A DNA stretch of 64,000 nucleotides from Promethearchaeota archaeon (GCA_048939015.1 JBHLPW010000001.1:16185-80184), one strand, 5' to 3'; shown: positions 1 to 64,000, counted from the first letter of the stretch. Numbers and translations: made by a program. Notes: generated by a model not told the origin, from the letters alone.

Positions 1-705
1 AAATTTGGTGGTTTAACTGCTGTCAATGATTTTAGTTTTGAGATTAAAAGGGGTGAATTTGTAGGACTAATTGGTCCAAATGGAGCAGGTAAAACTACTG
101 TGTTTAACCTAATATCTGGGTTTGAAAAACCGAGTTCGGGTAGTATTCGGTTTGATGGAATGAATATAACAGGATTTAGACCTTTTAAAATTGTTAATTT
201 GGGAATTGCAAGAACTTTTCAATTAGTTAGATCTTTTAAGTTTTTAACTTTGTTAGATAATATTTCGGTATCTTGTCTTTCAAAAAGAGGAAAGCAAATT
301 TCAAAAAGAATCGGAACTGATGAGCATGCAAGCTCAATTCTTGCAGATGTTGGACTTGTTGATAAAGCTAGAATTCCTCCAATTATTTTACCTCATGGTG
401 ATTTGAGAAAATTACAAATTGGTAAAGCTCTTGGCACCAACCCTCAATTACTCCTTCTTGATGAACCGTTTAGCGGTCTTTCTCATGAAGAAAGTATAAT
501 TATAACAGAATTAATTAAAAAATTACATGAGGATGGTGTCACCATTTTTATGACTGGTCATGTTTTGCGTGAGCTTATGACATTAGTACCGAGAGTAATT
601 GCGATGCATCAAGGTAAATTTATTGCAGATGGCCCTCCAAGGGAGGTTGCTAATAATAAAATTCTTATTGAAGCATATTTAGGAAAAGGTGAAGCATTTG
701 CTTAA
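1..705 (+). CDS. livG: ABC transporter ATP-binding protein, branched-chain amino acid type (LivG-like); 5' end cut by window edge
   Basis: Frame 1 is open from nt 1 (KFGGLTAVNDFSFEIKRGEFVGLIGPNGAGKTT). Walker A GPNGAGKT, Walker B LLLLDEPF, C-terminal IEAYLG typical of LivG. Overlaps the next ABC ATPase gene by 17 nt. Confidence 0.8.
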   Translation, partial: KFGGLTAVNDFSFEIKRGEFVGLIGPNGAGKTTVFNLISGFEKPSSGSIRFDGMNITGFRPFKIVNLGIARTFQLVRSFKFLTLLDNISVSCLSKRGKQISKRIGTDEHASSILADVGLVDKARIPPIILPHGDLRKLQIGKALGTNPQLLLLDEPFSGLSHEESIIITELIKKLHEDGVTIFMTGHVLRELMTLVPRVIAMHQGKFIADGPPREVANNKILIEAYLGKGEAFA

Positions 706-1402
706 AATAAAAAAAATATATCATTATTATGGAAAAGCAAGAGCTCTTGAAGAAATAAATTTGGATTTAAAAGAGAAAGCTCTTGAGTCTGTTATTGGCC
801 CTAATGGAGCTGGAAAATCAACTCTCCTTAGAGTCATATCAGGTTTGGAAGAACCTGACAGAGGAAAAATAGAGTTTTTAGGTGAGAGAATTGACGAGTT
901 AAAACCTCATAGAATTGCTAGAAAAGGAATCTCTCATTGCCCTGAACGACGTAGATTATTTTACGATTTAACAGTTTCTGAAAATTTAGATATGGGTGCT
1001 TACACACTTAAAGATCGTAGTAAAGCGAAAGAATTAAGAAAATTTGTTTTTGAAATTTTCCCACGACTTAAAGAAAGGAAAAAACAACGAGCTGGTACTT
1101 TAAGTGGTGGTGAACAACAAATGCTTGCTATTGCACGGGCTTTAATGGCTAATCCAAAACTTCTTCTTATGGATGAACCTTCATTAGGGTTAGCTCCAAA
1201 GATTAAAAAAACAATATTTGATGCCATTGAAAAGATAAAACAAGAAGGTACAACTTCTTTATTAGTTGAACAGGACGCAGTACTAGCTATGAATATCTCA
1301 GAATATATTCATGTTCTAGAGGAAGGGAAAATTGAAATGAGGGGAACAAAAGAAGAATTAGAAAAAGAACCTCGTATAAAACAAGTTTATTTAGGAATTT
1401 AA
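689..1402 (+). CDS. livF: ABC transporter ATP-binding protein, branched-chain amino acid type (LivF-like)
   Basis: GTG start. Walker A GPNGAGKST, signature LSGGEQQMLAIARAL, Walker B LLLMDEPS, C-terminal KQVYLGI typical of LivF. Confidence 0.85.
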   Translation: MKHLLKIKKIYHYYGKARALEEINLDLKEKALESVIGPNGAGKSTLLRVISGLEEPDRGKIEFLGERIDELKPHRIARKGISHCPERRRLFYDLTVSENLDMGAYTLKDRSKAKELRKFVFEIFPRLKERKKQRAGTLSGGEQQMLAIARALMANPKLLLMDEPSLGLAPKIKKTIFDAIEKIKQEGTTSLLVEQDAVLAMNISEYIHVLEEGKIEMRGTKEELEKEPRIKQVYLGI

Positions 1403-1412
1403 GGTGATTTAA

Positions 1413-2831
1413 TTGTCAGCTCCTTTAGAAAAATTATTAAGAGACGCTAGAATCGATCTGATCTTAGCGAGGATAGAAAAAGATGAATCTGTTATAAATG
1501 AAGTAATTGGACATTTAAACAGTGAGAGTAGGTCTGTCAAATTTAATTCTATACATGTTTTAGGAGAAATTGGTCAAAAATCAATAGATGCTGTTTCAAA
1601 AATAACTAGTTGCTTGGAAGATCAAGATTGGAGTATTTGCCGGGAGGCTGCTCGAACATTAGGTAAAATTGGTAATTCTGCTAAAGATGCAGTACCTCAA
1701 TTATCACAAATGTTAAATGATAAAGAAGAATCAATTAGAACAGAATCCGCAATTGCTCTTGGAAAAATACGTAATTCTAGTCCTGACTCAATCTCTCTTC
1801 TAATTAAAGCGTTAGATGATAAAAGTGAAATTGTAAGAACTGAAGTAGCAAAAACTCTAGGTGAAATAGGATCAGATGCTTTTGACGCCATCCCTTATTT
1901 AATGAATTCCCTTAAAGATATAAGCTGGACAGTAAGAACTGCTTCAGCTCAATCGATTAGTCTTATTGGAAAAGGATCTGTGAAGGCAATTCCTAGTCTA
2001 ATATATGCTCTTGAGGATCAAGATTGGAGAGTACGTTATCGGGTCGTGAATACTCTTGCGGAAATTGGAGATCCTACTATTCCAAGTCTATTAGAAGCCA
2101 TAGAAAGTAAAAATAAGATAGTAAGAAAAGAAGCCGTTGATGCTTTAGGAGAAATTAAGACTTCAGATCCTAAAATAATTGATACTATCTCAGAATTATT
2201 ACATGATAAATCTGAAATGGTTAGGGGAAAAGCAGCCGATGCTCTTAGAAGTATTGGTAAACCTGCTGTTCCAAAAATAATAGAAATTTTTGATAGTTTG
2301 AATACAAAAATGAAAATAATCATTCTTTCTGCTTTGGGGGGTATTGGGTCTGAAGCTAAAGAGGCTATACCACTTATTATTAATTGTTTAATGATACCTG
2401 AACAGGAAATAGAATATATTCCTTCTTTTATTAATAAAATAAAAAGAGCGATAACAACTTTTTTAAAAGATCCCCGAAAAAAGGGAGCTTCAATTCGAGT
2501 AGAAGCAGCAAGGGCATTAGGAAAAATTGGATTTGATTCAGAAGATAGTGTTCATGCTCTTGAAATTGTTTTAAACGATCCCCGAAGTAGTGTCCGACGT
2601 GAAGCTGCACTTTCTTTAGGAAAGTTAGGAGCTAAAAGTGCTGTCTCCTCTCTAATAAAGGCTTTAAAGGATGAAAATCGAGATGTTAGGTGGAGAGCCT
2701 CTGAGGCATTAGGAACTCTCGGAATAAATACAGAAGAGGTTATTTCAAATTTAAATGCTTTGGTTCATGATAAATGTGATTATGTTTGTGAATCAGCAAT
2801 TCTCGCTCTCGATAATTTAACAGAAGATTAA
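1413..2831 (+). CDS. HEAT-repeat (PBS-lyase type) protein
   Basis: About 11 repeats of the pattern D..W.VR..AA.ALG.IG... (e.g. VRWRASEALGTLG, VRREAALSLGKLG, ICREAARTLGKIG). TTG start 11 nt after the livF stop. Confidence 0.75.
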   Translation: MSAPLEKLLRDARIDLILARIEKDESVINEVIGHLNSESRSVKFNSIHVLGEIGQKSIDAVSKITSCLEDQDWSICREAARTLGKIGNSAKDAVPQLSQMLNDKEESIRTESAIALGKIRNSSPDSISLLIKALDDKSEIVRTEVAKTLGEIGSDAFDAIPYLMNSLKDISWTVRTASAQSISLIGKGSVKAIPSLIYALEDQDWRVRYRVVNTLAEIGDPTIPSLLEAIESKNKIVRKEAVDALGEIKTSDPKIIDTISELLHDKSEMVRGKAADALRSIGKPAVPKIIEIFDSLNTKMKIIILSALGGIGSEAKEAIPLIINCLMIPEQEIEYIPSFINKIKRAITTFLKDPRKKGASIRVEAARALGKIGFDSEDSVHALEIVLNDPRSSVRREAALSLGKLGAKSAVSSLIKALKDENRDVRWRASEALGTLGINTEEVISNLNALVHDKCDYVCESAILALDNLTED

Positions 2832-2904
2832 CAAAAAAATTATTAATTAATATTAATTTTATTCAAAATAACTAAAATAAATATAAAAAAGAGGTAATAA
2901 GTGA

Positions 2905-4590
2905 ATGAGTGAAGACCCATATGCAGAGAAAATTTGGACTAATAATTACGATAAAGGAGTTCCTAGTACTATTGATTATCCTGAAATGAATGTTTATGGA
3001 TTTCTTGATAATTCAGCAAAAGATTTTGGAAGTCGGACTGCGATTTGGTTTATGAAGAACAAAATATCTTATAAAAATCTAAAAGATCTTGCTGAGAGAT
3101 TAGCAACCGCATTAGTTGATTTAGGTCTTAAAAGGAAGGATGTTGTTGCTATAATGATTCCAAATTTCCCTCAATTTATTATAAGTTATTATGGAATATT
3201 GAAAGCAGGTGGAATTGTTACAGCTTGTTCAGTATTACACACTGAGCATGAACTTGCTTATCAATTAAATGACGCTGGAGCAGAAATAATAATTGCTTGG
3301 GATAATCAAATTGAAAAAATCAATAAAATTAAAGATAGAACTCGTCTAAGACATATAATAATAACCAATGTTTTGGATTACACTCCAATGGCTCCAAGAA
3401 ATCCTCCAGAAATTGCAGGTACTAAGCAATTTATTAATTTACTCAATAACACAAAACCAAATCCACCTACATTTGAAACTAATGCAAAAGAAGATATATT
3501 ATGTCTTCAATACACCGGAGGGACAACAGGATTACCTAAAGGAGCAATGCTTACTCATTATAACATCGTTTCAAATTGTGTAGCAGTAGGGACATGGGCA
3601 GGCGAAGAATTTAGAAGGGGAAAAGAAACCATTCTAACCAATTTACCATTATTTCATATTTACGGGCAGACTGTATGTATGAATTTGCACATTTATATGG
3701 GATCAACAATTGCCTTAAATCCTGATCCTCGGGATCAAAAATCTTTATTTGAAATAATAAAATCTACCCATCCTACTATGTTTCCAGGAGTACCAACAAT
3801 GTATATGCGTCTGTTAGAAAGGGATGATCTTGAAGATTATGCTAAAGATTTAAAATCTATAAGAGTTTGTAATACAGGAGCAGCCCCAATGCCACCGGAG
3901 GTTCAAAAAGATTTTGAAGAAAGAACAGGAGGTATTATTCTTGAAGGTTATGGATTAACAGAATCATCTCCAGTAACACATAGTAATCCGTTTTCAGGCA
4001 CAAGAAAAGTAGGGTCTGTTGGTATGCCCATTCCTGATACAAACGTAAGAATCGTTGATATTGATGATTATACGAAAATATTACCCCCTGGAGAAGCTGG
4101 AGAAATACTAATGAAAGGTCCTCAGATAATGAAAGGATACTGGAATAAACCGGAAGAAACAGAAAACCAGTTAAAAGATGGTTGGTTATTAACTGGAGAT
4201 ATTGGAAAGATGGACGAAGACGGATATTTTTTTATTGTTGATAGAAAGAAAGATATGATTGATGTTAGTGGGTTTAAAGTATATCCAAGAGAAATTGAAG
4301 ATGTTTTATTTGAATATGAACCAATTGAAAAAGCAGCGATCATAGGAGTTCCAGATCCCGACCTTCCTGGTAGTGAAAAAGTCAAGGCATATATCGTATT
4401 AAAAGATGGATATCAAGATACTGAGGAAGCAAAGAATGAAATAAAAGAGTTTCTACGGAAAAATGTAGCACCCTATAAAGTACCTAAATTCATAGAATTT
4501 CGTAAGGAATTACCTGAAACATTAGTAGGAAAAGTACAAAGAAAAGAATTAAAAGATATCGAAGCTAAAAGAAGAGGAGAAGAAGTTTAA
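2905..4590 (+). CDS. AMP-dependent synthetase/ligase, long-chain acyl-CoA synthetase-like (FadD family)
   Basis: AMP-binding motif LQYTGGTTGLPKGAMLTH, EGYGLTE, TGDIGKMDEDGYFFIVDRKKD, and C-terminal PKFIEFRKELPETLVGKVQRK. Confidence 0.85.
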   Translation: MSEDPYAEKIWTNNYDKGVPSTIDYPEMNVYGFLDNSAKDFGSRTAIWFMKNKISYKNLKDLAERLATALVDLGLKRKDVVAIMIPNFPQFIISYYGILKAGGIVTACSVLHTEHELAYQLNDAGAEIIIAWDNQIEKINKIKDRTRLRHIIITNVLDYTPMAPRNPPEIAGTKQFINLLNNTKPNPPTFETNAKEDILCLQYTGGTTGLPKGAMLTHYNIVSNCVAVGTWAGEEFRRGKETILTNLPLFHIYGQTVCMNLHIYMGSTIALNPDPRDQKSLFEIIKSTHPTMFPGVPTMYMRLLERDDLEDYAKDLKSIRVCNTGAAPMPPEVQKDFEERTGGIILEGYGLTESSPVTHSNPFSGTRKVGSVGMPIPDTNVRIVDIDDYTKILPPGEAGEILMKGPQIMKGYWNKPEETENQLKDGWLLTGDIGKMDEDGYFFIVDRKKDMIDVSGFKVYPREIEDVLFEYEPIEKAAIIGVPDPDLPGSEKVKAYIVLKDGYQDTEEAKNEIKEFLRKNVAPYKVPKFIEFRKELPETLVGKVQRKELKDIEAKRRGEEV

Positions 4591-4655
4591 ATTTAAGTTA
4601 CATTTATATTTTCTATTTTAGCTAAATTTTTTTTTTATCCTATTTAATTATTATT

Positions 4656-7247
4656 ATGTTTCTATATATAGAGAATTTAAATCAGACTGATGCAAAAAAA
4701 GAAGAATTATTGTTAATTCCCTTGCCTCAATATATTAGAATATTAAATTCTCAGAAAATGAAAATTGATGAATCTTCAAAATTATATACCGATTTAAATG
4801 AAAAAAATAATCATTTTATTTTACAATTACAAAGTTTCTTAAAATCTGTAGATTTAAAAAAGGAGTTAAAGGTTTTTAGGGAGCAAGATCTTGAAAAATA
4901 TCATGAAATAGAGTTATTTTTAGAGGAGAGTATATCTCTTTTTCCAGAAACACTTTACAATAGTGTTAAAGAGAGGAAAATTTACCAAGATCAAGGATAT
5001 CTAATTATTTCAAAAGATTCTAGAGTTATTATAGAAGCTAACTCTGAAAATGGCTTATTTTATGGAATTCAAACATTTATTCAAGTCTTAAATTCTAGCC
5101 CGGATAGATTGTCAATAAATAATTTTATTATATTAGATTTTCCTTCTCTCCAAATTCGTGGTATTTCTGATGATATTTCAAGAGGCCAAGCACCTAACAT
5201 TGAAAATTTAAAGAAATTTATAAAAACTCTTAGCCATTATAAGATAAATCAATATTATTTGGTTTATATGTTAGATATGATTAAATTTAGAGATTATCCT
5301 GACATTGGAAAAGATAGAGGTGCTTATTCTAAAGAAGAGATAAAAGATTTAATTGATTTTGCAAAAAAATGGTGTGTTGAAATAATTCCTGTTTTTCAAA
5401 CAATAGGACATTGGGATAATATTTTGCAATACCCGAAGTATTGGCAATATGGTGAATTTCCAGGCTCAAATAGTCCAAATTTAGCAAATGAAGAAATATA
5501 TGAGATGTTAGATAAAATGATAGGAGAACTTAGTGAAATATTTACTTCTGAATATTTTCATATAGGAGCGGATGAAAGTATCGATGTCGGTAAAGTAAAT
5601 TCGAAATCATATATTAATGATACTGGACTTGGAAATGCCTACTTAAAACATTATAAAAAAGTATATGAAATTGTTAAAAAACATGGATATAAAAAAGTTC
5701 TCATCTATCATGATGTTTTACATAAGTTCAAGGATATTCTCGAAAACTTACCTAAGGACATGATTATTGTATATTGGAATTATAATTTGAAAAAAATTCA
5801 TCCTATTATAGACAAAATTAAAAAATATGACTATTCAATAATTGTTAGCCCTTCAATTATGGATTTTAATCGAATTTTTCCATCGATTGATAAGTATGAA
5901 CGAAGTATTTCATACTTGCTTAAATACGGTCATGAAAAAGAGGTGATTGGTGAAATCACATCGAGTTGGGGCGATTATAGGAACAAAGAGATTCGAGAAA
6001 ATAGAATTTATGGATTTATTTTCTCTGCTATGGTAGGGTGGAATCCTATTAAAGAAATTAATAAATTTTTATTTTGGAAAGGTTTATTTCTTCATTTCTT
6101 TGGGATTGATGATCGCCGATTAGTGGAGATATTTAGCAAATTTAGATTAATACAAGACAAAAATTTATTACATACACGTCCTTCAGGATACTATAATCAC
6201 TTTTTTGCTCATCCTTTTAATAAAAATACCTCTAAATACAAAAAGAATATAAAAACTAGGGGTTTTGATAAATTAATTTCTGATTTGGAAGACATCATTG
6301 AAAAATGTAAAGAATTGGAGATAATTATTCCTAAAAACAAAATTAATATTAGAAATCTTACTTTTGTTGCTAAACATATAAAATTATATTGTAAAAAAAG
6401 GACTAATTCGAAAAAGTCGATAGATTATATTCTAAAAAAGAAAAAAAATAATAAAGACCAATTTATAAAACAAATTGAAGATGTAAAGGAGGAATTATTA
6501 GATTTATTAAATGAGTATGAAATTTTATGGCTAAAATGTTCTAAGAAAGAGGGGTTCAAATCAATAAAACAGAAATATTTATGGTTATTAAAGTTTTATG
6601 ATGATAAATTAAGTGAACTCAAAAATAATAAAGAATGGGAAGATCCAAACATTCCAAGTGAGTTAATTTATTTAAGTTCGAATAAGATCCATGAAGTGAA
6701 TAAGACCTATTACAAAAAAGATTTTTTTATTGATGATGAAATCGAACACGCTCATTTACAAGTAATTGCAGGTTGTTTTGCTAAAATTTATATAAATAAT
6801 GAATGTATTGGTCATGTAATTACAAGAAGAACCTTAAATGTTGTAGGAATTGAAAAAAATATTCAGATTTTTAATATTACTGGTTTTATCAAAAAGGGTG
6901 AGAATTCAATTATTATTGAAAATTTTGATTATATAGGAGGAGTAGGTCCAATTAATGTTTTTGGAACTATAAGATTAAAATCACAAGAATTAATCTTCAT
7001 CAACACAGATAAAACATGGTTAGGTTCAACAACTAATAAAGAAGAGTGGAGAAAAGTAAAAAGTTTTGGTAAACCTCCTAAAGCAACTGGTGGACTAAAT
7101 TGGCCTGATTTTGAGAAAAATATACCATCTAATGCTGATGATAGTATGCCATTCTTAAACACCTTAATTAGTAAAATTTCAAAGAAATATTTCTGGTTTG
7201 TAAAGCTAATCGTTAAATTATTTAACCGATATGATATAATTGAATAA
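4656..7247 (+). CDS. Glycoside hydrolase family 20-like protein (hexosaminidase-like) with a long C-terminal extension
   Basis: GH20-like landmarks by eye: [52 protein letters not shown] (D-E pair). The C-terminal ~180 aa read like a beta-sandwich sugar-binding domain. No N-terminal signal peptide. Confidence 0.5.
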
Positions 7248-7734
7248 CTTTTTTCAATTTATATTAAAAATTCTCTTTACTTTAAAAGATAGTGCATATA
7301 AAATTCTGAGAAATAGTTAGAGGTTAATTAAAGATTCTTTTTTTTCCATTTTTTCATAAAATCTTTAAAGGATTTTTCTGATATTCCAATCCCATTGAGA
7401 TTATCATCAATTACTTTCTTACTTGATTCATTCTTACTTTTGAATGATAATTCCCAATCATAATAGGAAATTGCTTTTGACATGATCTTATAATTTATTT
7501 CTTTATAAATAAAACAATACAGAGTACCAATTTTCTAAAAGCTAAGAAAATAGTACAAATTTGTCTATATAGATTTTGGTATTATATATTATAATCCGTG
7601 CCAAAAGAACGAAATAGATAAAGAAAGTTAAAGATTATAAATGTTGAGTTAATAAGATAATTGTTAGATAGTGCCCGACAAAAATTGGGCATGAAATAAT
7701 TCATATGGATATCAATATTTATCGTTCAAATGGT

Positions 7735-8760
7735 TTAGAGCGTGTTTAATTCTTTAAGTGAATAGACTTTTTTTGGTTTTCCCACACTTTCTTTTATCTC
7801 ATTCTCTTCTACTTCTCCTATTTTGGTAAGATAATCAAGAATTTCCCTCAATTTTCCTCCACCAATCTTAGATTCCATACTTAATTCCTTGGTTGAAATC
7901 ACTTTTTTATTTCGAAGAATATCTAATACAATTTGAAAAGATTCAGGATATTCAATTTTAATTCTTTTGATAATATTTTTCACTTCTAAATATTTCTTCG
8001 ATTGTTGAACAAAATTTATACCATAAAATCCATCAAAATGGAAGATATCATCATTCAAAAAAAGTACAGTATTGAGATATTTTCCATCAATTAAGACAAC
8101 ACCGTTATTTACAATTATATCATTATATCGAACATGTTGACATGTAGTCTCTTTAGTTTGGATTATTTCTATTGGAGTTCTTTTAAGAATATTAGTAATC
8201 TGATCAAAATAGTCTTCAATTGAATCAAAATCATCTTTAGAAAAATATAATACTAATTTAATTCCCTTTAAAAAAGCATTATAAAATGCAGGTTCTAGCT
8301 TTTTTAACAATGTAGGGGGTAATGCTGACATATAAATTTCATTTTTACAATTTTCTATTAATTTATAGTAATATTCAACTGCTAAATTAACATCTGTATA
8401 ATGATAGAAAGTTATATTTGCATAGCATTTACCTACTGTGCTTTCTTCTGCTTTTACAGTCTCACCTATCAAATTTATTTGTTTCTTAAATCCCTTCATC
8501 CTTTCGTCCAATACCCTCATTAAAGCGATTTGAGGATCAATTCTGAAGTATTTTTTATTCTTTTTACTTTTTGAAGAAAAAATTAGACCCATATCCTCTA
8601 AAATAGACATGTTATAATTAACTTGAGAGTAAGATAAGTTCAAGTTTTCTTTAATTTCAAAAGTAGTACCTGATTTTCGTTCGATTAGATAATCATATAG
8701 TTGAATTTGAATTTCTGATAATCCAATATCTCTTAAGTAGGGATGATAGTTTTTTAGCAT
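7735..8760 (-). CDS. TrmB-family transcriptional regulator
   Basis: N-terminal winged HTH (LSEIQIQLYDYLIERKSGTTFEIKENLNLSYSQVNYNMSILEDMGLIFSS), then a coiled linker, a TrmB-like C-domain and a second C-terminal wHTH-like segment. Confidence 0.65.
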   Translation of the reverse strand: MLKNYHPYLRDIGLSEIQIQLYDYLIERKSGTTFEIKENLNLSYSQVNYNMSILEDMGLIFSSKSKKNKKYFRIDPQIALMRVLDERMKGFKKQINLIGETVKAEESTVGKCYANITFYHYTDVNLAVEYYYKLIENCKNEIYMSALPPTLLKKLEPAFYNAFLKGIKLVLYFSKDDFDSIEDYFDQITNILKRTPIEIIQTKETTCQHVRYNDIIVNNGVVLIDGKYLNTVLFLNDDIFHFDGFYGINFVQQSKKYLEVKNIIKRIKIEYPESFQIVLDILRNKKVISTKELSMESKIGGGKLREILDYLTKIGEVEENEIKESVGKPKKVYSLKELNTL

Positions 8761-8916
8761 TATTATAAACTTTGCTCTCTGGTTATGTATATAATATGTG
8801 ACACAATTAAAAAGTAATTTCCAATATATATTGGTTATTTATGGTTTCAAATATACTTTTAAAATAATACAATAAGAATTTTAATTAAAAAATGATATAA
8901 AAAGAAGTGATAAAAT

Positions 8917-9048
8917 ATGGCTCAATGCAAAGATTGTAAATTTTATAAACCAATAGATGAAACAAAGGGAGACTGTTTTGGTCATGAAGTTCCTGCAACA
9001 CTTGATGTGAGTAATTGTCCTGCCCAGAGTTTTCAGCCAAGAGAGTAA
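8917..9048 (+). CDS. Small 43-aa four-cysteine protein (below the ORF-track size cut-off)
   Basis: ATG at 8917, TAA at 9046-9048. Translation is MAQCKDCKFYKPIDETKGDCFGHEVPATLDVSNCPAQSFQPRE. Ends 12 nt before the start of the co-directional GyrI-like gene. Confidence 0.4.
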   Translation: MAQCKDCKFYKPIDETKGDCFGHEVPATLDVSNCPAQSFQPRE

Positions 9049-9060
9049 AATGGTGAGGAT

Positions 9061-9684
9061 GTGCCTGCGAAAAAAGATTTTAAAAAAGAGATGAAAGAAC
9101 TTTATCAACCGAGTTCGAAAGAAGTTATATCCGTTGAAGTTCCTGAGATGCCATTTCTTATGATTGATGGTATGGGTTCTCCAGGAGATTCTAAGGAATA
9201 TGAGGATGCTCTCGCTGCTCTATACCCTATCGCTTTCAAAACTAAATTCATAAGTAAAGGAAAGGGAAGAGACTATATAGTACCCCCACTTGAAGGATTA
9301 TGGTGGGCAGATGATATGAATGATTTTACAGAGGGAAATCGTGATAAATGGAAATGGACAATGATGATTATGCAACCTGAGTGGATAACTCAAGAAGTGA
9401 TCGATGAGGCTATTGAGAGTACTAAGGAAAAGAAAGGGGAACTTGCAAAACTGCTTCCTAAATTAAGATTCGAGAAATATAAAGAAGGTAAAGCCGCTCA
9501 AATATTGCATATCGGACCTTATTCTGAGGAAGGTCCTAATATACAGAAACTTCATGATTTTATTAAAAAAATAGGTGGCAAATTTGATGGCCATCAATTA
9601 AAGCACCATGAGATATATCTTAGTGATCCACGAAAATCTAAACCAGAAAATATGAAAACTATAATAAGACAATCATATGAATAA
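9061..9684 (+). CDS. GyrI-like small-molecule-binding domain protein
   Basis: GTG start. The pattern KELYQPS.KEV..VEVPEM.FLMIDG.G.P....Y..A..ALY...F, LEGLWW and HHEIYLSDPRK matches the GyrI-like/SOUL-like effector-binding fold family. Confidence 0.65.
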   Translation: MPAKKDFKKEMKELYQPSSKEVISVEVPEMPFLMIDGMGSPGDSKEYEDALAALYPIAFKTKFISKGKGRDYIVPPLEGLWWADDMNDFTEGNRDKWKWTMMIMQPEWITQEVIDEAIESTKEKKGELAKLLPKLRFEKYKEGKAAQILHIGPYSEEGPNIQKLHDFIKKIGGKFDGHQLKHHEIYLSDPRKSKPENMKTIIRQSYE

Positions 9685-9776
9685 TCTTTTTCTTACTTTT
9701 TTCTAATCTACATCATAATCTTTAAATTCTAAGTCTCAAGTATCTTTAAATAATATACAATTTTAGGATTAAGAAT

Positions 9777-10328
9777 ATGACTAGTGTAGAAAATCAACAA
9801 AAAATCAATGTCAGAGATTGGATTACTCTTAGTACAGTTATGATTGGAGCAGTATTAACAATTTTAGCATTAATTTGGCAAAACCCACCACCTATAACTC
9901 ATGGTATTGTTACAAGCACATTTCTACTAATGATTTCATTCATATTTTTCGTAAACTCCGTTTCAGCAAATTCAAAAGCTCAATTTGAAGCTAATCAAGG
10001 AAGAATCCCTGAAGAGCGAATTGAACGCTTTGTAACCTTCGCAGAATATTCTTTCGGTTTTGGATTTACTTTAGTTATTACTGGTTTTACGATTCTTGCC
10101 TATGGATATTTGTTCGATTATATAGGACGCGTACTAATCACATTATTACTCCCAATTACGTTTTTAGTAACTACATGGGTATTAATTTTCATATACAACA
10201 TTATTAATTATATGGGTAAACCTTTAGGAGCTATTAGAAGTCTAAAACGAAACCTCTGGATATTTTTAGAACTGATCTGTTTAGTAATAATCATATTTGA
10301 TTTTTTTGGGATACTTTCAATTCCCTAA
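9777..10328 (+). CDS. Integral membrane protein, unknown function
   Basis: 183-aa ORF with about 5 hydrophobic helices. No recognisable family motif. Confidence 0.55.
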   Translation: MTSVENQQKINVRDWITLSTVMIGAVLTILALIWQNPPPITHGIVTSTFLLMISFIFFVNSVSANSKAQFEANQGRIPEERIERFVTFAEYSFGFGFTLVITGFTILAYGYLFDYIGRVLITLLLPITFLVTTWVLIFIYNIINYMGKPLGAIRSLKRNLWIFLELICLVIIIFDFFGILSIP

Positions 10329-10341
10329 ACTTTTTTTATTT

Positions 10342-12741
10342 TTAAATAAAGCAAGAGATATCTTTTTGAATTGACTTCTTGTTATAATCTGATGTCAGTA
10401 ATTCTTTAAGTTCAGGAAACTCAAATGGGAAGATGTTTTCGAAGGCTCTTTTTAGCAGTTCAACATATTTTTTTCTATCATATTCATGTTTTTTTTCATC
10501 ATACAAATCTGAAAGAATAACCTTCTTTTCAGGAAAATTCGGATCAGCATCAGCATTAAGAATAATATATTTCACATTTTTCCCTGCAGATGCGATTTCA
10601 CCCAATCTTTCTAGCTGTCTAGCAGCAACCGCTTGATAGCTATTTACTTTGTATTGATTTGGACTTCGAGAGATTTTTTGTTTTATTGTTAACTCATCTC
10701 GAGATACTCTCCCAGAGTACACCCTCTCAACATATTCATAGAGTTTTTTCTTTACTTTTGGAATTCTTTCAATGAACTGGTCAACAGTTTGAGCACCTTG
10801 AAATACATCAATAAATGCATATTGTGCATCTTTCACAATCTTTGGCATATCTCTGCGCCTTACTTCAATTCCTCTCACCTTTGCCTCCCCATTACTTTTT
10901 ATCCCCCAGTAGTGACTAAGAGCCGGAACATCTGATTCTGCCCGAGAAGGCAAGAAAACGATCACATTATATCTTCCCTCCCAATGCATAGGAATGCCAG
11001 TACTCTCAGATATCTCTTTAGCAATTTCCTTCGTTAATTTTTCAAATTCTTCTGGAGTTCTTCCCGTTGTATCTTTTAGCCACATTGAATCAACAATTCC
11101 GTGAACAATTTTACAGTGGTATTTTTTTGCAATCTCGGCAGATCTCAATAGAAATTCACGAGCAAAAGCACAAACTGTTTGATGCGCCTCAATTTTACCA
11201 AAACGAGCATTCTTAAATCCTAAATATCCAAAACTAACGACAAGTACCCATTTTAATGCAATATCAGTAAATTTGTACCGTAGATCATTATGTGTCTTGT
11301 TGTATTCTTTGCATTCCAAACGCTTCTTTAGTGGTAGACTTATTGACTTTGAGATAATTCCTTGTCTCTTTGTGCAAATATGAAAATTTGTGCCAGGTAC
11401 TCTAATTCCCGTACCATCATCTTTACAGCATTGACAGTTAATAGTTTCAGAAGAGATGTTGAAATTAGCCATTAGAGATGGATACATTGAAGAAAAATCT
11501 AATTCTACTACTTGATCAAAGATTCCAATTAAAGGTTCAAATATGTGCCCTCCTCGATCATTTATAATTAAATCCATCCCACTTCGAAAACCTTCTGGAC
11601 TCTTCTTGAAAGGTGGGATAAGGTGATCTAGTTTATATGCATTATAGTATTGAATTGATTGCAAAGCACCCCCAATTGTTACCCTACATAATCTTTGCAT
11701 CGGAACTCGAGACACTCTTGCAACTTCAATAACACCGGGTATGTTGCCTTCACTAAAATGTAGACTACCATATGTTGTAGTATCCAAATGAAAACGTCCC
11801 GTAAAATAAACTTGTGTTTTTGAACGTCGCATTATTATTCCGTATGACATATAATGATCTGAATTTCCTGACAAATTAAAGATACAATTTCTAAGTGGTG
11901 TTTTTGTGCGAGAAAAATAGAGATCCTTAGAAACTCGATTTACCGATGCCCGAGCTACTAAGTAAGGAAATACGAATTCATCTCCTCCATGTGTTAATAT
12001 AATGTCAGGATCCAATCGCTCAATTACCTTACTGATAGTCTTGATCGTTTCAGCTTCATCGGCTTTGTCAATTAGGATCTTTCTTCTTCTCAGTCCATCT
12101 GCTCTTGGAATGTTAGCCTCTTCATCGTTTTCAACAATACTAACTTCTGCATATGCTAGAGGATCGTTATAGTAGGATCTCATTCCACAATGCTGTACTT
12201 TTATATCCAACCATACAGCCTTTAGAGGAGGTAATTCATAGAATAATTCCTCGTTGTCATCTTTTAATTCTAATGAAATTAAACGTAGTTTAGTTTTTTT
12301 TTCATCTTCAAACTTGACTTTTAAATTACATCGAGACATTGGAAATAAATCATTAACATAGAAATACATTTGAGAGATTGGAAGATCCGTGTTATATAAG
12401 GTAAAAAAGCCAATTTTTTCGATTTCTTTTATTGTCTTCTTAAACACCGAAGGTTTTTCAACAGAAACTCCGAATATTTTTGTTTTTTCATGTTCCTCTA
12501 GCTTTACATATTTTTTGCAGATTCTTACTTCTTTTATATTATGATGAGATCTAAGAATCTGTTTTAATCTCTTGAGATCATTACCCACATGCTTTTTTGG
12601 TACAGCAAAAAACTCAGGGTGGAAATCATGAAATATTTTCACAACCTTTTGTTCTCTTACTGTTTTTACCCATAGAATTACTCCATTTCGGTAAGTAGAG
12701 ACATCCAAAAGCCAGCCATCGAATTGATCTTGGTAATCCAC
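10342..12741 (-). CDS. polB: Family-B DNA polymerase, divergent (PolB2-like; exonuclease motifs degenerate)
   Basis: GTG start. Motif A ELDFSSMYPSLM, motif B-like KWVLVVSFGYLG, motif C region KIVHGIVDSMW, and VRGIEVRRRD. The Exo I position reads WLDIKV (DxE to DxK). The Exo II position reads THGGDEFVFPYL (N and FD residues replaced). Confidence 0.88.
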   Translation of the reverse strand: MDYQDQFDGWLLDVSTYRNGVILWVKTVREQKVVKIFHDFHPEFFAVPKKHVGNDLKRLKQILRSHHNIKEVRICKKYVKLEEHEKTKIFGVSVEKPSVFKKTIKEIEKIGFFTLYNTDLPISQMYFYVNDLFPMSRCNLKVKFEDEKKTKLRLISLELKDDNEELFYELPPLKAVWLDIKVQHCGMRSYYNDPLAYAEVSIVENDEEANIPRADGLRRRKILIDKADEAETIKTISKVIERLDPDIILTHGGDEFVFPYLVARASVNRVSKDLYFSRTKTPLRNCIFNLSGNSDHYMSYGIIMRRSKTQVYFTGRFHLDTTTYGSLHFSEGNIPGVIEVARVSRVPMQRLCRVTIGGALQSIQYYNAYKLDHLIPPFKKSPEGFRSGMDLIINDRGGHIFEPLIGIFDQVVELDFSSMYPSLMANFNISSETINCQCCKDDGTGIRVPGTNFHICTKRQGIISKSISLPLKKRLECKEYNKTHNDLRYKFTDIALKWVLVVSFGYLGFKNARFGKIEAHQTVCAFAREFLLRSAEIAKKYHCKIVHGIVDSMWLKDTTGRTPEEFEKLTKEIAKEISESTGIPMHWEGRYNVIVFLPSRAESDVPALSHYWGIKSNGEAKVRGIEVRRRDMPKIVKDAQYAFIDVFQGAQTVDQFIERIPKVKKKLYEYVERVYSGRVSRDELTIKQKISRSPNQYKVNSYQAVAARQLERLGEIASAGKNVKYIILNADADPNFPEKKVILSDLYDEKKHEYDRKKYVELLKRAFENIFPFEFPELKELLTSDYNKKSIQKDISCFI

Positions 12742-12744
12742 TCT

Positions 12745-13020
12745 CTAACCTTTCCCTTTTATCATTTCTTCAAATTCATTTATTTTTACTTCTAATGCTT
12801 CAATTTTTTTTTCTTGTTCGACTGCAATGGAGATAAAAAGTATTTCTGACAACATTGGACGTGCACTCATGCTACCCGCATCTGCGTGTATTCGAGCAAA
12901 ATTCATCAATTTGTCAAATATCTTCTGTTCCTCTGGACGTAGTGCTCTTTTGAAATCTTTCCAACTTTCAATCTCATGTTCCAAAGCAGGTCGAAAAGAA
13001 GGCACAGTTCTACCCATCAT
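12745..13020 (-). CDS. Hypothetical 91-aa protein, apparently co-transcribed with polB
   Basis: ORF with ATG start. Its TAG stop lies 3 nt upstream of the polB GTG start. C-terminal coiled-coil (KKIEALEVKINEFEEMIKGK). No family recognised. Confidence 0.5.
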   Translation of the reverse strand: MMGRTVPSFRPALEHEIESWKDFKRALRPEEQKIFDKLMNFARIHADAGSMSARPMLSEILFISIAVEQEKKIEALEVKINEFEEMIKGKG

Positions 13021-13199
13021 TTCACTTCCATTCTTTTCAAATCCCAGAAAGTAAGTATTTCAGTAAATTAAAAGGAGAATACATTACTAATTTTCTAATT
13101 TCTGAGAATTTTGATTTTATTTAGTATATTCATTCTAAATAAATAGAATCCTTAATTATTATTTCTAATAATCAGATTTAAACAATAGACCGGATACAA

Positions 13200-14171
13200 A
13201 TGAGTTATAAAATCATTGATTCTCTTTGTTATGTGCCTACTGAAGAGGTATTCATAGATCTTTTAGTATCCTTACCTCCCCAAATGGCAAGATACCTTAA
13301 GGATGTGTTTGGACCGAGAGTAGCTCCTCTTTTGGGTATTACATCAGAAGAACTCTATAAAATGAAATCAACACTTAGTACATCCGAACTCAAGAAGGCA
13401 ATTAAACCACTTTTGCCCAAAATAAGGAAATTAACAATGTCTATTGAAGAATTTGTTGAAGAACTCAATAAAATGGGTGTAGAAAAGGCTGTAATTTTCA
13501 ATTTAGACGAAGAGACGCCCAGTGGTATTGCAGGACTTCCAAATGATTATTATGCAGAGATTGTGAGACAATTTCCCGATAAATTTATAGGAATCGCGGG
13601 GATTGATCCCTTGAAAAAAAAGAAGGCTATTCAAGAAATTAAAAGATCATTTGAGTTAGGTCTTAGAGGAATTGCGATTAGACCTTTTATGTTTCAAATA
13701 AGACCTACTGACAAAAAAATGTACCCAATTTATGATAAATGTGTGGAATTAGATATTCCAATATGGTTTCATATGTCTATAAATTACTCAACTAATACAA
13801 TGGAGGTTGAACGTCCAATTTATCTTGATATTGTTGCTCAAGACTTTCCTGAATTAAAGATAATTGCTGGACATGGAGGATGGCCTTGGGTGAATGAATT
13901 AGTTGCTGTTGCGTGGCGGAATCCCAATATTTACATTGATATTGCTTCTTACCTTCCTAAATATATAGGCATGAAAGGAACAGGATGGGAACCCCTAATA
14001 CATTATGGAAATACAGTGATTCAGGACCGTATCCTTTTTGGGTCAACTTGGCTTTTTATGGGCATGTCAGTAAAGCAACTTGCAGATGAAGTAATGAAAT
14101 TGCCATTAAAAGAAGAAGTAAAAGAAAATTGGCTTTATAATAATGCTGCTCGTCTTTTTAGAATAAAATAG
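13200..14171 (+). CDS. Amidohydrolase-2 family metal-dependent hydrolase (ACMSD-like)
   Basis: The pattern VEKAVIF, GIAGIDP, GLRGIAIRP, IPIWFHM, KIIAGHGGWPWVNE and NIYIDIAS is typical of PF04909-type TIM-barrel hydrolases. Confidence 0.7.
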   Translation: MSYKIIDSLCYVPTEEVFIDLLVSLPPQMARYLKDVFGPRVAPLLGITSEELYKMKSTLSTSELKKAIKPLLPKIRKLTMSIEEFVEELNKMGVEKAVIFNLDEETPSGIAGLPNDYYAEIVRQFPDKFIGIAGIDPLKKKKAIQEIKRSFELGLRGIAIRPFMFQIRPTDKKMYPIYDKCVELDIPIWFHMSINYSTNTMEVERPIYLDIVAQDFPELKIIAGHGGWPWVNELVAVAWRNPNIYIDIASYLPKYIGMKGTGWEPLIHYGNTVIQDRILFGSTWLFMGMSVKQLADEVMKLPLKEEVKENWLYNNAARLFRIK

Positions 14172-14183
14172 ATGATTAGGTAT

Positions 14184-14342
14184 TCATTTTTCTTTTTTAT
14201 TGCACTCTGGACACAAGATTTCATCATAGTCTTCTAAATCACTTCTCCAAACATATATTATACCACATCCCCCACATAATTTGCATACCTTCATATCTCC
14301 TTTTGGATGCACAAAATAACTCAGTATTTTATTCACCTCCAT
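14184..14342 (-). CDS. Small zinc-ribbon protein (52 aa from ATG 14342; 36 aa if from ATG 14294)
   Basis: Hand translation: MEVNKILSYFVHPKGDMKVCKLCGGCGIIYVWRSDLEDYDEILCPECNKKEK. It has CxxC...CxxC. Below the ORF-track cut-off. Confidence 0.35.
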   Translation of the reverse strand: MEVNKILSYFVHPKGDMKVCKLCGGCGIIYVWRSDLEDYDEILCPECNKKEK

Positions 14343-14554
14343 TAAAGACGAATAAGATTTTTTTATTATAAATTCTTAAGTTTCAAATATTGTGAAACTC
14401 CATCTATATATTAATAAACTACCTATATAAATGTTTTCATATTTTTTGAAGCTTGAAAAAAATTTTTTTTGAATTCTAAATTTTAGTTTCACATAAAATT
14501 ATATTGAAATAAAAGTCTAATAGTACTATAAAAACTCTATTCAATAACTTAATA

Positions 14555-14971
14555 ATGACTGATGAAATAAAAAAATGGCACGCTCCATGTGGAATTTATT
14601 GTAAGAGATGTCCTGGAGTAGGATCTTTTGGGTGTACTGGCTGTAGAGAGAAAAAGGGTCAAATTCTTAAATTTCCCATATGTAAAACTTATGAATGTGT
14701 TACAAAAAAAGGATATAATTTTTGTTTTGAATGTAATGATTTTCCCTGTGAAATGCTTCAACCTATTGTTAATTTTGAAATTTTCACACCACATAATTCT
14801 AAAATCTATAATTCAATTATGATTCATAAATTAGGATTGGATGAATGGAATAAAATCTGTGAAGAGAAAACTACACTCTATTACAATGGAAAAAAAATCC
14901 AGTATGGTGGTGATCCTCTCACATTAGAAGAAAAAGATCCAAATATGTACAAAAAGAAAACAAAAAACTAA
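14555..14971 (+). CDS. DUF3795-like cysteine-rich protein
   Basis: CGIYCKRCPG...GCTGC...CKTYEC...CFECNDFPCE matches the spacing of the DUF3795 Cys-rich domain. Confidence 0.6.
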   Translation: MTDEIKKWHAPCGIYCKRCPGVGSFGCTGCREKKGQILKFPICKTYECVTKKGYNFCFECNDFPCEMLQPIVNFEIFTPHNSKIYNSIMIHKLGLDEWNKICEEKTTLYYNGKKIQYGGDPLTLEEKDPNMYKKKTKN

Positions 14972-15001
14972 GATTAACAGTTTTCTATTACTTGATTAAA
15001 T

Positions 15002-15166
15002 TTAATCTAACGATTCGATTACTCTAGCATAATCTTCTTTTTTAGCCTTCCTAATCGCTTGCGCTCCACACGTTTCACAAAATTCTACTTTAGTGTGCGC
15101 AAATTTACCACATTTATCACATATAAAAGGAAATGATTTTTTATATAATTTTAAATCTATATTTAT
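15002..15166 (-). CDS. Zinc-ribbon paralogue of the 15257-15586 gene, no canonical start codon (possible pseudogene or non-canonical start)
   Basis: Hand translation after the in-frame TGA: INIDLKLYKKSFPFICDKCGKFAHTKVEFCETCGAQAIRKAKKEDYARVIESLD. It aligns with NLDIKRFKKTYKFICDDCGEFMHTKADFCEKCGS of the neighbouring gene. No in-frame ATG/GTG/TTG. Confidence 0.3.
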   Translation of the reverse strand: MNIDLKLYKKSFPFICDKCGKFAHTKVEFCETCGAQAIRKAKKEDYARVIESLD

Positions 15167-15256
15167 TCACCTATTTTTTTATATAGATGAGACCTCTAAA
15201 AAAATAGAAATAAACTGATCCTAGAAAATATTATTTCAGATATTATATATTATCTT

Positions 15257-15586
15257 CTATTCATTTTTCTCTGCCTTTTCAGCTTTCTCTGTAGCTCTTT
15301 TCTCTGCTCTTTCAGCTTTCTCTGTAGCCCTTTTTTCTGCTCTTTCAGCTTTCTCTGTAGCTCTTTCCTCTGCTAAAACAGCCTTGTGTTCTGCTTTCTC
15401 TCCAGCTAAAACTGATTTCTGTTTTGATTCATATTTAAGATAATCGTCTCTTGTTGGTTTCCTCATATTTTTTGAACCACATTTTTCACAGAAGTCTGCC
15501 TTTGTATGCATAAACTCTCCACAATCATCACAGATAAACTTATAGGTCTTTTTAAATCTTTTTATATCCAAATTTGTACACCTCAA
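15257..15586 (-). CDS. Zinc-ribbon protein with a repetitive charged C-terminal tail
   Basis: N-terminal CDDCG...CEKCG zinc ribbon. The C-terminus has three copies of an 11-aa unit (ATEKAERAEKR-type). Confidence 0.6.
   Translation of the reverse strand: MRCTNLDIKRFKKTYKFICDDCGEFMHTKADFCEKCGSKNMRKPTRDDYLKYESKQKSVLAGEKAEHKAVLAEERATEKAERAEKRATEKAERAEKRATEKAEKAEKNE
15278..15376 (-). repeat. Three in-frame tandem 33-nt repeats
   Basis: The unit ttcagctttctctgtagc... starts at 15278, 15311 and 15344 (period 33), with few mismatches. It encodes the EKAERAEKRAT repeats. Confidence 0.8.
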
Positions 15587-15752
15587 TGCTTTAATTTTTT
15601 TCTAGATGTTATTGACATTTAGTTAACATTATTTAAATAATTATTTACTTTGTTTCAGATAACTTTTTTGAAGTGTTTTAGTCTATAATAAAATTTCATC
15701 TATATTTCCAAAAATAAAACTTTATAATTTCATACTTTAATAATAATTTATT

Positions 15753-16490
15753 ATGTATCAATTGAACATTGTGCAATTAAATCTCATTGGTGCAATCTTT
15801 GAAATTTTTATCATCATATTTGCTGCAATACTATTGATCCTCATTACAAGAAAATATTTTATTAAACGCCATAAACTTACACGGTTACTATTAATAATTT
15901 TCATAGCCTATTTTATAGCAATCTTCTTTTCTTGGTTATCAAAAATTTTTGTATTTTTAGGATTTACTGCCGTGCAAGACGGTTCTATAGGGGCTTGGTT
16001 ATATAACATTATAACAGATTTTAGATTAAGCGAATTTTTTGTGACTATCGCAATCTTTTTGTCTTACATTTTGAAAGTAAATGTGTTCGAAAAGGGATAT
16101 AATACAGTACAAAAATACGTAATTATTATTTACGGAGTATTTGCATGTGTGTATGTTTTATTTATTTATGTTTCGGGGAATACTCTATTAGACATATTGG
16201 CTTTTTTAATAGTTTTTATATATATGGTAATGGTCTATGGACCATTTCTAAGAAGATCTATTGAATCCTATAAAGCTGTTGAAGGGAAAGCATATAGACA
16301 AGCATTTTTATCATTAGCTATAATGTCAATTAGTTTTATGTTGATTTTTCTTAATTTTGCAATCGATAGACTACTAATCTTTTTAGGGAGTCCTGGTTTT
16401 ACTGTGTTTTATTTTCTTGCATGGATTTTTGCATTAATTGGAATTTTTGGAGCATACTATGGATATATTCGACCGAAAGCTACTGAATAA
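15753..16490 (+). CDS. Multi-pass (about 7 TM) membrane protein, unknown function
   Basis: 245-aa ORF with seven hydrophobic segments. No retinal-binding lysine pattern or other family motif recognised. Confidence 0.55.
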   Translation: MYQLNIVQLNLIGAIFEIFIIIFAAILLILITRKYFIKRHKLTRLLLIIFIAYFIAIFFSWLSKIFVFLGFTAVQDGSIGAWLYNIITDFRLSEFFVTIAIFLSYILKVNVFEKGYNTVQKYVIIIYGVFACVYVLFIYVSGNTLLDILAFLIVFIYMVMVYGPFLRRSIESYKAVEGKAYRQAFLSLAIMSISFMLIFLNFAIDRLLIFLGSPGFTVFYFLAWIFALIGIFGAYYGYIRPKATE

Positions 16491-16580
16491 TTACCATCAA
16501 TTTTTAAAACACTAAACATTAAAGATTTTATATTTATTTTTTCTTTACTAGTTTTAGAGTAAAAAGGAAAATATCAAGCA

Positions 16581-17003
16581 GTGATTTCTGTGGAAAAGAT
16601 AATACAAGATATTTGGATATTAAACGATGCCGGAATTGTTTTATTCAGTCGAGTTTTTAATCCTAGAGTAGATGATCAGTTATTTGGAGGTCTTATGAGT
16701 GCTCTGAATACTTTTGCAGAAAATATCTCTGATGGAGGTCTATCTAGTTTCATCATCAAGGATGTGAAGTATATAATTATGAAACAATATGGATTACTAT
16801 TTATTGTAAATTCTTCAAAAAAAACTAAAGAGAAGAAAGTCAATGAAGAATTGAAGAGTATCGTAAGTAAATTCTTCAAATTATATCCAAAAGATATGTT
16901 TGAAACTTGGAATAGTGATATAAGTGTTTTTGCTGATTTCGAAAAACATATTCAAAATAGTCTACAGGATACTATAGACAAATTTGAAAGAGCTTTTTGG
17001 TAA
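16581..17003 (+). CDS. Longin/roadblock-superfamily-like small protein
   Basis: GTG start. IWILNDAGIVLFSRVF...LFGGLMSALNTFAENIS..GLSSFIIKDVKYIIMKQYGLLFIVNSS follows the beta-beta-alpha-beta pattern of longin/TRAPP/sigma-adaptin-like domains. Assigned by eye only. Confidence 0.45.
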   Translation: MISVEKIIQDIWILNDAGIVLFSRVFNPRVDDQLFGGLMSALNTFAENISDGGLSSFIIKDVKYIIMKQYGLLFIVNSSKKTKEKKVNEELKSIVSKFFKLYPKDMFETWNSDISVFADFEKHIQNSLQDTIDKFERAFW

Positions 17004-17007
17004 TACA

Positions 17008-17778
17008 TTAAAACCAGTAATCTATCGTTGTATTCTTTAAAGGAACTTTTTTCTTGGGTATACGGCGCTTCCATTTTTTCAGCCTTTTTTCAGGCAAGTA
17101 AGGATGTTGTACTAAAACATATTCATCAAACCTTTCGTCGTCATTTATCATCACTAATACATTTCCAAAATGACTTAATATCTTTCCTCCTTTCGGTCTG
17201 AAAAGAGAGTGTTCATGTAAAGGCGCTGTTATAATAATAAGAGGTTTTGTCTTCTGGAGTATTCGTTTAATTCCATCTATCATTTTTAGCAGTTCTTCGA
17301 ACGTTTGCTTTTCATAGCCTTCAAACATGGTTGTTATCCCTGAGATTAAGACCACTTTCACATCTTCAAGCATGGAGAGCCTGTTCTCTAAAATTTCAAC
17401 CATTTGGTCAAAAGTGAAAGATCTACTTATGAGGATATTTTCTAATACTTTTCGAGGAGACAAATTCTGCGAAACCGCAAATTTGCTTACATCATAAGGG
17501 TTGAACCTATTATTTCCATCGATGAAAGCGACTTTAATGCCCTCTCCAAATCCTCCATTATCAATCGGTTTTTGGGCAATAACTGCAGTTGTTAGCAAAA
17601 TGTTTGTCGTTAATTTCTTATCTCCATAGAGTAAGTACACTAAATCACGATGAAAACCTCCAGAAAGCAACTCATCTAGTGTGTGATCCCCACTTGAAAT
17701 GAGTGGCAAATGATTGTTTCTTTTCAACACCATAAATCCATCATCATAAGGGAGTAAAGATTCTTCGAAAGTCATCAT
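17008..17778 (-). CDS. RadA/RadB-like RecA-superfamily paralogue with degenerate Walker A and B
   Basis: LDELLSGGFHRDLVYLLYGDKKLTTNILL aligns to LD.LLGGG...G.IT..YGE.GSGKT. Further matches are IKVAFIDGNNRFNP, VKVVLISG (Walker B position, no Asp), KGGKILSHFGNVLV and HPYLPEK. ATG 17778 was chosen over the TTG at 17841. Confidence 0.6.
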   Translation of the reverse strand: MMTFEESLLPYDDGFMVLKRNNHLPLISSGDHTLDELLSGGFHRDLVYLLYGDKKLTTNILLTTAVIAQKPIDNGGFGEGIKVAFIDGNNRFNPYDVSKFAVSQNLSPRKVLENILISRSFTFDQMVEILENRLSMLEDVKVVLISGITTMFEGYEKQTFEELLKMIDGIKRILQKTKPLIIITAPLHEHSLFRPKGGKILSHFGNVLVMINDDERFDEYVLVQHPYLPEKRLKKWKRRIPKKKVPLKNTTIDYWF

Positions 17779-18115
17779 ATGATTTAAAGATTCTTCAAAA
17801 TAAAACAGCCATACACCGACAATTTTCTGAAATAGATGCAATTTCTATCTAGTTTAGACATAATGTTTCTGTTCTCCAGAAGAAAGGTTCTCTTAAAAGA
17901 AATACTATTTCAGGGAGACTGAGAGGGGAGATTAAAAGTAAAAATAAAATATAAAAAAGTCTTTAACATGCTTTATAGGCTTTAAAATTGAGAATCTATA
18001 ATTGATCATATTAGGAAATTTGGAGGATAACTAAAATCAAACTTTATAATAAGTGTTACAAAATTATTTATTATCAATAATTTAATTATAAAAATCAAAA
18101 AAAAATTGTTATAAA

Positions 18116-19822
18116 ATGTCATATAAAGATAGGTTTTGGAAGTCTAAATGGGACTCTCATGTTGTAGATCTAGAACCTCAAGAGTTTGAAACCTCTTTTA
18201 CTCAAGCAATAAGGAGAACCTTCGAAGAACTTCCTGAGAAATTAGCTTTTGGTTTTTATGGAACAGAAATTTCATATGGAGAATTGGATAAATTATCAAA
18301 TGAATTTGCTCATATGCTAATTGAGAACGGAATGAAAAAAGGAGACGTTTTAGGAGTAAATGTAGCTAATATTCCTGAATATATTATTGGAGTTTTAGGT
18401 GCAATGAAGGCTGGAATAATAGTTTCTGGAGTTTCACCACTACTCTCCGCGATTCAAATACAATATCAATTAAACGATTTGGGATCTGAGGGAAAGAAGG
18501 TTGCACTTCTTACTTTAGATGCAATATTTGCCGGGCATATCACTAAAATTTACACGCAACTTCCTTCGTTAAAATTAGTCATTACAACAAGTGTAGGGGG
18601 ATTTATGCCGAAAATGCTTGCAAAACTAGGGAAAATGGTAGGAAAAATACCCAAAGGTAAGGTTACTCCACTAGAGGGAAAAATAGTTCTTGAATATCAT
18701 AAAGATGTCAAAGGAAAGTATTCTGATGCGCTTCCAGATGTTAAAATTACTCCAGATGATATAATATTTATTCAATATACTGGAGGAACAACAGGACCAC
18801 CTAAGGGAGCAAAACTAAGTCATAGGAATTTCGTTGCTGATATAAAAATCTTCCAACACTGGCTTAGTTGGGGATTCGGAGCCGGTTTTGCATTATCTGG
18901 ATTTCCATTTTTCCATATAGCAGGATTATTCACATGTGCGAATGTAATAATGTTAGGTTGGAGTCAGATATTAATCCCAAATCCAAGAGATACTGACCAT
19001 ATGATAAAAGAAATGTTGAAATACAGACCAACCGTTTTAGCAAACGTACCTACATTGTACCAATTGATAATTAAAAACCCAAAGTTCAAGAAGATTGATA
19101 AAGATATGATTGACTATGCAATCTCAGCGGCAGCTCCATTTCCAAAAGAATCTCAAGAAATTTTTGAAAGTGTTATTGGTAAGGGAAAAATAATAGAACT
19201 TTATGGAATGACTGAAACCTCACCATTAACAGTAGGGAATCCATCAAGGGGAAAAAAGAAATTGGGACATATTGGCTTACCATTCCCTAATGTAGAATTT
19301 AAATTATTAGATCCCGAATCTGGAAATGAAGTACCTTTAGGAGAAGCTGGTGAAATCTGTGTAAAAGGTCCAATGGTTATGGTAGGTTACCATAATAAAC
19401 CAGAAGAAACTAAAAAGGCTATTGATTCAGATGGCTTCATGCATACTGGAGATGTTGGAATAATGGATGAAGAAGGTTATGTAAGGATTGCTGATCGAAC
19501 AAAAGATATGATAATTGTAGGAGGTTTTAAAGTATTCTCGGCAAAATTAGAAGATACTCTTACTAAACACCCTGCTATTGAAATGGTTGCTACTATTGGA
19601 GTTCCTAATCCCGATAGACCTGGATCTGAATTGGTAAAGGCTATTATCCAAATTGCTCCAGATTATGAGTATAATAATGAAGAATCATTAAAAGAAGAAA
19701 TAATTGCATTTGCCAAAGAAAAATGCTCTCCTTATGAAGTCCCCAAAATCATAGAATTTACAGAAGAGCTCCCACTAACAGTGGTGGGAAAGGTAGACAA
19801 GAAATTATTAAGAAATAAGTGA
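18116..19822 (+). CDS. AMP-dependent acyl-CoA synthetase/ligase (paralogue A)
   Basis: IQYTGGTTGPPKGAKLSH, ELYGMTE, TGDVGIMDEEGYVRIADRTKD, and PKIIEFTEELPLTVVGKVDKK. Confidence 0.85.
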   Translation: MSYKDRFWKSKWDSHVVDLEPQEFETSFTQAIRRTFEELPEKLAFGFYGTEISYGELDKLSNEFAHMLIENGMKKGDVLGVNVANIPEYIIGVLGAMKAGIIVSGVSPLLSAIQIQYQLNDLGSEGKKVALLTLDAIFAGHITKIYTQLPSLKLVITTSVGGFMPKMLAKLGKMVGKIPKGKVTPLEGKIVLEYHKDVKGKYSDALPDVKITPDDIIFIQYTGGTTGPPKGAKLSHRNFVADIKIFQHWLSWGFGAGFALSGFPFFHIAGLFTCANVIMLGWSQILIPNPRDTDHMIKEMLKYRPTVLANVPTLYQLIIKNPKFKKIDKDMIDYAISAAAPFPKESQEIFESVIGKGKIIELYGMTETSPLTVGNPSRGKKKLGHIGLPFPNVEFKLLDPESGNEVPLGEAGEICVKGPMVMVGYHNKPEETKKAIDSDGFMHTGDVGIMDEEGYVRIADRTKDMIIVGGFKVFSAKLEDTLTKHPAIEMVATIGVPNPDRPGSELVKAIIQIAPDYEYNNEESLKEEIIAFAKEKCSPYEVPKIIEFTEELPLTVVGKVDKKLLRNK

Positions 19823-19887
19823 TTCTCTTCGATGAAATAAGGTTTAACTTTAAAGAAATTAAAGATTTTTATTTTCTTTCTATTTAT

Positions 19888-21000
19888 TTAATTTCTACTA
19901 GCTAAAATCTTTTTATGTAAAATCTGAAAGTCCTTTTCTGGTATTTTATCCTTTAAACCTTCTCTTAATACAATTTTAATTGCATCATTTGGGCACTTTG
20001 AAACACAAACACCACACCCTATACACCAATCATTATCGATTACTGCGATATTATCCTCTAAATTTATGGCATCTGCTGGACAAACCTCAATACAATTACC
20101 ACAGCCAACACACTTATCATTCAAAGTTTCCCGGATAAAATATGTAGCAATTATTTCATCCCGGGGGATCATTCTTCTTCTTATTCGCCCTAAATTCCAA
20201 CAAGAGCATCCACAACAATTGCAATTCTGTTGCACATTATCAATAGCATTATCTGTAAAATGAACTAATCCCGCTTCTGAAGCTTTTCGACTAATTTCTA
20301 ATGCTTCTTCAACACTAACTTCTCGAGCAAAACCTTTATCAATAATATAGCGTGCTAAATCATTAAATTTCATACAAACTTCTAAGGGATGATCGCAACC
20401 TCTGCCTATTAATTTCATAGATTGGCGACAGATACAGTGAGCTACTGCTATAACTCTCGCTTTTTTTATAATTTCTCTCATTACTTGATAAGGTAAGATT
20501 GCTTGAGTATTTGGTTCAATAGTTTCCTCTATGGGGATAAATCTGAAAGGAATAGGTTCAGTACTATAAGCTTCTTTTGTTACTTCTGTATTAAAATATT
20601 TGAGTACTTGTTTTGCCATTTCTCTTGATTGAGGAGTGTTTTCACCCTTCCAAAAAAATACTTGAGGAAAACCAAACGCTGATTGTTGGAGAGCATACAT
20701 AAGTTGTCCATTATTTTTATCTATGTAAGAAAATACTAGACCTCTACTAGCTAGATTTTCAAGAATTTCTTTTAGATGATGAAAAGGGATCTCTATTGAC
20801 TTAGATATTTCATTAATGGAAATTCCTTGAAAAGGTATTTTTTTTGAAGGTATTGAAAGGAGGATGTTGGCTTCCTCTTCACTAAAATTAGACTTCAAAA
20901 TAGCGAGTAAGTCTTCTCTTGGTGGTGTCATCATTCCCATTTGAGAAAAATGAATCATTAATTTTTCATAGATATCTAATATTGTCATGATTAATCCCAA
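19888..21000 (-). CDS. Fe-S protein with an N-terminal wHTH-like region, a Cys-rich segment and a 2x[4Fe-4S] ferredoxin domain
   Basis: [12 protein letters not shown] and [12 protein letters not shown] ferredoxin motifs. Extra cysteines at [15 protein letters not shown] and [10 protein letters not shown]. The N-terminal [27 protein letters not shown] is wHTH-like. Confidence 0.7.
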
Positions 21001-21179
21001 CTATATTGTTTTAAGTTTAATTATTTGCTAAACTTCTATTTTTCTATTTTATCTTATACGTTTTTTATTGAGATCGAAAAAATAACATAATTATAATAAA
21101 CTTTTTTAATAAAATGTAGCTTATTAAATATCACAATTCGATTTTGAATTGTACTTAATAACAAAAATGTGAAAAAAAA

Positions 21180-22895
21180 ATGTCAAATCCATACGAAAGT
21201 CGCTTTTGGATGAAAAACTGGGATCCTGGAATGAAAGACATTCCTCCTGAAGAATTTGAAACTACCTATCCAGAAATGTTAAGACCAACATTTGAAAAAT
21301 TTTCTGATAAAATGGCACTTGCATATCAAGGATTAGAAATCAGCTTTGGTGAGGTTGATAAATATTCTAATCAATTTGCTAATATGTTGATTGAAAATGG
21401 ATTTAAAAAAGGTGATGTAGTTGGAATTAATCTAGCAAATATTCCCGAATACGTATATTCAGTTTTAGGCACACTTAAAGCGGGATGTATTGTTTCAGGC
21501 GTTAGTCCTCTTCTTTCTGATGTACAGATGCATTATCAATTGGATGATCTTGGAAAAGGTGGTAAAAAAGTAGCTTTAATCACTTTAGATGCTATTTTTC
21601 AACATAGATTGACTAAAATTGCGGATAAACTACCACAACTTAAAGTTGTAGTAGCAACAAGCGTAATTGGTTCATTCTCTAAAGAGGCACAAGCAAAAAT
21701 TAAAGCTGTTCAAGAAATCCCCTCAGGAGAAGTCACTCCTTTAGAGGGAAAAGTTGTCTATAATTTTCAGGATGACGTTTTGACAAAATTTTCTACTGAT
21801 TTACCAAAAGTTGATATATCTCCTGATGACCTTGGCTGGATTCAGTATACTGGTGGTACAACAGGTCCTCCGAAAGGCGCAATGTTAAGTCATAGAAACT
21901 ATGTTTCAAATATGAAAGGGATTATTACCTGGCTTCAATGGGAACCGGGAAAAGGAGTATTACTATCAGGATTCCCTATGTTTCATATTGCTGGCTTAAC
22001 AGTATGTCAAGGAGCTCTTTATAATGGAATGAGTCAAATTATTATTGCTAATCCGCGTGATGCACTCCATATTTGTAATGAAATGAAGAAATATAAACCA
22101 ACAATGCTAGTAAATGTACCTTCCTTATATCAAATTTTAATCAATTTTCGCAAATTTAAAAGGTTAGATCATTCAAATTTAAGATTGTGCATCTCTGCAG
22201 CGGCTCCGTTCCCAAAAGAATCACAAGAGGCGTTAGAAAGCGTAGTAGGTGAAGGAAAACTATTAGAACTTTGGGGAATGACTGAACTTTCACCAGTTGC
22301 GAGTATGAATCCTTCTATAGGTACGAAAAAATTAGGTACTGTAGGTTTACCGTTTCTAAATGTCGATTTAAAAATTGTTAATCCTGAAACGAATGAAGTA
22401 GTCTCAATAGGAGAACCGGGAGAACTTTGTGTAAATGGTCCCTTAGTTATGCAAGGATACTATAATAAACCAGAAGAAACCGCAAAAGCCATAGATAAAG
22501 ATGGTTACATGCATACGGGGGATGTTGGAATTATGGATGAAGATGGTTACATTCGAATTGTCGATCGTACAAAAGATATGATAATAGTCGGGGGATTTAA
22601 AGTTTTTTCGGCAAAAGTTGAAGATACTCTGGCGAAACATCCAGCAATTGGGATGGTAGCATTAATTGGAGTCCCTAACCCTGATAGACCTGGATCCGAA
22701 ATTGTAAAAGCATTCGTCCAAATCTCCCCAGACTATGAATTTGATGGAAATAAAGAAGCTTTAAAGGAAGATATAATAAGTTTTTCTAAAGATAACTTAG
22801 CCCCGTATGAAGTTCCCAAATTAATAGAATTTTCAGAAGAGCTTCCATTAACTGTCGTTGGAAAGATTGATAAGAAAATTTTAAGATCTAATTAA
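21180..22895 (+). CDS. AMP-dependent acyl-CoA synthetase/ligase (paralogue B)
   Basis: Collinear with 18116-19822 over its full length, with high identity by eye. IQYTGGTTGPPKGAMLSH, ELWGMTE, TGDVGIMDEDGYIRIVDRTKD. Confidence 0.85.
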   Translation: MSNPYESRFWMKNWDPGMKDIPPEEFETTYPEMLRPTFEKFSDKMALAYQGLEISFGEVDKYSNQFANMLIENGFKKGDVVGINLANIPEYVYSVLGTLKAGCIVSGVSPLLSDVQMHYQLDDLGKGGKKVALITLDAIFQHRLTKIADKLPQLKVVVATSVIGSFSKEAQAKIKAVQEIPSGEVTPLEGKVVYNFQDDVLTKFSTDLPKVDISPDDLGWIQYTGGTTGPPKGAMLSHRNYVSNMKGIITWLQWEPGKGVLLSGFPMFHIAGLTVCQGALYNGMSQIIIANPRDALHICNEMKKYKPTMLVNVPSLYQILINFRKFKRLDHSNLRLCISAAAPFPKESQEALESVVGEGKLLELWGMTELSPVASMNPSIGTKKLGTVGLPFLNVDLKIVNPETNEVVSIGEPGELCVNGPLVMQGYYNKPEETAKAIDKDGYMHTGDVGIMDEDGYIRIVDRTKDMIIVGGFKVFSAKVEDTLAKHPAIGMVALIGVPNPDRPGSEIVKAFVQISPDYEFDGNKEALKEDIISFSKDNLAPYEVPKLIEFSEELPLTVVGKIDKKILRSN

Positions 22896-23000
22896 TAAAA
22901 TTTATTTTTTTCTAATTATTATTTATTTGTTTCTTACTTTTCTATTTTTAAGTTAATTAATTTAGGAAAGTTTTTTTTAAAGGGAAATCATTAATTTTTG

Positions 23001-23741
23001 ATGAAATTAAAAACATCCTTTTTAAGCTTTATTTTAGTTTTCTTTTTGATTTTTTCCTGCATATTAAGCCCAGCTTTCGCTGTTTTTACTCTAGGTGATT
23101 CCTGCCTTCCCGTAGATGAGGAAGGTTTCATCGAATATGATTTTGATAAATATACTGCTCCGGAACCATTAAGACTCAAAGTTGATTTTGTAGATTTATA
23201 TAAAATGTACGAACCAGTTGAAGCTTTGGGAGTTAACATAACCGTGAGTGAGCTCAATTCAACTACTAATAATTATGAAATATCAATTGTTGATTCTATA
23301 AAATATCAAAATCATGTATTTTTAGCTTATAATAAAACACTTCAATTTTTTGTATATAATCAATGTATGAATAACCTTCTAATAAACGGCTATGGAGGTT
23401 ATTTTATTATTCCGAATGACCCTGTAGATGTAAATATTGTAAAAGTATTCATTGAGGGTTATACCATTTGGTCCGCGAGCGTTAATAACTACTCAGTAAC
23501 TATTGATATTGCTAATGATCAAGTTATTCTGACTTATAATCAAAAAGGAATATTGATAAAAGAAGAAGTTAAAAGCAATAATGTCACAATTTCAACTTTA
23601 ACATTTATATCATATGCAGTAAATCAAAAAGACGATATCGGAGAGTTAGACGTCATCTTATTATTATCAATAATTACTCTAATATCAATAGCTTCGGTAC
23701 TAATTAATAAAAATTCTATAAAAAAGATGGAATTCTCATAG
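23001..23741 (+). CDS. Secreted/C-terminally anchored protein, unknown function
   Basis: N-terminal signal-like MKLKTSFLSFILVFFLIFSCILSPAFA, several N-x-S/T sequons, and a C-terminal TM segment (VILLLSIITLISIASVLI). Confidence 0.55.
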   Translation: MKLKTSFLSFILVFFLIFSCILSPAFAVFTLGDSCLPVDEEGFIEYDFDKYTAPEPLRLKVDFVDLYKMYEPVEALGVNITVSELNSTTNNYEISIVDSIKYQNHVFLAYNKTLQFFVYNQCMNNLLINGYGGYFIIPNDPVDVNIVKVFIEGYTIWSASVNNYSVTIDIANDQVILTYNQKGILIKEEVKSNNVTISTLTFISYAVNQKDDIGELDVILLLSIITLISIASVLINKNSIKKMEFS

Positions 23742-23855
23742 CAGATATTTTTATTTTCTATATATCTAGAATAAATAATAAATCGCATTTAGTGCCTTAA
23801 GTGGTTTAAGTAAAAAAAAAATGTTTATTTTATTATTCTTTCGAGCTATCCTTAA

Positions 23856-24539
23856 TTACGTTTGTTCAATCTTCAAGTTTTTAAAGCTTCCTATCGCTAA
23901 ACTTATACACCATAAATAAAGTACGATTTTTTGCAATGTAACTTGGATAATTAAACCCTCAGGTGTTTGGTTACTCGGTCCTAAAAGGACAACAACCATA
24001 AAAACAACTAATGCAATCGCAAAAATAATAAAGGGTAGAGCATATTTTTTTGGATATTTATCATTCAAATAAAGGATTATTGAATATAATATGCAAGGTA
24101 ATAATGCCCAAAGAAAAGCACTTGCTGCAAAAAGGTTATGTTCATCAAAATAAAGATCTTGTGGAGTAAAAACAACGCCTATTAATGAAATAGCAGAAAC
24201 CGCTGCGAAAATTAATCCAATAAGACTTAGTTTTTTTTCTAATTTATTTTCTTTAAAAAGGAAAACTGCATTAATGAAAAAAAGTAGATATGAAAGAGCA
24301 AAAATTGATAAGGTTATAGAAAATAACACAAACGAGATAAGATTATTTTCACCAGAATATGCAATTGTATTTCCTAAATCACTAAAATAATTAGAAAAGA
24401 AAGAATATCCAGAAATATTTGGATCAATGTACGTCCCTCCAGGATAAAATAACATTGCAATGAAAGTAATAATTATGAACTGTAAAGATCCAAATAAACT
24501 TATACGAGAAAGCCATTCTATTCTGCTCTCCAACTTCAT
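23856..24539 (-). CDS. Integral membrane protein (DUF998-like)
   Basis: 227 aa with about 6 TM helices. The N-terminal region with YPGG...Y....NYFSDLG resembles DUF998. Weak assignment. Confidence 0.5.
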   Translation of the reverse strand: MKLESRIEWLSRISLFGSLQFIIITFIAMLFYPGGTYIDPNISGYSFFSNYFSDLGNTIAYSGENNLISFVLFSITLSIFALSYLLFFINAVFLFKENKLEKKLSLIGLIFAAVSAISLIGVVFTPQDLYFDEHNLFAASAFLWALLPCILYSIILYLNDKYPKKYALPFIIFAIALVVFMVVVLLGPSNQTPEGLIIQVTLQKIVLYLWCISLAIGSFKNLKIEQT

Positions 24540-24706
24540 ATGAATTTCACCTAGTTTTAAAAAAATATTTTATTTCCTAAAAAGTATAAAATCGTAATCA
24601 TTATGAATTTTTAAATATTTCTTAATTTTAGCAATAAAGTAAAAGAACAAAAATAAATATAACCACAGATTTTCTATTTATCTTAAACCGTGTAATATCT
24701 AATTTT

Positions 24707-25480
24707 TTATTCTTTTCTTATCTGGTTCTCAACAAGAGAGAGGACTTTTGGAAGAACATCACCAATTTTTTCATGAATTACTACTTCTGCTAATGAATCC
24801 ATATCAGTTTTTTGAATATTTATAATCGCTAATTTTGCTCCAATTGACAGAGCTTTCTGAGGATAAAATGCAACTGGATAAACTACAAGAGAAGAACCAA
24901 GAACTAACAGCATATCACATTCTGCAATCATATTATCTGCTGCTTCGAGCGTTTTTGACTCAAGTGCTTCTCCAAAAAATATAGCATTTGGTTTTAACAT
25001 CCCTCGACATTTATCACAGGAGGGAGAATAATTCCCTTTCATAACTTGATTTACCATAAATGTAATTTCGTAAACTTGTCCACATGTCATGCATTTTGCT
25101 TCATATGCATTCCCATGAAATTCTACAATGTTTTTTGTCCTTGCTTTGTGATGTAACCTATCTATATTCTGGGTAAGAACTCCTTTTAGCTTTCCAAGTT
25201 TCTGAAGTTTCGTTAGTGCTTTATGGCCTCTATTGGGCCTTGCTTTAAAAATATTCCTTCCTGTTTCAAGCATGAATTCTAAATTTTTACCTGTATTAGC
25301 TACATATGAATGAATTGATGCGAATTCATAGGGATCCACTTTTTCCCATAAACCAGTTCCGGGTGTTCGAAAATCTGCAATCCCACTTTCGGTTGACATT
25401 CCCGCTCCTGTTAATGCTACTATATTTTTGGAGTCAATGATTAATTCTGCAAATTTCTCAATTTTTTCCCCTAATGACAT
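24707..25480 (-). CDS. cobB: NAD-dependent protein deacylase, Sir2 family
   Basis: GAGMSTESGIADFR, TQNIDRLH, catalytic EFHGN, and Zn-binding CMTCG...CDKCRG. Confidence 0.85.
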   Translation of the reverse strand: MSLGEKIEKFAELIIDSKNIVALTGAGMSTESGIADFRTPGTGLWEKVDPYEFASIHSYVANTGKNLEFMLETGRNIFKARPNRGHKALTKLQKLGKLKGVLTQNIDRLHHKARTKNIVEFHGNAYEAKCMTCGQVYEITFMVNQVMKGNYSPSCDKCRGMLKPNAIFFGEALESKTLEAADNMIAECDMLLVLGSSLVVYPVAFYPQKALSIGAKLAIINIQKTDMDSLAEVVIHEKIGDVLPKVLSLVENQIRKE

Positions 25481-25574
25481 AATTTATCCTTTGTTCGAAG
25501 TGTATAAACTGAATATAATTAATATTCGAATTATTTTATAAAATATTTTATTGCCTTATGATTTTATTGTATTA

Positions 25575-26396
25575 ATGCTTGTTGAAGAATTTAAACAAAT
25601 TAAGTATGAAAAAGAAGAAAATGGAATTGTAACAGTTACTTTAAACTGGGCAGAAAAAAAGAATGCTCTCTCTCCATTAGGCCTTTTGGAACTCTGGTAT
25701 GCTGTAGATCATGCTGAAAAGGATAAGCAAATCAAAGTTATGATATTAACAGGTTGTGAAGAAGCAGGAGCGTTTTCTTCAGGAGGTTACTTTTCAGTAG
25801 AGATGTTGAAAGAAATACCTGAAAAGTATAGATCCGAGATCAATTTAAGAGATATGGCATCAAAAAGGTTATGTCTTAAGTTTTGGGATTTTTCTAAACC
25901 AGTGATATCTGTAATTAATGGATTTGCTGTGGGAGGAGGTTTTACACTTCCTGTAATTTGTTCAGATTTAGTTTATATGGCTGAAGACGCATGGTGGGCA
26001 TTATTTTTTGTGAAAAGAGCGGTAATGCCTGATTTTGCCACTACTGTTCTTTTACCATTCATGATAGGAATGCATAAAGCAAAAGAGTTGTTTTACTTTG
26101 GTGATCGTATGACTTCTCACGATGCAGAAAGATTAGGTCTAGTCAATAAGGTGCTTCCTAAAGAAAAATTAATGAAATATGCACGAGATCAAGCTTTAAG
26201 ACTTATTCCTCCCAAAGGACCATCATTATCAATTAAATTGATGAAAAAAACAATGCATACATATTTTAGGGAAATTATAGAATCACAATTAGATTTAGAA
26301 AATAAAATGTGGACCAAAGCGATTCAAAGTAAAGATTTTGGAGAGTCCCTAAAAGCTTTGAAGGAAAAAAGAGATCCAACTTTTATTGGAAGATAG
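25575..26396 (+). CDS. Enoyl-CoA hydratase/isomerase (crotonase) family protein
   Basis: VTVTLNWAEKKNAL, LTGCEEAGAFSSGG, PVISVINGFAVGGG, C-terminal EKRDPTFIGR. ATG 25575 preferred over the ORF-track TTG at 25551. Confidence 0.8.
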   Translation: MLVEEFKQIKYEKEENGIVTVTLNWAEKKNALSPLGLLELWYAVDHAEKDKQIKVMILTGCEEAGAFSSGGYFSVEMLKEIPEKYRSEINLRDMASKRLCLKFWDFSKPVISVINGFAVGGGFTLPVICSDLVYMAEDAWWALFFVKRAVMPDFATTVLLPFMIGMHKAKELFYFGDRMTSHDAERLGLVNKVLPKEKLMKYARDQALRLIPPKGPSLSIKLMKKTMHTYFREIIESQLDLENKMWTKAIQSKDFGESLKALKEKRDPTFIGR

Positions 26397-26656
26397 TTCA
26401 AGATGATCTTCTAATACGGATCTTAACTAATTTTTTGATGGTTTTCCTTAAAAAATCATTAAAGAAAAAGATTAATAACGATTATTTTTATTTATTGAAT
26501 ATATTATATTAATATTAAAAACACTCAAATATACAACTTTCATTATTTAATTAAATAGTAAAAAATTAAATTAATGGACTTGGACTAAGATTGAGTTGAT
26601 CTACTTAACCAAAATGGTGATTCGGAGAGATTAGTACTAGATCTTTCATTTATAAG

Positions 26657-27175
26657 GTGGTTGTGGTAGGCGATGGTGGTGTAGGAAAAACATCTATGGT
26701 TCTCCGCTACTGTGAGAATACCTTTAAAGAAAACTATATTATGACTATTGGTTCTAATTTCTCCACCAAGCAAGTTGATTTAGATGAATACCCAAACTTT
26801 TTGATTAAGCTCCAGTTATGGGATTTAGCAGGCCAGAAACATTTCAGTTTTGTTCGTCCACCATTTTATAGGGGAGCAACAGCCATTGTGTATGTCTTTG
26901 ACCTTACGCGGAGGAGTTCTTTTCAGAACATACTAAATTGGAAAGCTGAAGTGGAAAAAGTAATTGGTGATGGAAAGCCAAGTATTTTAGTAGGAAATAA
27001 AATAGATTTAGCAGAACAGGGACAAAGAGAAGTAGGAGAAGGGGATGGAGAAGCATTAAAAGAAGAATTAAATGCTATAAAATATTATGAAACAAGTGCT
27101 AAGAAAGATCTTAGAGTATCTCCAGTCTTCCAAGACATTACACGGGCTATCCTAGAGAAGAGTCAAAAGATCTAA
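26657..27175 (+). CDS. Ras/Rab-like small GTPase
   Basis: G1 GDGGVGKTS, switch I YIMTIG, G3 WDLAGQ, G4 GNKIDL, G5 ETSAK. No C-terminal Cys prenylation motif. The GTG start is uncertain (see findings). Confidence 0.85.
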   Translation: MVVVGDGGVGKTSMVLRYCENTFKENYIMTIGSNFSTKQVDLDEYPNFLIKLQLWDLAGQKHFSFVRPPFYRGATAIVYVFDLTRRSSFQNILNWKAEVEKVIGDGKPSILVGNKIDLAEQGQREVGEGDGEALKEELNAIKYYETSAKKDLRVSPVFQDITRAILEKSQKI

Positions 27176-27256
27176 CTTTTTATTATACATAAACCATAAA
27201 TTAAAATTTAGTTGTAAATTTTAGAAGTATAAATCAAATAATATTAGGTAATTTAA

Positions 27257-27976
27257 ATGTTTGGAGCAGGACAAAGAGCTTACGATCGTGCACTTACTGT
27301 TTTTAGTCCAGAAGGACGTTTATTTCAAGTAGAATATGCCTTAGAGGCTGTAAGAAGGGGAACACTTGCTGTAGCTGTTAAATCTAAAGAAGATGTGTGC
27401 CTTGCAGCTCAGATTAAAGTAGCATCTACATTGATGGATGCAGATTCAATTGACAAGATTTTTCAAATAGACGAGCATATAGGAGTGGCAATTTCAGGAT
27501 TGCATGCGGATGCACGAGCACTGATAAATCATTCAAGAGTTCAAGCACAGTCATTTAGACTAACATATGACGAGCCTGTCCGTCTGAGTATGCTAACAAA
27601 AGCAATAGCAGATTTGAAACAGCAATATACGCAGTTTGGAGGTGTTCGACCATGGGGATGTGCACTTTTTTTCATCGGAATTGATGCTAGTGGAACACAA
27701 ATTTATACTACATCTCCAAGTGGTATTTATCGTTCCTTTAAGGCATATGCTATTGGAACAGGAGAGGCATCTGCTAGAGAATATCTTACAGAACACTATA
27801 AAGAGGATATGACTTTCGAAGAATTGATTAATATGGCGTTAAATTCACTTAAAGAATCAATAGATGAAGATGTAACAAAAGAAAATGTTCGACTAGCATA
27901 TATTAAAGGTGAAACTAAAGAGTTTCATATGTGTAATAAACAAGAAGTAGAAGAATTCCTAGCAAAATTAACATAA
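27257..27976 (+). CDS. psmA: Proteasome subunit alpha
   Basis: Canonical N-terminus YDRALTVFSPEGRLFQVEYALEAV, and a length of 239 aa. Confidence 0.95.
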   Translation: MFGAGQRAYDRALTVFSPEGRLFQVEYALEAVRRGTLAVAVKSKEDVCLAAQIKVASTLMDADSIDKIFQIDEHIGVAISGLHADARALINHSRVQAQSFRLTYDEPVRLSMLTKAIADLKQQYTQFGGVRPWGCALFFIGIDASGTQIYTTSPSGIYRSFKAYAIGTGEASAREYLTEHYKEDMTFEELINMALNSLKESIDEDVTKENVRLAYIKGETKEFHMCNKQEVEEFLAKLT

Positions 27977-28083
27977 TTCTATTTTTAACATCTTCATAAA
28001 AGGTTTTATTTTCTCAATCTATATTATAGATATTAATATTACATCTAGAATTTTACTTAAAAACAAAAAGATAGTCGATTTTT

Positions 28084-28476
28084 ATGGCTAAGAAGAAGAT
28101 TAGAGAAGAGTTTGATAAACTTTTTAAGAAAGGAGATGAAAAAGCTATAAAGAAAATGTTAGATAAGAATCCCTGGCTTCTTAATGAAGTTTCAAATACT
28201 ATGGATGCTGGTATGTTAGAACAGAATCAAGTAATAGCAGCATTAGGTGTAATGGAGGATGAACTTGGAGGACCTGTACCAATTGATGAAATTGTATTTA
28301 GCTTAAGAGTTGATTTTAATATTCGGAAAAGTGAAGATGAGATACATAGAATTTTAACTAGCAGTGAAGATCTTAATCTAGTTAAAAGAGAGGCTAATGG
28401 GTGGAGTTTAACTAGTGAAGGAGGGAGATTATGTGATGACTATCTTAACAAAAATTTGGGAAAGTTTGAATTATGA
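28084..28476 (+). CDS. Hypothetical 130-aa protein with a winged-helix-like C-terminal half
   Basis: ATG start, lysine-rich helical N-terminus. The C-terminal PVPIDEIVFSLRVDFNIRKSEDEIHRILTSSEDLNLVKREANGWSLTSEGGRL reads as helix-turn-helix plus a beta wing. Confidence 0.5.
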   Translation: MAKKKIREEFDKLFKKGDEKAIKKMLDKNPWLLNEVSNTMDAGMLEQNQVIAALGVMEDELGGPVPIDEIVFSLRVDFNIRKSEDEIHRILTSSEDLNLVKREANGWSLTSEGGRLCDDYLNKNLGKFEL

Positions 28477-28588
28477 TTAATTAAATATTTATTTTGGCTT
28501 AATGATTTTTAAATTAAACTAACTAATTATTTTGAGATTTTTTGTTTATTAAGTTCATTCTAAATTCTTCTAAAAATAGTTGAGATAT

Positions 28589-31500
28589 ATGGAAGAGAAA
28601 AAAGAGGAAGAATTCGACGACGAATTCGATGAGAACGGATTTGATCCTACAAAAGAGGCATTTTTTTCTGATATGATGGAAATGGAAGAAGAAATCGCTT
28701 CTGAAGCTTATGAATTGGTTGAACATGCTATTAATTTGATTCAATCTCAATATTATGATGATGGGATTGAAATTTTACGGCAAGCCATTGGGTTATATAG
28801 GCAAATCAATAGAGAAGAGGAAATTAATGCAATTAATGATAAAATATCAGAAATTTACATTCTCAAGGAACAGTCCTTCCGAGAAATAGAAACTAAACCT
28901 ATAAGCGAAGGGGAGGTTATTGAGGAAGCTAAATTGATCGAGGAACATGAAGAGATTGATGAGTTGGAAGTTATTGAAGAAGCTGAGATTGTTGAAGATA
29001 TTGAGACTGAAGCTAAAATGATTAGTGAAGCAGATAAGCTAATAGTTGAAGCTCATCAATTAACTAATTCTGGTCAGTTTGAAGATGCTCTTAATAAGTA
29101 TGATGAAGCTGAAAAAATTCTTGAGAAATTAAATAAATCAGAAGAAGTTGATAGATTATTTGTATTGATTGAAGAATGTTATAGTAGAAAGGCTGAATAT
29201 TTACGTGGTGTTAAGAAAGAAGAAATAGAAGCGGATATGGAATTAGAGGTATCACTAAGCATAGAACAGAAAAAGGAACAAAAATTGGAACAATTTATGG
29301 AGGCTAAAAAGAGAGAAGAGGAAATTTCAACTGAGGCATACGAAATTTTAGATCAAGCAGTAGAAAAAGCTAAAATGTACGAGTATGATCAAGCTATAGA
29401 ATTATATACAAAAGGAATAAGTTTATTTGAGGAACTGAAATGGACATATGAGGTTAACAGAATTCAAGACACTGTTGAACAATTAGAAAAAGAAAAGATT
29501 AATCATCTTAAAGCTGTTGAGAAAGAAAGAATAGAGAGTCAGCAAAAAATTGAAGTTGAATTACAACAAGAGGAAATCATTGATCAGCATGCAAAAGAGA
29601 TAGGTGAGCAGGAAAAACTTGCACAAATGGAAAGGCTGAAAGGAATAGAATTTCAAAAAATGGAACAAGAATTCTTTAAGGCACAAATTGATAATATGGC
29701 AACAGAAGCAGTTAGGATGGCACGTGAATATGAACTTGATATGCAGAAAGCGATTAAAGAGGGAAAATTAGTAGAGGAATGTATATATCCTAAAGTAATT
29801 GAGATTTATAAAAAAATAAAAGATTTATTAATTGATAAAGGTTGGAATAAGGAAGCAGCTATTTATGATGATACAATTGATGTTTATATACAAAAATTCG
29901 AGAATGATAAAAAAATAAGGCAAATTGAGGCAGAGAAAGCTAAAAAGCAAAAAGAGACTGAGGAATTATTAAAAGCCAAGGAACAAGAAGTAGAAGTTCG
30001 AATTAGTGAAGAACAACAACAAATTCTAGAAAAACAACGTCAAAAAACAATAGAGATTGAGAATATTCGAAATGAAATTGATGAAATGACTAAAAAAGCT
30101 GAAAGAATTGCGAGAGAGTATGAAGTAGCATTAAGAAAGGGCAAATTTGAGCTGAAATGTCCTTATCCTAAAATTATAAGCATTTATGAAAGAGCTCAGC
30201 AAATGTCATTAGACAGAGGGTGGGAGACAGACGTTAAAATCTTTGCAAATCAGATTTATAATTATAAACAAAAGTTTGAGAAAGATAATCGATTAAGACA
30301 AGTAGAAGCTGAAAAAGCAAGAAAAAAAGAAGAGATTGAAGAAACATTAAAAGTGAGAAAAGAAGAAACTCATGTAGGACTAGATGTAGAAAAGTTAAAG
30401 CTTCTTGAAGAGCAAAAAAGATTAGAAGAAGAAAAAGAAGATTTTGATTCTACAATCGATATAATGGTAAATCGAGCTGAAAAAATGGTTCGAGAATATA
30501 ATTCTGAAATGAAAAAAGCCATAAAAAAAGGTACATTAGCAGAAAACCCTCCTTTTTTGAAAATTATAGGAATATATGAAAGAGTTAAAAGAATGGTACT
30601 TGAAAGAGGGCGTGAAGAAGAAGCTAAAGCATATAGCACTCAGATTAATTTTTATACTCAAAAATTAGAACAGGATAATAAATTACGAGAAGTAGAGGCT
30701 AAAAAGGCACAGAGAGAAAAAGCACTCGAAGAAATGCATAAGATTGGTAAACAAATTGGTGTAGATGAGGATAAGTTAAGTGCAATAGAAAAAAAGAAAG
30801 AATTAGAAGATTTTGAAAAATATATTGATGAAAGTATAAATAGAGCCGAAAAATTGGTTCGAGATTATGAAATGGCTTTGAGAAAAGCTTTTAAGGATGG
30901 AGAAGTAATAAGAAGTACTCCATATCCTGATGCTATTGAAATTTATAAAGAACTTCGAGAAAAAGTATATGCAAGAGGATGGAAAGATCAAGCTGAAGTG
31001 TATGCTAATCAGATTAAAATTTATCAAGAGAAATTAGATAAGCATGAGAAATTACTAGAAGTTGAGGCTCAAAAAGCTCAAAGAGAAAAAGAAATTGAAG
31101 CAATGCATAAGGTCGAGGGACAAGTTGAAGTTGATCATAAAAAACTAGAAATTATTGAAAGAGAAAGAGAGGAAAAAGAATTCCAGGAATATATTGCTGA
31201 AGAAATCAAGAAAGCAGGAAAACTTGAAAGAGAATTTGATTTAACTATGAAAAAAGCTATAAAAAAAGGAGAAATAATGGAACAAACACCTTATCCTGAA
31301 ATAATTGAACTTTATAAAATATTACGAGAAAAAGTGTATGTAAGAGGATGGAGAGATCAAGCTGAAGTATATGCTAATCAGATTAAAATCTATCAAGAGA
31401 AGTTAGAGAAGCATGAGAGATTACTAGAAGTTGAGGCTCAAAAAGCCCAAAGAGAAAGAGACATTGAAGAGATGCATAAATCCGCAAAAGAAGTCGAAGT

Positions 31501-34500
31501 GGACCAGGAAAAACTAGTAAGTGTTGATATTAAGAAAGAAGAAAAAGAATTTCAGAAATTTATAACGGGAGAAGTAAATAAAGCAGAGAAACTTGAAAGA
31601 GAATTCGATTCAGTTATGAAAAAAGCTATTAAAAAAGGCGAAATTTTAGAACAAACGCCCTATCTTGAAATAATAAACATATATAAAGAAATACGAGAAA
31701 AAGTGTATGCAAGAGGATGGAGAGATCAAGCTGAAGTATATGCTAATCAGATTAAAATTTATCAAGAGAAGTTAGAGAAACATGAGAAATTACTAGAAGT
31801 TGAGGCTCAAAAAGCCCAAAAAGAAAGAGATATTGAAGAGATGCATAAGTTAGCAAAGGATATTCATGTAGATCAAAAGAAAATGGCTGTTCTTGACAAG
31901 AAAAAAGAGGAAAAAGATTTTCAAGGTTATATAACAGGAGAAGTAAATAAAGCAGAGAAACTTGAAAGAGAATTCGATTCAGTTATGAAAAAAGCTATTA
32001 AAAAAGGCGAAATTTTAGAACAAACGCCCTATCTTGAAATAATAAACATATATAAAGAAATACGAGAAAAAGTGTATGCAAGAGGATGGAGAGATCAAGC
32101 TGAAGTATATGCTAATCAGATTAAAATCTATCAAGAGAAGTTAGAGAAGCATGAGAGATTACTAGAAGTTGAGGCTCAAAAAGCCCAAAGAGAAAGAGAC
32201 ATTGAAGAGATGCATAAATCCGCAAAAGAAGTCGAAGTGGACCAGGAAAAACTAGTAAGTGTTGATATTAAGAAAGAAGAAAAAGAATTTCAGAAATTTA
32301 TAACAGGAGAAGTAAATAAAGCAGAGAAACTTGAAAGAGAATTCGATTCAGTTATGAAAAAAGCTATTAAAAAGGGGGAAGTTCTAGAACAAACGCCCTA
32401 TCTTGAAATAATAAACATATATAAAGAAATACGAGAAAAAGTGTATGCAAGAGGATGGAAAGATCAAGCTGAAGTATATGCTAATCAGATTAAAATCTAT
32501 CAAGAGAAGTTAGAGAAGCATGAGAGATTACTAGAAGTTGAGGCTCAAAAAGCCCAAAGAGAAAAAGAATTAGAAGAATTACAAAAAGCTGGAAGAAAAG
32601 AAGTCAAACCCTTTAAACCTGAGAAATTAGAGGAACTTAAAGCTGAAAAAGAAGAGGATATATTAGTAGATAAAGCAATGAATCTCATTGATGAGGCAGA
32701 AAAGGATGTAAAGAGTTATGAATTAAGCATGAAGAAAGATATTTTAGCATATTCCAGTCCTTATGAGCAAGCAATATCAAATTATGAAGAAGCTCGAGAA
32801 TTATTCAAAAAAGTTGGTTGGAATGATGAAGCTAATCGTTTGATTAATACAATCAATTTCTATAAAGATAAAAAAGAAAAAGATGAGAAATTAAGAGAAA
32901 TAGAGGAAGAAAAATTAAAGAAACCTGAGTTTGAAATGATAGCAACTCAATATGATGTTGATAAAGATTTTCAAGAAAGACAAAAAAGACTATTAGAAAT
33001 TCAACAGAAAAAGAAGGAAAGTGATGATATTGCTGCAGGAATTTTTAATATGATTCAAGATGCTGAAAGAATGGCTCAGGAATATGAATTAAATATAAAA
33101 AGTGGGATTTTTAATTTCGAGGCACCATATGAAACGATTATTGAAATTTATCGAGAAGCAAGAAAAGAATTCGAAAAAATAGATTGGAAAGAAGAATCAG
33201 CTAAACTAATCGAAACGATTAATTTTTACAAGGAAAAATTAGCAAACGATAATAAAATACGTGCCTTAGAAGCTGAAAAAGTTAAGAAACGAGAAGAAGA
33301 GTTAATGCTTCAACAAAAATTGCTTGAACAAGCAAGAGTTGAACAAGAACAAATATTAAAACAACGAAAAGAGACTTTACATTTGAAAGAAGAACGAATA
33401 GCTCAATTTGAAACAAAAAAAGATAAAGCATTTCGTTTAATGGATCAAGCTAAGCGTGAATTAAGACAAAATCAATTTGATAAAGCGATTGAAATTTATA
33501 AAGAAAGTGAAGAAATATTTTCAGAAATAGAATGGCAAGAAGGAATCAGGATGGTTCGTGATTCGATTACAATGATTATGAATAAGAAAAAAGCTTATGA
33601 ACTTGAACAAGAAGCACTCGAAAAGAAAAAAGTTGAAAAACTCCTTATTGAAGAAAAATTGGAAGAAAAGTTAGTTGAGGCTCAAATTATAAAAGAGCGA
33701 CAACAAGAAGAGAAAAGAAAGGAATTACTTAAAATTCAGAGAGCAAAGGAGCAGGAAAGAGAAATATCTGAAGAAGCATATGGACTTTTAGAAGAAGGCA
33801 CCCGATTAATGGATCGAGGTAAATTTATTGAAGCATACGAGAATTATATAGCTGCGCGAGAATTATTTCAACAAATATCTTGGCAAAGAGAAGTTTCACG
33901 GATAAATAATGACCTTTTATTCAAACTTAAGAAGGAACAAAAGCAGGCTGAGATTCTAAAAGAAATTAAAATAAAGAAAATTGAAGAAGAAAAAGAAATG
34001 ACTTTATTAAAGCAACAAGCTAAAATAGAACGTAAAGAACTTGAAAAAAGAAAGAAGGAAGAGAAACGTAAACTTGCTAAAGAAGAACTTGAAAAAAAAA
34101 TATCTATAAAATTAAATAGAGCAAAAAGATTAATTGAAGAGTTTAGATACAACGAGGGAGTTTTAATTCTGAGAGAAGAAATCCAAAGATTAACGAAATT
34201 AGATAAACTAGCTGAAATCGAAATGATAAACGAGCAAATTAGTAATATTAAAACTGAAACCCAAATTCCATTAATAACATATGATACACCTTTTGATCTT
34301 TTTGAAAATAAGAACTTTGAATCTGCCTATAAAGCGTTGGATAGAGCTCTTGTATCAATAAACAATAACCGTTTGAAAAAATCTATTTCTGAATTAAATG
34401 AGGCAAAATTCAAACTTGAAGAACTTAAATTTGGACAAAATTTTATTAATTTAATTAATGAAAAATTAATTGAGTTCAAAACTGAGATAAGTAAGAGCCC

Positions 34501-34633
34501 AATTAAAGAAATACATGAAGTTAAAAAAGAAATTGTTATAGATGAGATGGAAGAACTTAGAAAACGTGTTGCTGCGAGAAGGGAAGAAAGAAGGAGAAAA
34601 GTTTTAGATTTATTGGGAAAGAGCGATGAATGA
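28589..34633 (+). CDS. Giant (~2,014 aa) repeat protein: array of three-helix MIT/TPR-like modules separated by charged coiled-coil spacers
   Basis: Single uninterrupted ORF (TTG 28580 or, more likely, ATG 28589). E/K/R/Q-dominated, with a strict ~123-aa periodicity carrying conserved PY, GW and YANQIKIY positions. Confidence 0.85.
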   Translation: MEEKKEEEFDDEFDENGFDPTKEAFFSDMMEMEEEIASEAYELVEHAINLIQSQYYDDGIEILRQAIGLYRQINREEEINAINDKISEIYILKEQSFREIETKPISEGEVIEEAKLIEEHEEIDELEVIEEAEIVEDIETEAKMISEADKLIVEAHQLTNSGQFEDALNKYDEAEKILEKLNKSEEVDRLFVLIEECYSRKAEYLRGVKKEEIEADMELEVSLSIEQKKEQKLEQFMEAKKREEEISTEAYEILDQAVEKAKMYEYDQAIELYTKGISLFEELKWTYEVNRIQDTVEQLEKEKINHLKAVEKERIESQQKIEVELQQEEIIDQHAKEIGEQEKLAQMERLKGIEFQKMEQEFFKAQIDNMATEAVRMAREYELDMQKAIKEGKLVEECIYPKVIEIYKKIKDLLIDKGWNKEAAIYDDTIDVYIQKFENDKKIRQIEAEKAKKQKETEELLKAKEQEVEVRISEEQQQILEKQRQKTIEIENIRNEIDEMTKKAERIAREYEVALRKGKFELKCPYPKIISIYERAQQMSLDRGWETDVKIFANQIYNYKQKFEKDNRLRQVEAEKARKKEEIEETLKVRKEETHVGLDVEKLKLLEEQKRLEEEKEDFDSTIDIMVNRAEKMVREYNSEMKKAIKKGTLAENPPFLKIIGIYERVKRMVLERGREEEAKAYSTQINFYTQKLEQDNKLREVEAKKAQREKALEEMHKIGKQIGVDEDKLSAIEKKKELEDFEKYIDESINRAEKLVRDYEMALRKAFKDGEVIRSTPYPDAIEIYKELREKVYARGWKDQAEVYANQIKIYQEKLDKHEKLLEVEAQKAQREKEIEAMHKVEGQVEVDHKKLEIIEREREEKEFQEYIAEEIKKAGKLEREFDLTMKKAIKKGEIMEQTPYPEIIELYKILREKVYVRGWRDQAEVYANQIKIYQEKLEKHERLLEVEAQKAQRERDIEEMHKSAKEVEVDQEKLVSVDIKKEEKEFQKFITGEVNKAEKLEREFDSVMKKAIKKGEILEQTPYLEIINIYKEIREKVYARGWRDQAEVYANQIKIYQEKLEKHEKLLEVEAQKAQKERDIEEMHKLAKDIHVDQKKMAVLDKKKEEKDFQGYITGEVNKAEKLEREFDSVMKKAIKKGEILEQTPYLEIINIYKEIREKVYARGWRDQAEVYANQIKIYQEKLEKHERLLEVEAQKAQRERDIEEMHKSAKEVEVDQEKLVSVDIKKEEKEFQKFITGEVNKAEKLEREFDSVMKKAIKKGEVLEQTPYLEIINIYKEIREKVYARGWKDQAEVYANQIKIYQEKLEKHERLLEVEAQKAQREKELEELQKAGRKEVKPFKPEKLEELKAEKEEDILVDKAMNLIDEAEKDVKSYELSMKKDILAYSSPYEQAISNYEEARELFKKVGWNDEANRLINTINFYKDKKEKDEKLREIEEEKLKKPEFEMIATQYDVDKDFQERQKRLLEIQQKKKESDDIAAGIFNMIQDAERMAQEYELNIKSGIFNFEAPYETIIEIYREARKEFEKIDWKEESAKLIETINFYKEKLANDNKIRALEAEKVKKREEELMLQQKLLEQARVEQEQILKQRKETLHLKEERIAQFETKKDKAFRLMDQAKRELRQNQFDKAIEIYKESEEIFSEIEWQEGIRMVRDSITMIMNKKKAYELEQEALEKKKVEKLLIEEKLEEKLVEAQIIKERQQEEKRKELLKIQRAKEQEREISEEAYGLLEEGTRLMDRGKFIEAYENYIAARELFQQISWQREVSRINNDLLFKLKKEQKQAEILKEIKIKKIEEEKEMTLLKQQAKIERKELEKRKKEEKRKLAKEELEKKISIKLNRAKRLIEEFRYNEGVLILREEIQRLTKLDKLAEIEMINEQISNIKTETQIPLITYDTPFDLFENKNFESAYKALDRALVSINNNRLKKSISELNEAKFKLEELKFGQNFINLINEKLIEFKTEISKSPIKEIHEVKKEIVIDEMEELRKRVAARREERRRKVLDLLGKSDE
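29708..33448 (+). repeat. Ten tandem in-frame modules of 366-390 nt (122-130 aa) inside the giant gene
   Basis: Module starts (A-E/G-K/R...EY/F-E/D) are at 29708, 30098, 30476, 30845, 31214, 31583, 31952, 32321, 32696 and 33062. The next, more degenerate module starts at 33449. Confidence 0.85.
31342..32304 (+). repeat. Near-identical repeat core with long perfect direct repeats
   Basis: By direct comparison, 31568-31758 equals 31937-32127 (191 nt, offset 369) and 31342-31566 equals 32080-32304 (225 nt, offset 738). Confidence 0.8.
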
Positions 34634-34683
34634 AATATTTATTATTTTAAGAAAATAATTTAAAAAAGAATAAAAAAATTTAG

Positions 34684-34944
34684 TTAGATTAATAAGTTTT
34701 CTTGAATCTCATTTTCTACTTCTGATTCTATTAAACTCGGTTCAATATTTCTATTTACTGATTCTTCTATTAGATACTCAGTTTTAATTAAATCTCTAAT
34801 GGCGACTCGTATGGCTTCTGATCTATTTGGAAATTTCCCATCAATAACAAGTATCTCTAAGACTTTTAAATAAGATTCTGGTAAATTAACTGAAATTAAT
34901 TTAATGTTAGACACCAATTTTTTTACATATTGATGAATATACAT
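34684..34944 (-). CDS. Ribbon-helix-helix (CopG family) transcriptional regulator
   Basis: KLISVNLPESYLKVLEILVIDGKFPNRSEAIRVAIRDLI is the beta-strand/helix/helix RHH signature. Confidence 0.65.
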   Translation of the reverse strand: MYIHQYVKKLVSNIKLISVNLPESYLKVLEILVIDGKFPNRSEAIRVAIRDLIKTEYLIEESVNRNIEPSLIESEVENEIQENLLI

Positions 34945-35112
34945 ATCACCTTAATAATATTTAAAGGTTTAGTGGAAATTGACCCCAAGAAGTCCGACAG
35001 AATATCTAAATAAAATTTTATAATAGTTTTGAATAATGTTTTTCTTGTTTTTCCGTAAAAAGTTATAGTCCAAAACCTATTTTGAATTCAGATTTTTAGA
35101 CCAATCCAAAAA

Positions 35113-35144
35113 TTTTTATATAGTGTTACATGTAACGTGTAACA
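35113..35144. promoter_or_regulatory. TATA-like box followed by overlapping palindromes (candidate operator)
   Basis: tttttatata (35113-35122), then TGTTACATGTAACGTGTAACA. GTTACATGTAAC (35125-35136) is a perfect 12-bp palindrome. TGTTACA (35124-35130) and TGTAACA (35138-35144) are inverted repeats. An AGGAGG Shine-Dalgarno-like site lies at 35199-35204 before the ATG at 35211. Confidence 0.4.
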
Positions 35145-35210
35145 ATAGAATATATAAGTATTTCTAAAAAAAGATTACAAAAAGCAAATACCAAATTAGG
35201 AGGAAAAAAT

Positions 35211-35528
35211 ATGTCAAGTATTGAAAACCAATTAAAAGATCATTTAAAAAATGGAAATGATTGGGAAAAAATGGAGACCCCTGTTCCGGGTGTTTTTGTA
35301 GTAAAGGTGCCCGCAACAAAAACGAAACCTGCATTACTCTTCTTAGAAATTAATCCTTTAAAGGACGATGGAAAACCTTTAAAAAAGAGAGGATTATTTG
35401 TAGGAAATAAAGAAATGCTTTTAAAATTTAGTGAAGCATTGAATGATGATAAAACATTTCAATTAATTGGGGAATTAGAAAAAATTAATCCGGAATCAAC
35501 GAAAAATACTAAAAAACTAAAGATGTAA
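35211..35528 (+). CDS. Hypothetical 105-aa protein
   Basis: ATG preceded by aggagg. No family recognised. Confidence 0.5.
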   Translation: MSSIENQLKDHLKNGNDWEKMETPVPGVFVVKVPATKTKPALLFLEINPLKDDGKPLKKRGLFVGNKEMLLKFSEALNDDKTFQLIGELEKINPESTKNTKKLKM

Positions 35529-35734
35529 ACATAATATAGCTTAGATCTATTTCTTGATTTCAAAATTTTTTATAAGTGGTTTTTAGTTTTAAGAAAATAT
35601 TTTATTTATAGATTTATTATTACTTTAATATTCTACCCATAAATAATAAAGATTTTAATTAAATTAATTACTCAATATAAGAATAAAAAGGTCAAATCCA
35701 AATAATTATTAAAAGTTAGAGTTGAATTAAAGAA

Positions 35735-36019
35735 ATGTCTGAAGAGGATGGAGTTCACTGTATAGTGTGTGGAAAGGACTCCTTCAATCTTGCACACGAT
35801 GAATGGATGCGAAGGGCTTTTCCATTTGTTGAACAAGGACAACTAAAGATGTGTTCTGGATGTGGAGCTAAATATCTTGTATGTGCAAATTGTGGAGGCT
35901 TGTATTGTCGAATTCATCCCGCTCTCGAGAGTTGGGAACTTCCAGATAAATGTCCTAAATGTGGATGGGTAAATGAAAGTGTTAAAGCCTGGGATGGAAC
36001 ATCTGCTCGCCACTTTTAA
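35735..36019 (+). CDS. Cysteine-rich protein with two predicted zinc ribbons
   Basis: Four CxxC pairs (CIVCG, CSGCG, CANCG, CPKCG) plus one extra Cys in 94 aa. Confidence 0.55.
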   Translation: MSEEDGVHCIVCGKDSFNLAHDEWMRRAFPFVEQGQLKMCSGCGAKYLVCANCGGLYCRIHPALESWELPDKCPKCGWVNESVKAWDGTSARHF

Positions 36020-36198
36020 CATTTTTGATTGTAAATATTTATTTTATTTTAATTTTTTTAAAAAAAGATCGTTTTAATGAAAAGATGTATTAAATATCAT
36101 CTCACATGTTATTTTATTAAATTTTAGTCAAGAAAATTTAAATTATAAAATAGCAATAATTACTTTAATACAAAATATATGACATTTACGAATGGATT

Positions 36199-36666
36199 AT
36201 GAGCTCAAATATTAAAGTTGAAGTAGCTTCACCGGATCACATTGAAGACTTAAAGGATTTAACTAAAGAATTAGTAGAAGGATTAGGACAAAAATTTGAT
36301 CCCAAACGTTTTGACTGGGGAATTCGTCGTCGACTTTACGATCCACTACAGCGCCATGGTATATTAATAGCTATTGATGAATATTCAGAGGAGATTGCAG
36401 GAATGATTATTGCTGAATTAAGAATTGACCCATTTGGTTCATCAGAAGGTTACATAAAACAATTTTTTTTGAAAAAACAATATCGAAAAAAAGGAACTGG
36501 TAGTCTATTATTAGAAAAAGCATTAGAACATTTAAAGAAAATCAAGGTAGAGAAAGTTAGAGTAAACATTAAGGAAAGGGCATTAGACGCTTCAAAACTC
36601 TATGAGAAAATGAAATTCAAGAAAGTATATGAAGTCTTAGAATTGGACTTAATGGATGAGAGCTAA
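36199..36666 (+). CDS. GNAT-family N-acetyltransferase
   Basis: The acetyl-CoA-binding motif region KKQYRKKGTGSLLLEKALEHLKK (Q/RxxGxG/A type), and a length of 155 aa. Confidence 0.75.
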   Translation: MSSNIKVEVASPDHIEDLKDLTKELVEGLGQKFDPKRFDWGIRRRLYDPLQRHGILIAIDEYSEEIAGMIIAELRIDPFGSSEGYIKQFFLKKQYRKKGTGSLLLEKALEHLKKIKVEKVRVNIKERALDASKLYEKMKFKKVYEVLELDLMDES

Positions 36667-36690
36667 TAAAATCATTGTTAGATTAAGAAT

Positions 36691-37656
36691 ATGAGCTTAG
36701 ATACACCTTGGGTAGAAAAATATCGACCACACACATTTGAAGAAATTGTAAGTCAGAGTATTGCTATAAAAAATTTAAAAGAATTTGCAAAATCAACTAA
36801 TATTCCTCATATCATTTTTGCTGGTCCAGCAGGAACTGGAAAAACTAGTACAGCTTTAATAATAGCAAGGTATTTTCTTAAAGAAGAGGAATTTGAAACA
36901 AATCTCTTAGAATTAAATGCTTCAGATACCGTTAGAATTGATTTTGTTAGGAGTATTCTTAAAAATTTTGTCAATCAAAATATAATTAGAAATGGTGCGA
37001 TAAAATTTGTAATTTTAGATGAAGCTGATAATATACCTGGACAAGTTCAACAAGCTCTTAGAAGAATTATAGAAAAAGCATCTATTAATGTTAAATTCAT
37101 TTTTTTATGCAATTATATCAATAAAATAATAGATCCAATCGTTTCTCGATGTGCAGTATTTAGATTTGTAAACTTACCAAAAGAAAGCATAATAGATAGA
37201 CTAAAATATATTACTCAACAAGAAAAGTTAAAAATCCCTTCTAAAAAAGCCGAACAGTTTTACAATCAATTATTTTTTATTTCAGGAGGAGATTTAAGAA
37301 AAGCAATTAATACTCTTCAGATGGCTGTGTCTCTAGAACTTTTGGAAAATTTAGATTTAAACGAAATATTAAGAATTTCTGGATTTTTAGATAAAGATAC
37401 GTTAAATAACTTAATTTCAACATTAAAAAGTAAAGATTTTAAGAGTTCAAAAGATATTATAGATTCAATTGAAATTCTTGACTGTAACAATTTCATAAGA
37501 CAAATATCAGAAGTTTTATCGCTATTACCTTTAGATCCCAGAAATTTAAGTAATTTAAAGACATATTTAGGGGAAATTGATTTTCGATTAAGTCAAGGTG
37601 CTGATGAAAAAATCCAAATTACAGCACTTTTAGCAGAAATTATTGAAAATTTATAA
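36691..37656 (+). CDS. rfcS: Replication factor C small subunit
   Basis: PWVEKYRP, Walker A GPAGTGKTS, Walker B ILDEADNI, arginine-finger SRCAVFRF, sensor-2 GGDLRKAIN. Confidence 0.9.
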   Translation: MSLDTPWVEKYRPHTFEEIVSQSIAIKNLKEFAKSTNIPHIIFAGPAGTGKTSTALIIARYFLKEEEFETNLLELNASDTVRIDFVRSILKNFVNQNIIRNGAIKFVILDEADNIPGQVQQALRRIIEKASINVKFIFLCNYINKIIDPIVSRCAVFRFVNLPKESIIDRLKYITQQEKLKIPSKKAEQFYNQLFFISGGDLRKAINTLQMAVSLELLENLDLNEILRISGFLDKDTLNNLISTLKSKDFKSSKDIIDSIEILDCNNFIRQISEVLSLLPLDPRNLSNLKTYLGEIDFRLSQGADEKIQITALLAEIIENL

Positions 37657-37701
37657 GATTTAGAAATATTTAAAAAAAAATTAATCTTAAGGTTAAGAGA
37701 T

Positions 37702-38748
37702 TTGACTGAAGAGATTCCAATTTGGCGAATAAAATACCATCCTAAGAATTTGGATAAAATTTATGGAAGAGAAACGGTTAAAAACATTTTAAAACATATT
37801 ATTCAACGAAATAATTTCCCTCATTTATTGTTTGTAGGAGTGAAAGGTATAGGCAAAACTACAATTGCTCAATTATTTTCAAAAGAATTTTTAGATAAAG
37901 ATTATGATGCTAATTTTAAATTAGTTTATGCGAATGTTCCTTTAACTGATGAAGAAAGAAAACAAGCAAGATCTGATGCATATGTTTCTACAAATAAAAT
38001 TGGTAGTAGTGCAGGAAGGAGAATTACAACACCAGCGTTTATTCAAGCAAGAATAAAGCCATTTGTTCAATTAAAAGTGTTAGGTAATGCTCCTTTCAAG
38101 ATTCTTGTCGTAAAAAACTTCGAAGCTTTAGGATCTAATCAACAAGGTTTTAGAAGATTGATGGAAATATATGGTACAAATTGTAGGATGATTTTAATAA
38201 CATCTAAAATATCGAGTGTTATTAATCCTATAGTCAGTAGATGTCAAATCATTTTATTCTCTCGTGTAAAATTCAATGAATTTAAAGAACTGATTCAAAT
38301 TATTGCTAAACAAGAATCCTTAGATATTAAAGATGAGATTATAGAGATTTTATATCGTATATCCGATGCTAAAATCTCTCAGGCAATTGATCTTTTACAA
38401 TTATGTAGTATTACTGGAAATATTATTAATACTGAAAGTCTGTATGAAAACGTTCAGAAATTTCATACGGATCTTATAAAGAGTCTTTTATTAGTCGCTC
38501 TTAAAGGAGATTTTCCGAAAACACGGGAATTAGCACGCAAAATCCTTTCGAATTATAAATTTAGTGCTCATGATTTGTATAAACTTTTGCTTATTGAAAT
38601 TAATAAATTACCACTAAGTAAATTTACGAGGATTAATTTAATTAATCTCATTGCAGATTCTGACTTTAGAACTCTTGATGGTAGAGATATTGATATTCAA
38701 ATATCTGCTCTTCTGTCGAAAATTTGTCTGTTTTCTGAAAATTTATGA
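37702..38748 (+). CDS. Divergent RFC small-subunit paralogue, Walker B degenerate
   Basis: TTG start. IWRIKYHPKNLDKIYG (box II), GVKGIGKTT (P-loop kept), ILVVKNFEAL in place of DEAD, SRCQIILF kept. About 50 aa inserted between the P-loop and the Walker B position. Confidence 0.7.
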   Translation: MTEEIPIWRIKYHPKNLDKIYGRETVKNILKHIIQRNNFPHLLFVGVKGIGKTTIAQLFSKEFLDKDYDANFKLVYANVPLTDEERKQARSDAYVSTNKIGSSAGRRITTPAFIQARIKPFVQLKVLGNAPFKILVVKNFEALGSNQQGFRRLMEIYGTNCRMILITSKISSVINPIVSRCQIILFSRVKFNEFKELIQIIAKQESLDIKDEIIEILYRISDAKISQAIDLLQLCSITGNIINTESLYENVQKFHTDLIKSLLLVALKGDFPKTRELARKILSNYKFSAHDLYKLLLIEINKLPLSKFTRINLINLIADSDFRTLDGRDIDIQISALLSKICLFSENL

Positions 38749-38777
38749 TAAAGATAATATTTATGTGAGTAATATAA

Positions 38778-40133
38778 ATGTCAAAAAAAGATTCAGATAT
38801 TCCATGGGTGGAGAAATATAGACCAAAAAGCATTAAGGAAATGGCTTTGCCCACAGCTAGACTTGGTAGACAACGAGTGAAATTAGATGAAGAATTAGAG
38901 CGTTTTTTAAGAAATTTCTTTAAAGAAAGAAAAAAAATTAATTTAGAAAATAAGGAAATTCGAGAATTTAATAGAAGAGTTATTGAAAAAGAGCAAAAAG
39001 AAGAAAAGCAAATATCTCCTGAGGCTGCCGCAGTTCTTTTGGAAGGACCCCCAGGTATTGGAAAGACATCCATTGTTTATGCTCTTGCTAATGATTTTAA
39101 TATGGAAGTTATAGAAACTAATGCCTCTGACACACGAACGAGGAGTACATTGGAAAAAAGATTAAAGGAAACCACCAAATCTCGTGGAATCATGGATTTT
39201 ATTATGGAATCAAAAGAAAAATTAATATTAATTGATGAAATTGATGGAATTTATGGAGTTCAAGATCGAGGGGCAATTCCAACTGTATTGGAATTAATTC
39301 AAAACACTCAGTTCCCAATCATAATGTGTTCAAATGAATATAAAACAAATCTACAACCTTTATATAATAAGATAAAGAGGTATGAGGTTCAACCCTTACA
39401 CAAGAATGAAGTAATCAAAATAGCTAAAGATATTCTAAAAAAGGAAAATATTACTAATCTTAAATCCGATGATTTAGAGTTAATTATAGATAAAAATAAT
39501 GGAGATTTAAGAGGTGTGATTAATGATATTCAAGGCATTGGTCAAAGTAAGATAGATCAAAATGTTCGGGAATTAATTCTAAATTTACATCGTGATACTC
39601 TAGAAGAGATTTTCTCACTAATTAGAGACTTATTTAAAGTATCATCTTTAAGAGAAGCTCGAAGTTTAGCTGATAAGTCCGATGTCGATTACAATTTTTT
39701 GTATAAATGGATAAATGAAAATCTACTTTCTTTCATAAAATCAAACAGGGATCTAGTTAATGCTTTTGAGAATCTCTCATTGGCAGATGAAATTTTTGGG
39801 AGAATCAATTCTACTCAATATTGGGGATTATTACCATACTTTTTTGATCTATTCGCTGGTGGAGTTGCTTTATCGCGAAAAGATACGACTATATCAAAAG
39901 GATTTCAAAGAGTTGTATTTCCAAGATATACAACTGGAACATATTTTTCTTTAACAAATGTTGAAATGGAATTCTTTGAAAAGATTACTAAAAAGTATGA
40001 AATCTCTCAAATTGATTTCATCCAAAATTTTCTTCCGTTTTTAAAAGTTTTATGTGGTTCCTCAAGAAAGCAACTTAAGAATGTAAGTGATTGGCTAGAA
40101 TTAGATGCTAAAGAAAAAAAAGTGTTAAAATGA
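38778..40133 (+). CDS. rfcL: Replication factor C large subunit
   Basis: PWVEKYRPKSIKEM, GPPGIGKTS, LILIDEIDGI, GDLRGVINDIQ. A charged ~35-aa insertion lies between box II and the P-loop. Confidence 0.85.
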   Translation: MSKKDSDIPWVEKYRPKSIKEMALPTARLGRQRVKLDEELERFLRNFFKERKKINLENKEIREFNRRVIEKEQKEEKQISPEAAAVLLEGPPGIGKTSIVYALANDFNMEVIETNASDTRTRSTLEKRLKETTKSRGIMDFIMESKEKLILIDEIDGIYGVQDRGAIPTVLELIQNTQFPIIMCSNEYKTNLQPLYNKIKRYEVQPLHKNEVIKIAKDILKKENITNLKSDDLELIIDKNNGDLRGVINDIQGIGQSKIDQNVRELILNLHRDTLEEIFSLIRDLFKVSSLREARSLADKSDVDYNFLYKWINENLLSFIKSNRDLVNAFENLSLADEIFGRINSTQYWGLLPYFFDLFAGGVALSRKDTTISKGFQRVVFPRYTTGTYFSLTNVEMEFFEKITKKYEISQIDFIQNFLPFLKVLCGSSRKQLKNVSDWLELDAKEKKVLK

Positions 40134-40426
40134 AATACATTTAATGCTAATTTTTCTTAATTTGAAGAATTAGTAAATATCTCCAAAAATGCGTAGATTA
40201 AAAGTTGGAAATAATTTGCTCTTTATTAAAATATAATGAATTTAACATCTAAGTTACCGAGATATGCAAGAATTTTAACAATATTTAATATAAAGTCGTA
40301 AACTTATGATTTAGTTATATTTGCTAAGTGTAATTTATTAAGTATATATTACCTAAAACAATTTAAATACTAAAGTACAAATTATCATTAGAATATAATA
40401 TGAAAATTCACGCTTAAAGAAGAAAA

Positions 40427-41050
40427 ATGACTGAAACTGAATTTAATGAAGAAAAAGAGACAGAAACTTTTTTATCTAAAAGCACAAGATTAATACTGCA
40501 AATTGTTGGGGCTGCTATTTTTGGAGCACTATCTTTAATTTTATCTCTTTATGTTGTACCATATTTACCAAGAACCCCACAGGGTTTTGCATATTTTGAT
40601 CCCGTTTCAATAATATGGTTTACATGTTTTTTAATATTTGGCCCATTAGCAGGAATTTTGTGTTGTGTAATTGGAATGTTAGTACTTTTTCCTTTTGATC
40701 CTTTTACTCCAATTGGTCCTCTTATGAAGTTTTCAGCCACATTTTCCTTAATGATTGTCCCTATATTACTATTATATCTTATTAATCGGAAAGGAGGAGG
40801 GCGAAAGAGCCAAAAATTAAAAAAACCGAAAACTTACATAATTTATGGGGCATTAGGTATATTAGTTAGAATAATTGTAATGGTAATTTTAAATATCGTG
40901 GTTTATCTAGCTTTCTATGGATCAGATGGATTAGAATATTGGATTATAATAGTTATTCTGCTTAACGCTTTAACGAGTGTATGGGATTTATTAGTTCCCT
41001 ATTTACTAGTTTTCATTCCAAAACTCGATCAAAAATTCGAAATTTGGTAA
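40427..41050 (+). CDS. Integral membrane protein (ECF-transporter S-component-like)
   Basis: 207 aa with about 6 TM helices. General S-component-like layout. Weak assignment. Confidence 0.45.
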   Translation: MTETEFNEEKETETFLSKSTRLILQIVGAAIFGALSLILSLYVVPYLPRTPQGFAYFDPVSIIWFTCFLIFGPLAGILCCVIGMLVLFPFDPFTPIGPLMKFSATFSLMIVPILLLYLINRKGGGRKSQKLKKPKTYIIYGALGILVRIIVMVILNIVVYLAFYGSDGLEYWIIIVILLNALTSVWDLLVPYLLVFIPKLDQKFEIW

Positions 41051-41151
41051 AATATTTTATTATATTCCACTTTTTTCTTTTTTAAACTCATTCTAATTAA
41101 AAATCGAATGAAATTTATTTTTTTAACCAAAATATATCTTAATAATTTAAT

Positions 41152-41964
41152 TTGGAGACGATTCAGATTTTAAATACAAATTTTAAGGATATAAGATATG
41201 CGTTTAAGCAGGGGATTGCGAAAATTACTATAAATCGTCCAGATAAGTTGAATGCTTTACAGTACCCTCTACTAATGGAAATTGCAGACGTTTTAAGCTC
41301 AATTAAGAAAAAGAAAGTTATTCGTGTTATCACTATTGAAGGAGCGGGTGAAAATTTTAGCTCTGGTGATGATATGAAAAGTATGGGACCTGAGGGCGTC
41401 AAATTCACACCATTAGATGATGGCTCACGTATGCCTCATCATAAAGTTGTTAGTTTAATACGGGAAATACAAAAACCCGTAATAGCTCTACTGAAAGGTT
41501 ATTGTTTAGGGGCAGGATTTGATATTGCACTTGCATGTGATTTTCGATTAGCAGCTGATAATTTAAAAATTGGAGATCATCGTACAAAAAGAGCTCATTG
41601 TATTTTAAGTGGAGCTAGTTGGTTCTTGCCTCGGATTATAGGATTTGGAAGAGCAACAGAAATAATTTTAACTGGGCGTCATCTTGATGCAAAGGAAGCT
41701 TTTGATATCGGATTAGTAACTAAAGTTTATCCACTAAATGAATTTAAAGAAAAATCAGACGAATTCATAGAAGAAATCGCAGAGATGCCGACAAAATGCT
41801 TAGGATATAATAAGACTATGTTGAACTTTTCCCAAATTAATGATTTATTTCCATCTTTACAAAATGAGTTTAGATTGTATTGTAAAAATATAAGGACTTA
41901 CGATTTTGGAGAAGGAATGAAATCTTTTATGAAAAAAAGAGAACCAAAATTCAGAGGACGATGA
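41152..41964 (+). CDS. Enoyl-CoA hydratase/isomerase (crotonase) family protein
   Basis: TTG start. ITINRPDKLNAL, EGAGENFSSGDD, PVIALLKGYCLGAGFDIALACD, C-terminal KKREPKFRGR. Confidence 0.8.
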   Translation: METIQILNTNFKDIRYAFKQGIAKITINRPDKLNALQYPLLMEIADVLSSIKKKKVIRVITIEGAGENFSSGDDMKSMGPEGVKFTPLDDGSRMPHHKVVSLIREIQKPVIALLKGYCLGAGFDIALACDFRLAADNLKIGDHRTKRAHCILSGASWFLPRIIGFGRATEIILTGRHLDAKEAFDIGLVTKVYPLNEFKEKSDEFIEEIAEMPTKCLGYNKTMLNFSQINDLFPSLQNEFRLYCKNIRTYDFGEGMKSFMKKREPKFRGR

Positions 41965-42024
41965 ATATTCATTCTTTTAAGGGGAATTATCTAACTTTAA
42001 AATTTAAGATTAATTTTTCTTGAT

Positions 42025-43287
42025 ATGGAATTAACAAAAACAATTCAAGAATTTTTACTAAAAGATGCTCTAGAACGATTTTTAAGATATGTTAAGGTTT
42101 GGACTACTTCAGATGAGAGTGTAGAAACTGTACCCACCACAACAAACCAACTAGAGCTTGGAAAGTTGCTAGTCAATGAATTAAAAAAGTTAGACTTAGA
42201 AAATATAATTCTTGATGAGTTTGGGAATGTATATGCCTTTTTACCTCCAAGTAAAGGGTTTGAAGGTATAGAACCTATTGGTTTTTTAGCTCATGTTGAT
42301 ACTGCACCTACAGTAAGTGGAAAAGATGTAAAGCCTGTAATTCACAGGAATTATAATGGAAATGAGATAAAATTCTCTCAAAATAAGGATCTAGTTTTAA
42401 ATATTGAAGATTCTCCTATCTTAGAAGAATATAAAGGTTTAGATATAATCACTTCTGAAGGTGATACACTACTTGGAGCAGATGATAAAGCAGGTATCGC
42501 TGAAATAATGGCCGCATGTGCAGCTTGGAAAAAATTTAACGAATTAAAACATGGCCCTCTCTTCATTTGTTTTACCACAGATGAAGAAACAGGTTTAGGA
42601 ATTGATATGGTTGATTTGAAGAGGCTTCCTAAAATTTGTTATACTGTAGATGGTGGTGAAATGGGTGAATTAGAATATGAATGCTTCGATGCTTGGTTAG
42701 CTCAAACAAAATTTATTGGTTTAAATGTTCATCCTGGAGAAGCTAAAAATAAAATGATTAATGCAATTCAGATTGCTTCTAGATTTTTTAGTGAACTTCC
42801 TGAATCAGAATCACCCACCCATACAGAAGAGAGGGAAGGTTTTTTTCATCTAACAAAATTACAGGGTACGGCAGAAGAAGCCACATCAAGAATGTTAATA
42901 AGAGATTTTTTAGAAGAAAATAACCATAGAAGAATGGAGTATCTAAAAAATTTAAAGAAAGCCTATGAAATTCGTTATCCAGGATTGAAAATTGAGTTAA
43001 ATCTTAAACACCAATATCAAAACATGATTGTTTATCTAGAAAAAAATACTAAAGTGGTTGATTTAGCTAAACAAGCTATTGAAAAGGTAGGATTAGAATT
43101 GAAAGTTCATCCTATTAGAGGCGGTACAGATGGAGCCCGGTTAAGTGCTAAAGGAATTCCAACCCCAAATATATTTTCTGGAGGTTTATTATTTCATTCT
43201 AGAAAAGAATTCATCCCAACATTAGCCTTGCAAAAAGCCTCTGAAGTTTTGATATATCTTTCCTACTTATGGACACAATATGAATAG
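42025..43287 (+). CDS. pepT: Peptidase T (M20B tripeptide aminopeptidase)
   Basis: FLRYVKVWTTSDE, LAHVDTAP, GADDKAGIAEIM, TTDEETG, IRGGTDGARLS. Confidence 0.85.
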   Translation: MELTKTIQEFLLKDALERFLRYVKVWTTSDESVETVPTTTNQLELGKLLVNELKKLDLENIILDEFGNVYAFLPPSKGFEGIEPIGFLAHVDTAPTVSGKDVKPVIHRNYNGNEIKFSQNKDLVLNIEDSPILEEYKGLDIITSEGDTLLGADDKAGIAEIMAACAAWKKFNELKHGPLFICFTTDEETGLGIDMVDLKRLPKICYTVDGGEMGELEYECFDAWLAQTKFIGLNVHPGEAKNKMINAIQIASRFFSELPESESPTHTEEREGFFHLTKLQGTAEEATSRMLIRDFLEENNHRRMEYLKNLKKAYEIRYPGLKIELNLKHQYQNMIVYLEKNTKVVDLAKQAIEKVGLELKVHPIRGGTDGARLSAKGIPTPNIFSGGLLFHSRKEFIPTLALQKASEVLIYLSYLWTQYE

Positions 43288-43301
43288 AATTGGTAAATCC
43301 A

Positions 43302-44090
43302 TTATAATCTATCTATTTCTAACATAGCAGATAATGCAATATCTCCTTCCAATTCGACACATTTTCTATATCGGTTTTCATTCCAAGAAATATGCCACCC
43401 TTCAAGAGGATTATAATAACTATAAAAAAAAGCACCGAAATTTATCTTATTTTTATTACATATGGTTGCAAGAACATTGAGTTCTCCATTTTCCATAGAA
43501 ATACAGCCCCTTTTCTGTAATTCAAAAATTTCTGACTTATTAATACGATAGAATGCTTCTTTACAAAAATTCTTCCCAATATGGTATTTTTCAGTTCTTT
43601 TTTTAGTTTCTTCGATAAAAATTTCTACAATCTCCTTTTTTAAATCAATATCTTCATTTGATTCTCTACCATAATGAGTACTTGTTCCATCCATCCCTAA
43701 GCCATGGGTAGGAATGAGATAATCAAGTAAGGTCACTTTATTACCTATTCCCCAAGAACCACAAACTAATAAAATAGTTTTTGCTCCACAATAGATTAAA
43801 TCTTCAGCAATTGAAGCTATAGGGGATGCTCCCATGGGAGGTATCAAAACTGTAAGTTGGATATCTTGATATTTGCTTCGATAAATGTATTCTGGTGCAC
43901 TATAGGGATGAAATGGTAATAACCATTCAATTTGGCTCAATTTAATTTTTTCCATTAAGTAATTCACAAGAAATCGAGAAAAAACAATCATAACACAGGG
44001 ATCAACATTAAAATCTTCCGGACTTTTACCAGAAGATCTTATAGCTGCTTGAATTACATCCTTTGATGTACAACATAAATTATTTTTCAT
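43302..44090 (-). CDS. Nucleoside phosphorylase family (PNP_UDP_1-like) protein
   Basis: PPMGASPIASIAEDLIYCGAKTILLVCGSWG, HGLGMDGTSTHYG and ISMENGELNVLATIC (EME motif position). ATG 44090 preferred over GTG 44102. Confidence 0.55.
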   Translation of the reverse strand: MKNNLCCTSKDVIQAAIRSSGKSPEDFNVDPCVMIVFSRFLVNYLMEKIKLSQIEWLLPFHPYSAPEYIYRSKYQDIQLTVLIPPMGASPIASIAEDLIYCGAKTILLVCGSWGIGNKVTLLDYLIPTHGLGMDGTSTHYGRESNEDIDLKKEIVEIFIEETKKRTEKYHIGKNFCKEAFYRINKSEIFELQKRGCISMENGELNVLATICNKNKINFGAFFYSYYNPLEGWHISWNENRYRKCVELEGDIALSAMLEIDRL

Positions 44091-44286
44091 TAAAAAAATC
44101 ACTTAAAGTAAATAAATGATCATATGTTCTTTTACCTCTTCTATATTTATAGATTATTCTTATCTTAGATAGTGTTGAGGGAATTTGTATTAAAAAATCT
44201 AGAAGAAGCATTGTATTGATTATTATTTTTATTAAAAAATTAAAAAAAAAAATTATTAGAAATTTTGAATTTTTACCATTTCATTT

Positions 44287-46005
44287 CTATATATTCAAAT
44301 AGTAGCAGTCTCTGACCCAATAATTGCCTTGGATGTTATAGCAGACTTCCTTTAGATCTGCATCATGTACATACATTACCATGTCATTTCCAACAGCTAA
44401 CTCAACATAGAGTTCATTAAGTGCTCTATTTTGAATTTTATATAGTAAATTAGCTCTTGTAGCTGTATCCAATGGATCAGTTTCTTGATATTGAGTTAAC
44501 CAATCCAAAATTTGTTGATCGTTGAGTTGTATGTGATTTGCGCTAGATGCATTATTCAATAAAGGTTCAATCATATTGAATGGATCTAAGTAATCTGGAC
44601 CCCATCCAGTATGGAATAATTCAAGTCTATCTTCGTTGTGGGTTGATACCCAAATGTAGGTCTCCCAGTCCATGATATCTGATACAAGGGAGATACCAAT
44701 TTTGTCCAAGTCTTGTCTGAAAGCTTCATTCATCTCTATACCTGTGGTCCATCCTTCATGTTCTAAGACCATATATGTGGCAAAAGTTTTGGCAGACCAG
44801 GCTGCATCATTAGTAGGATTAACTCCAACTGCTTCAGCTGTGAGTCCAGTTGCATCCCAACCCATGTCAGCACAAGCAGCTAACATTGCTTGTCTAGCAA
44901 TACCTGTATCATGGTGTGGTGCTTTAAATGATGCATTATAATATGGAAATCCTGGTGGTAGGAATTGTTCAGCTCGAATCATAAAGCCAAGACGGATTAT
45001 ATCGATATAATAGGAATAATTATAAGCGTAAGCAATAGCTTTTCTTACATTTGTATTGTTGATCTTATGGTTATTAATACCCCAATATCTGTAAATAGTA
45101 CTAGTATTTAAATTTACAAATTTTATATCTGGATCTGCTTGAAATGTAGCAATAAGAGATGTTAATGGGCCTCCAAGATAATCAACCTCTCCACCTAACA
45201 TAGCATTGTTAGCGGTTAAATCATCAGGGTAATACACCCAGATTATCTCATCCCAATAGGTAGAAGGCCCCCAATACATATCAAAGCGTTTAAACTTTAA
45301 TTCTTCACCTGGTATGTAGTGTACATATTCAAAAGGACCAGTTCCTACTAAAATATCATCTCCAAGGGTTAAATATTCTGTTGCAGAAGTAGATTCGGGA
45401 GATAGAATTGCGCAAGCATCATAAGATAATAAAGGAATAAACACACCATTTGGTTTATTCAAAACAAAAGTAACATTATAATCATCATTAACAATGGTTT
45501 CATTAAGAATTGGATCACCTTTCATATCGAAAAATAAGCTGGAAGGATCACATACATGAGAAGTATCAGGTAAAGTCCCAGACCAATTTGTAAAGTACAT
45601 AATCCTGTCAAAGGTAAATTTTACAGCATCTGCGTTAAATAGAGTTCCATCATGGAAATACACATTTTCTCTTAAAATGACGGTTAATTCAGTTTGAGTT
45701 GCATCCCAGGTAGGATATTCTGCGGCTAATCGCATTTCAAGAGCAAAATCTGGATCATATAAGTCATAGTACCATAAATTATCACAAATATGTCTTATCA
45801 TATCGTTTGATACACTATCCCATGAATCGGCTGGATCCAATACTGCAGGTCCTGAAGTTTCTGCATCTGCGTCTCTAAGTACATTCTTTTTTTCTGGTTG
45901 TCTTACTGTACCTGCACTTATTCCTAGGATAATATTTCCAACACCAGAAGCAGCAAGAACAATAGCTAAAATTATTATGGCTAAATTTTTTTTCTCCATT
46001 TCCAT
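44287..46005 (-). CDS. ABC transporter substrate-binding protein, family 5 (peptide/nickel type), membrane-anchored
   Basis: N-terminal TM anchor LAIIILAIVLAASGVGNIILG. SBP_bac_5-like landmarks are LTVILRENVYFHDGTLFNADAVKFTFDR, GTGPFEYV and WGPDYLDPFN. Confidence 0.75.
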   Translation of the reverse strand: MEMEKKNLAIIILAIVLAASGVGNIILGISAGTVRQPEKKNVLRDADAETSGPAVLDPADSWDSVSNDMIRHICDNLWYYDLYDPDFALEMRLAAEYPTWDATQTELTVILRENVYFHDGTLFNADAVKFTFDRIMYFTNWSGTLPDTSHVCDPSSLFFDMKGDPILNETIVNDDYNVTFVLNKPNGVFIPLLSYDACAILSPESTSATEYLTLGDDILVGTGPFEYVHYIPGEELKFKRFDMYWGPSTYWDEIIWVYYPDDLTANNAMLGGEVDYLGGPLTSLIATFQADPDIKFVNLNTSTIYRYWGINNHKINNTNVRKAIAYAYNYSYYIDIIRLGFMIRAEQFLPPGFPYYNASFKAPHHDTGIARQAMLAACADMGWDATGLTAEAVGVNPTNDAAWSAKTFATYMVLEHEGWTTGIEMNEAFRQDLDKIGISLVSDIMDWETYIWVSTHNEDRLELFHTGWGPDYLDPFNMIEPLLNNASSANHIQLNDQQILDWLTQYQETDPLDTATRANLLYKIQNRALNELYVELAVGNDMVMYVHDADLKEVCYNIQGNYWVRDCYYLNI

Positions 46006-46291
46006 AACAATTACACTTTTTTTTGTTTGTTTAGTTGTTTTTATATATATAGTAAAAAAAATTGCTCTTTTTTACTTAGTTTTTTAAATCTAAATTTTAG
46101 ATTAATTAAAACACGCTTTTCTCCTATATAAGGTTTTTATTTATTGTTTTTAGCAAATGTAATTTTCCAAAGTTTCGAGATACTATGTAAAAATTGATTT
46201 TTCCAATATTTCAAGATATTAGAGAATATATAAAAATCTTCACATTATTCATATATGTCAAGAAATTATGAATAATTAGAAATACCTAAAA

Positions 46292-46347
46292 ATTGAAGAA
46301 TTCTCCTAGAAGCAATACTTCTAGGAGAAGAGTAATCATTCTTCAAT
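46292..46347. other. Long interrupted hairpin in a 756-bp non-coding gap
   Basis: attgaagaa-ttctcctagaag-caata-cttctaggagaa-(gagtaatca)-ttcttcaat. The 12-bp perfect inner stem is 46301-46312/46318-46329. The 9-bp outer stem is 46292-46300/46339-46347. Confidence 0.5.
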
Positions 46348-46761
46348 ATAAAAATGGAAAAGAAAAGGGAGAGTTGATAAAATAATAAACATAAACCTAA
46401 TTTTATCAACTTATTAGCGTCAGGATATGTATATTTCGATTTCATTAGTTCACATTAATATTAATTTTGTTTATTTTTTATCTAATATAACTAATTTAGT
46501 TTCAAAGACTAATTCTATATTTCAAGTTTTACTTAAATTAAAACAACCCAATCTGCTATTTAAATCCCGATTATAACATTTCTCAGAAATTTTTATTTTT
46601 TAAAATATCATGATATCAAAAAGTACATAGTTTTTCAGATTATTCACAATATTAAAGAATTTTAAACTTTTTTAGGATATATTCAATCTGAACTGATATA
46701 TTATATCACGTCAAAATATTTGGACTATAGGTTTTTAGACTTTATTATGGTTTGAGAGTAA

Positions 46762-48012
46762 TTATTTTTTTTCTATAATTCTCGAAAAATCTGTTCTGAT
46801 AAAGACAAAAATACATAAAGATAGTAATAGTGAAATATAGAAAAATGCCCAAAAAAAAGAGAATAGATCATAAATTAATCCAAAAAGTAGGGATTCACTT
46901 AATGAGATAAGTCCCACAGAAAGGTAATAATAACCATATGCTCTACCTCTCTTGTTTTTACCCGCTAAATCAGCGATATATGCCCTTGAGATAGGATCCA
47001 CTGATGCTAAATAAAAACCATATAATCCATAAATGATAGTAATTATAATAAGTGAAAATAATGAAGATTCTATTGGAATCGCTAAAATTATTGAAGAAAG
47101 TAAAAGAGTAGATAATCCGCTAACAATTATAGGTTTACGACCGATTTTATCTGATAAAGAGCCCATTACAGGTGATAAAACCATATAAACTATGTTTGTT
47201 AACAAATAAAAGATAGGTATGAGAAATATTAATTCGGAAAAAATATAGTCTCTTGACCTAGCTTGAAGAAATACAATATCTAAACTCGCAAATTCAATTA
47301 CTCCTAGAATTACAATGAGTTTAATAAAATTCTTATCTAATTTATCCATTTTAGGTTCACTATGATGTTGTAATTTTGTTTCATCTATTTTAGTCGGATC
47401 AACGTCCTTAATAAAAAAAATTAATACAATCGCACAGATACCAGGAAAGATAGAAAAGAATATAATTTCAGAATAACTCCATGTCCAAAATAAAAATAAA
47501 AATGCAAGAAGAGATCCAACAACAGCCCCTAATGTATCCATTGCACGATGTACTCCAAAAGCTTTTCCTTTCTCTACTGCATAATAAGATATAAGGGTAT
47601 CTCTTGAAGATGTTCTAAGTCCTTTCCCAAATCTATCAGTTGCTTTCAATCCCAAAACCAATTCCCAAGAAGGGCTAAAGCCTATAAAAGGTTTAGAAAG
47701 ATTTGATATAGAATATCCTGCTACAACAAAGGGCTTTCTTCTATTAATTTTATCACTCATCCAACCAGATACACCTTTTAAAATATTAGCTAAAGCCGTT
47801 GTGATTCCTGCGATTAAACCTAAGATAAGTGTAGGATTTTTTTCTACAAGATCTATAATAAATAGGGGGAAAATACTCTGGATCGTCTCACTGGAGACAT
47901 CAGTGAAAAACGATACTAGTCCCATAATAAAAACTGGAACTGATACCCCTAAAATCATTCTTTTTTTCTGAAAATTTTTTTTATTTAGATCATTATTTTC
48001 AGATCGGGACAT
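46762..48012 (-). CDS. MFS transporter
   Basis: 416 aa with about 12 TM helices. MFS loop motifs GWMSDKINRRKP and GSLSDKIGRKP. Confidence 0.8.
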   Translation of the reverse strand: MSRSENNDLNKKNFQKKRMILGVSVPVFIMGLVSFFTDVSSETIQSIFPLFIIDLVEKNPTLILGLIAGITTALANILKGVSGWMSDKINRRKPFVVAGYSISNLSKPFIGFSPSWELVLGLKATDRFGKGLRTSSRDTLISYYAVEKGKAFGVHRAMDTLGAVVGSLLAFLFLFWTWSYSEIIFFSIFPGICAIVLIFFIKDVDPTKIDETKLQHHSEPKMDKLDKNFIKLIVILGVIEFASLDIVFLQARSRDYIFSELIFLIPIFYLLTNIVYMVLSPVMGSLSDKIGRKPIIVSGLSTLLLSSIILAIPIESSLFSLIIITIIYGLYGFYLASVDPISRAYIADLAGKNKRGRAYGYYYLSVGLISLSESLLFGLIYDLFSFFWAFFYISLLLSLCIFVFIRTDFSRIIEKK

Positions 48013-48062
48013 ATTTGATCAGGTAAACCAATCATACGTTTATTATAATGAATTTATTTAAT

Positions 48063-48088
48063 ATCGATTACCGATATCGATAATCGAT
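48063..48088. promoter_or_regulatory. 26-bp near-perfect palindrome between divergent MFS and PadR genes (candidate PadR operator)
   Basis: ATCGATTACCGATATCGATAATCGAT differs from its reverse complement at one symmetric position pair. Confidence 0.45.
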
Positions 48089-48141
48089 AATATTAAATTT
48101 GAGTGATAATTTATTAATATTATTAATTTTCTATTTTTTTA

Positions 48142-48474
48142 ATGTATAAAATGAATCGAAAAATCAGATCGATAAATCCTTTAAGGAGATTTCAAAAGAT
48201 TTCCATTTTAGTCTATATATTGTATCATGCGAGTAAAGAACCATTCTATGGTTCTTGGTTAAAAAAGATATTAATTCAAAATGATTACAATATTTCTGAT
48301 GGGACATTATATCCTTGGTTGAATAGACTAACATTTTCAGGTCTTTTATCTTTAGAAGAACTAAATGTTAATGGAAAAATAAGGAAATATTATTCTCTCA
48401 CAGAATTGGGAAAAAATCATTTTGAAAAAATTAAGGAGTATCTTAGAGAACTTTATAATGATGTTAAAAGCTAA
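48142..48474 (+). CDS. PadR-family transcriptional regulator
   Basis: PFYGSWLKKIL...ISDGTLYPWLNRLTFSGLLS...GKIRKYYSLTELGK is the PadR wHTH signature. Confidence 0.8.
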   Translation: MYKMNRKIRSINPLRRFQKISILVYILYHASKEPFYGSWLKKILIQNDYNISDGTLYPWLNRLTFSGLLSLEELNVNGKIRKYYSLTELGKNHFEKIKEYLRELYNDVKS

Positions 48475-48590
48475 TATAAATATAAAAATAGATTCCTCTG
48501 AATTAATCTCAACTTTTCTATTTTTATATAAGTTTAATATAAGACAATAAATTTTTTATACTAAATAATAAAAAATTTTTAGTGATTCCA

Positions 48591-49277
48591 ATGTCAGATG
48601 AAAAAAAGACGTTAAATGTTATTGATAAGACGATTCATGCTGCTGAATCGAGTTTTAAGGAATTCATTGAAGTATTAGAAACCTCACGAAGCGCTTTATT
48701 AAACCTTGAAAACGATAAAATAGAATTAAGTAATATAAAAGAGACTCTTGAAAAGGAAAAAATACTTTTAGAAGAAGAAAAAGCTAAATTAGAAACTGAA
48801 AAACAACAACTAGAGATCGATAAAAAAAAATTAGAAGAAGAAACAAAAAAACTTGAAATCGAGAAAAGTGAAAGAGATCAAAAGATAGGATCCCTAACAG
48901 AAGAGCAGATGAAACTATTAGATGAGTACCAAAAAGTTAAGGTTGAATTGGAAAAATTTATGCAAGCTGCATCTGAAGCGGAAGAAGCGGAATATAATTT
49001 TGAGAAAGTTCGTGCATTACTTTCAATTTATACAGTCTTAGTATCGGAAATATGGCAAGGACAACCACATTATAGAATTTTAATGACATTGCATGGAGAA
49101 AAGGAAGAAATGACAAGGGATCAAATAAAAACTACAACAGGAATTGGAGGGGCTTTTGTATTACATTCAGTCCAAGAATTAGCAAAAGTAGGGTTAGTGG
49201 AATATAACATGGATACAAGTATGGTAAAATTAAAAAAACGTCTCTTTCCAAAAAAAGCTTTAGAGGAAAAAAAGTAA
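48591..49277 (+). CDS. Coiled-coil protein with a C-terminal winged-helix domain
   Basis: Central heptad-rich EKEKILLEEEKAKLETEKQQLEIDKKKLEEETKKLEIEK. C-terminal MTRDQIKTTTGIGGAFVLHSVQELAKVGLVEY is wHTH-like. ATG 48591 preferred over GTG 48582. Confidence 0.5.
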   Translation: MSDEKKTLNVIDKTIHAAESSFKEFIEVLETSRSALLNLENDKIELSNIKETLEKEKILLEEEKAKLETEKQQLEIDKKKLEEETKKLEIEKSERDQKIGSLTEEQMKLLDEYQKVKVELEKFMQAASEAEEAEYNFEKVRALLSIYTVLVSEIWQGQPHYRILMTLHGEKEEMTRDQIKTTTGIGGAFVLHSVQELAKVGLVEYNMDTSMVKLKKRLFPKKALEEKK

Positions 49278-49301
49278 TTTCTCAGATATTTCATTATTTT
49301 T

Positions 49302-50348
49302 TTATTTAGTTATAACCATCTCGTGAAGTGTACTTCCTGTTTCTAATTCCGATTTTCCTTCAAATGATATATTAAGTTCAAATTTAGAGTTTAATCGAAA
49401 ATAACCTGGTCTTAATTTTAAAAGATTTTTAGCAAGAAAACGTGTAATGGGCCCAAATTCATAAAGTAAATTATCAGCATCTATGATTTCTTGAACCCTA
49501 AGAGTAATTTCATATTGATTTTCTACATTAAACCTTAAGAACTTTGGATAACTATTGTCCGCTTCATCATTATATTCAAAATTTTCTTGTATTAATTCGT
49601 ATTCACCAGTACTAAGAATAATGCTTTCATTTTTAGCTAGCATTAAAACTTGTATTGGATAATTTTCCATTTTCTTGTTACATTTTATATAAGCAAAGAT
49701 TACTGTATAATTCTCAGAATAAATCCTACCCCAGTACCAATAATCGATTATCATCGCAAAATTGAAATTTAACCAATTATGATCATGGTAACCAATACCT
49801 TGTACATGAATCGTTTCATTGTTAACCTTTATAGTTCCTTCAACGTCTGCTCGAGGTAGAGCTACGACCCAACCAAATTGATTTGACTTTCCGAACTCAA
49901 TATATCCATTTCCAGGTTTCCAACCGTAGACCTTAGCCGTATATTTTAAATGAAATCCATACTCACCCTCATCAATAAAAACTTCATAGATGGGTAGTTC
50001 CTTATTTGAGTAATCAACTTTAATATAATTCTTACCAATTCGCAAATCTGGAGTATCTTTCGAAGCCGTAAAATCTGAATGGAGATAATCAATTACATTC
50101 TGTATTTTTTCTCCATCAGGTTTATATATCGTAACTTCTACTCCTGTTTTACCAGTTCGTTCATGTTTTGCTCGAAAAAACCCTACCACCGTATAACCAT
50201 TATCAAGTCGAGCATCAAAATACCACCATTCTCGGGTTCCCTTCTTTTGCATATCAATGTGTAATGCATCATCTTTAGCTATGATTGGTTTAATTTGGCT
50301 ATCCTTTCTACCTGGTCCTAACCAGGCTTCTATAATTTTTGAACTCAT
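49302..50348 (-). CDS. CrtC/AttH-like (hydroxyneurosporene-synthase family) lipocalin-fold protein
   Basis: REWWYFDARLDNGYTVVGFF and GIGYHDHNWL resemble the EWWYF...G.gY.DHnW signature of PF07143-type hydratases. Confidence 0.5.
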   Translation of the reverse strand: MSSKIIEAWLGPGRKDSQIKPIIAKDDALHIDMQKKGTREWWYFDARLDNGYTVVGFFRAKHERTGKTGVEVTIYKPDGEKIQNVIDYLHSDFTASKDTPDLRIGKNYIKVDYSNKELPIYEVFIDEGEYGFHLKYTAKVYGWKPGNGYIEFGKSNQFGWVVALPRADVEGTIKVNNETIHVQGIGYHDHNWLNFNFAMIIDYWYWGRIYSENYTVIFAYIKCNKKMENYPIQVLMLAKNESIILSTGEYELIQENFEYNDEADNSYPKFLRFNVENQYEITLRVQEIIDADNLLYEFGPITRFLAKNLLKLRPGYFRLNSKFELNISFEGKSELETGSTLHEMVITK

Positions 50349-50390
50349 AATTATTCTTTTTCGTATTATTATTAATATTTAATATCCTTT

Positions 50391-50807
50391 TTACTCGCTA
50401 TCACTTGTTAAAAATTTAAATATCTTTAATAAAATGAGTAATTTTCTAATCCCCCGCATTTTTACTTTACGGGTTAACCACAATTTCGCAACCCCTAGTA
50501 ATGAAAGACGATTCATAGCAATAGCAAGAAAAGTTTGTGTATCCATTTCTAAGAAGGCATTCCAGCCTATTTTTTGCTTTTTTAAATTTTCTTTTGGTTT
50601 GTTTGGAACACTCTCAACTTTTATTACTCCCCTATCAATTACAATTATTGCGGCATGATTTAGATTGGAGGCGTTTAAGAGAATTTTAACGTGAATATTG
50701 CTAAATTTAATTTTAAATTTTTCATTTTCATTTAGAGGTGTTAAAATACTATTGATAAGAACTGCAAAACCTCTTAATTTTTCATTCTCTTGGTTAGATT
50801 CTACCAT
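50391..50807 (-). CDS. SCP2 (sterol carrier protein 2)-like lipid-binding domain protein
   Basis: AFLEMDTQTFLAIAMNRLSLLGVAKLWLTRKVKMRGIRKLLILLKIF matches the SCP2 C-terminal pattern. ATG 50807 was chosen because the ORF-track start overlaps the upstream gene. Confidence 0.55.
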   Translation of the reverse strand: MVESNQENEKLRGFAVLINSILTPLNENEKFKIKFSNIHVKILLNASNLNHAAIIVIDRGVIKVESVPNKPKENLKKQKIGWNAFLEMDTQTFLAIAMNRLSLLGVAKLWLTRKVKMRGIRKLLILLKIFKFLTSDSE

Positions 50808-50832
50808 GATATTGATCCTAATCAAAAAATTT

Positions 50833-52401
50833 TTATTTGGTTTTTGGTGAAATGTAAAATCCAGAATCTGATATATTATTTGGGTCAAAAGCTTCTTTAA
50901 TTTTTCTTAACCATGTATGGTAATTAGACATATGAGGGCCGAATAATTCATGCATACGTGTACCCTCTACGAAGAACGGAGCCCCGAGATGTTTTAATAA
51001 ATCTAATTGGTTACTCTTCTCCATATATTCCGCCGTCCCTTTTACGCTGTGTTCTTTAGTTTGATCAAACATTGTAGGGGACTCCATATGAAAATAATGA
51101 CCTGACTCATATGATGTCATCCAGGTTCCCTCTCCAAAATCATTTGCAATTACTTCTTTTTTGATAAAATCTTTTTTTAATGATATATTTGATTTAGTAC
51201 TGCGAAGACATACTGCGGGAGTATCAGCAACTCCTTTTGACGATTGAAATCCTCCAGTAGCTATAAAACCATGTAATCCTAAATTTGAACGGAGGGCTTC
51301 AGCGTAGAAGATAGGATTTGGTGTATATATCTTTCCAATAATATTATTTAATTTAAATTTCTGTAGTAGAGAATCCATTACTTTTTGTTTATAATCAAAT
51401 TCTCCTTTGGTACGTGCAGCTATTATTACAACTATAGGTGCCTTCATCTGCCCTATTGGGATTTTATCCATTAAACTTTCAATAGAATTAGAAAAAATTG
51501 CCATTACAGCAAAACCCGATAAGAAACTGCACATGAAAGAAATTTCTTTTTCTTCTATTTTCAACATGACTTTTTCGACTTTATTGAAATTGCCACAATC
51601 CATAACATATAATTTCATAAAATCAGGTGCTTCAAAATCATAGTTGGGAGAATATCCTTTAATATTAAAGTCTGTTTTACAAGGATAAGGAAAAAGTTTT
51701 ACCGCGACTTTAGTAAATACACCGAGACCTGATTTAGTACCAGCCCAACCTCTCATAATGCCACGTAAACTGGGTCCTGGTCCATCTCCATGAAAAAAAT
51801 CTGGATTGTTTTTTAGACCGAAAGCTCCTAATTTCATAATTTCTCCGTTTGGTAATACCCATTCAACAGCTAAAACGTTTCTGGAACTATGTCCCGTCGA
51901 AGGAGACGTAAAACCTGGACCGTTCATTGATGTTGCGCTAGCTAGAGGAGAAACTTGAGGTCCTGCACCAGGCATATGGCAATTAAGCCCATATTTCATT
52001 ATTTCAACTTGTAGCTGAGACCCACTCACATAAGGTTCAACTACAGCATACAGGTTTTTTTCATCAATTTTCACAATTTTATTCATTCGACGTAGATCTA
52101 AAATAATAGAGTTATCTACAGAAGGTTGATTCCATGGGCCAAGTCCTGTACTTTGAGCTTTAAATGTAATACCGTATTTATTACATAATTTTATTATTTG
52201 TTGAACTTCTTCGGTAGTTGATGGTAAAATAACCGCTTTAGGAATTGGAGAAAAGGGAATTGGCTCTTTATCTTCCATATAATTAAAAATTTCCATACAC
52301 CAGTTATATGCATATACATTAGTCATAACTTCACTGTCGTCAATATATCCTACTCCAACTACATCCTCAAATTCTTTAAATTTTTCTTTCTCCAGAACCA
52401 T
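50833..52401 (-). CDS. FAD-binding oxidoreductase (FAD_binding_4; GlcD/D-lactate dehydrogenase-like)
   Basis: AVILPSTTEEVQQIIKLCNKYGITFKAQSTGLG, IILDLRRMNKIVKIDEKNLYAVVEPYVSGSQL. Its start codon abuts the stop of the upstream Fe-S gene with a 0-nt gap. Confidence 0.8.
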   Translation of the reverse strand: MVLEKEKFKEFEDVVGVGYIDDSEVMTNVYAYNWCMEIFNYMEDKEPIPFSPIPKAVILPSTTEEVQQIIKLCNKYGITFKAQSTGLGPWNQPSVDNSIILDLRRMNKIVKIDEKNLYAVVEPYVSGSQLQVEIMKYGLNCHMPGAGPQVSPLASATSMNGPGFTSPSTGHSSRNVLAVEWVLPNGEIMKLGAFGLKNNPDFFHGDGPGPSLRGIMRGWAGTKSGLGVFTKVAVKLFPYPCKTDFNIKGYSPNYDFEAPDFMKLYVMDCGNFNKVEKVMLKIEEKEISFMCSFLSGFAVMAIFSNSIESLMDKIPIGQMKAPIVVIIAARTKGEFDYKQKVMDSLLQKFKLNNIIGKIYTPNPIFYAEALRSNLGLHGFIATGGFQSSKGVADTPAVCLRSTKSNISLKKDFIKKEVIANDFGEGTWMTSYESGHYFHMESPTMFDQTKEHSVKGTAEYMEKSNQLDLLKHLGAPFFVEGTRMHELFGPHMSNYHTWLRKIKEAFDPNNISDSGFYISPKTK

Positions 52402-53706
52402 TTAAGCTGCCTCACCTACAGATTCCTTAATTGATTTCTTTTGTGACCTGATCGCCATTAACAATAACTCACTTATATCATAAAACTTCAAATTAGACCC
52501 TTTTTCAGTAATACCATCTTTTAAATTTGTAGAACAAAAAGGACAAGCAGAAATTAATGCTTCTGCTCCTGTATCCTCTGCTTCTTCAATCCTTTTCTTA
52601 GCAGTATTAATCGCAAATTCTGGAAATGCTGATTTTACACCTCCTCCTGCACCACAACAATAAGAATACTCTTTTATTCTTTCCATTTCAACGAAATTAA
52701 GGCCTGGTATTTTATTTAACAAATCTCTTGGAGAATCATATATACCATATTTTCCACATCTTTTAGGTTTTTCAGGCATATTAATAGATACAAGAGGCAT
52801 CATTTGCAATGAATCTCCATCCCATTCTTCATATGGCTCACAATTACGTCCTAAATGGCAAGGATCATGATAAGTAACTTTAAATGGTATTTCCTTTGTT
52901 AATTTTAATTGTTCATTATCGAGTAATTCATTGAATAATTCTGAAGTATGAAGTACCTTAAAATCATAATTCCGTTCTAAAGGATAATCGACTTTAAATG
53001 TATCATAACATCCAGCACAACTAAAAACCACAGTTTCTATTTTTTCTTTTTCGATTATTTCAATATTTTTGTTCAATTGGTCTATAAATGAATTTTTATC
53101 TCCTGTTCTTAAAATTGGACTTCCACAACAAAACTCATTTTTACTTAGAATTTTAAATGGATAGTTTGCAGCATTCAATACTCGTGCTGTAGCAATTGCT
53201 ATTTCTTTTCTTCTGTAGGATGATGTACATCCCACAAAATAGAGCGTTTTTGCTTTAGGATCGATTTTAATATCAGTTGGTAACCATTCTACCCGTTTTT
53301 CATGAGGTTCATTATATGGATTATTTTTATTTTTTATAGATCCAATATATTGTTGCTGTTTAGGCATTGGTCCATATCCAGAAGAGACTAATTTTTCTCT
53401 AAGTTTAGTAATAATTTCAAGTGGTTCCAAAGTATTTAGAAACTTACAGGAAATAGCACAACCTCCACATTCAGTGCATTTATAAACAATTTCGATTAAT
53501 TCTTTGGAGGGTTCAAGGCGTCCCATCTCTAACGCTAAAGCAATAATTATACGTCCACCCCCACTATATGCATGGTAATTGTACATATCTATCGAAGGAC
53601 AAATAGTTGCATATTTCTGACTCTTAATTTGCAGTTGTGGTATCCATTTACATATAGAACAACGTAAGCAGCGTTTAATCATTTGGTTATATTCAGATTC
53701 ATTCAA
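52402..53706 (-). CDS. (Fe-S)-binding oxidoreductase subunit with CCG domains (GlcF/HdrD-like)
   Basis: Two ferredoxin-type cluster motifs (CLRCSICKW...CPS, CTECGGCAISC) and two CCG-type segments (FCCGSP, YCCGAGGG, ACPFC). Confidence 0.8.
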   Translation of the reverse strand: MNESEYNQMIKRCLRCSICKWIPQLQIKSQKYATICPSIDMYNYHAYSGGGRIIIALALEMGRLEPSKELIEIVYKCTECGGCAISCKFLNTLEPLEIITKLREKLVSSGYGPMPKQQQYIGSIKNKNNPYNEPHEKRVEWLPTDIKIDPKAKTLYFVGCTSSYRRKEIAIATARVLNAANYPFKILSKNEFCCGSPILRTGDKNSFIDQLNKNIEIIEKEKIETVVFSCAGCYDTFKVDYPLERNYDFKVLHTSELFNELLDNEQLKLTKEIPFKVTYHDPCHLGRNCEPYEEWDGDSLQMMPLVSINMPEKPKRCGKYGIYDSPRDLLNKIPGLNFVEMERIKEYSYCCGAGGGVKSAFPEFAINTAKKRIEEAEDTGAEALISACPFCSTNLKDGITEKGSNLKFYDISELLLMAIRSQKKSIKESVGEAA

Positions 53707-53852
53707 TAAAGTAAAAAATCCCCTTTTTATAAAATATTTAACAAATGCTTGAAATCAAAAGTGATTAATCAAATAAAATGGTATCTATAAAAATCTTATC
53801 GCTTTTACTTTTAAATATCAAGCTATAAAGAATTGGTATTTAAGGTTTATAT

Positions 53853-54737
53853 TTAAACAATTTGAGAAAGTTCGTCCCAATATTGTTTTATATTCCATTC
53901 TCTTTTTGTCTTTATATTTAAAGCAATCTTTTTTAAGATGTCTCTGATTCTTTCTGAGTTCAGATAATGAAAGTTTGGGGTTATAGCACATACCATAAAT
54001 GTTCCTTTTCCACTTTTGGGAGCAATTATTGAATTTTCTTCCATTTTATCTATTAAACCATACGCATCAATCAGATCCTTAACAATCCTCATAATAAATT
54101 GGTTTTTTTCGAGAACTTGTTCAAACTCATATATTTTTATTAGAGTTGAATACAATTGAGTAGTAAGTTCTTCAAGATTAAGTGATGGAATTAGATTTTT
54201 TGGAAAATAATCCAATATTACTGGTCCTTTTCCATCATCCCAACTCATATAAAAAAGATAATAAAAGTCAGCTTTACTACGTGCTTCAAGAGATGGTTCC
54301 TCATACTTTAAAATGTCCTTTAGCTTTTCCTCAAGTATTTTTGAGCTTTTTTTAATTTCTCTACTTTCTTTAATTTTTTTTGATATTTTTTCCAATAAAG
54401 CCATAGGGCTAAAAGGTTTTGTAATATAATCATCTGCTCCAAGCATTTTTCCAAATCTGACATCATCAGGTTCTACTTTACCAGATAAAAAGAAAAATGG
54501 AATTCTTGACCATTCTGTATTTTCGGAAACCTTCATATAAAAGTCATAGCCATCCATTATTGGCATTAGAATGTCACTTATTATAATATCAGGAGGATGA
54601 TCTAAATTTGAAAGAACTTCCAGCGCTTTTTTACCATTTATAGCTGTTATCAAATCATAATCATTCATTTCTAGAAATATTTTGAAATTCGTTACAAGAA
54701 CTTCATCATCTTCAACCAAGAATACGAGAGGGTTCAT
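53853..54737 (-). CDS. Response regulator receiver protein with an uncharacterised C-terminal domain
   Basis: REC motifs VFLVEDDE, IIISDILMPIMDGYDF, YITKPF. The C-terminal ~150 aa have no recognised family. ATG 54737 preferred over the upstream ORF-track start. Confidence 0.75.
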   Translation of the reverse strand: MNPLVFLVEDDEVLVTNFKIFLEMNDYDLITAINGKKALEVLSNLDHPPDIIISDILMPIMDGYDFYMKVSENTEWSRIPFFFLSGKVEPDDVRFGKMLGADDYITKPFSPMALLEKISKKIKESREIKKSSKILEEKLKDILKYEEPSLEARSKADFYYLFYMSWDDGKGPVILDYFPKNLIPSLNLEELTTQLYSTLIKIYEFEQVLEKNQFIMRIVKDLIDAYGLIDKMEENSIIAPKSGKGTFMVCAITPNFHYLNSERIRDILKKIALNIKTKREWNIKQYWDELSQIV

Positions 54738-54890
54738 TATTAAAAACTCGTCTAAAAGATATTGATAATTTTGATACTCTCTTATAATAAAACTAGAGAT
54801 ATTTAATATTTTTGAAATCGAAAATAAAGCCAAACTCAATCTAATTTTTGTCAAAAAGTTTCTAAATAGAAATAAGGAAATTTAATTAAT

Positions 54891-56357
54891 TTACGGATCA
54901 AAACATAACACTCCAGGATTTAACACATTATTAGGATCGAATATTTTTTTCACTTTTTTTAAAGCCATTTGGACGTTATCTTCTTGTCTCTTAAAAACCT
55001 CCTTTGACCAAACACCATAAGGACGATTAAAAAATGCTCCTGAATCCATTAAATCGATACTAATTTTAGCATACTTTTCTTTTATTAAACTTGACTCGAT
55101 CTTATTATTTGGGTCGTAAAAAAGATCAAATTCACAATGATATGAGGTTCCTTGATTTATTGCTTGAATATATATACCAACATCATCAGAAATTTCATTC
55201 TGAACCTTACTGATAAATTTATGAATTCTCTCATAATTCGTGATAAAGAAAATATCTTGAAAGCCACCTTTTAATCTATTTCGCCATGAGTATAAAGTAG
55301 GTTCATTTAAAGCATGAATAATTTCACTTTTACTGATTGGGCTTTCTTTTTTTAACAAATAGTTGAGTTTAAGATCTTCAATCATTTGAAATATATCATC
55401 TTCTTGATAAGATATTTTATCATTTGCTAAACTACCACGACCAGCTAAAACAAAAATTAAGTTCCATTCAGCTAATGAATTTTTTAAATGTTCTATTTGG
55501 TCTAAATCTTTCTCAACTAAACATGCAATGTTAATATTATTGAGAATTAATATTTCATCTCCTAATCGGTATTTTAATAATTGATGTTGAAGATTTAATA
55601 AATCTAGAAGATTTTCTGATTGAAGATGAAAAACTTTTTGAATTGTAGGTTTTAATTCTAATTTTAAGGTCGCCCATGTAACTATTCCCAGACTTCCTTG
55701 AGCACCTTGTATTAATCTATAAGGACTAAATTGTGTTGGCCCCATTGGATTAACTTGTGCTTGACCGGATTTTTTTTGTTGCTTAATGGATCCAGGACCT
55801 GCGGCAGTACCAGTCCTAAAAAGATCTCCTGTACCAAAAACAACCTCAGTACACAATAATGGATCGGAACTATCCCATTGATAACGAGGAATTGTAGTTG
55901 GGGATCTTTCAAGAGCTGCTGTTAGAATAGATTTATCCTCTCGTGGAAGGAGAGGTAACAATAGCCGTAAACCTTTCTTTTGAAGGATCAGAAGTAATTG
56001 TCCAAATGTAACACCGGGTTCAATCATTATAACTCTATTTTTTCTATCAATACTTAAGATTTTGTTCATTCGGGAAAGGTCAATAATAATACAGTTACCT
56101 TTTTGCGGAATTGTGTCTCCATGATAACGTTCAGGGGAACTTGAGCTCACTGGAATAACTGAAAATTCTAATGAATTAGCTAATTTTATGACTTTTTCAA
56201 TTTGTTTTGTTTTATATAGCCATATTACATATATTGGTTTTGTACCTTTAACAAAACTTAAATCAGCAGAATAATCATCTAACAAATCTGGATCATTTGA
56301 AATATTCTTAGAACCACAAATTTTAACTAATTCCTGAAATATATGTTCTTCATTCAT
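54891..56357 (-). CDS. FAD-binding oxidoreductase (FAD_binding_4 family), second copy
   Basis: IIIDLSRMNKILSIDRKNRVIMIEPGVTFGQL, GAQGSLGIVTWATLKL, C-terminal DPNNVLNPG. ATG 56357 preferred over TTG 56378. Confidence 0.75.
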   Translation of the reverse strand: MNEEHIFQELVKICGSKNISNDPDLLDDYSADLSFVKGTKPIYVIWLYKTKQIEKVIKLANSLEFSVIPVSSSSPERYHGDTIPQKGNCIIIDLSRMNKILSIDRKNRVIMIEPGVTFGQLLLILQKKGLRLLLPLLPREDKSILTAALERSPTTIPRYQWDSSDPLLCTEVVFGTGDLFRTGTAAGPGSIKQQKKSGQAQVNPMGPTQFSPYRLIQGAQGSLGIVTWATLKLELKPTIQKVFHLQSENLLDLLNLQHQLLKYRLGDEILILNNINIACLVEKDLDQIEHLKNSLAEWNLIFVLAGRGSLANDKISYQEDDIFQMIEDLKLNYLLKKESPISKSEIIHALNEPTLYSWRNRLKGGFQDIFFITNYERIHKFISKVQNEISDDVGIYIQAINQGTSYHCEFDLFYDPNNKIESSLIKEKYAKISIDLMDSGAFFNRPYGVWSKEVFKRQEDNVQMALKKVKKIFDPNNVLNPGVLCFDP

Positions 56358-56473
56358 AATTAAAAAGTATGAAAGCAAATCTTTTCTTCTAAAAATATTT
56401 CTCTCTATTAAGATATTACCATTTATAATAAAATGAATTTGAAATTTGGTAAAAAAAGAGAACTAAAAAGCTA

Positions 56474-58501
56474 TTAATTTTTCAATTTTAAATCTGTAAA
56501 TCCATATACACCATAAATGCGAAATTGTTCTATTACATTATTGTTCAGGATTTTTACCAAACCGGTTAATTTTTGATTAGGAAAATCTAATTTTAATCTA
56601 TATACATTTTCATAAAATCTTTCAGATGCCCTAAATGTCTCAAGATTTATCAAATCTTTCAAATCTTGGTCTGAATGAACTTTCTTTATATTTATTTCAC
56701 CATTTTGAATTGAAATTGACGGTTGTTGGTTAATAGATATCGAGGGTACTGTTTTTTCATCTTCATTTTTTAAATTAATAATTTCCTTTACCATTGAGGT
56801 TATAAATCCAATATTAGGATGGTATAATATTATGTTCTTATCTGTTAAGGATATTTTTTGGGTTAGATCGTTATCAAAATACCCTTTTCCAGAAATATTA
56901 ATAGAATTATCATTAAAATCCAAAATAATAGATATGTCACCATCTGGAGATATAAGTCTAAATGTAGCTTCTTTTAATTTTGATAAAGAATTATATATTA
57001 AATACCCTTGATAATCACTCTCATCATCCTTTCCATAATAGTAGTGGATGATATTGTCATTTGATTTTTGAATAGCCAATTGCTCTCCAAAACATTTTGT
57101 TTTAATAAAAAGACCATCGTATTTTAAAATTTTCTCTGGTTCTTTTATTTGAAATTCTTTTTCAATTAAATTATGATAATCTTTAACCTGTTTAAATGAT
57201 TCTGTAAGTTTCTCTAATTGATCATTTAAGTATTCTTGCGAAATCCATCTTCCTCGAAATACTAAACCAAATCTTTTCTTAGTATTCGTAATTATTTCTA
57301 TGGGATTTGCATTTAATATTAATAAATCAGCTCTTTTACCCACAGAAACAGTTCCAACTTTATCTAAACACCCTATAAATTCAGCAGCATTCTTAGTAGC
57401 ACATTTTAGAGTTTCATAGGGAGAAATCCCACTTGATACAAATCTTTCAAGTTCATCATGAAATGCAAAACCTGGTATTGTATGAGGATTTAAAGCATCT
57501 GTTCCGACTAAGATTTTTCCTTTACTTTGATATAATTTACCAAGTATAGATGATTTCAATTCTATTGATTTACGTGTAAATTCTACCCATTCCTTACTCT
57601 TAAACTTTTGGTTAAGCCTTGGATTCTTCTTCAAATCCCATGCATCTAATATTTCTGGAGAAATAAATCTTGTCTCAGGTCGACTAAGTAATCTTTCTTG
57701 TTCCTCAAATTCCAATAGAAAATGGACAACTAAAGTAGGACAATGCCACACACCTGCATCTACTGCTTTTTTGATAATAGACGGTATACGTGATTCATCT
57801 AAATAATCAAAGCTTTGTATCCAGATATTCATATCTGTTGTATATTTAGGAGGTGCATCTTCCGGCAAAAAGGATAAAAGATAGCCGTCTAAATGAGATA
57901 TAGCATATTGTCTCTTTTGTAAGGCATGTTCTAAACCTACTGCCCAAGGTACATGACCTACAATTGGGATATTATGTTCTCTTCCAGCATCAATCAAGGC
58001 ATCATAGACTTCTCTTGTGAGATTAAAATAAATTTTGATTTGTTTATATCCTAGGTCTTTAAATATTTTAACTAATTTTTTAGCGTTATCAGGTGTATTA
58101 ACAATCGCACAATTTGGCCAATAGGGTTTGGCATCTATTATAGGACTTGTAGTGAAAATATTAGGACATAATAAATCACCATGCTCTATTCTTTCTTGCC
58201 ATTTCAAATGTCGTGGAAAACCCCACATATTTCGAATGGTAGTTATCCCATTAGCAAGATATAGAATCATCTGGTTTTCGTCCATAAGATGCACATGCAT
58301 ATCCATTAAACCAGGAAGTGTATATCTATTTGTACCATCTACTATCAATTGTTCTGAGCTTAGTTCAATTTTACCAGTTGGCTGAATCTCTTTTATTATT
58401 TCATTTTCGATTAAAATATCATGATTGTAGAGGACATCTTCAGATTCCATAGTTATAATATTAGTATTTTTAATTAGTATCAAATTACTTTGATTTAACA
58501 T
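56474..58501 (-). CDS. Amidohydrolase-family protein with a ~240-aa C-terminal extension
   Basis: LPGLMDMHVHL (HxH metal site), GHVPW, VGTDA, VGKRADLLIL. The C-terminal third has no recognised family. Confidence 0.7.
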   Translation of the reverse strand: MLNQSNLILIKNTNIITMESEDVLYNHDILIENEIIKEIQPTGKIELSSEQLIVDGTNRYTLPGLMDMHVHLMDENQMILYLANGITTIRNMWGFPRHLKWQERIEHGDLLCPNIFTTSPIIDAKPYWPNCAIVNTPDNAKKLVKIFKDLGYKQIKIYFNLTREVYDALIDAGREHNIPIVGHVPWAVGLEHALQKRQYAISHLDGYLLSFLPEDAPPKYTTDMNIWIQSFDYLDESRIPSIIKKAVDAGVWHCPTLVVHFLLEFEEQERLLSRPETRFISPEILDAWDLKKNPRLNQKFKSKEWVEFTRKSIELKSSILGKLYQSKGKILVGTDALNPHTIPGFAFHDELERFVSSGISPYETLKCATKNAAEFIGCLDKVGTVSVGKRADLLILNANPIEIITNTKKRFGLVFRGRWISQEYLNDQLEKLTESFKQVKDYHNLIEKEFQIKEPEKILKYDGLFIKTKCFGEQLAIQKSNDNIIHYYYGKDDESDYQGYLIYNSLSKLKEATFRLISPDGDISIILDFNDNSINISGKGYFDNDLTQKISLTDKNIILYHPNIGFITSMVKEIINLKNEDEKTVPSISINQQPSISIQNGEINIKKVHSDQDLKDLINLETFRASERFYENVYRLKLDFPNQKLTGLVKILNNNVIEQFRIYGVYGFTDLKLKN

Positions 58502-58694
58502 TCATTTCACCTTCTATTTTCTCAATACTCAATTAAACAAATAACTTAAATAAATTTTTGTTTGAAAAAACCCTTTTCATTCTACGATAGATGGGAATTA
58601 TGATGGTTACCTCCAAAAAACCAAATTTTTAAATATCTGATGAGTATTATAAAACAAATAATAATTCTAAAAGATTATAAAAAAAGAGATTCAA

Positions 58695-60104
58695 ATGAAA
58701 GATTTTGATTTAATCATTGTAGGTGCTGGACCTGGAGGATCGATGGCAGCAAAAACTGCTGTAGAAAAAGGATTAAAAACAATTTTTTTTGAACGCAGTC
58801 GTAAGCCTGGTGAAAAAAATTCTTCTGGGTGTGGATTAGGACCACGTATGTTTAGAGATTTTCCTGAAATGATGAAAAATTTAACTCCCGATAAGTGTCC
58901 TTCAATGAGAGCTGGAGCTGCTTCACGTAACTATTTTATAAATGAAGATGATATTGTGGCAGGATATATTATGGCTCGGCCTACAGAATCTGTTTCATAC
59001 GAACCTGCTAAATCTTGGATTACAATGAATGTGTATCGTAGTGAATTTGACCCCTGGATTGCAAAGTTTGCGACCGATGCAGGTGCTGAATTAAAAACTT
59101 CAACGTTAATTGTAGATCTATTAAAAGAGGATGGTAGAGTGTGTGGTGTGATTGACGAAAAAGGAGAAAAATATAAGGCTCCACTTGTTATTGGAGCAGA
59201 TGGTGTTATTTCAATTGTTGCTCAAAAATCTGGATTGAGGAATAAATGGGCTCAAAATCAGGTAACACTAGTACCCCAATATGATTTTCAAGCACCACCA
59301 GATAAGATTGATGATATTATGGGTGATGAAACCTTAGGTATCTGGTGGGGTTCAACATTTCCATCATCATACCAAGTCTTTTTTAATGATGGATTCCATC
59401 AAGGATTAGGAAATTGGATGAATTGGTGGGACCGGAATCCATTATATTATTTAAATCGTGTTATTAATCTAAAATATTATCAAAGATTGTTAAAACTCCT
59501 TGATGCTAAACCACGTGAACTTCAAGCTCATCTACTCCCATGGTTAGATTATCCTAATAATACGCATACTGATGGTGTTATATTAATTGGAGATGCTGGT
59601 GGTTTTCCATGTCCTCTTGAGGCCGAGGGAATATATCCTGCTATGGTTACAGGAAAGGTTGCCGCAGAAGTAGCCTCTGAACTGGTATCATCTGAAGATG
59701 TATCCAAATCAACACTCAAAAAATTTGATGAGAAGTGGCAACAAACTAGTATTGGCAAAGAGTTTGAGGCGGGATTTGAGCTATACAATATTTGGAAAGC
59801 ACTACCCTTTAGCCCAAAAGAAACTATGTCATGGTTCGTACCAATGATAATGGAAATCATTGGAGGTATTTTTGATTGGTCTCAACCTCATGCTTTAAGA
59901 GTAAGACAAATTATAAGTCATGTAAAGTCATATATGCCTAAAGCGACACCTTTTATAATGGCATATGTATTTCCCCTATTAGCTAAGGTTTTCGAAGATG
60001 ATTTAGATAAGTTAATGGATCCTAAGAAAATTATGAAGGTATTACCTAAACTATTAGAAATGCTCCCACAGAAAAAGAAAAAAAGAGGCGGAGAACAAAA
60101 ATGA
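58695..60104 (+). CDS. fixC: FAD-dependent oxidoreductase, FixC / ETF-quinone oxidoreductase-like
   Basis: DLIIVGAGPGGSMAAKTAVEKGLKTIFFER (GxGxxG), GADGVISIVAQK, LIGDAGGF. Followed by a FixX-like gene with a 4-nt ATGA overlap. Confidence 0.75.
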   Translation: MKDFDLIIVGAGPGGSMAAKTAVEKGLKTIFFERSRKPGEKNSSGCGLGPRMFRDFPEMMKNLTPDKCPSMRAGAASRNYFINEDDIVAGYIMARPTESVSYEPAKSWITMNVYRSEFDPWIAKFATDAGAELKTSTLIVDLLKEDGRVCGVIDEKGEKYKAPLVIGADGVISIVAQKSGLRNKWAQNQVTLVPQYDFQAPPDKIDDIMGDETLGIWWGSTFPSSYQVFFNDGFHQGLGNWMNWWDRNPLYYLNRVINLKYYQRLLKLLDAKPRELQAHLLPWLDYPNNTHTDGVILIGDAGGFPCPLEAEGIYPAMVTGKVAAEVASELVSSEDVSKSTLKKFDEKWQQTSIGKEFEAGFELYNIWKALPFSPKETMSWFVPMIMEIIGGIFDWSQPHALRVRQIISHVKSYMPKATPFIMAYVFPLLAKVFEDDLDKLMDPKKIMKVLPKLLEMLPQKKKKRGGEQK

Positions 60105-60370
60105 ATATTGAATTAGATGGTTTGACAAAACGAATTACAGATACGGGAAACTTTATTTCAATAGATAATGATAAATGTAATAATTGTGGACGCTGTTTAG
60201 TTATATGTGTTATGAATTTATGGCGTAAAAAAGAAGGAAAAATCTATATAATAGACAATTATCAAACAAAATGTTTAGAATGTGCTGCTTGTTATCAAGT
60301 ATGTGATGCTGGGGCAATTAGTTTTAAATATCCTAAAGGTGGTACAGGTATAGTTATTGAAAAAGGATGA
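60101..60370 (+). CDS. fixX: Ferredoxin-like protein FixX
   Basis: 89 aa. CNNCGRCLVIC...CLECAACYQVCDAGAISFKYPKGGTGI is the FixX pattern. Confidence 0.75.
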   Translation: MNIELDGLTKRITDTGNFISIDNDKCNNCGRCLVICVMNLWRKKEGKIYIIDNYQTKCLECAACYQVCDAGAISFKYPKGGTGIVIEKG

Positions 60371-60399
60371 ATCAAATTTAAAGGAAGGAATTTTTTGCA

Positions 60400-61383
60400 T
60401 TATAAAATAAATTTCGCTTGTTCAGCTGAGCCTAAAGTATTTTTGTTTCTTTCTTTAATCATATCAATTAACTCTTGACGGGCTAAGCCTAAATATTTTC
60501 TAGGACCAATTTGCTCTGGATGCTCCGCAAAATATTTTCTAATCATTGCTGTAAAAACCATTCGACTATCTGTAGCAATATTGATCTTGCATACCCCATA
60601 TTGAGTTGCTTTCTTTAACTGAGCTTCTGGTATTCCAAATGCTTTTGATAAAGTACCTCCAAATTCATTAATAATGTTAGCATATTTCTGGGGTATTGAA
60701 GATGAACCATGTAAAACAATTGGAAACTCTCCTAACCGTTTCCTTATTTCCTGAAGAATATCAAACCGTAATTCTGGTATATCTTCTACCTTTTCTACCT
60801 TAAATTTATAAGCTCCATGTGAAGTACCAATCGCAATTGCTAATGAATCACATCTAGTTCGATTTACAAAATCCTCTACTTGATCGGGATCAGTATAAAA
60901 ATGCTCAGTCGATTTTACATGACCTTCAATACCGGCAATAACTCCTAGTTCTGCTTCCACACTTACTTCACGCTCATGAGCATATAAAACTATCTTTTTA
61001 GTTATTTTAATATTTTCTTCATATGCTAAATGACTTCCATCAAACATAACACTTGAAAAACCATTATCTACACAGTCTTTTGCTAATTCAAATGAATTGC
61101 CATGATCCAAATGTAAAGCTATTGGTATATTATAGCCCAAATTTTGTGCCATTACCACTGCGCCCTTTGCTAAATATCTTACCATTGCCCGATTTGCATA
61201 TTCACCCGCCGCTGGACTATTTTGAAGTATTACTGGAGAATTTGTCTCTCCACACCCTATAATAATAGCTTGTAATTGCTCTAAATTGCTAAAATTGTAT
61301 CCTGGAACAGCAAATTTTCTTTTTAAAGCAACTTCAAACATTCTTTTTGTATTTGATAATCCTAATTCTTTATAAGAAACCAT
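60400..61383 (-). CDS. fba: Class II fructose-1,6-bisphosphate aldolase
   Basis: VPGYNFSNLEQLQAII, LHLDHG, MFDGSHL, EAELG, IGTSHGAYKF, LHGSSS. Confidence 0.88.
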   Translation of the reverse strand: MVSYKELGLSNTKRMFEVALKRKFAVPGYNFSNLEQLQAIIIGCGETNSPVILQNSPAAGEYANRAMVRYLAKGAVVMAQNLGYNIPIALHLDHGNSFELAKDCVDNGFSSVMFDGSHLAYEENIKITKKIVLYAHEREVSVEAELGVIAGIEGHVKSTEHFYTDPDQVEDFVNRTRCDSLAIAIGTSHGAYKFKVEKVEDIPELRFDILQEIRKRLGEFPIVLHGSSSIPQKYANIINEFGGTLSKAFGIPEAQLKKATQYGVCKINIATDSRMVFTAMIRKYFAEHPEQIGPRKYLGLARQELIDMIKERNKNTLGSAEQAKFIL

Positions 61384-61596
61384 TTTTTCTTCAATACATT
61401 TTGTCTTTAATTCAAATGTTGTATTGATATTGAAATATCTATCCTAATATAAATATAGATGCCTAATTATATGTTAAAAGGATTATAAAATTAATTTTAA
61501 GCAGAAATTGTGAAAACAAGTTAGAAAAAAGAGTATACTATAAATATATGTTTCATGCTACAGCAGTATATATAATAAAAAATTTTTTTGTAGTTT

Positions 61597-62490
61597 CTAA
61601 GTTGGTAATGTAATTTGTAGTTTATTCTTCAATTCCTTGTATCTTGAACGAAGAGTTACTTCAGTTATCCCTACTGATTCTACAATTTGTTGTTGGGTAG
61701 TTTCTTTATTTTTTATTCTGCTGGCTAGATATATAGCCCCAGCACATAAACCCTTAGGGTCTTTTCCACTAACAGAATATTTAGATCTATAAGCCTTTAG
61801 AATTTTAGTTGTTAATTGTTCGATTTCTGAATCTAATCCTAACTCATTTATATATCTAGGAATAAGGGATACAGGATCGGTTGATGGAGATTTTAAATTA
61901 AATTCTTGGATCAAAGTAGTATAACTTCTCCTTACATCCTTGGCATTTGCTGATGCTTCATTTGTTATCTCTTGAAGAGTTCTTGGTATTTTCTTTCTTC
62001 TACATGCTAGATATAAGCATGCAGCAACCATTGCATTAATGGATCTACCTCTTAATAATTTATTTTTAAAGGCTTCCTTATATAAGCGCATAGCATCCTC
62101 TCTTACATAGTTAGGTAAATTCAAATTAGTGCTTATTCTTTTTAATTCTGTGGATGCTATTAGTAAATTTCTTTTTTGCCATGTTATACGCGTATTCCAT
62201 TTAGCAGCTCTTTTTAAATCAGGATTACTTATTTTACTTCTGTCTATAACAGTGCTTAATCCCATATCTGGTAATAAAATTGAAATTGGAGCACCAGTTT
62301 GTTCTCTATTATGTTTTTCTTGATTAGTATATGCTCTCCTCCCATTATGTGAAAAATCTACATTTTTTTCGTCAATGACTAATCCACACTGATTACATAC
62401 AACATCTCCAGTGTTAATTAATTGAATTATTGATCCACCACATTCGGGACAAACATTTACCAAAACATTATTTTTAGTATTTAACCCCAA
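61597..62490 (-). CDS. tfb: Transcription initiation factor IIB (TFB)
   Basis: N-terminal zinc ribbon CPECGG...CNQCG, a B-linker and two cyclin-like repeats (NAMVAACLYLACR, GLCAGAIYLASR). TTG start in the ORF track. Confidence 0.9.
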   Translation of the reverse strand: MGLNTKNNVLVNVCPECGGSIIQLINTGDVVCNQCGLVIDEKNVDFSHNGRRAYTNQEKHNREQTGAPISILLPDMGLSTVIDRSKISNPDLKRAAKWNTRITWQKRNLLIASTELKRISTNLNLPNYVREDAMRLYKEAFKNKLLRGRSINAMVAACLYLACRRKKIPRTLQEITNEASANAKDVRRSYTTLIQEFNLKSPSTDPVSLIPRYINELGLDSEIEQLTTKILKAYRSKYSVSGKDPKGLCAGAIYLASRIKNKETTQQQIVESVGITEVTLRSRYKELKNKLQITLPT

Positions 62491-62592
62491 TATAATAACC
62501 TCAATATAATAATTTTAAATAAAATAATAAAACAATTGTAGACCAATTCTTATCTTTTCTATAATAATTAATTTTTTAATTCTAAAAATTAA

Positions 62593-63603
62593 TTAAACAC
62601 CTAATACTTGTAATTTTTCTAATAATTCTCTCTGATTCTTATTCAATTTCTGAGGGACTTTAATTTTGATTTTTATCATTAAATTCCCTCTTTGATTTGA
62701 ATTTATTTTATAAAAACCTTGATTTTTTAATCTAAGTAAGGATGAGTCATTAGTTCCTGCAGGTACTGATACATTTAATATATTTTCTACTCCACTGACT
62801 TGAATTTTCCCTCCAAGTGCCGCTGTTGTAAAAGGAACTTCTTGCTCAATATAGATATCATCATCTTTTCTTTCAAATTTAGGATGTTTTTTAATATGTA
62901 TAGCTATATAAAGATCTCCTATAGAACCTCCATTTTCACCAGGCATTCCTTTACCCTTTAACCGTAATTTTTGATCATCTTTAATACCTCTTGGAATGTT
63001 TACATTTAAATTTTTCATTTGACCAGAAACAGGATCTTTATACTGAACTTTTTTTTTACTCCCATTAAAGGCATCCATGAAATCGATTTCCATATCATAT
63101 CTCAGATCGTCTCCTTCTCTAGGAACATTATTATAATTTGGAGATCTTGCCCTAGTGCTTCCCCTTCCCCCTCTATTAAAAACATCAAATATATCTCCTA
63201 AATCGTTAAAAAAATCGAATCCACCACCTCTACTTCCAGAATTATTACGATTGCCAAAAATTTCACTGAAATCAAAACCTCCCGGTGAACCCGATGTAGA
63301 ATAATAATAGGTTGTGCCATCTGGACTTTGATGAACTCTTCCTCCTCCCGGAACCCCACTCCAATTTTGATATGAAGATGTATCTCCTTCTACAACACCA
63401 AATCTATCATACATATCTCTTTTTTTGTCATCGCTTAATATTGTATAAGCTTCGTTTATCTCTTTAAATTTCTCTCCTGATTTTGGCTCATCTGGATTTA
63501 CATCTGGATGATATTTTCGAGCCATTTTACGAAAGGCTCTCTTAATCTCTTCTTTTGAAGCTCCTTTATTTATTCCTAAAATTTTATAATAATCTTTTGC
63601 CAT
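62593..63603 (-). CDS. dnaJ: J-domain co-chaperone, type II (CbpA/DnaJB-like, no zinc-finger domain)
   Basis: J domain [31 protein letters not shown], a G/F-rich linker and C-terminal substrate-binding domains. No CxxCxGxG repeats. Confidence 0.85.
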
Positions 63604-63688
63604 AATTTACAACCTCATCATGTAATCATGAAAAATAATTTGGTAAACAATAGTTTATAAAAAAATAAAAAAATAAAAAAAATTGAAC

Positions 63689-64000
63689 TTAGTCATATTC
63701 AGCATCAACTACATTATCATCTTGACCTGTTGCTTTTCGGAATTGTTCTTCTTCGATTTCATCTTGAGATTTACCTTGGTATCCATATGTTGCCCCCGGT
63801 GGAACATCTCCCATACCTCCAGGGGGAGCTCCTTGATATGCTCCTTGATAAGGACCTTGTTGTTGACCATATATACGAGATGAAACTTCATGTAATGAAT
63901 TCTGTAAAGCTTCTGTAGCACTCTTAATTCTACTGACATCATCAGATTCCATCGCACTTCTTAAGTCAGAAATTTTATCGAGTATTTTTGATTTTAAGTC
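63689..64000 (-). CDS. dnaK: Chaperone DnaK (Hsp70), C-terminal end only; gene continues beyond the window
   Basis: The frame is open to nt 64000 (DLKSKILDKISDLRSAMESDDVSRIKSATEALQNSLHEVSSRIY...). G/Q/P-rich tail ending DDNVVDAEYD, immediately upstream of the J-protein gene. Confidence 0.75.
   Translation of the reverse strand, partial: DLKSKILDKISDLRSAMESDDVSRIKSATEALQNSLHEVSSRIYGQQQGPYQGAYQGAPPGGMGDVPPGATYGYQGKSQDEIEEEQFRKATGQDDNVVDAEYD

Follow-up and report, generated by a model that had tools for sequence, protein, structure and literature searches.

A giant protein of MIT-like and family-specific three-helix bundles in Promethearchaeota

Introduction

The MIT domain resembles approximately 1.5 TPR units. 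Vta1/LIP5, ULK3, and calpain-7 are eukaryotic tandem-MIT proteins that possess two MIT domains each and read the tails of ESCRT-III. MIT domains, including that of Asgard Vps4, bind the MIM motifs of ESCRT-III, and MIT-MIM recognition is used by the ESCRT system of the lineage that carries the present locus (PMC7240154).

We analyzed a giant gene in a 64,000-nucleotide stretch of Promethearchaeota DNA (the window). Its product is a cytoplasmic, strongly acidic, beads-on-a-string protein specific to Loki-type Asgard archaea. Five or six MIT-like modules (short modules) flank ten family-specific copies (long modules), giving 15-17 independently folding three-helix bundles on a single chain, compared with one MIT domain in Vps4. 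We are highly confident of this structural description, in which the bundles are held on charged helical connectors. The protein is real and intact, and its family is conserved and previously undescribed; the initial annotation could name no characterized archaeal protein with such an organization, and our literature and database searches agree.

The short modules probably share the ~70-aa three-helix layout of the MIT domains of Vps4 and VPS4A-B (PF04212; 1yxr, 2jq9, and 2w2u), and they have the sequence signature of these domains in helices 1 and 2 (A..L...A......Y..A..LY). However, the giant protein has neither the AAA+ ATPase nor any other effector domain, and its ten central modules differ from the Vps4 MIT domain in having a Pro-Tyr loop of 9 residues and a shortened helix 2 and in lacking a direct MIT signal. 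The tandem-MIT proteins are similar in carrying more than one MIT-type bundle per chain. Their two MIT domains are adjacent and often packed, whereas the giant protein spreads its MIT-like and ten derived bundles over 2,000 residues with long connectors. No homology to these proteins was found beyond the domain, and they turned up in the searches only as generic MIT matches.

Gene and overall architecture

The giant gene is a single intact ORF of 2,014 codons with zero internal stops, from an ATG at 28589 to a stop codon at 34631-34633, and the uninterrupted reading frame of ~6.05 kb described in the initial annotation is thereby borne out. An in-frame TTG lies upstream at 28580; nevertheless, the orthologues begin at the ATG (MEEK...). 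The protein has the same sequence as the NCBI MAG protein ACFFCV_00185 (P0001), which is labeled "hypothetical protein" in the database. It is rich in Glu (19.4%) and Lys (14.3%) and has a net charge of -82. The module HMM reproduces the annotated layout of N-terminal short, ten long, and C-terminal short modules (Table 1).

Table 1. Features of the giant gene, its product, and the conserved neighboring genes.
Feature	Residues	Coordinates	Strand	Basis or remark
orf130	130 aa	28084..28476	+	Basic N-terminus, winged-helix-like C-terminal half
Giant gene	2,014 aa plus stop	28589..34633	+	
Acidic N-terminal tract	1-30	28589..28678	+	Net charge -10; invariant motif DPTKEAFF
Short module N1	31-101	28679..28891	+	Short-module HMM
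Short MIT-like module N2	139-211	29003..29221	+	Pfam MIT E 2.4e-4, model positions 2-65 of 66
Short MIT-like module N3	241-313	29309..29527	+	Pfam MIT E 2e-5, 25 bits
Long modules L1-L3	363-456, 492-582, 618-711	29675..30721	+	HMM domains; old, diverged copies
Long modules L4-L8	741-835, 864-958, 987-1081, 1110-1204, 1233-1327	30809..32569	+	HMM domains
Long modules L9, L10	1360-1447, 1480-1570	32666..33298	+	Intermediate type
Short MIT-like module C1	1606-1675	33404..33613	+	Pfam MIT E 7.8e-4
Short MIT-like module C2	1721-1792	33749..33964	+	Pfam MIT E 1.9e-3, model positions 3-66 of 66
Degenerate short module C3	1842-1890	34112..34258	+	Short-module HMM E 8e-4 only
Conserved helical region	~1915-1985	34331..34543	+	Near-invariant columns
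Basic C-terminal tail, ...ELRKRVAARREERRRKVLDLLGKSDE		34544..34630	+	Invariant arginines
orf86, ribbon-helix-helix (CopG-type)		34684..34944	-	Pfam RHH_1 E 1.5e-7; convergent with giant gene
orf105, conserved protein	105 aa	35211..35528	+	Conservation

The acidic N-terminus and basic C-terminal tail are as quoted in the initial annotation, and the termini are the best-conserved parts of the protein. In an alignment of 16 orthologues, Thr21, Ala24, Phe25, and Phe26 of the N-terminal tract are invariant columns, as are Arg1997, Arg1998, and Arg2001 of the tail. Between the last module and the tail, Tyr1914, Ala1916, Leu1917, Asp1918, Ala1920, Glu1935, Leu1936, Glu1938, and Ala1939 are invariant or near-invariant in the same 16 orthologues. 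The DPTKEAFF motif is absent from the homologue in the cultured P. syntrophicum MK-D1 (DSAG12_01611); a comparable basic tail is found both there and in the family member P0248.

Short modules

The three N-terminal short modules proposed earlier were recovered by the module HMM, and N1 is the best-conserved module among the orthologues. At the C-terminal end, where about three degenerate modules had been proposed, C1 and C2 are clear and C3 is weak; the last one, at ~aa 1915-1985, has no statistical support, as neither the module HMM nor Pfam gave a match there. Pfam MIT ranks first or second for N2, N3, C1, and C2 (E of 2e-5 to 2e-3, 18.7-25 bits), while the Pfam searches with the N1 copy and C3 gave no MIT match and no match, respectively. 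Of 52 short modules taken from the whole family, 36 match Pfam MIT (E <= 0.01; best E 5.3e-8), and a precomputed PF04212 match is present in 46 of 120 orthologues among the matches listed. The family profile also matches solved MIT domains, namely those of VPS4A (1yxr, E 9e-6; 2jq9, 2.1e-5), VPS4B (1.5e-3), and MITD1 (0.028). With a VPS4A query checked against 2jq9_A, hhalign aligned the short-module profile to the MIT domain over 50 columns (94% probability, E 1.2e-7). By these profile matches, the short modules count as MIT-like.

The Pfam gathering score for MIT (30 bits) is reached by no module; the whole protein scores 18.3 bits and single modules score 15-25 bits. That every MIT match in the giant protein lies under this score counts against the scaffold function considered below.

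Long modules and connectors

The module HMM puts the number of long modules at exactly ten (per-domain E of 1e-31 to 2e-43), and the ten starts given in the initial annotation are all in frame and open homologous units with a period of 122-130 aa. AF2 modeled one long module as a confident three-helix bundle (pLDDT 96.5, pTM 0.85), in agreement with the three helices annotated for each module. The helices span residues 2-29, 39-55, and 59-86, so that helix 2 has 17 residues, compared with at least 28 in helices 1 and 3, and the 9-residue loop between helices 1 and 2 ends in a conserved Pro-Tyr. L9 and L10 lack a 4-residue insert in helix 1 and are matched by the long HMM and also by the short HMM (E 9e-10 and 2.7e-5 with the latter).

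The initial annotation read all modules as MIT/TPR-like. This reading holds for the short modules; for the long modules the three-helix bundle stands, and a direct MIT/TPR match does not. None of the 39 long modules of the family matches Pfam MIT or any TPR family (E <= 0.1), and hhalign of the long-module profile against the VPS4A MIT domain gave only 0.65%. In a search of the PDB, the Sulfolobus Vps4 MIT domain (2w2u) is among the best natural matches of the long-module profile, covering nearly the whole domain weakly (E 0.052). The long and short modules align to each other by hhalign over helices 2-3 (94-95% probability, E ~1e-7). The link of the long modules to MIT is transitive because it runs via the short modules only. 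We consider the long modules to be a distinct family-specific domain, which probably derives from the same MIT/TPR-like stock as the short modules.

A Foldseek search with the long-module model gave nothing at E <= 1e-3. Archaeal (Sulfolobus) Vps4 MIT domains appear at ranks 13-34 (TM 0.30-0.56). The top neighbor is the BAG domain of plant AtBAG1/2 (4hwc and 4hwd; TM 0.49-0.55, rmsd ~4.2-4.7 Å), a three-helix bundle of similar size. The BAG assignment was rejected as generic bundle likeness, given E values of 0.8-4.3, 17-19% identity, and the absence of a Pfam BAG match.

In a two-module AF2 model, the bundle cores have pLDDT values above 90, while the connectors have values of 47-63 and the overall pTM is 0.40. 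The connectors consist of helical stretches of ~30 residues that prolong helix 3 and the following helix 1, interrupted by a break of 5 residues. Of the "charged coiled-coil spacers" in the initial annotation, the charged helical connectors are therefore retained, and the long coiled coil is not, since the break falls in mid-connector. A long coiled-coil protein of the SMC/Rad50-like or filament-like type, which would have unbroken heptad segments of at least ~100 residues, was rejected: leaving aside the low-confidence C-terminal end of the modeled stretch, the modeled helices do not exceed 46 residues and loops interrupt every module, and the Pfam search of the giant protein found no SMC/Rad50-like or filament-like head or terminal domains.

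The MK-D1 homologue was named "Tetratricopeptide repeat protein" by Imachi et al. (PMC7015854). An ordinary TPR-repeat protein forming a TPR solenoid would agree with this label, with weak Pfam TPR_1/2/11/12 matches, with the match of the short-module profile to designed consensus TPRs, and with the weak tail of the long-module search, which reaches classical TPR proteins. The weak profile matches to TPR (TPR_1/2/12) fall at helices 1-2 in the short modules and helices 2-3 in the long ones. However, the matches span ~23 columns per module, that is, one helix-turn-helix, and each score adds up several identical designed repeats. With a length of 123 aa, the period departs from the 34 aa of tandem TPRs, and there is no solenoid; AF2 gives isolated bundles (pTM 0.40 between them) set apart by connectors of at least 30 residues. 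Moreover, MIT outdoes every TPR family among the 52 short modules (36 matches, against 13 for TPR_2 and 11 for TPR_1), in addition to the absence of TPR matches in the long modules. We consider a TPR solenoid very unlikely.

Distribution and array length

The family was found only in Promethearchaeota, which answers the question raised in the initial annotation of whether the module occurs outside the lineage. A locus is carried by 78 species-representative genomes, and 146 of 1.84 billion sequence representatives match the giant family.

The central modules differ in age. L1-L3 are 37-41% identical to one another and 57-88% identical to their positional one-to-one orthologues, which also exist for L4, L9, and L10. 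L5-L8 have none. Among the L4-L8 units, identity is 61-88% at the protein level and 72-91% at the nucleotide level, and TRF detects a 369-nt period repeated 4.4 times at 30944-32577 (87% matches). L5-L8 are thus a block of units of the L4 type that expanded recently. The lengths of the orthologues cluster near 1505, 1632, 1757, 1890, 2010, and 2125 aa, and the largest family members have 22 modules and 2,910 aa. The array gains and loses entire units of 123 aa (369 nt) that belong to a single central module type.

Within the L5-L8 block, two exact nucleotide repeats (225 and 182 nt) are longer than common short reads, and the copy number of L5-L8 is uncertain from the sequence alone. These repeats could also raise the suspicion that the ORF is non-coding or an assembly artefact of repeat expansion or collapse. 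This is almost certainly not the case, because the architecture recurs at 78 independent loci, on a closed chromosome of a MAG, and in the complete genome of MK-D1, with protein-level conservation of 35-75% and invariant core residues, and because the MK-D1 homologue is transcribed; the doubt touches only the exact L5-L8 copy number. The expression check proposed in the initial annotation gave a positive result for MK-D1, in which DSAG12_01611 has an RPKM of 254, on a par with ordinary metabolic genes listed there (PMC7015854, Suppl. Table 3).

Possible function

By analogy with MIT and TPR units, each bundle may bind, in a groove between its helices, a short peptide motif that is helical or extended; the whole protein would then serve as an adaptor or tether that is multivalent and tunable in length, engaging many copies of the motif on a polymeric or membrane-bound partner. 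We regard such a peptide-binding scaffold as the most likely explanation, at about even odds, and the scaffold or tether put forward in the initial annotation is a reasonable proposal. The leading candidate ligand would be the C-terminus of Asgard ESCRT-III subunits, which bears the MIM. ESCRT-III thus heads the candidate partners, although we hold this particular pairing to be rather unlikely. No ESCRT gene was found within the window or the conserved cluster.

Several features of the protein speak against the scaffold. The ten central modules, which are the bulk of the protein, have no direct MIT/TPR signal and no significant structural neighbor. The most invariant residues of the repeats are a charged Glu/Lys pair in the helix-3 extension, which forms no obvious groove. 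Variation in length by whole units suits a mechanical spacer equally well as a tunable valency.

A spectrin-like role as a mechanical rod or an elastic spacer is possible, though unlikely. Its bundles would be structural beads that set distance or elasticity in the cytoskeleton, envelope, or protrusions of Loki-type cells, and partners would attach only via the conserved termini. Like spectrin-type rods, the giant protein strings many three-helix bundles in tandem on helical linkers, and the number of bundles sets the length; orthology is kept at both ends and in the outer modules while whole units come and go, the acidic N-terminus with its invariant motif and the basic tail are the best-conserved parts, and no signature of a ligand-binding family could be detected in the central modules. 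However, there is no spectrin match in Pfam, and no spectrin, alpha-actinin, or plakin repeat is among the best 50 Foldseek matches listed for either model. A spectrin repeat is a bundle of ~106 aa with three helices of similar length; here the helices are unequal, with the short helix 2 unlike spectrin repeats, and the connectors are predicted to be broken with low confidence instead of forming continuous helices. The flanking modules, moreover, resemble MIT, a binding domain, which counts against a rod.

Conserved gene cluster

A four-gene core, consisting of the winged-helix protein, the giant protein, the RHH protein, and orf105, is conserved from this lineage as far as MK-D1, and the remaining flanking genes vary. 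In 74 of 78 loci, orf130 lies 100-250 nt upstream of the giant gene and shares its strand. The C-terminal half of orf130 is similar to the winged helix of eS19 (E 0.004), and the MK-D1 counterpart is an 86-aa protein at the same position (41% identity, E 4e-17). Among its 567 homologues, the 120 matches listed are 76-100% identical, and none of them carries a name or Pfam domain. orf86 is present in 55 loci, and its MK-D1 counterpart is 54% identical. The winged-helix and RHH neighbors are uninformative on membranes or ESCRT, which is a further point against the scaffold.

The constancy of this core, together with the invariant arginines of the basic tail, would fit a nucleoid, chromatin, or regulatory scaffold that acts with the winged-helix and RHH proteins and contacts DNA via these proteins and the tail. 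DNA binding by Asgard ESCRT-III/VPS4 is also reported in a preprint (10.1101/2021.11.29.470303). However, the giant protein is strongly acidic overall, the last 30 residues have a net charge of only +1, and no DNA-binding domain was found in it. A simpler reading of the small winged-helix and RHH genes next to it is that they encode its transcriptional regulators, and we judge a nucleoid role improbable.

The remaining member of the core, orf105, has no match in Pfam and PDB searches. It is present in 54 loci, and its MK-D1 counterpart, DSAG12_01609 (arCOG08221), is 50% identical (E 5.6e-33).

Open reading frame and repeat layout

The giant protein is a chain of 15–17 autonomous three-helix bundles with MIT-like ends and flexible or ill-defined connectors. 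As the initial annotation had proposed, its gene is uninterrupted, with no stop codon across 2,014 translated residues, and the idea that the ORF is an artefact can practically be dismissed. An in-frame TTG lies nine bases 5' of the ATG, and the ATG is the start in all orthologues. The protein is composed of 19.4% Glu and 14.3% Lys and has a net charge of −82; the acidic N-terminus and the basic C-terminus are as first described. Purine skew on the coding strand is extreme (GC skew 0.33–0.41, AT skew 0.20–0.36); it far exceeds that of the adjoining genes and follows from the Glu/Lys/Arg/Gln-rich composition.

Every one of the ten long-module starts proposed earlier is in frame, and a 10-unit profile returns exactly ten domains (L1–L10; per-domain E 1e-31 to 2e-43). 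Tandem Repeats Finder detected a 369-nt period in the central region. The short-module profile finds three N-terminal copies, two clear C-terminal copies, and a weak one. The stretch first taken as the last degenerate C-terminal module is conserved and probably helical but fits neither profile. Searches with the whole giant protein gave no match in NCBIfam and none in a PDB sequence search.

Coordinates of the giant gene, its sequence features, and its neighbours in the window, with the corresponding genes of the MK-D1 locus (L079)
Feature	Window (nt)	Strand	Giant protein (aa)	L079 (nt)
Giant gene	28589–34633	+	2,014 residues	
orf130 (winged-helix protein)	28084–28476	+		7661–7921
RHH gene (orf86)	34684–34944	−		15654–15860 (−)
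orf105 (105-aa protein)	35211–35528	+		16083–16406
Ras-family GTPase and proteasome alpha subunit	26657–27976			
Tandem RFC genes	36691–40133			
Purine-skewed region	28000–34000			
DPTKEAFFSD stretch	28643–28687		19–33	
Short module N1			31–101	
Short module N2			139–211	
Short module N3			241–313	
Short module C1			1606–1675	
Short module C2			1721–1792	
Weak short module C3			1842–1890	
Last C-terminal region			~1915–1985	
369-nt period	30944–32577			
[KR]-L-R-E-[IV]-E-A-x-K, one example	31787–31813		1067–1075	
225-nt exact repeat	31342–31566 and 32080–32304			
182-nt exact repeat	31568–31749 and 31937–32118			

The most invariant stretch of the giant protein in this clade, DPTKEAFFSD, lies in the acidic tract and by eye looks FFAT-like ("two phenylalanines in an acidic tract"); the MK-D1 homologue lacks it. 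At the other end, the tail (...EELRKRVAARRE...) resembles a MIM1 element by eye. The MIM1 consensus is (D/E)xxLxxRLxxL(K/R), and the tail departs from it because its third hydrophobic position is an invariant Arg in all orthologues.

Flanking short modules

When the modules were scanned singly, Pfam MIT ranked first or second for N2, N3, C1, and C2 (E 2e-5 to 2e-3), and two of these modules span the entire 66-position model; none of the four reaches the 30-bit gathering score. Among 52 short modules from diverse orthologues, 36 matched Pfam MIT at E ≤ 0.01 (best 5.3e-8), while TPR_2 and TPR_1 matched 13 and 11, respectively. A profile of the same 52 modules found the MIT domains of human VPS4A (E 9e-6 and 2e-5), VPS4B/SKD1 (1.5e-3), and MITD1 (0.028) in the PDB. 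It also matched designed consensus TPRs, but these matches cover only 23 columns, and their scores are high because they are summed over identical repeats. Alignment of the profile with the VPS4A MIT domain (a query identical to PDB 2jq9_A) by hhalign gave a probability of 94% (E 1.2e-7, 50 columns). On the strength of these Pfam, PDB, and hhalign matches, we regard the flanking modules as MIT-like in terms of profile similarity. The Vps4-type MIT domain is the closest known domain for the short modules only, and in the giant protein itself it stays below the Pfam threshold.

Central long modules

The initial assignment of all modules as MIT/TPR-like is supported for the short modules and only partly for the long ones, which have no direct match: at E ≤ 0.1, not one of 39 diverse long modules matched MIT or a TPR family, and the hhalign probability of the long-module profile against VPS4A MIT was 0.65%. 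The MIT domain of Sulfolobus Vps4 (2w2u) was among the best natural PDB matches of this profile; the match is weak (E 0.052) and spans nearly the entire domain. Profile comparison nevertheless relates the long modules to the short ones: L9 (E 9e-10) and L10 (2.7e-5) are also matched by the short-module HMM, and hhalign aligns the two profiles over helices 2 and 3 with a probability of 94–95% (E ~1e-7). The first module profile that was built (A1) matched only a designed PLS-PPR protein in the PDB, through summed weak repeats, and this was treated as a repeat artefact.

The three-helix layout read from the sequence was reproduced by an AlphaFold2 model of one long module (aa 987–1073, 39-sequence alignment), which is a bundle with a pLDDT of 96.5 and a pTM of 0.85. 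Its helices comprise residues 2–29, 39–55, and 59–86, and a 9-residue loop ends in the conserved Pro-Tyr. A Foldseek search with this model returned nothing from the PDB at E ≤ 1e-3; the nearest neighbours were plant BAG domains (TM ~0.53) and designed bundles, and the archaeal Vps4 MIT structures 2w2u and 2v6y appeared at ranks 13–34 (identity 20–26%, TM 0.30–0.56). The most fitting description of the central modules is a new three-helix domain that is specific to this family and of MIT/TPR-like ancestry. A plain TPR solenoid, in contrast, is contradicted by both the module period and the AlphaFold2 models, and we consider it very unlikely. Comparisons with the TPR, spectrin, BAG, and long coiled-coil families placed the giant protein in none of them.

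Every long module contains the motif [KR]-L-R-E-[IV]-E-A-x-K where the helix-3 extension begins, just past the bundle core. No positions of the repeat are better conserved (147 module pairs) than the invariant Glu and Lys of this motif, which are charged and probably exposed.

Connectors and growth of the array

An AlphaFold2 model of a pair of adjacent modules and their connectors (aa 960–1232) was built from 147 sequences. The bundle cores have pLDDT values above 90, and the overall pTM is 0.40; therefore, no inter-module geometry is defined. Helix 3 and the following helix 1 each extend by approximately 20–25 residues and are separated by a 5-residue break with pLDDT below 50. One typical connector is by sequence ~57% charged and ~30% hydrophobic. 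Thus, of the charged coiled-coil spacers originally envisaged, the charged and helical character is retained, but a coiled coil does not emerge from the model. Foldseek gave no significant match for the two-module model, as expected of a multi-domain helical query.

The length of the protein varies by whole units. Orthologue lengths cluster at ~1505, 1632, 1757, 1890, 2010, and 2125 aa, each step corresponding to one module. Within the giant protein, L1, L2, L3, L9, and L10 are 29–49% identical to every other module, whereas identity among L5–L8 is 69–88% at the protein level and reaches 91% at the nucleotide level. Positional one-to-one orthologues (57–88% identity) exist across genomes for L1–L4, L9, and L10 and for none of L5–L8. 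At 1,513 aa, P0046 is the shortest complete form; it is encoded on a closed MAG chromosome and has only L1–L4, L9, and L10 as its long modules. This pattern indicates that the array lengthens by duplicating one central module type. Within the L5–L8 region, stretches of 225 and 182 nt are also repeated exactly; the unit count of this region could be mis-assembled from short reads, and the copy number in this MAG therefore needs confirmation. Unit-wise length changes and conserved termini would accord with a mechanical spacer of the spectrin type, a reading that has neither structural nor sequence support and that we regard as rather unlikely.

Distribution and expression

The family is restricted in lineage and is expressed in MK-D1, the cultured Promethearchaeum syntrophicum. 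We found 196 relatives among 5.8 billion proteins. The 120 listed span 1,158–2,175 aa; where an organism is named, the source is a Promethearchaeota/Lokiarchaeota-type MAG, in some cases deposited under the label Hermod-, Hod-, or Thorarchaeota, and the named proteins are all "hypothetical" or "TPR repeat" proteins. A precomputed MIT match is present in 46 of the 120. With each GTDB species represented by a single genome, a scan yielded 78 giant-gene loci, all in Loki-type MAGs except for one bacterium-labelled contig. This contig (DATKTW010000079.1, filed under "Candidatus Nanopelagicaceae bacterium") has the giant gene next to its usual orf130, RHH, and orf105 neighbours and is probably a mis-binned archaeal contig.

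The long-module profile matched only 146 proteins at E ≤ 1e-3 among 1.84 billion representatives, among them giants that reach 22 modules (2,910 aa) and a protein from a Candidatus Harpocratesius genome; ordinary TPR proteins form the weak tail of the list. The MK-D1 match, DSAG12_01611 (QEE15784.2), has 2,547 aa and 17 matched stretches. It is listed as "Tetratricopeptide repeat protein" in Supplementary Table 3 of Imachi et al. 2020, where it has an RPKM of 254, like ordinary metabolic genes of the same table, and no eukaryotic signature protein flag (PMC7015854). We also searched the literature for the family, DSAG12_01611, and the accessions; no paper discussing it was found, in agreement with the earlier remark that no characterised archaeal protein organised in this way could be named. 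The giant family is real and undescribed, and it can be reached for experiment through MK-D1. Among the matches examined, only the metagenomic P0381 (250 aa) has a long module in another architecture; by eye, it combines a cold-shock-like N-terminus, one long-module copy, and a C-terminal CxxC pair.

Possible function and significance

Eukaryotes, whose closest known relatives are the Asgard archaea, recruit enzymes to ESCRT-III polymers through the MIT-MIM code. We know of no protein with more than two MIT domains. MIT-MIM peptide recognition has been established for Vps4, including that of Asgard archaea (PMC7240154). Archaeal MIT domains have so far been discussed solely as the N-terminus of Vps4/CdvC (PMC7240154, PMC10936438), and a 2024 survey of ESCRT systems treated them for Vps4 only. 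New here are so large an array on long connectors and a derived central module without a Pfam model.

If its units act as MIT and TPR units do, binding short peptide motifs within inter-helix grooves, the giant protein may be a multivalent adaptor or tether of tunable length that recognises a motif repeated along a polymer or across a surface, and we consider this role the most likely. The tails of ESCRT-III are the obvious candidate partner; domain similarity is the sole link to ESCRT, and the pairing seems unlikely. More specifically, an array of MIT-type readers might grip many ESCRT-III tails simultaneously, its valency and reach being tuned by gain or loss of 123-aa modules and its central modules representing a new offshoot of the MIT fold that is particular to Asgard archaea and recognises a peptide ligand of its own. 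We likewise hold this version to be doubtful; if true, the protein would be a prokaryotic multivalent organiser or tether of ESCRT-III without a eukaryotic or archaeal counterpart. If the partner were instead the lokiactin cytoskeleton or a membrane, the giant protein would become the first archaeal membrane-skeleton element comparable to spectrin. Any link to ESCRT or the cytoskeleton is speculative.

A single chain of 1,500–2,900 residues that unites five to six MIT-like and at least ten derived bundles is conserved in Loki-type lineages. The MIT-like array, this conservation, and transcription in MK-D1 make it a concrete candidate part of Asgard cell organisation, with possible roles in ESCRT regulation, in membrane or cytoskeleton tethering, or as a molecular ruler. 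The family also defines a new domain family beyond Pfam coverage and is a clean natural case of a protein that changes in length through duplication of units. Should the protein be no more than a generic helical-repeat scaffold, the finding would be of value mainly for a better annotation than "hypothetical protein" or "TPR repeat protein".

Genomic context

The window contains no ESCRT genes and neither does the conserved cluster, and scanning the window with the short- and long-module HMMs revealed neither Vps4 nor any further MIT-like protein. The window also contains no tRNA genes. A scan for sigma-70 promoters and terminators gave counts equal to the shuffled expectation; the sigma-70 model is uninformative for an archaeon.

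In 74 of the 78 loci, orf130 lies on the same strand 100–250 nt upstream of the giant gene. It is far better conserved than the giant protein (of its 567 homologues, the 120 listed are 76–100% identical), and its C-terminal half weakly resembles the eS19 winged helix (E 0.004), the only match in Pfam and the PDB. The CopG-type RHH gene is convergent just downstream of the giant gene and is followed by orf105, for which Pfam and PDB searches were empty. A nucleoid-associated or regulatory scaffold that acts with the winged-helix and RHH proteins appears improbable.

The four-gene core of the winged-helix protein, the giant protein, the convergent RHH protein, and the 105-aa protein (arCOG08221) is kept from the window lineage to MK-D1. 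The wider flanks differ there, but the three small genes are retained: an 86-aa version of the winged-helix half of orf130 is 41% identical, the RHH protein 54%, and the 105-aa protein 50%. The other neighbours in the window mark the host as an Asgard archaeon and include a sirtuin and a GNAT acetyltransferase. A Ras-family small GTPase gene lies immediately upstream of that for the proteasome alpha subunit, and two small-subunit and one large-subunit RFC genes are arranged in tandem. This Ras GTPase/proteasome/RFC block is syntenic in many Loki-type MAGs, and in others it is displaced by insertions of 3–5 kb.
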